A stretch of DNA of 9,468 nucleotides, from the NCBI GenBank assembly GCA_030668875.1, contig DAOVER010000080.1, positions 1 to 9,468 of the forward strand, given 5' to 3'. A program made the translations under genes and the position numbers. Source of the stretch: Candidatus Heimdallarchaeota archaeon. GTDB lineage: Archaea > Asgardarchaeota > Heimdallarchaeia > Heimdallarchaeales > Heimdallarchaeaceae. Positions within the stretch are counted from its first letter, which is position 1, and the number at the start of each line of letters is the position of its first letter. The notes beneath the pieces are model-generated. The model was given only the letters and a program-made list of their open reading frames with translations, made no database searches and was not told the DNA's origin. Shown piece after piece: positions 1 through 9,468 of the stretch.

Positions 1-3000
1 GGTTATTTCCTTGCATTAAACGCTACCTCAGGAAGTGGGGTATTGTCAGTATATCGCTATGATGATGGTATCGCTACATTTCTTGAAGATTATTCTGGAC
101 TCGTTGATTTATCAAAAGATTTCAATTTTGGTATTTCTGTCACCGCATATTCTAGTTATATTCTTATGGAACTTATTTTGGCAGATCAAGTATTAGGCAG
201 TATTCTCGACTATACTACCACCTATTCAATTGGAGGTTATACAGGAACTGCATATTATAGGAATATAGATGGGTTGTACGGTGTAATTAATTCATATGGT
301 GTATATCACAAATACTATTATCCTACCTCTGACCATTTGCAGTTTGATACTTCAAGTAAAGATAATGCTTTTGTTGCTGGGAAGTTACACGTTGATTCAG
401 GTTCACTACAAACCGACATTCTTGACTTCACAGAACAACAAACTCTAACCCTTGTTTTTACTTTTGAACAATGGAACCCACATATTTTCATTGGACTTTC
501 AACTGCAGCTTATAACTATGGTTTCAGGTTCTATATGGGAAATGTTTACAAGAGAACTAATTCAGTTGATGAACTTCTGGAAGATGATTGGTGTAAAAAA
601 AATATCGGTCGTACGATGTATATTACTATCGTTTACGGTTTATCTGATGGTAGTTTCAATATGCAATTATTCACTGATAAATCTTTCAGACCAGTTGAAG
701 GTGACCCCCTCTATATTTCTTTTAATCCTTCCTTCACTGAACCTATTTTCGAAGTATCCAACCTATCTACATATCGTGCTGATTTAATTGTTGAAGCTGT
801 CGAACTCGGAGGAGTATATCCTATCGATGTTGAATTTGATGATGGTTCTTCAACTCACACCTTACGCGGTTCTGGAGAGATAGCTGAATACTATCTACAA
901 GCAACTTCTCAAGGTAGTTTGAAACTTAATTCTCTCATTGAATCTATCTTCATGAAAAGACAGTTCTATGTTCTAGATGGACAAAACACTACCATAGCTT
1001 TGAGTTACTTATCTCCTGGTTATCATGCGGAATCTTATTCAATTTTAATCTACAATCAAGAAGGTGTTTATCTAAACATTTCATTTTCAAGTGGTAGTAA
1101 TAATTGCGAAGAAATCACAGTTTACTATAATAATACTGTTGTAATGGAAGAGTTATTTTCTTACTCTGTTCCCTATTATCAATGGATTGATCTCTCTCTT
1201 ACAATTTCTCCATTATTACAAGTTTCCTTTCAAGTATCTCACCGAGGAGGAAGCTTTAGTGATTCCAGCTCTTTATCATATTATTTAGATGTCGATTCCT
1301 ACTATAATATCAAGATAATTAAACCTCAAAGTTCAGCTGATTACTCTCTTTATTTTTCGTATATTTCAGTCTATAATGGAGCAGGATTTTCTAGTAGTTT
1401 TACTTCAGGAGATTTATCAGAATGGATTTTCAGCGATAAACAATATTTCGAATATTCTCATGATATTAGCACATCTCCTGATCTATTATCACTATATGCT
1501 GAACCCTTAGGTGGATGGGCAGATTTTACTGTTTCAGTAGATGATGGTGCCTATGTACGAACCACCCGACTTCAAGTAGAAGATTTTGAGACTTTCAAAC
1601 CTTATCTAATTTTCCTTCCAAATAGAGTTGATACTACTGAAATTCATAAGTATACAATAATAGTAAATGGCATCCTTACAATATACAGTCTCTCTTTCCA
1701 AGAATCACTGTTAATTAGTGATTGGCTTGTTGCTAAACCATTGGATATTAATAATGAAGAGATACTAAATGATTTTACTCAAATAGGTTATTTGTTAGAG
1801 GATTTTGAAACTGATACTTTTTCTAATATCGATGTAGTTTCAGATCCTACTTCAACACTAGGAAATGTTGGAAAAATCATTGGTGAAGAAACACTTTCCT
1901 TAGGTTCATATATTGGCGGTCTATGTCAGAATGATTTAGATTTATCTTTGTATTATTATTGGAATGGTTTAGGAACACATTATCCATTTGAATTGGAATA
2001 TATCGTTACAAATGAATATCTTGTTCCCTCTGATCAAGTTGAAGAAAGAACAATCCGTGCAATTATTACTCCAGTTATCGCAGATGAACCTAATCAACCT
2101 TTATTTGATGCATGCTATACTGATGGTTCTAATTCTTCCATTAGTTATGTGCACTTCAAATTCTCCTACGTTCCAAACACTTGGCAGTTTGTTTATCTCA
2201 ACCTTGCTTCAATTACTGCTTATTCTGAACAAGAAACTACTAATCCTGAAGAAATCTCTGGACAATGGCAGCTACGGTGGTTTGAAGACATTATTTTCAA
2301 CAACCCTCAGAATGGAGCAGAGGTTTACATTGATGATATTCAAGCCTTCAATATTTATAATGAAGAAAGAGAAGTCTCACCTTTTGCTAGAGCCTATTTA
2401 CGAACTTCAAGTCTTAATTATGGAACTGAAGGAATATGGGTTCCCGAATATGTGAATTCATTAGGTTTTCTAGACTTTTCTCTTATTTCAAATAATGAAA
2501 CTACTCTAGCTACTGAACAAGCTGCTTTTATTGTTGAATGTGATAAAGAAGCTGATGTTGTGGTACATGTTACATCTACTCATCCGTTCATATTATATCA
2601 AGGACAAGTAATTATGGAACATGGTACCTGGATTTCTCCAAATGATCCTGTTGATTACTATTTCACTCTTCATGTTTTTGAAGGAGTAAATCGTTTCCTC
2701 ATCCGAACTTTCCATAAACAGAATGGTCTATTTCCTTGGCAAATCAAAGTTGATTTTCTTACCCAAACCAGTGTTAGAATGATTTCCTCCACTTATGAAG
2801 CTAGAGATGAATCCAAAGTTTTTGATAATTCTTATGAATATTCTATTGCTGATTGGTTAGTTTCCGATAGACCAGTTTCTTTTGGTGATTTAGATTATGT
2901 CAGTTATGATAAAGACCCATTTGTTGAACTTGATGAGAATACTGGTCATTATTTCGCTACTCGTTCCTTACCTTATCCTGATGAACAGTTCAATTACACA

Positions 3001-6000
3001 ATCCACCTTGATCAATATGATAAAGATATAACTGAATGGGTTGGTTTTGATGAATTTTACAATGAAACTGGGTATATGTCCTATATCGATTCCAATATGA
3101 ATACTACTTCTATTGAATTTACTGACCAAATTATTTATTATACTAATTTACACTTTTTGGAGAGCTCTCCTAATGATAATACTCTAAAAATACTTCTTAA
3201 TTACGACCCAACCTCTTTGGTTGAAGCCATGTATTTTGATGGTCAATACATTTATGGTAGATTAGGAGAAATTGGTTATCTTAACTCTACTTCTGATTTT
3301 GTTAACTATATTTCAGTAACTGAATTCAATGGTGCTTATATTCTAGAAATACCTTTATCTGATGCTTGGGAAACCTTTGGCTATGACTTTGAATGGCAAA
3401 ATTGGATACATTCACGTTTTGATGTAGAACCTGAAGCGGGTAAAATAGATATTAGCGGTCGTAATAATCCTTCCAGTGCTGGTGTTCATAGATTTTCTTT
3501 AGTCTTACGATGTCCTGATAATCTTGATTATATCTCATCTGATATCTTTGACATCCAAGCTAATCTTACAAAATATGATGATTCCATAAACACGTTCAAC
3601 CAAATAACTGAATATATTTCAACAAAGCAATCATTATCAGAGCTTTCTCCGCTACTCCAAACTGATGGTGATTATCGTTCATTACCAAGTTCGGGATTGC
3701 AATCTGGTAAGCAATCTTATGCTGGTAAAAAAGTTCTTGAGAGTGAGGTTTCTTGGGATGGTTTCAGATATCATACCATGCGTTTTGTCCTAATTGGAGT
3801 AGATCAGTACGGTAAATATGAAAATATGAATGGAGATGAAACTATTGACGAAAAAGATGCTACAGGTTTAGCTACTTATATGATTGTCAATGATGCTGGT
3901 ACAAAGCACGAACATACTAGTATTGTTCAACACATGATTGGTCCAGAAGGACAAAGTGGAGACTTGCAACCAACCTTGTTATGTCCTAGGTATACTATGA
4001 CAGCTTTTGCAACAGATAGCCTTCTATTCTCTACGTCACATCTTAAATTGTCTCAGACTTCAGCATCAAATTCAAGCATTTCACCCTTGTCTCTTGAACT
4101 TCTTCTTTCGGAAGGCAAACTCACTTCATTCAATATTGGTTCAATTTCCTTAAAGGATGATACTTACAAACAATCATTGAGTACTTTCCTAGCTTCCGCT
4201 GAATCTGATATTTATATTAGCTTTAGTCTTTCAAATGAAATCAGATTTACTTCTGGAAATGAAACTATTTCTTTAGATATTGAATACATCTCTCTTGTTG
4301 TCGGTGAATATAGAGTTGATTTTAGTAAATATCTTCAGAAACTTTCCATTAGTTATAGTGATAACAGAAATCTAGAAGTTATTGAAATCCATTTACTTTC
4401 CAGAGTTATTACTCATACTGATCCTATCGCTTTACACAAAAGCTATCATAAAATTGGACAAGTAAATGGTTTTGCTATTTATGATTATAATAAGATTTTA
4501 GCGATTTCTGAAGGAAAACTTTCTCCTCCTCAACAAGTTTCTCTTGGTCTTTTTGATACTCTAGCTACATATTTGACCAAAATTAAAGGTGGTTTTCTAA
4601 CCGTCATTGATGGTGTTAATAATGTTCTTGATAGTTTTACTGTTCGTTATCCTGGATTAAATAGTCGAATTAACTCTTGGTTTGAGAACTTACAAGATTC
4701 TGTTCAAAACACTCTCTCTTACATCGGTAATGTTGTTACTCAAACTGTTGAACGCATTCTTACCATTTTTAACGATGTTGTTAACATCATCACTAATTCT
4801 CTTATTGATACTATGCAAGGTATTATTGATTGGTGCATCCAACTTTTCAAAGATGCTATTATAGCTTATCAAATCCTCACTAACGCAGTGAAGAACTTCT
4901 TAGCAAAAGCTACAGCTTGGATATCTGAAGCATGGGACAAAGTTTCTGAATTCTTCAAAATGATAGGACAGGCAATAACTGATTTCTTCAAGATGTTAGG
5001 TCAAATTGCTCTTAAGATTATCAAAGGTGTTGCTTCATTCTATGCTGATCTTATGAGGGTTGGTATTCTCTTTATCTTCTCTATTCTATTTGGTACTAAT
5101 GTTGGTCTCCATGATACTCAAGATTTGATGTATGTTGATGGAACTTACGTTTTCGATAATCAAACTGTAACCAATTATCCTCAAGTTTACAAATTAGATC
5201 ATGTTATTGATGTACTTGCTGGTAGAACTGATTTAGAAGGAGAACTTACTGAAGAGGAGCTTGCTGAAATAGCAGAAAATTCTCTTAATCAAGGTCAAGG
5301 AGACAATGCAAATCCAGATCAAGCTGAGAGAATGCTTGCTGAGATGGGGTGTGAGACACAAGGTTTGACTGAAAAAGAAAAAGATTTCTTTGACGTCTTT
5401 AAATGGGTTTGTGCAGTAGAAGATGGAGGTCAATGGGATTATTATTTTGGATTAAGGAAACATCTCAGACTCTATGGACTTAATCTCTTCAGTGAAAATA
5501 CATTCATTCTAATCTGTGAAATTGTAATTGGTTTTCTACCTCTTGGTGGTTTAATTCAAGATGTTAAAGATGTATGTTTAGAACCAATGAAATTTTTCAG
5601 AATATTTGCAGGAGTAATGATTCCTCTTGATATAACAGAGCTTTTTGGGAATGTTTTATCACAAGTTTTTGGAGGATTAAAAGATTCTTGTGCAGGAAAA
5701 GGTATTGGAAAAGCATTAGGTGGCATAAAAGAATTTATCAAAACTATATTTGGTAAGGTTGCAAAGAAATTAAAGGAACCTCTGAAAAGAATACTGAAGG
5801 TTGCAAAAAATGCTTCTCTATTCTTCGTTGCACTACTATGTATGGTTACAATAATATTAATTCCAATGAGTGCTCTTGTATTTGTAGGGTTAGCAGCAGC
5901 CTTCCTGGTAATAATTGGATTTATAATATTCATTGTTGCTGCTTTTAAATTTCTAATGAAACGAATAATGAAACCATTATTTGAGCAGATGTTTAGAGGA

Positions 6001-8940
6001 TTATCTTGGTTGATAAGCAAAACAGGAGATGGCATAAAGAAACTTTTCACAATGGCTGATGAGTTAGCTAAAGGATTATTGACAAGAATAAAGAATAAAA
6101 TCGCAGATATATTCTCTGTTTTATGGAAGAAAATTAAGGGATTATGGGAATTTGGTAATTGGAAACCTTGGAAAGATACTCGAATGCCTTGGTGTGTTGC
6201 GTGTTACTCAAATCTAGCAAAACGTAACATTAATGATGTCTTTGAAGTCATTAAAAACGGAGATGAAGTTTGGGCTACAATAAAGAATCTTGATCCTAGT
6301 TCATGGGATGCAATAAAACATGGAGCTGATTTCGGTTTTCCTGAAGACATTCTTAAAATGGATGCAATAGAAGAAACTGCAAGATTGATATCACCAGGAA
6401 AGTCAGTAGATGAACTGTTTGAAGAAGGAGGAGAATGGACAACAAACGCGAAATTCAGGGAAAGATGGCTCGATGCATCAAATGCTTTCTATAAATCATA
6501 TAAAGAAACAATAGGAAATTTAGTTGCTAAAACCACTATCAAGCAAAATCTGATTGATCTTCAAAGGACTCTTCCCAAAAACAATTTTATTGACCAAGCA
6601 CTTCAGAATGCGGAAATAAACTCAATTGATGATTTAGTCAATGATCCAGATGCTTTGAATGCGGTTTTTAAAAACAGTCAAAATCTAGAAGGTTTGTGGA
6701 AATTCTACTTGGAACAAGCAAATACTAAGTTAGCTAATCTAAAAATTTCAGATCCAGAACTTGCAAAATGTATAACTGAACTAACCGAAGAAGAAGCACA
6801 AGCATATGCAAAAACACTACTAGTACTATGTGGAGCAAATTCTGATCTAATGACACAACCTCCCGGTCCCAAGGTAGCTAATGCGTATGCTGAACCCTTT
6901 CAGAGAGCATGGATAAAACTAAGAATCGATGAAGATGAAATAAGAAACATAATGTATACTGACAAATTTGATGAAATACTTTCCATTGGAAATCCAGGAA
7001 AATACGAAAAAGGTGTGAACCTAAACAATGGATTCGATGATATTCTCATTGGAAAAACTGCTGATAATGCCTATTATTTGAGCTTCATCGAACAAAAAAC
7101 AAATAGCATCAAAATGGTTTGGCTGAGAGATGGAAAGGGTACTGAAGCCTCTCAAAAAATCTTCTTAAATGCAAAGGAAAGTATCGATGATATAGAATCA
7201 AAACTAATTACTTTAGGTTTCTCAAAGAAGGAAGCAGAACAGATAATAGATAATTTATTAAGTAGAGCTAGAGGAAGTCCCCCTAACATTGGAATTGATT
7301 TCTTAAGAAAAGTATCTAATGGAGATTTGCTTGAAACATTAAAAAAAGTGGAACCAGCGCTAGATCAAAATACTATAAATGAAATTATGGAAGCTGCTAT
7401 TAAACAAAATCAAATAATTTCCCTTATTGAAACAGGTTCAACATTTAAAATGGCTTTTGATGAAAATGGTTTTCTAACTGTTTTGAAGAACCAAGAAGAA
7501 CATGTAACAAACATTATAGATTTGAAATATATAAATAAACAGAATAATATTGTAGACATTAAATTTGATGGCTCAATTTTCAAAATAGATATTGATTGTA
7601 ATACAAATAAATTAGTTATTCCTGAATTTCCTGGCAACAACATCAATTTAGATAGTTTAACCACTGCAGAGAAAAACGCATATGTAGAAATCAATCAACT
7701 AATTCAGGATTCTGTTTCAAACATTGAACTTTCTATCATTGGTTTAACACCCAATGAAATCGCTGGTAGAGTAAATCAAATGCAGAAGGCAATTTATGAC
7801 AAATTCATATGTAATAATTTATTTAAAGAACTTCAAATCCTATCAGAAGGAAGTGTTGATTTCAGTTTAGAAACACTATCTAATCCCTCGTATGCAGCTT
7901 TAATTGCAAATCGATTGGAATCCTTTTGTGATACCCATAGTATAGTTACATACAATAGACATCAACAATGGACAGTACCTTTTGGTCAAAGATTTAGTGA
8001 GGTATTTGGAGGATATAGAACTGAAAGTGAGATTCAGAGAACCTTAAAGGAAAAATTAATGCGGTCAGCTTTACTTAACTCTGATTATGATGTTAGTGAC
8101 ATGTCTCTAGATGATTTAGAATGTCTTTTTGAATCCGACCCTGAGTTATGGAATGTAATAATGAGAAACTATAGTCCAGATACATCTACTCCTAGCGGAC
8201 CTTTCTTCAGACGAACATCTGGTGGAAGAAAGAAGACTCTCTATCCATACGATAAAAGCGGTAATCCTTTATTGAAAGATGGTAAAGAAATCTATTTTGA
8301 ATTTGATTTAGATAGCATTATTAACAAACTAAATTCTGAGCATCAAATTAATGATATGCTATTAAAAAATCCTGTTAAATTTCATTACGTGGATGGACAT
8401 TTATTTGCTGATTTTAATTACAATAGAATTGACGGTTTAGCTGAATCATGGGTAGACTTTCTCCGAAAGAAATACTCTGGAATTATTCCAGATGAGCAAT
8501 TTGAGCAACTATTATCTCGATCTAATCTTGAGCATTGTTGGGGTGTAAATTTATTTGATTTTGAAAATTCTGAAGATATGTTCCTTTTTATTATAATTCT
8601 TGAAGAATATAAGAATAATTGGGACGAATTTGCAAGGATAATAGATGATGGTATTGCAAATGGTTTCATAGACTTGGCAAATGATATAGATGTCTCAGTA
8701 CGCAGTACTGGAAGCGGTTTTGTGAATATCGACGGGGAAGAGTATACATTGAGAATGTTAAGTTCTGGGAATGATCGAATGAATTGGAATAAATATGAGA
8801 TTCCATGTGCAAAATCAGGTTTTGAAAGATTGTTAAATGATATAAAACAGCAGGTTTATGTAACAGTATTAGGATTTCCAGAAGATGTTACTGCAAAAAG
8901 TTTTCTTGATTGGATAACAGCAAATTGGCATTTTCTATAG
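1..8940 (+). CDS. Giant (at least 2979 aa, 5'-partial) multidomain surface/membrane protein with a putative PD-(D/E)xK nuclease domain; polymorphic-toxin-like
   Basis: Frame 1 has no stop from base 1 (GGT TAT TTC CTT GCA TTA AAC GCT ACC TCA GGA AGT GGG GTA = GYFLALNATSGSGV) through the TTG at 43 to TAG 8938-8940. A stop-free frame of 8.9 kb in AT-rich DNA is certainly coding. The product call rests on the motifs listed below. Confidence 0.93.
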   Translation, partial: GYFLALNATSGSGVLSVYRYDDGIATFLEDYSGLVDLSKDFNFGISVTAYSSYILMELILADQVLGSILDYTTTYSIGGYTGTAYYRNIDGLYGVINSYGVYHKYYYPTSDHLQFDTSSKDNAFVAGKLHVDSGSLQTDILDFTEQQTLTLVFTFEQWNPHIFIGLSTAAYNYGFRFYMGNVYKRTNSVDELLEDDWCKKNIGRTMYITIVYGLSDGSFNMQLFTDKSFRPVEGDPLYISFNPSFTEPIFEVSNLSTYRADLIVEAVELGGVYPIDVEFDDGSSTHTLRGSGEIAEYYLQATSQGSLKLNSLIESIFMKRQFYVLDGQNTTIALSYLSPGYHAESYSILIYNQEGVYLNISFSSGSNNCEEITVYYNNTVVMEELFSYSVPYYQWIDLSLTISPLLQVSFQVSHRGGSFSDSSSLSYYLDVDSYYNIKIIKPQSSADYSLYFSYISVYNGAGFSSSFTSGDLSEWIFSDKQYFEYSHDISTSPDLLSLYAEPLGGWADFTVSVDDGAYVRTTRLQVEDFETFKPYLIFLPNRVDTTEIHKYTIIVNGILTIYSLSFQESLLISDWLVAKPLDINNEEILNDFTQIGYLLEDFETDTFSNIDVVSDPTSTLGNVGKIIGEETLSLGSYIGGLCQNDLDLSLYYYWNGLGTHYPFELEYIVTNEYLVPSDQVEERTIRAIITPVIADEPNQPLFDACYTDGSNSSISYVHFKFSYVPNTWQFVYLNLASITAYSEQETTNPEEISGQWQLRWFEDIIFNNPQNGAEVYIDDIQAFNIYNEEREVSPFARAYLRTSSLNYGTEGIWVPEYVNSLGFLDFSLISNNETTLATEQAAFIVECDKEADVVVHVTSTHPFILYQGQVIMEHGTWISPNDPVDYYFTLHVFEGVNRFLIRTFHKQNGLFPWQIKVDFLTQTSVRMISSTYEARDESKVFDNSYEYSIADWLVSDRPVSFGDLDYVSYDKDPFVELDENTGHYFATRSLPYPDEQFNYTIHLDQYDKDITEWVGFDEFYNETGYMSYIDSNMNTTSIEFTDQIIYYTNLHFLESSPNDNTLKILLNYDPTSLVEAMYFDGQYIYGRLGEIGYLNSTSDFVNYISVTEFNGAYILEIPLSDAWETFGYDFEWQNWIHSRFDVEPEAGKIDISGRNNPSSAGVHRFSLVLRCPDNLDYISSDIFDIQANLTKYDDSINTFNQITEYISTKQSLSELSPLLQTDGDYRSLPSSGLQSGKQSYAGKKVLESEVSWDGFRYHTMRFVLIGVDQYGKYENMNGDETIDEKDATGLATYMIVNDAGTKHEHTSIVQHMIGPEGQSGDLQPTLLCPRYTMTAFATDSLLFSTSHLKLSQTSASNSSISPLSLELLLSEGKLTSFNIGSISLKDDTYKQSLSTFLASAESDIYISFSLSNEIRFTSGNETISLDIEYISLVVGEYRVDFSKYLQKLSISYSDNRNLEVIEIHLLSRVITHTDPIALHKSYHKIGQVNGFAIYDYNKILAISEGKLSPPQQVSLGLFDTLATYLTKIKGGFLTVIDGVNNVLDSFTVRYPGLNSRINSWFENLQDSVQNTLSYIGNVVTQTVERILTIFNDVVNIITNSLIDTMQGIIDWCIQLFKDAIIAYQILTNAVKNFLAKATAWISEAWDKVSEFFKMIGQAITDFFKMLGQIALKIIKGVASFYADLMRVGILFIFSILFGTNVGLHDTQDLMYVDGTYVFDNQTVTNYPQVYKLDHVIDVLAGRTDLEGELTEEELAEIAENSLNQGQGDNANPDQAERMLAEMGCETQGLTEKEKDFFDVFKWVCAVEDGGQWDYYFGLRKHLRLYGLNLFSENTFILICEIVIGFLPLGGLIQDVKDVCLEPMKFFRIFAGVMIPLDITELFGNVLSQVFGGLKDSCAGKGIGKALGGIKEFIKTIFGKVAKKLKEPLKRILKVAKNASLFFVALLCMVTIILIPMSALVFVGLAAAFLVIIGFIIFIVAAFKFLMKRIMKPLFEQMFRGLSWLISKTGDGIKKLFTMADELAKGLLTRIKNKIADIFSVLWKKIKGLWEFGNWKPWKDTRMPWCVACYSNLAKRNINDVFEVIKNGDEVWATIKNLDPSSWDAIKHGADFGFPEDILKMDAIEETARLISPGKSVDELFEEGGEWTTNAKFRERWLDASNAFYKSYKETIGNLVAKTTIKQNLIDLQRTLPKNNFIDQALQNAEINSIDDLVNDPDALNAVFKNSQNLEGLWKFYLEQANTKLANLKISDPELAKCITELTEEEAQAYAKTLLVLCGANSDLMTQPPGPKVANAYAEPFQRAWIKLRIDEDEIRNIMYTDKFDEILSIGNPGKYEKGVNLNNGFDDILIGKTADNAYYLSFIEQKTNSIKMVWLRDGKGTEASQKIFLNAKESIDDIESKLITLGFSKKEAEQIIDNLLSRARGSPPNIGIDFLRKVSNGDLLETLKKVEPALDQNTINEIMEAAIKQNQIISLIETGSTFKMAFDENGFLTVLKNQEEHVTNIIDLKYINKQNNIVDIKFDGSIFKIDIDCNTNKLVIPEFPGNNINLDSLTTAEKNAYVEINQLIQDSVSNIELSIIGLTPNEIAGRVNQMQKAIYDKFICNNLFKELQILSEGSVDFSLETLSNPSYAALIANRLESFCDTHSIVTYNRHQQWTVPFGQRFSEVFGGYRTESEIQRTLKEKLMRSALLNSDYDVSDMSLDDLECLFESDPELWNVIMRNYSPDTSTPSGPFFRRTSGGRKKTLYPYDKSGNPLLKDGKEIYFEFDLDSIINKLNSEHQINDMLLKNPVKFHYVDGHLFADFNYNRIDGLAESWVDFLRKKYSGIIPDEQFEQLLSRSNLEHCWGVNLFDFENSEDMFLFIIILEEYKNNWDEFARIIDDGIANGFIDLANDIDVSVRSTGSGFVNIDGEEYTLRMLSSGNDRMNWNKYEIPCAKSGFERLLNDIKQQVYVTVLGFPEDVTAKSFLDWITANWHFL
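370..1380 (+). other. Beta-rich N-terminal region, probably two concanavalin-A/LamG-like (lectin-fold) domains
   Basis: Alternating hydrophobic strands rich in S/T/Y/D, e.g. TLTLVFTF..HIFIGL..YGFRFY..MYITIVY and YQWIDLSLTI..VSFQV..YSLYFSYISVYN. The fold is assigned from the pattern only. Confidence 0.35.
1714..2760 (+). other. PA14-like beta-sandwich domain 1, interrupted by an inserted CBM-like domain
   Basis: First strand ISDWLVAKP (1714-1740). The domain resumes at GIWVPEYVNSLGFLDF..AAFIVECDKEADVVVHVTSTHPFILYQGQVI..FTLHVFEGVNRFLIRTFHKQNGLFPWQIKV. This resembles the recalled pattern I.DWLV.GP..G.IDF..AY..I.S....V.L..GSDD..V..NG..V..L..G.N.LLIK. Confidence 0.5.
1786..2352 (+). other. Galactose-binding-like jelly-roll carbohydrate-binding module (CBM4/9, CBM11 or CIA30-like)
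   Basis: Starts YLLEDFE (1789-1809), contains PNTWQFVYLNL and ends GAEVYIDDIQAF (YIDDI 2326-2340). The EDFE..W..V.I.L..YIDDI pattern is typical of this fold. Confidence 0.6.
2845..3510 (+). other. PA14-like beta-sandwich domain 2 (diverged paralog of domain 1)
   Basis: IADWLVSDRP (2845-2874) parallels ISDWLVAKP, and AGVHRFSLVLR (3478-3510) parallels EGVNRFLIR. The segment IIYYTNLHF..LKILLNYD..AMYFDGQYIY parallels the central strands. Confidence 0.4.
3823..3858 (+). other. EF-hand/dockerin-like Ca2+-binding loop
   Basis: NMNGDETIDEKD matches the 12-residue loop pattern (D/N)xNxDxxIDxxD and is followed by a short helix (ATGLATY). Only one copy was seen. Confidence 0.45.
4546..5094 (+). other. 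Long amphipathic alpha-helical tract, tape-measure-like
   Basis: About 180 aa with a single proline and a continuous hydrophobic face (..WFENLQDSVQNTLSYIGNVVTQTVERILTIFNDVV..AWISEAWDKVSEFFKMIGQAITDFFKMLGQ..). W/F/F fall at 11-residue spacing in its distal part. It ends in a short hydrophobic segment, VGILFIFSILFG. Confidence 0.55.
4948..5013 (+). repeat. Degenerate 33-bp (11-codon) tandem duplication
   Basis: gaattcttcaaaatgataggacaggcaataact / gatttcttcaagatgttaggtcaaattgctctt, with 19 of the first 23 nt identical. The copies encode EFFKMIGQAIT and DFFKMLGQIAL. Confidence 0.7.
5518..5580 (+). other. Pre-toxin (PT-TG-like) motif
   Basis: EIVIGFLPLGGLIQDVKDVCL resembles the GFIP.VG.I.D..D motif that precedes variable toxin regions in polymorphic toxins. 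The downstream TG..L...ER part of canonical PT-TG is not evident. Confidence 0.4.
5812..5946 (+). other. 45-residue uncharged hydrophobic segment (two-helix membrane hairpin)
   Basis: ASLFFVALLCMVTIILIPMSALVFVGLAAAFLVIIGFIIFIVAAF contains no charged residue and has a Pro-Met-Ser turn near the middle. Both flanks are K/R-rich (KKLKEPLKRILKVAK and KFLMKRIMK). Confidence 0.85.
6868..7140 (+). other. Putative PD-(D/E)xK (restriction-endonuclease-fold, Tox-REase-like) nuclease domain
   Basis: Helix KVANAYAEPFQRAW (E at 6892), strand NNGFDDILIG (D at 7036) and strand YYLSFIEQKT (E at 7090, K at 7096). The order and spacing match the E..G[FI]D....[YI]I.E.K core of REase-fold toxins. Confidence 0.55.
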
Positions 8941-8946
8941 AAAGTG

Positions 8947-9053
8947 TGGTAGTCCATAGGAGAAAATCGAACAGATATCACTCAAATATCTGTTTCTCGA
9001 ACTCCTGCCGCCGGATTCAAAGTCCGGTATCCTTGCCGCTAGACTAATGGACT
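8947..9053 (-). tRNA. tRNA-Gln: tRNA-Gln(UUG), intron-containing, CCA encoded, archaeal type
   Basis: Minus strand: AGTCCAT TA GTCT AGCGGCAA GGAT A CCGGA CTTTGAA TCCGG CGGC AGGAG TTCGAG[32-nt intron]T CTCCT ATGGACT A CCA. The acceptor (7 bp), anticodon (5 bp) and T (5 bp) stems pair perfectly, and the D stem has two G.U pairs. The anticodon TTG is at 9020-9018 and the spliced length is 75 nt. A1-U72 is the archaeal tRNA-Gln signature, whereas bacteria typically have U1-A72. Confidence 0.96.
8964..8995 (-). other. 32-nt tRNA intron at non-canonical T-loop position 59/60 with a relaxed bulge-helix-bulge motif
   Basis: The intron is AAACAGATATTTGAGTGATATCTGTTCGATTT. It has an inner 9-bp helix AACAGATAT/ATATCTGTT, a central helix TTCG/CGAT (3 WC pairs plus U.U) and 3-nt bulges AGA and TTT. 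Cutting after the 2nd nt of each bulge restores a 7-nt T-loop, TTCGAGT. Confidence 0.88.
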
Positions 9054-9060
9054 TACACTT

Positions 9061-9095
9061 ACTTTCTTTCATTTATGTATCCTTTTTAATTTTTT
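9061..9095 (+). terminator. Possible oligo(T) terminator for the giant gene
   Basis: This is the first T-rich tract downstream of the giant CDS on the + strand (actttctttcatttatgtatcctttttaatttttt). Archaeal intrinsic terminators are oligo-T tracts. Positional inference only. Confidence 0.25.
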
Positions 9096-9097
9096 CC
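9083..9097 (-). promoter_or_regulatory. Candidate archaeal BRE-TATA promoter for the tRNA
   Basis: The minus strand reads GGAAAAAA-TTAAAAA: a purine-rich BRE-like run followed by a TATA-like box about 30-36 nt upstream of tRNA position 1. This would give a leader of roughly 5-10 nt. The region is AT-rich, so a chance match is possible. Confidence 0.4.
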
Positions 9098-9132
9098 ATT
9101 AAATTATCTTTTTGTATTACCAACTTTTCATC

Positions 9133-9468
9133 TTATTTTGCTGGTTTATCTTGTTCTTTTTTTATACTATCTGCAAAATCCTTTACATCAGAGACTTGTC
9201 TTATCATAAATGAACCACCTAAACCACCTAAAATGGAAATAACACCTATCCAGAGAAGAAATCCAAAACCACTTATTGCGACACCATATTTTGAGATTGC
9301 ATACAAACTAGCATAAATTATATTTAACAAACCTCCAAATGTTGCTAAAGAGAATACAAAGAAGATTGCTGGGTGGAACTTTTTATTTACTTTTATCAGT
9401 TCGGGGTCTCTTTTCCAATCCTCTTCAATTTCATTGTAATATTCTACTTGTTTCTTAGGTCTAAAAGG
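9133..9468 (-). CDS. Small integral membrane protein, 5'-partial (at least 111 aa), two predicted TM helices, function unknown
   Basis: The frame is open from the right edge: PFRPKKQVEYYNEIEEDWKRDPELIKVNKKFHPAIFFVFSLATFGGLLNIIYASLYAISKYGVAISGFGFLLWIGVISILGGLGGSFMIRQVSDVKDFADSIKKEQDKPAK, with stop TAA at 9135-9133. The track's start at 9330 is an internal TTG. Two clear hydrophobic segments lie between charged flanks. Confidence 0.75.
   Translation of the reverse strand, partial: PFRPKKQVEYYNEIEEDWKRDPELIKVNKKFHPAIFFVFSLATFGGLLNIIYASLYAISKYGVAISGFGFLLWIGVISILGGLGGSFMIRQVSDVKDFADSIKKEQDKPAK

What the first reader, a model, noticed from the sequence alone, without database searches (positions are those of the whole stretch)
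1..8940. Giant archaeal adhesin-translocon-nuclease protein (polymorphic-toxin-like or receptor-effector)
Seen in sequence: one polypeptide of at least 2979 aa ordered as lectin/CBM/PA14-like beta domains, amphipathic helical tract, PT-TG-like motif, membrane hairpin, CxxC, PD-(D/E)xK-like motif and an unassigned tail. Established: polymorphic toxins and colicins combine receptor-binding, translocation and toxic modules. The usual delivery hallmarks (RHS/YD repeats, filamentous haemagglutinin repeats, LXG/WXG, PAAR, Hint) were not seen in this part. Inference: either (a) a self-delivering, glycan-targeting contact-dependent toxin, or (b) a membrane-anchored sensor whose outer lectin domains control an intracellular nuclease, as in a surface-triggered defence system. 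The neighbouring tRNA points to an archaeal host. I do not recognise this architecture from any described family.
Basis: partly seen in the sequence, partly recalled or inferred. Interest (0 to 1): 0.85.

Follow-up and report, generated by a model that had tools for sequence, protein, structure and literature searches.

The report
Aloposon giant protein with nuclease-like tail
This is the back two-thirds of one of the two giant surface-protein genes of an "aloposon", a mobile element already described in Heimdall-group Asgard archaea; here its fast-evolving end carries an unclassified restriction-enzyme-like domain that avoids glycosylation sites, a first testable clue to what these giants do.

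Summary
The 2,979-codon open frame is real, but it is cut by the contig end. The whole protein is about 4,600 aa. Its first ~590 aa and a co-transcribed 1,559-aa surface protein lie on contig C62.

The locus matches the published aloposons (Wu et al. 2022, PMC8813620): tandem giant genes, a ParA-like gene upstream and a tRNA at the 3' end. This scan had already met aloposon giants on other DNA.

New here:
- The ~990-aa tail contains a confidently folded domain (pLDDT 89) with an alpha-beta-beta-beta-alpha core.
- A conserved E2298...D2346...E2364-x-K2366 signature sits in that core.
- Four structure libraries rank PD-(D/E)xK nucleases first, weakly (HamA, Z 5.0-5.3).
- The same module exists as soluble stand-alone genes and as a membrane-anchored 1,174-aa gene.
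- The tail diverges faster than the outer part (20-31% against 37-59% identity).
- Membrane-tethered tails almost lack N-x-S/T sequons (7 against 49 expected). Soluble copies and the cytoplasmic-like proteome do not show this.

Not verified: the lectin/CBM/PA14 and PT-TG calls. No immunity gene follows. Topology is unresolved, because the positive-inside rule puts the tail inside and sequon avoidance puts it outside.

I lean (about 0.4) towards an exported, swappable nuclease-like effector. This is a new variant of a known kind.

The parts
1..8940 (+). 3' two-thirds (2,979 codons plus stop) of the second, downstream giant gene of an aloposon-like element. The 5' end is cut by the contig end.
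   Evidence: 41% identity and 99% coverage to the 4,628-aa P0002. The N-terminus lies on contig C62.
1..4500 (+). Part of the outer (extracellular) region, aa 1-1500. It is acidic, rich in Tyr/Ser/Thr/Asn and has no detectable family.
   Evidence: Composition. P0002 and C62 start with a signal anchor. No Pfam or PDB hits. Weak ConA-like/CBM/PA14 leads only. No internal repeats by BLAST.
3829..3870 (+). Dockerin/EF-hand-like Ca-binding loop (NGDETIDEKDATGL, aa 1277-1290).
   Evidence: Sub-threshold Dockerin_1 hit on the equivalent P0002 residues 2864-2886, E 0.0072. Conserved in P0003.
4528..5028 (+). Amphipathic helical tract (aa ~1510-1676) with local similarity to phage tape-measure proteins.
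   Evidence: PHROGs tape-measure families, E 1e-11 to 1e-7. The same is seen in P0002, P0003 and P0017. An 11-residue repeat FFKMIGQAI/FFKMLGQIA is visible. TRF does not report it.
5029..5109 (+). Hydrophobic segment 1 (aa 1677-1703).
   Evidence: Hydropathy scan.
5110..5484 (+). Acidic loop (aa 1704-1828; 26 D/E, 9 K/R).
5485..5676 (+). Most conserved block: hydrophobic segment 2 (aa 1829-1855) plus a weaker segment with invariant acidic residues (aa 1864-1892). It is shared with the published aloposon giants.
   Evidence: 72% identity to P0002 in this stretch. Invariant columns. 29% identity over 79-156 aa to the G006/G007 giants.
5677..5796 (+). Cationic amphipathic segment (aa 1893-1932; the adjoining loop 1893-1936 has 13 K/R in 44 aa).
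5797..5970 (+). Very hydrophobic double-length hairpin (aa 1933-1990).
   Evidence: Hydropathy up to 3.08.
6160..6204 (+). Invariant juxtamembrane motif WKPWKDTRMPWCVAC with the CxxC (C2065, C2068).
6760..8013 (+). Confidently folded tail domain (aa 2254-2671). Its PD-(D/E)xK-like core lies at aa ~2293-2404, with E2298, D2346, E2364 and K2366.
   Evidence: AlphaFold2 pLDDT 89, pTM 0.91. Motif conservation. Structural neighbours: HamA at Z 5.0-5.3, restriction enzymes and PDDEXK clusters.
8014..8937 (+). C-terminal part of the tail module (aa 2672-2979), ending in the conserved W-I-T-x-N-W motif. No known fold was assigned.
   Evidence: Alignments A1 and A2. Moderate model confidence.
8947..9053 (-). 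tRNA-Gln(TTG) with an approximately 30-nt non-canonical intron in the T-arm. Its 3' end lies 6 nt from the giant gene's stop codon.
   Evidence: Not found on the raw sequence. The same tRNA region follows a remnant of the gene in relative G022.
9133..9468 (-). Convergent small ORF (111 aa or more, runs off the contig) with two hydrophobic segments. No family. Probably host flank.

Best explanation
Identity (about 0.85): the ORF is the downstream twin of the tandem giant genes (Otus/Ephialtes type) of an aloposon-like integrated element in a Heimdallarchaeaceae genome. It ends 6 nt from the 3' end of an intron-containing tRNA-Gln.

Anatomy, shown or predicted:
- N-terminal signal anchor (on contig C62).
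- About 3,250 aa of acidic outer region.
- A tape-measure-like amphipathic tract.
- A conserved cluster of hydrophobic hairpins flanked by cationic amphipathic helices.
- A tail of about 990 aa whose core is a previously unclassified PD-(D/E)xK-fold domain (about 0.7) with a conserved E-D-ExK signature.

Mechanism (inferred, about 0.4):
- Together with the co-transcribed type-I surface giant, the protein forms a cell-surface contact device of the mobile element.
- The tail is the exchangeable effector.
- The tail is exported across the producer's membrane. It must stay free of N-glycans because it is later threaded through the hydrophobic/tape-measure-like module into another cell's membrane or cytoplasm, where the nuclease-like domain acts on DNA.
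- This would be a polymorphic, contact-dependent effector in function, built from parts unrelated to bacterial CDI/Rhs.
For: Aloposon identity:
- Wu et al. 2022 define aloposons by tandem 3,000-6,000-aa genes, a tRNA site downstream of the giants, and four upstream genes that include a MinD/ParA-like ATPase.
- In the own genome, contig C62 carries a 1,559-aa gene with a signal peptide and a C-terminal anchor. It overlaps the start of this giant, and an AAA_31 ORF lies upstream.
- In relative L001 the order is ParA-like, 239 aa, 2,071 aa, 4,628 aa.
- The tRNA-Gln abuts the stop codon.
- G006 and G007 match the sizes of the two closed Ca. Heimdallarchaeum genomes. They carry 4,227+5,561-aa and 4,229+5,545-aa pairs with the same architecture.
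- Their second giant shares 31% identity over 175 aa at the N-terminus and the hydrophobic segment 2 block with P0002 and C62. Their ParA and a 103/110-aa gene are also homologous.
- The family occurs only in this archaeal family: 15 of 29 genomes. It is absent from viral contigs.
- A sister species keeps only the last 145 aa beside the same tRNA, next to a methylase gene.

Nuclease-like tail:
- The model has pLDDT 89 and pTM 0.91. D2346 sits at the start of beta-2, E2364-x-K2366 lies in beta-3, and E2298 lies in the preceding helix.
- The signature is kept in 14-16 of 16 sequences.
- HamA nuclease is the top VIA hit twice (Z 5.3 and 5.0), with PaqCI, Bse634I, BsoBI, SgrAI and MspI lower down.
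- The top AFDB cluster is 'PD-(D/E)XK nuclease superfamily protein', E 4e-3.
- The top three ESM-Atlas shape rows are PDDEXK_2, PDDEXK_4 and PDDEXK_1.

Exported, swappable tail:
- N-x-S/T occurs 7 times against 49.1 expected in six membrane-tethered tails (z -6.4; 0 of 500 shuffles reach this).
- Controls N[ST], Nxx[ST], Nxxx[ST], [ST]xN and Dx[ST] are near expectation.
- Soluble paralogs show 49 against 68. Non-membrane ORFs of this genome show 791 against 841, and none of 27 comparable ORFs falls below a ratio of 0.3.
- Identity to P0002 is 37-59% in the outer part, 72% in the anchor and 20-31% in the tail.
- The two giant-borne tails are not sisters in the tree.
- The published aloposon giants carry a tail with no detectable similarity to this one.
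Against: - The positive-inside rule argues for a cytoplasmic tail. The hairpin at aa 1933-1990 is flanked by 13 K/R in 44 aa and 14 K/R in 70 aa.
- Soluble stand-alone paralogs lack signal peptides and keep the catalytic signature. The module therefore works in the cytoplasm and is not an indiscriminate poison.
- No immunity-type gene follows. A tRNA follows here and a convergent zinc-ribbon gene follows in L001.
- No known delivery hallmark (RHS, FHA, PT-TG, LXG, PAAR, Hint) was detected.
- Every structural match is weak (Z <= 5.3, Foldseek E >= 4e-3), and no sequence profile recognises the domain.
- The tethered tails are related lineages, about four independent ones, so the sequon statistic overstates independence.
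- The tree has long branches and moderate support.
- The first giant here is 1,559-2,071 aa, below the published 3,000-6,000 range.
Confidence: 0.4

Rival explanations
1. Same aloposon giant, but the tail stays in the producer's cytoplasm. The huge outer part and the hydrophobic cluster anchor or regulate a membrane-tethered PD-(D/E)xK nuclease. This nuclease acts in cis on DNA at the membrane, either for superinfection exclusion or defence, or to process the element's own DNA.
For: - K/R-rich flanks of the hairpin predict a cytoplasmic tail.
- The tail composition is cytoplasm-like, with K/R at 9-14% against 4-8% in the outer part.
- Soluble and membrane-anchored paralogs exist without any outer part.
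- The nearest structural neighbour, HamA, is a defence nuclease.
- There is no immunity gene.
- The published aloposon carries a separate DUF4365 (PD-(D/E)xK clan) gene and an Eco57I-type methylase.
Against: - A permanently cytoplasmic tail cannot be under selection against N-x-S/T. Yet six tethered tails have 7 sequons against 49 expected, while soluble paralogs and the cytoplasmic-like proteome do not show this.
- Nothing in the data shows signal transmission.
Confidence: 0.25
2. The tail is exported but not delivered. It would be a surface-tethered extracellular nuclease or DNA-binding module that captures or cuts external DNA, for example during transfer or uptake of the element, with the twin giants acting as the contact structure.
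For: - Sequon avoidance implies exposure to the outer face.
- ParA-like partition gene and tRNA-linked element context.
- Tape-measure-like and hydrophobic module, as in DNA-conduit proteins.
Against: - Extracellular enzymes usually tolerate glycans, so near-total avoidance across unrelated tails is not explained.
- The positive-inside rule points the other way.
- There is no evidence of DNA transfer functions.
Confidence: 0.12
3. Structural or adhesive envelope protein of the element or host. The nuclease-like domain would be a non-catalytic scaffold, and the conserved residues would serve folding or binding.
For: - No family-level sequence match.
- Structural matches are weak.
- One subclade (P0011, G007 solo) has replaced the E of ExK and the second D.
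- Homologs are colinear end to end.
Against: - E, D and K are invariant, and the ExK glutamate is kept in 14 of 16 sequences across lineages at 25-45% identity.
- The module persists as independent soluble genes in many genomes.
Confidence: 0.13
4. A virion protein (tape measure or tail protein) of an integrated archaeal virus.
For: - PHROGs tape-measure hits, E down to 1e-11.
- NCBI names P0003 'phage tail protein'.
- HeimV2 is described as a virus-aloposon hybrid.
Against: - The similarity covers only aa ~1510-2050 of about 4,600 and lies in biased helical/hydrophobic sequence.
- No capsid, portal or terminase genes are nearby.
- There is no relative in 2.9 million viral contigs.
Confidence: 0.05

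Closest known systems
Aloposons of Ca. Heimdallarchaeum endolithica/aukensis with the twin giants Otus and Ephialtes (Wu et al. 2022, Nat Microbiol 7:200, PMC8813620)
   Same: - Two translationally coupled giant surface-protein genes. The first has a signal peptide and a C-terminal anchor. The second has a signal anchor, a huge outer part, a hydrophobic block and a long tail.
- A ParA-like gene lies upstream and a tRNA lies at the 3' end.
- It occurs in the same archaeal family.
- There is detectable homology at the N-terminus and at the hydrophobic block.
   Different: - It occurs in a different genus.
- The first giant is only 1,559-2,071 aa.
- Most of the sequence has diverged beyond BLAST.
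- The tail is a different module, with no profile similarity.
- The paper gives no domain architecture or function for the giants.
PD-(D/E)xK (restriction-endonuclease-like) nucleases; nearest solved structure HamA (DUF1837) of the Hachiman defence system, 8vxy
   Same: - Predicted alpha-beta-beta-beta-alpha core.
- An acidic residue at the start of beta-2 and ExK in beta-3.
- HamA is the best VIA match in three searches.
   Different: - Z is only 5.0-5.3 at rmsd 5.3-5.7 A over 164-177 residues.
- No Pfam or PADLOC profile match.
- No HamB-type helicase partner.
- The domain is embedded in an 800-990-aa module and, here, fused to a giant membrane protein.
Bacterial and archaeal polymorphic toxin systems (CdiA, Rhs, and the archaeal systems surveyed by Makarova et al. 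2019; cited from memory)
   Same: - A large surface protein with a better conserved N-terminal part and a fast-diverging, apparently exchangeable C-terminal nuclease-fold module.
- A membrane-active middle region.
   Different: - No RHS/FHA/PT-TG/LXG/PAAR/Hint domains.
- No adjacent immunity gene.
- The hydrophobic hairpins would anchor the protein in the producer.
- Soluble paralogs keep intact motifs.
Phage tail tape-measure proteins
   Same: Local HMM similarity in the amphipathic and hydrophobic middle.
   Different: - The similarity is not full length.
- Beta-rich outer part of 3,000+ aa.
- No virion gene context.
- Absent from viral contigs.

Membership tests
Aloposon (Wu et al. 2022) | Tandem giant genes | tested here: met
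   C62 carries a 1,559-aa gene overlapping the start of this giant. L001 carries 2,071 aa plus 4,628 aa with a 4-nt overlap.
Aloposon (Wu et al. 2022) | Both giants 3,000-6,000 aa | tested here: not met
   The second giant is about 4,600 aa. The first is only 1,559 aa (own genome) or 2,071 aa (L001).
Aloposon (Wu et al. 2022) | tRNA gene (integration site) downstream of the giant genes | tested here: met
   tRNA-Gln(TTG) at 8947-9053 (-), with its 3' end 6 nt from the stop codon. No att repeat was found in the fragmented assembly.
Aloposon (Wu et al. 2022) | Four consecutive upstream genes including a MinD/ParA-like ATPase | tested here: inconclusive
   In L001 a ParA-like gene lies two genes upstream on the same strand. 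In the own genome there is only a 228-aa AAA_31 ORF (E 3e-5) on the opposite strand before contig C62 ends.
Aloposon (Wu et al. 2022) | Sequence homology to the published giants | tested here: met
   31% identity over 174-175 aa at the N-terminus (E 1e-8 to 1e-12) and 24-30% over 79-156 aa at the hydrophobic block, against the G006/G007 second giants. The rest is not alignable.
Aloposon (Wu et al. 2022) | Mobility (different sites, or presence/absence) | tested here: inconclusive
   Sister species G022 keeps only the last 145 aa beside the same tRNA, next to an N6-methylase gene. 15 of 29 family genomes have any match. No excision or insertion event was observed.
PD-(D/E)xK nuclease superfamily | alpha-beta-beta-beta-alpha(-beta) core fold | tested here: inconclusive
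   The predicted order H2293-2307, E2323-2330, E2347-2353, E2358-2367, H2382-2404 fits. Structural matches favour the superfamily but are weak: Z <= 5.3, E >= 4e-3, TM by row <= 0.47.
PD-(D/E)xK nuclease superfamily | Catalytic D ... (D/E)xK, plus an upstream E, at the canonical strand positions and conserved | tested here: met
   D2346 lies at the start of beta-2 and E2364/K2366 lie in beta-3. E2298, D and K are invariant, and the ExK glutamate is kept in 14 of 16 sequences.
PD-(D/E)xK nuclease superfamily | Metal-dependent nuclease activity | not testable with these tools
   Needs a biochemical assay.
Polymorphic toxin systems | Conserved N-terminal part with a variable C-terminal toxin module | tested here: met
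   Against P0002: outer part 37-59%, anchor 72%, tail 20-31%. The tails are not sisters in the tree. The published aloposon giants have an unrelated tail.
Polymorphic toxin systems | Known delivery or pre-toxin domains (RHS/YD, FHA, PT-TG, LXG, PAAR, Hint) | tested here: not met
   No Pfam or NCBIfam match at E<=1 in P0001, or at E<=0.1 in P0002 and P0003.
Polymorphic toxin systems | Immunity gene immediately downstream | tested here: not met
   A tRNA and then a convergent small ORF follow here. A convergent 479-aa zinc-ribbon gene follows in L001.
Polymorphic toxin systems | Toxin module exported from the producer | tested here: inconclusive
   Sequon avoidance (7 against 49 expected) argues for export. 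The positive-inside rule argues against it.
Phage tape-measure protein | Full-length helical protein encoded among tail genes | tested here: not met
   Only aa ~1510-2050 match. There are no virion genes nearby and no viral-contig relatives.
Hachiman HamA (DUF1837) | DUF1837 profile match and an adjacent HamB helicase | tested here: not met
   No Pfam or PADLOC hit. No helicase lies next to the giant.

The most novel reading that the evidence does not exclude
Aloposon giants are an Asgard-specific, contact-dependent effector-delivery system.
- A conserved surface 'chassis' consists of the twin giants plus a tape-measure-like membrane-insertion module.
- This chassis carries swappable, glycan-free tails.
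- This lineage's tail is a new PD-(D/E)xK nuclease family that is exchanged with soluble cytoplasmic copies.

This would be a polymorphic-toxin-like or DNA-transfer-like machine built independently of the bacterial ones, in the closest archaeal relatives of eukaryotes.
Probability: 0.3. Interest if true: 0.85.

Novelty: new variant of a known kind. Interest (0 to 1): 0.6.

Why it matters
Aloposons and their 5,000-aa twin proteins were reported in 2022 without any function. They are specific to the archaeal group closest to eukaryotes.

This window gives three concrete handles:
- A compact, confidently folded, nuclease-like domain (aa 2254-2671) with named catalytic residues. It can be expressed and assayed.
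- Natural 'deletion series' of the same module: soluble, membrane-anchored and giant-fused forms.
- A strong evolutionary signature, loss of N-glycosylation sequons only in the membrane-tethered tails. This bears directly on whether the tails leave the cell.

If the tails are delivered effectors, this would be a new type of inter-cellular conflict or transfer system in Asgard archaea. If they stay inside, it would be an unusually large surface-coupled nuclease.

Tried and rejected
- ARAGORN (with and without anticodon-loop introns) and Rfam at E<=1 find no tRNA on the raw window. The tRNA is resolved only by removing an intron.
- Pfam, NCBIfam and PADLOC gave only sub-threshold hits on the giant and on 14 tail homologs. 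These were DUF7217 (0.009), RuvA_C (0.0065-0.046), HAMP_2, uL30, BrxB (0.012) and VRR_NUC (0.13, one member). I treat them as chance.
- The ZorA hit on P0003 (E 0.0021, score 16 against a cut-off of 190) lies in the coiled helical tract and was rejected.
- A PDB sequence search of aa 1-1520 found nothing.
- ESM-Atlas feature searches all scored below 0.9: the tail at <=0.82, and the outer part at 0.80-0.87 to ConA-like/CBM/PA14 clusters. They are leads only.
- Foldseek with the 940-aa model returned only noise in PDB and AFDB. The single domain was needed.
- hhalign of the tail domain against the tails of the published aloposon giants gave probability 0.2. A by-eye resemblance (EAFQEPFF...GFDNVIV) is therefore not supported.
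- No relative was found in viral contigs.
- There is no paralog in the own genome.
- No att-like repeat of the tRNA was found elsewhere in the assembly.
- No internal repeats were found in the outer part by self-BLAST.
- TRF does not report the 33-bp duplication that another note claims at 4948-5013.
- The small ORFs upstream of the first giant (204 aa here, 239 aa in L001) are not alignable to each other or to anything near the solo copies. No immunity candidate emerged.
Full report
**What is there**

The window is the complete 9,468-bp contig C25 of a 3.23-Mb, 99-contig, 33% G+C genome. One frame is open from base 1 to the stop at 8938-8940. It holds 2,979 codons and no other long ORF competes with it. 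It has no paralog in its own genome.

A word-indexed search of 5.8 billion proteins found two relatives:
- P0002 is 4,628 aa, 41% identical over 99% of the query, and comes from a 304-kb contig of a Candidatus Heimdallarchaeota MAG.
- P0003 is a 1,808-aa contig-cut fragment from a Heimdallarchaeaceae MAG. NCBI calls it 'phage tail protein'. It aligns to aa 890-1960.

The genome is a Heimdall-group Asgard archaeon.

**The gene is longer, and it has a partner**

tblastn with the genes around P0002 shows that contig C62 of the same genome ends inside the 5' part of this gene. That stretch is about 590 aa and 62% identical to P0002 residues 10-589.

Immediately upstream, overlapping by a few bases, C62 carries a 1,559-aa gene. 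This gene is homologous to the 2,071-aa gene that precedes P0002. About 1,040 aa between C62 and C25 are unassembled.

The partner protein has a signal peptide and a single C-terminal anchor. The giant itself starts with a K/R-flanked signal anchor.

**It is an aloposon-type locus**

Wu et al. (2022, PMC8813620) described 'aloposons' in the two closed Ca. Heimdallarchaeum genomes. Their defining features are:
- tandem genes of 3,000-6,000 aa (Otus and Ephialtes);
- integration at tRNA sites downstream of the giants;
- four upstream genes including a MinD/ParA-like ATPase.

Handles G006 (3,081,793 bp) and G007 (3,326,783 bp) match the published genome sizes of 3.08 and 3.32 Mbp. They carry 4,227+5,561-aa and 4,229+5,545-aa overlapping pairs. 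The architecture is the same as here:
- The first giant has a signal peptide and a C-terminal anchor.
- The second has a signal anchor, about 3,900 aa of acidic Y/S/T/N-rich sequence, a hydrophobic block and a K/R-richer tail of about 1,600 aa.

Homology between their second giant and P0002/C62 is detectable in two places:
- 31% identity over 174-175 aa at the N-terminus;
- 24-30% identity over 79-156 aa at the hydrophobic block, which is our most conserved stretch.

The ParA-like gene and a 103/110-aa gene are also shared.

In this window the third feature is present as well. ARAGORN and Rfam see nothing on the raw sequence. Deleting about 30 nt from the T-arm yields a canonical tRNA-Gln(TTG) at about 8947-9053 on the minus strand. 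Its 3' end lies 6 nt from the giant's stop codon.

Two features deviate from the published definition:
- The first giant is smaller than the published range.
- The own-genome ParA-like ORF (AAA_31, E 3e-5) is on the other strand.

Three further observations bear on mobility and distribution:
- A sister species (G022) retains only the last 145 aa of the gene (85% identical) beside the same tRNA, next to an N6-methylase gene. The site is therefore variable.
- The family was found in 18 of 82 genomes of the class, and essentially only in one family, where 15 of 29 genomes match.
- No relative exists in 2.9 million viral contigs.

This scan had already identified aloposon giants on other DNA.

**Anatomy of the window's part**

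aa 1-1500 is acidic (D/E 11-16%, K/R 4-8%) and rich in Tyr/Ser/Thr/Asn.
- It has no Pfam, NCBIfam or PDB sequence match and no internal repeats.
- The 'lectin/CBM/PA14' reading rests only on sub-threshold language-model leads and remains unverified.
- A dockerin/EF-hand-like loop (aa 1277-1290) fits an extracellular location.

aa ~1510-1676 is an amphipathic helical tract.
- Together with the following hydrophobic region it matches many PHROGs tape-measure families, with E down to 1e-11.
- P0002, P0003 and P0017 match too.
- The match is local and lies in biased sequence, so I call it tape-measure-like, not a tape measure.

Hydrophobic segments lie at aa 1677-1703, 1829-1855, 1864-1892 (weaker, with invariant acidic residues) and 1933-1990 (a double-length hairpin). 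They are separated by a very acidic loop (26 D/E) and by cationic amphipathic stretches.

An invariant WKPWK..RMPWCxxC motif follows. No PT-TG domain is detected.

**The tail**

An exhaustive phmmer search of 1.84 billion representatives with aa 1780-2979 found only 14 proteins.

The module occurs in three formats:
- fused to giants (P0001, P0002, P0003);
- as a complete 1,174-aa gene that starts exactly at hydrophobic segment 2 (P0017, 45% identical over aa 1824-2979);
- as soluble 725-975-aa genes without signal peptides, in ordinary chromosomal contexts in many Heimdallarchaeaceae, up to three per genome.

Folding aa 2254-2671 with a 10-sequence alignment gave pLDDT 89 and pTM 0.91. Within this model:
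- A helix at aa 2293-2307 carries invariant E2298.
- A strand at aa 2347-2353 begins right after D2346 (GFDD).
- A strand at aa 2358-2367 carries E2364-Q-K2366.
- A helix follows at aa 2382-2404.

This is the PD-(D/E)xK arrangement. In 16 sequences, E2298, D2346 and K2366 are invariant, and E2364 is replaced only in one small subclade.

No sequence profile recognises the domain. Structure searches are individually weak but agree with one another:
- VIA-align ranks HamA, the Hachiman nuclease, first in three runs (Z 5.3, 5.0, 5.0; rmsd 5.3-5.7 A over 164-177 residues). PaqCI, Bse634I, BsoBI, SgrAI and MspI appear lower down.
- The best AFDB cluster is a 'PD-(D/E)XK nuclease superfamily protein' (E 4e-3), followed by several restriction endonucleases and DUF1837.
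- The top three ESM-Atlas shape rows are PDDEXK_2, PDDEXK_4 and PDDEXK_1.

I rate the fold assignment at about 0.7. Catalysis is untested.

**Tests of the polymorphic-toxin idea**

Against P0002, identity is 37-59% across the outer part, 72% in the hydrophobic block and only 20-31% in the tail.

In a maximum-likelihood tree of tails, the two giant-borne tails are not sisters. P0002 groups with soluble copies (80/95), while P0017 and its kin form a separate clade and P0001 joins neither group with support. The tree has long branches and moderate support.

The published aloposon giants carry a tail with no detectable similarity to this one.

So relatives do share the front and differ at the back. 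However, no known delivery domain and no downstream immunity gene are present.

**Topology conflict**

The positive-inside rule places the tail in the cytoplasm. There are 13 K/R in the 44 aa before the hairpin and 14 in the 70 aa after it. The soluble paralogs also show that the module can work in the cytoplasm.

- Six membrane-tethered tails (P0001, P0002, P0003, P0017, G006, G007) contain 7 N-x-S/T against 49.1 expected from their own composition (z -6.4; 0 of 500 shuffles).
- The controls are at expectation: N[ST] 52 against 50.5, Nxx[ST] 38 against 50.7, Nxxx[ST] 62 against 49.9, [ST]xN 49 against 50.6, Dx[ST] 49 against 49.5.
- Nine soluble paralogs have 49 against 68.
- The outer parts of P0001 and P0002 are at expectation.
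- Non-membrane ORFs of 500 aa or more in this genome have 791 against 841. None of the 27 with a comparable expectation falls below a ratio of 0.3.

The tethered tails represent only about four independent lineages. Even so, the effect is specific to the sequon register and to the tethered state. A permanently cytoplasmic domain cannot be selected against sequons. This argues that the tails are exposed to the outer face at some stage and must stay unglycosylated.

The two lines of evidence disagree, and I cannot resolve them with the tools at hand.

**Interpretation**

Well supported: this is the downstream twin giant of an aloposon-like element, with a modular surface-anchor-tail design and a new PD-(D/E)xK-like tail family.

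Inferred:
- The sequon avoidance, the fast and non-monophyletic tails, and the tape-measure-like/cationic/hydrophobic middle fit an exported, exchangeable effector that is passed through a membrane. I give this about 0.4.
- The main rival (0.25) keeps the tail inside as a membrane-tethered nuclease, for exclusion, defence or processing of the element's DNA.
- Lesser rivals are an extracellular DNA-handling module (0.12), a non-catalytic structural protein (0.13) and a virion protein (0.05).

**Verdict**

The element class is already published and has been seen before by this scan. The tail family, its three formats and the sequon contrast are new detail. I classify this as a new variant of a known kind, with interest 0.6.

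Noticed in passing
window 8947-9053 (-): tRNA-Gln(TTG) with an approximately 30-nt intron in the T-arm. ARAGORN and Rfam both miss it, and it becomes a clean 77-nt tRNA after the intron is removed. Intron-bearing tRNAs like this are probably under-called across these MAGs, which also hides integration sites.
   Followed up: partly
L017 (G022:C250) 1218-1935: A sister species keeps only the last 145 aa of the giant gene (85% identical) next to the same tRNA region (92% nt identity). It is flanked by a 477-aa N6-methylase-like gene. This is either a decayed or replaced element, or a variable island at this tRNA.
   Followed up: partly
L005 2875-5595 and L006 3291-6011: A soluble 906-aa copy of the tail module (P0009) sits between the Fumerase_C and Fumerase subunit genes. 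This looks like an insertion into an operon. A SIR2 gene and a helicase fragment lie nearby.
   Followed up: no
L030 10708-12216 and L026 8303-10681 (G006, published aloposon): The 503-aa first upstream gene of the published aloposon has a DUF4365 domain (PD-(D/E)xK clan, E 6e-12). An Eco57I-type methylase gene follows the giants. Nuclease and modification functions thus recur around aloposon giants.
   Followed up: no
L026 16201-16277 and 18000-18084 (G006): In G006 a soluble copy of the tail module (974-aa frame) starts right after tRNA-Leu. This is about 11 kb downstream of the aloposon giants and just past tRNA-Pro.
   Followed up: no
window 5677-5796 and 5971-6204: The segments flanking the hydrophobic hairpin are cationic amphipathic helices. 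One (GIGKALGGIKEFIKTIFGKVAKKLK) resembles, from memory, membrane-active peptides. The other is a Trp-rich interface motif (WKKIKGLWEFGNWKPWK).
   Followed up: no
L016 3209-4417; L010 7060-8058; L001 23908-25347: The genes next to three tail modules are related. The 332-aa gene after P0017 is 63% identical to the gene after the G009 module. That gene's N-terminus resembles the zinc-ribbon N-terminus of the 479-aa gene convergent on P0002. It may be a recurring neighbour.
   Followed up: partly
window 4948-5013: The protein shows an 11-residue duplication (EFFKMIGQAIT / DFFKMLGQIAL) in the helical tract. Tandem Repeats Finder does not report the 33-bp repeat at a score threshold of 40.
   Followed up: partly
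G003:C100, G003:C43, G039:C106: Further giant frames (3,491, 2,137 and 2,349 aa) share only the conserved hydrophobic block with this protein. The family of aloposon-like giants therefore seems wider and more varied than the published pairs.
   Followed up: no

Follow-up and report, generated by a model that had tools for sequence, protein, structure and literature searches.

The window, i.e. the whole analyzed stretch of 9,468 nt, carries on its minus strand a gene for tRNA-Gln(UUG) whose T stem encloses 39 nt, compared with 7 nt in a normal T arm (Table 1). The acceptor stem consists of 7 bp (AGTCCAT/ATGGACT) with A1-U72 as the first pair, the D arm has the sequence GUCU/GGAU, the anticodon arm (CCGGA-CUUUGAA-UCCGG) exposes the anticodon UUG and the variable region comprises 4 nt. 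Deletion of 8995..8964 results in a 75-nt cloverleaf in which every stem is intact and both G53-C61 and U54-U55-C56 are kept, and which ARAGORN identifies as tRNA-Gln(ttg) with the 7-nt T loop TTCGAGT. The unspliced gene was not called by ARAGORN, with the intron option on or off, and gave no Rfam match at the gathering score, in line with the earlier remark that standard scanners may miss it; at a permissive threshold Rfam detected only the D and anticodon arms (19 bits). Weak snoRNA-like and RUF1 matches in Rfam lay far under threshold and were ignored.

The 50 nt located 5' of 42 tRNA genes from a custom scan of the same assembly were compared. In many of these genes an A-rich run precedes a TTAAAA-type box, at about 30-40 nt in front of the mature 5' end, and the two presumably represent a BRE/TATA promoter. 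The purine run and the box upstream of tRNA-Gln(UUG) are promoter-like and may have the same function.

Table 1. Coordinates of the analyzed features. Positions refer to the window unless a contig or locus is given; G000 is the assembly under study.
Feature	Position	Strand	Remarks
tRNA-Gln(UUG) gene	8947..9053	minus	107 nt including the encoded CCA (8949..8947) and the discriminator A (8950)
5' exon, 58 nt, tRNA positions 1-59	8996..9053	minus	3' terminus is U54 U55 C56 G57 A58 G59
3' exon, 17 nt	8947..8963	minus	U60, T-stem 3' strand, acceptor 3' strand, A73, CCA
T arm	9006..8958	minus	stem AGGAG/CTCCT, 9006..9002 with 8962..8958; G53-C61 present
Promoter-like element, purine run and ATTAAAAA	9083..9096	minus	30-37 nt upstream of the tRNA-Gln 5' end
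BHB intron, 32 nt, between positions 59 and 60	8964..8995	minus	junction defined by intron-less orthologs
Central BHB helix, exon strand TTCG (U54-G57)	8998..9001	minus	partner CGAT 8969..8966: U.U, U-A, C-G, G-C
Central BHB helix, intron strand CGAT (intron bases 27-30)	8966..8969	minus	constrained folds
5' bulge, A58 G59 and intron base 1 (AGA)	8995..8997	minus	predicted cut after G59 (8996)
3' bulge, UU (intron bases 31, 32) and U60	8963..8965	minus	predicted cut before 8963
Intron hairpin	8970..8994	minus	perfect 9-bp stem, 8994..8986 with 8978..8970; loop TTGAGTG 8985..8979
tRNA-Phe(GAA) with T-loop intron	G000 C70:7503-7610	minus	loci L041, L042, L054-L111 cover Phe and Pro
tRNA-Pro(UGG) with T-loop intron	G000 C87:7985-8093	plus	loci L041, L042, L054-L111 cover Phe and Pro
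Second EndA paralog, 182 aa	G000 C2:4044-4526; locus L002:1447-1995	minus	full-length

The 5' exon agrees with the intron-less orthologs at loci L008 and L009 as far as the junction. Around this junction the insert forms a bulge-helix-bulge (BHB) motif with an outer helix of 5 bp, a central helix of three pairs and one U.U, the bulges AGA and UUU and an inner helix of 9 bp, referred to as register A. This is the strict hBHBh' geometry with one mismatch; because of the U.U in the central helix the motif is slightly relaxed. The original prediction, tRNA-Gln(UUG) interrupted by a BHB intron at 59/60, is confirmed by the cloverleaf that is restored on removal of the insert and by the agreement of the ortholog junction. 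A group I or group II intron was dismissed, as the insert has 32 nt versus a ribozyme core of hundreds of nucleotides, and no Rfam match was obtained.

As had been suggested together with the prediction, related genomes (40 in total, with G000 as the assembly under study) were searched for orthologs of this gene. G021 contains the gene and the intron as in G000 (99% identical) with one change in the hairpin at 8988, and this hairpin variant recurs in an independent subsurface-metagenome contig. The insert was found in DNA contigs of two studies, which confirm the assembly at this locus; together with the orthologs this speaks against a chance feature. In G002 a diverged intron of 30 nt is present at 59/60; its stem sequence differs, the hairpin is kept and the loop reads TTGAGAG. 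G016 and G010, which belong to the same genus, possess a tRNA-Gln(UUG) without insert and with the T loop TTCGAGT. ARAGORN calls the genes of these two genomes as tRNA-Gln(ttg) and misses every intron-bearing ortholog. The loci of G002, G016 and G010 are syntenic on both flanks, and the comparison of G002 with G016 and G010 reads as a clean presence/absence of the intron at one orthologous site.

In a neighboring family the tRNA-Gln(UUG) gene is intron-less in three genomes. Other species of the genus have a second sequence type of tRNA-Gln(UUG), which carries a 32-nt T-loop intron in four genomes and lacks it in seven others; in the introns of this second type the loop reads TTGCGAG or TTGAGAG, and the 3' bulge comprises 5 nt. 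Among G000, G021, G002, G016 and G010 an aEF-2 tree supports only the grouping of G000 with G021, and EndA identity orders the relatives differently from this tree.

The sequence of the G000 precursor allows also a second register, B, which consists of a TCGA/TCGA helix with the bulge GAA and has the U-A, C-G and G-C pairs in common with register A. The registers differ in the partner of U(8970), which pairs with A58 in B and with intron base 2 in A, and in the assignment of the U.U to the central helix or to the outer helix. Register B is a one-base migration of the bulge and no separate fold. In a nearest-neighbor model both registers are populated, with energies of -13.4 kcal/mol for register A and -14.4 kcal/mol for register B, and the MFE fold of the precursor adopts register B. 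Excision in this register would lead to a 9-nt T loop, UUCGAGAUU.

If EndA also used register B or mixed the sites of both, T loops of 8 or 9 nt would arise, and the intron would reduce the output of functional tRNA-Gln or constitute a regulatory bottleneck. In favor of such ambiguous splicing, register B is fully Watson-Crick paired in the central helix, is more stable by about 1 kcal/mol and shows a pair probability of 0.45 for its specific pair compared with 0.30 for the pair specific to A. However, register B is not conserved: in a comparison of the T-loop intron helices by inspection and constrained folds, the central helix of G002 (TTCG/CGAA) is Watson-Crick paired at 4/4 positions in register A and contains an A.C mismatch in register B. 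In addition, the intron-less orthologs and all other tRNAs of G000 have 7-nt T loops, and the 3' bulge of register B is clean only if the U.U is counted as closing the outer helix. The gene is also the only one for a heavily used codon, and therefore a large loss to mis-splicing is unlikely. Taken together, we regard ambiguous splicing as improbable. Because the intron-less orthologs and the G002 helix fit register A, this register is most plausibly the productive splice of the tRNA-Gln(UUG) precursor, and register B appears to be a species-specific accident of sequence. The normal 7-nt loop UUCGAGU that had been foreseen for register A agrees with the ARAGORN call and with the loop of the intron-less orthologs. 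The idea of two competing registers holds insofar as both exist in the sequence and B gives a 9-nt loop, but as a biological feature it is not upheld, with B absent in G002.

The assembly comprises 3.23 Mb in 99 contigs with 33.8% GC and is 92% complete; the DNA runs containing the tRNA-Gln locus are marine-sediment metagenomes. Since CCA is encoded in all genuine tRNA genes of G000, we anchored a custom scan on CCA-terminated acceptor stems, removed BHB-like intervals and re-tested the candidates with ARAGORN. Together with ARAGORN's own calls this procedure revealed 45 tRNA genes, one per anticodon, and Lys(CUU) was the sole tRNA missing from this set. A weak Rfam tRNA match at contig C47 turned out not to be a tRNA. 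ARAGORN and Rfam miss tRNA-Gln(UUG) and 11 other genes that were recovered solely by the custom scan; without these the genome would appear devoid of several tRNAs, such as those for Gln, Phe, Asp and Ile.

An intron-less tRNA-Gln(UUG) elsewhere in the genome, proposed originally as one part of the finding that would point to a disrupted copy, was sought by a direct search of the whole 92%-complete assembly. Only one UUG anticodon arm of tRNA type was detected, and the second sequence type of Gln(UUG) that occurs in the genus had no match there. In the ORF adjoining the tRNA gene CAA occurs 84 times and CAG 22 times. The tRNA-Gln(UUG) gene is judged to be needed, because it provides the only UUG arm, the tRNA set is non-redundant and CAA exceeds CAG in the neighboring ORF. 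A disrupted or decaying pseudogene, with the working tRNA-Gln(UUG) in the unassembled part of the genome, would be compatible with the completeness of 92% and the 99 contigs, and a second gene could still lie in the missing part; the scanners do not call the gene, and Lys(CUU) was likewise not found. These points are opposed by the lack of a second UUG arm or of the other Gln(UUG) type, by the intact stems and by a promoter-like motif and a CCA end as in the other tRNAs. Furthermore, the BHB is kept in three species or strains despite sequence divergence and five other single-copy tRNAs share the same architecture. We consider the pseudogene very unlikely.

The 45 tRNA genes of G000 contain 25 introns (about 0.56 per gene). 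Fourteen genes have one anticodon-loop intron each, and two CAU tRNAs have both a D-arm and an anticodon-loop intron. Introns of 31-32 nt at 59/60 are present in six genes, besides Gln UUG in Gln CUG (C54), Phe GAA (C70), Pro UGG (C87), Asp GUC (C12) and Ala UGC (C41), the latter with a second intron at 37/38. The site 59/60 thus accounts for 6/8 non-canonical introns of this genome. In all six T-loop introns the bases U54-R57 are able to form a central helix, with 2 to 4 of the 4 positions paired and a 3-nt 3' bulge.

The genome encodes two EndA paralogs, each with N- and C-terminal Pfam domains. The paralog on C71 (185 aa) is most similar to the alpha subunits from A. pernix (3P1Z_B), S. tokodaii and P. 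aerophilum; the alignment runs gap-free through the crenarchaeal specific loop, K41 is located on A. pernix K44, and the motifs with the catalytic Tyr, His and Lys are present. Including G000, this catalytic paralog was found in 38 of the 40 genomes searched, and the EndA relatives are labelled as Candidatus Heimdallarchaeota MAGs. The paralog on C2 can be aligned with the N-terminal repeat of dimeric EndAs as well as with the enzymes from M. jannaschii and M. kandleri. It retains Tyr and Lys; the His column is occupied by Ile, and a His follows at the next residue. This paralog probably represents the structural subunit, but may not be purely structural; because Tyr, Lys and a shifted His are kept, the alpha and beta subunits were assigned by similarity. 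The host enzyme is, on this basis, most likely a heteromeric (alpha-beta)2 EndA of the relaxed-specificity type. This matches the earlier expectation of a relaxed-specificity endonuclease in the host, as judged by similarity from the two paralogs and the crenarchaeal-type specific loop of the alpha-like one. RtcB is also present in G000. It is located inside a 999-aa open frame (C91:83441-86293, plus strand), and its Pfam match is split by about 1.5 kb after profile position 50, which looks like an intein-type insertion.

Based on these data we consider it very likely that the locus is the one functional gene for tRNA-Gln(UUG) in the Heimdallarchaeial MAG of a mesophile from marine sediment, with one 32-nt BHB intron at 59/60; the gene would be transcribed, and its precursor cleaved and ligated as follows. 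In the precursor the T stem would act as the outer helix of the BHB, U54-G57 and the intron sequence CGAU would form a 4-bp central helix with one U.U, A58-G59-A and U-U-U60 would form the two 3-nt bulges and the 9-bp intron hairpin would serve as inner helix. The two-paralog EndA, read as an (alpha-beta)2 enzyme with a crenarchaeal-type specific loop, would cut after G59 and before U60, and RtcB would join the exons to the 75-nt tRNA with the T loop UUCGAGU.

In geometric terms the T-arm site 59/60 corresponds to the canonical site 37/38 of the anticodon arm. In both cases the 5' exon retains six loop bases and the 3' exon one, the central helix is built from the first four bases of the loop and the 3' part of the intron, and the cuts are placed after the second base of each bulge. 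Unlike an intron at 37/38, an intron in the T loop leaves the T loop and the D/T-loop elbow unable to form before splicing. The T-loop modifications at 54, 55 and 58 would consequently be expected to follow splicing.

We also analyzed the relationship between the T-loop introns of the genus. At least 15 of the 23 genomes of the genus carry the Phe intron; three genomes of the genus and other families lack it and have the loop TTCAAGT. The Pro intron occurs in many genomes of the genus and is absent in others including G016, with the loop TTCAAAT. The intron-less Phe and Pro orthologs display the predicted 7-nt loops. An alignment of the Phe and Pro introns revealed 23 identical bases out of 27 (z = 9.9 against shuffles), and judged by this identity the two introns are clearly related to each other. 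Their core CAGATGCGYTCTG is near-invariant across the genus, with variable flanking intron bases, and the Asp(GUC) intron contains a core resembling it. None of the other introns of G000 was significantly related in sequence to the Gln(UUG) intron. A 29-nt match to this intron in G005 (L024) is located outside any tRNA and was attributed to chance.

The T arms of 11 intron-bearing tRNAs were aligned with MAFFT (alignment A1, in which gaps break helices). Apart from Asp, all T-loop introns compared share TGNG, as TGAG or TGCG, in the loop of the hairpin irrespective of the stem sequence, and two G columns are invariant (chance about 1e-4 by a rough estimate). A K-turn or a box C/D element was considered for the Phe/Pro core CAGAUGCGYUCUGA and rejected on inspection: a plain Watson-Crick hairpin of 6-7 bp fits better, and the flanks are unable to form the non-canonical stem. 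Selection, and not descent alone, may maintain the hairpin-loop motif UGNG, which in Phe and Pro has the core CAGAUGCGYUCUG. It is conceivable, although we would place it on the doubtful side, that the Gln(UUG) intron belongs to a genus-specific family of T-loop introns of about 31-32 nt which spread among at least six isoacceptors by copying and is still gained and lost between sister species at syntenic loci. Such copying could proceed by conversion of a cassette of T arm plus intron, or by reverse splicing into the conserved T loop. If this were true, the genus would offer a natural system in which to study the arrival of archaeal tRNA introns.

Marck and Grosjean in 2003 and Sugahara et al. 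in 2008 reportedly described non-canonical BHB introns in Thermoproteales and other Crenarchaeota. The introns analyzed here are similar to the crenarchaeal ones with respect to the position 59/60 in the T loop, the T stem as outer helix, the 4-bp central helix and the two 3-nt bulges, and also in that related introns occur across tRNA types, here in Phe and Pro. In contrast to the crenarchaeal systems, the host is a low-GC (34%) marine-sediment Heimdallarchaeon and no hyperthermophile, its introns are rich in AT, their load is moderate with about 0.56 per gene, and 59/60 clearly dominates among the non-canonical sites. Position 59/60 is listed among the non-canonical sites in the literature, and non-canonical BHB introns including this site have been reviewed for Thermoproteales and other Crenarchaeota (PMC4090602). 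T-arm introns of nucleomorphs and of Cyanidioschyzon merolae are likewise non-canonical and depend on a protein endonuclease recognizing BHB-like motifs, but these are eukaryotic, often very short (3-24 nt) and processed by another enzyme complex (PMC4090602).

For Asgard archaea an (alpha-beta)2 EndA with an L1 loop has been reported (PMC5829648), as have many non-canonical tRNA introns, T-arm ones among them (PMC11291895; bioRxiv 10.64898/2026.10.13.758758). According to the latter, a census from 2026, two full-length EndA paralogs are present in 44/60 Asgard genomes, the introns called there are concentrated at 37/38 and in the T arm, most T-arm inserts form canonical BHBs, and Heimdallarchaeia have less than one insert per tRNA gene (bioRxiv 10.64898/2026.10.13.758758). 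The value of 0.56 for G000 agrees with this. Our results resemble the census also in that T-arm introns are a main class with mostly canonical BHBs, two EndA paralogs are usual, some introns are missed by standard tools, and gain and loss between relatives is repeated (bioRxiv 10.64898/2026.10.13.758758). They differ from it in one respect: its focal lineages contain almost no cross-isotype families, whereas the Phe and Pro introns are clearly related here (bioRxiv 10.64898/2026.10.13.758758).

These comparisons bear on two general statements of the original prediction. The intron was called rare, which does not fit with 6/45 tRNA genes carrying an intron at 59/60, with the wide distribution of the Phe and Pro introns in the genus and with T-arm introns as a main Asgard class. 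The view that such introns are known mainly from Thermoproteales-type crenarchaea is out of date for the Asgard lineage, where T-arm introns have been published. Site, motif and enzyme type are all published, and the tRNA-Gln intron by itself adds little new. Of modest added value in this context is that the 59/60 T loop is the preferred non-canonical site of this Heimdallarchaeial genus, that alleles with and without the intron alternate between closely related species at syntenic loci, and that two isoacceptors have a clearly related intron, which was rarely seen in other Asgard lineages by the recent survey (bioRxiv 10.64898/2026.10.13.758758).

The region flanking the tRNA gene was analyzed as well. 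On the plus strand an open frame of at least 2979 aa extends over positions 1-8940 of the window. It runs off the 5' end of the contig, is convergent with the tRNA gene and stops 7 nt before the 3' end of tRNA-Gln; it showed no Pfam match at E <= 0.001. The sequence located downstream of tRNA-Gln in G002, G016 and G010 is found upstream and inverted in G021 (cf. window 9054-9468; L006, L007, L008, L009), and in G000 and G021 the giant ORF lies on the downstream side instead. This arrangement points to a local rearrangement in G000 and G021 with a breakpoint adjoining tRNA-Gln, and nothing ties this rearrangement to the intron.

It had also been proposed that an insert in the 3' half of the tRNA could influence or record the integration of mobile elements, i.e. 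that it is a footprint of such an event or a barrier to it. Circumstantial support comes from the flank next to the tRNA, whose arrangement in G000 and G021 departs from that in G002, G016 and G010, and from a 5' fragment of a similar tRNA in G005. On the other hand, the two long ORFs of the 9.5-kb window had no Pfam match and no integrase was seen there; a duplicated tRNA 3' end was not detected in the assembly, where the sole match of the 3' exon is the exon itself. In size, place and fold the insert corresponds to a BHB intron, and such an insert recurs at 59/60 in five other tRNAs; in a published test mobile elements were not enriched near Asgard intron gains (bioRxiv 10.64898/2026.10.13.758758, section 2.5). 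We therefore regard a link to integration as extremely unlikely, and the BHB intron as the preferred reading of the insert.

Two observations concern partial matches to this tRNA-Gln type. The fragment in G005 (L014; G005:C92, about 2929-2961) is isolated and resembles positions 8 to about 33; it comprises the D arm and the 5' anticodon stem, without the acceptor stem and the 3' half. In two metagenomes, contigs match only tRNA-Gln positions 1-47 (9007-9053) with six differences and continue with unrelated AT-rich sequence. These contigs may represent the tRNA-Gln gene of a relative that is interrupted at another site.
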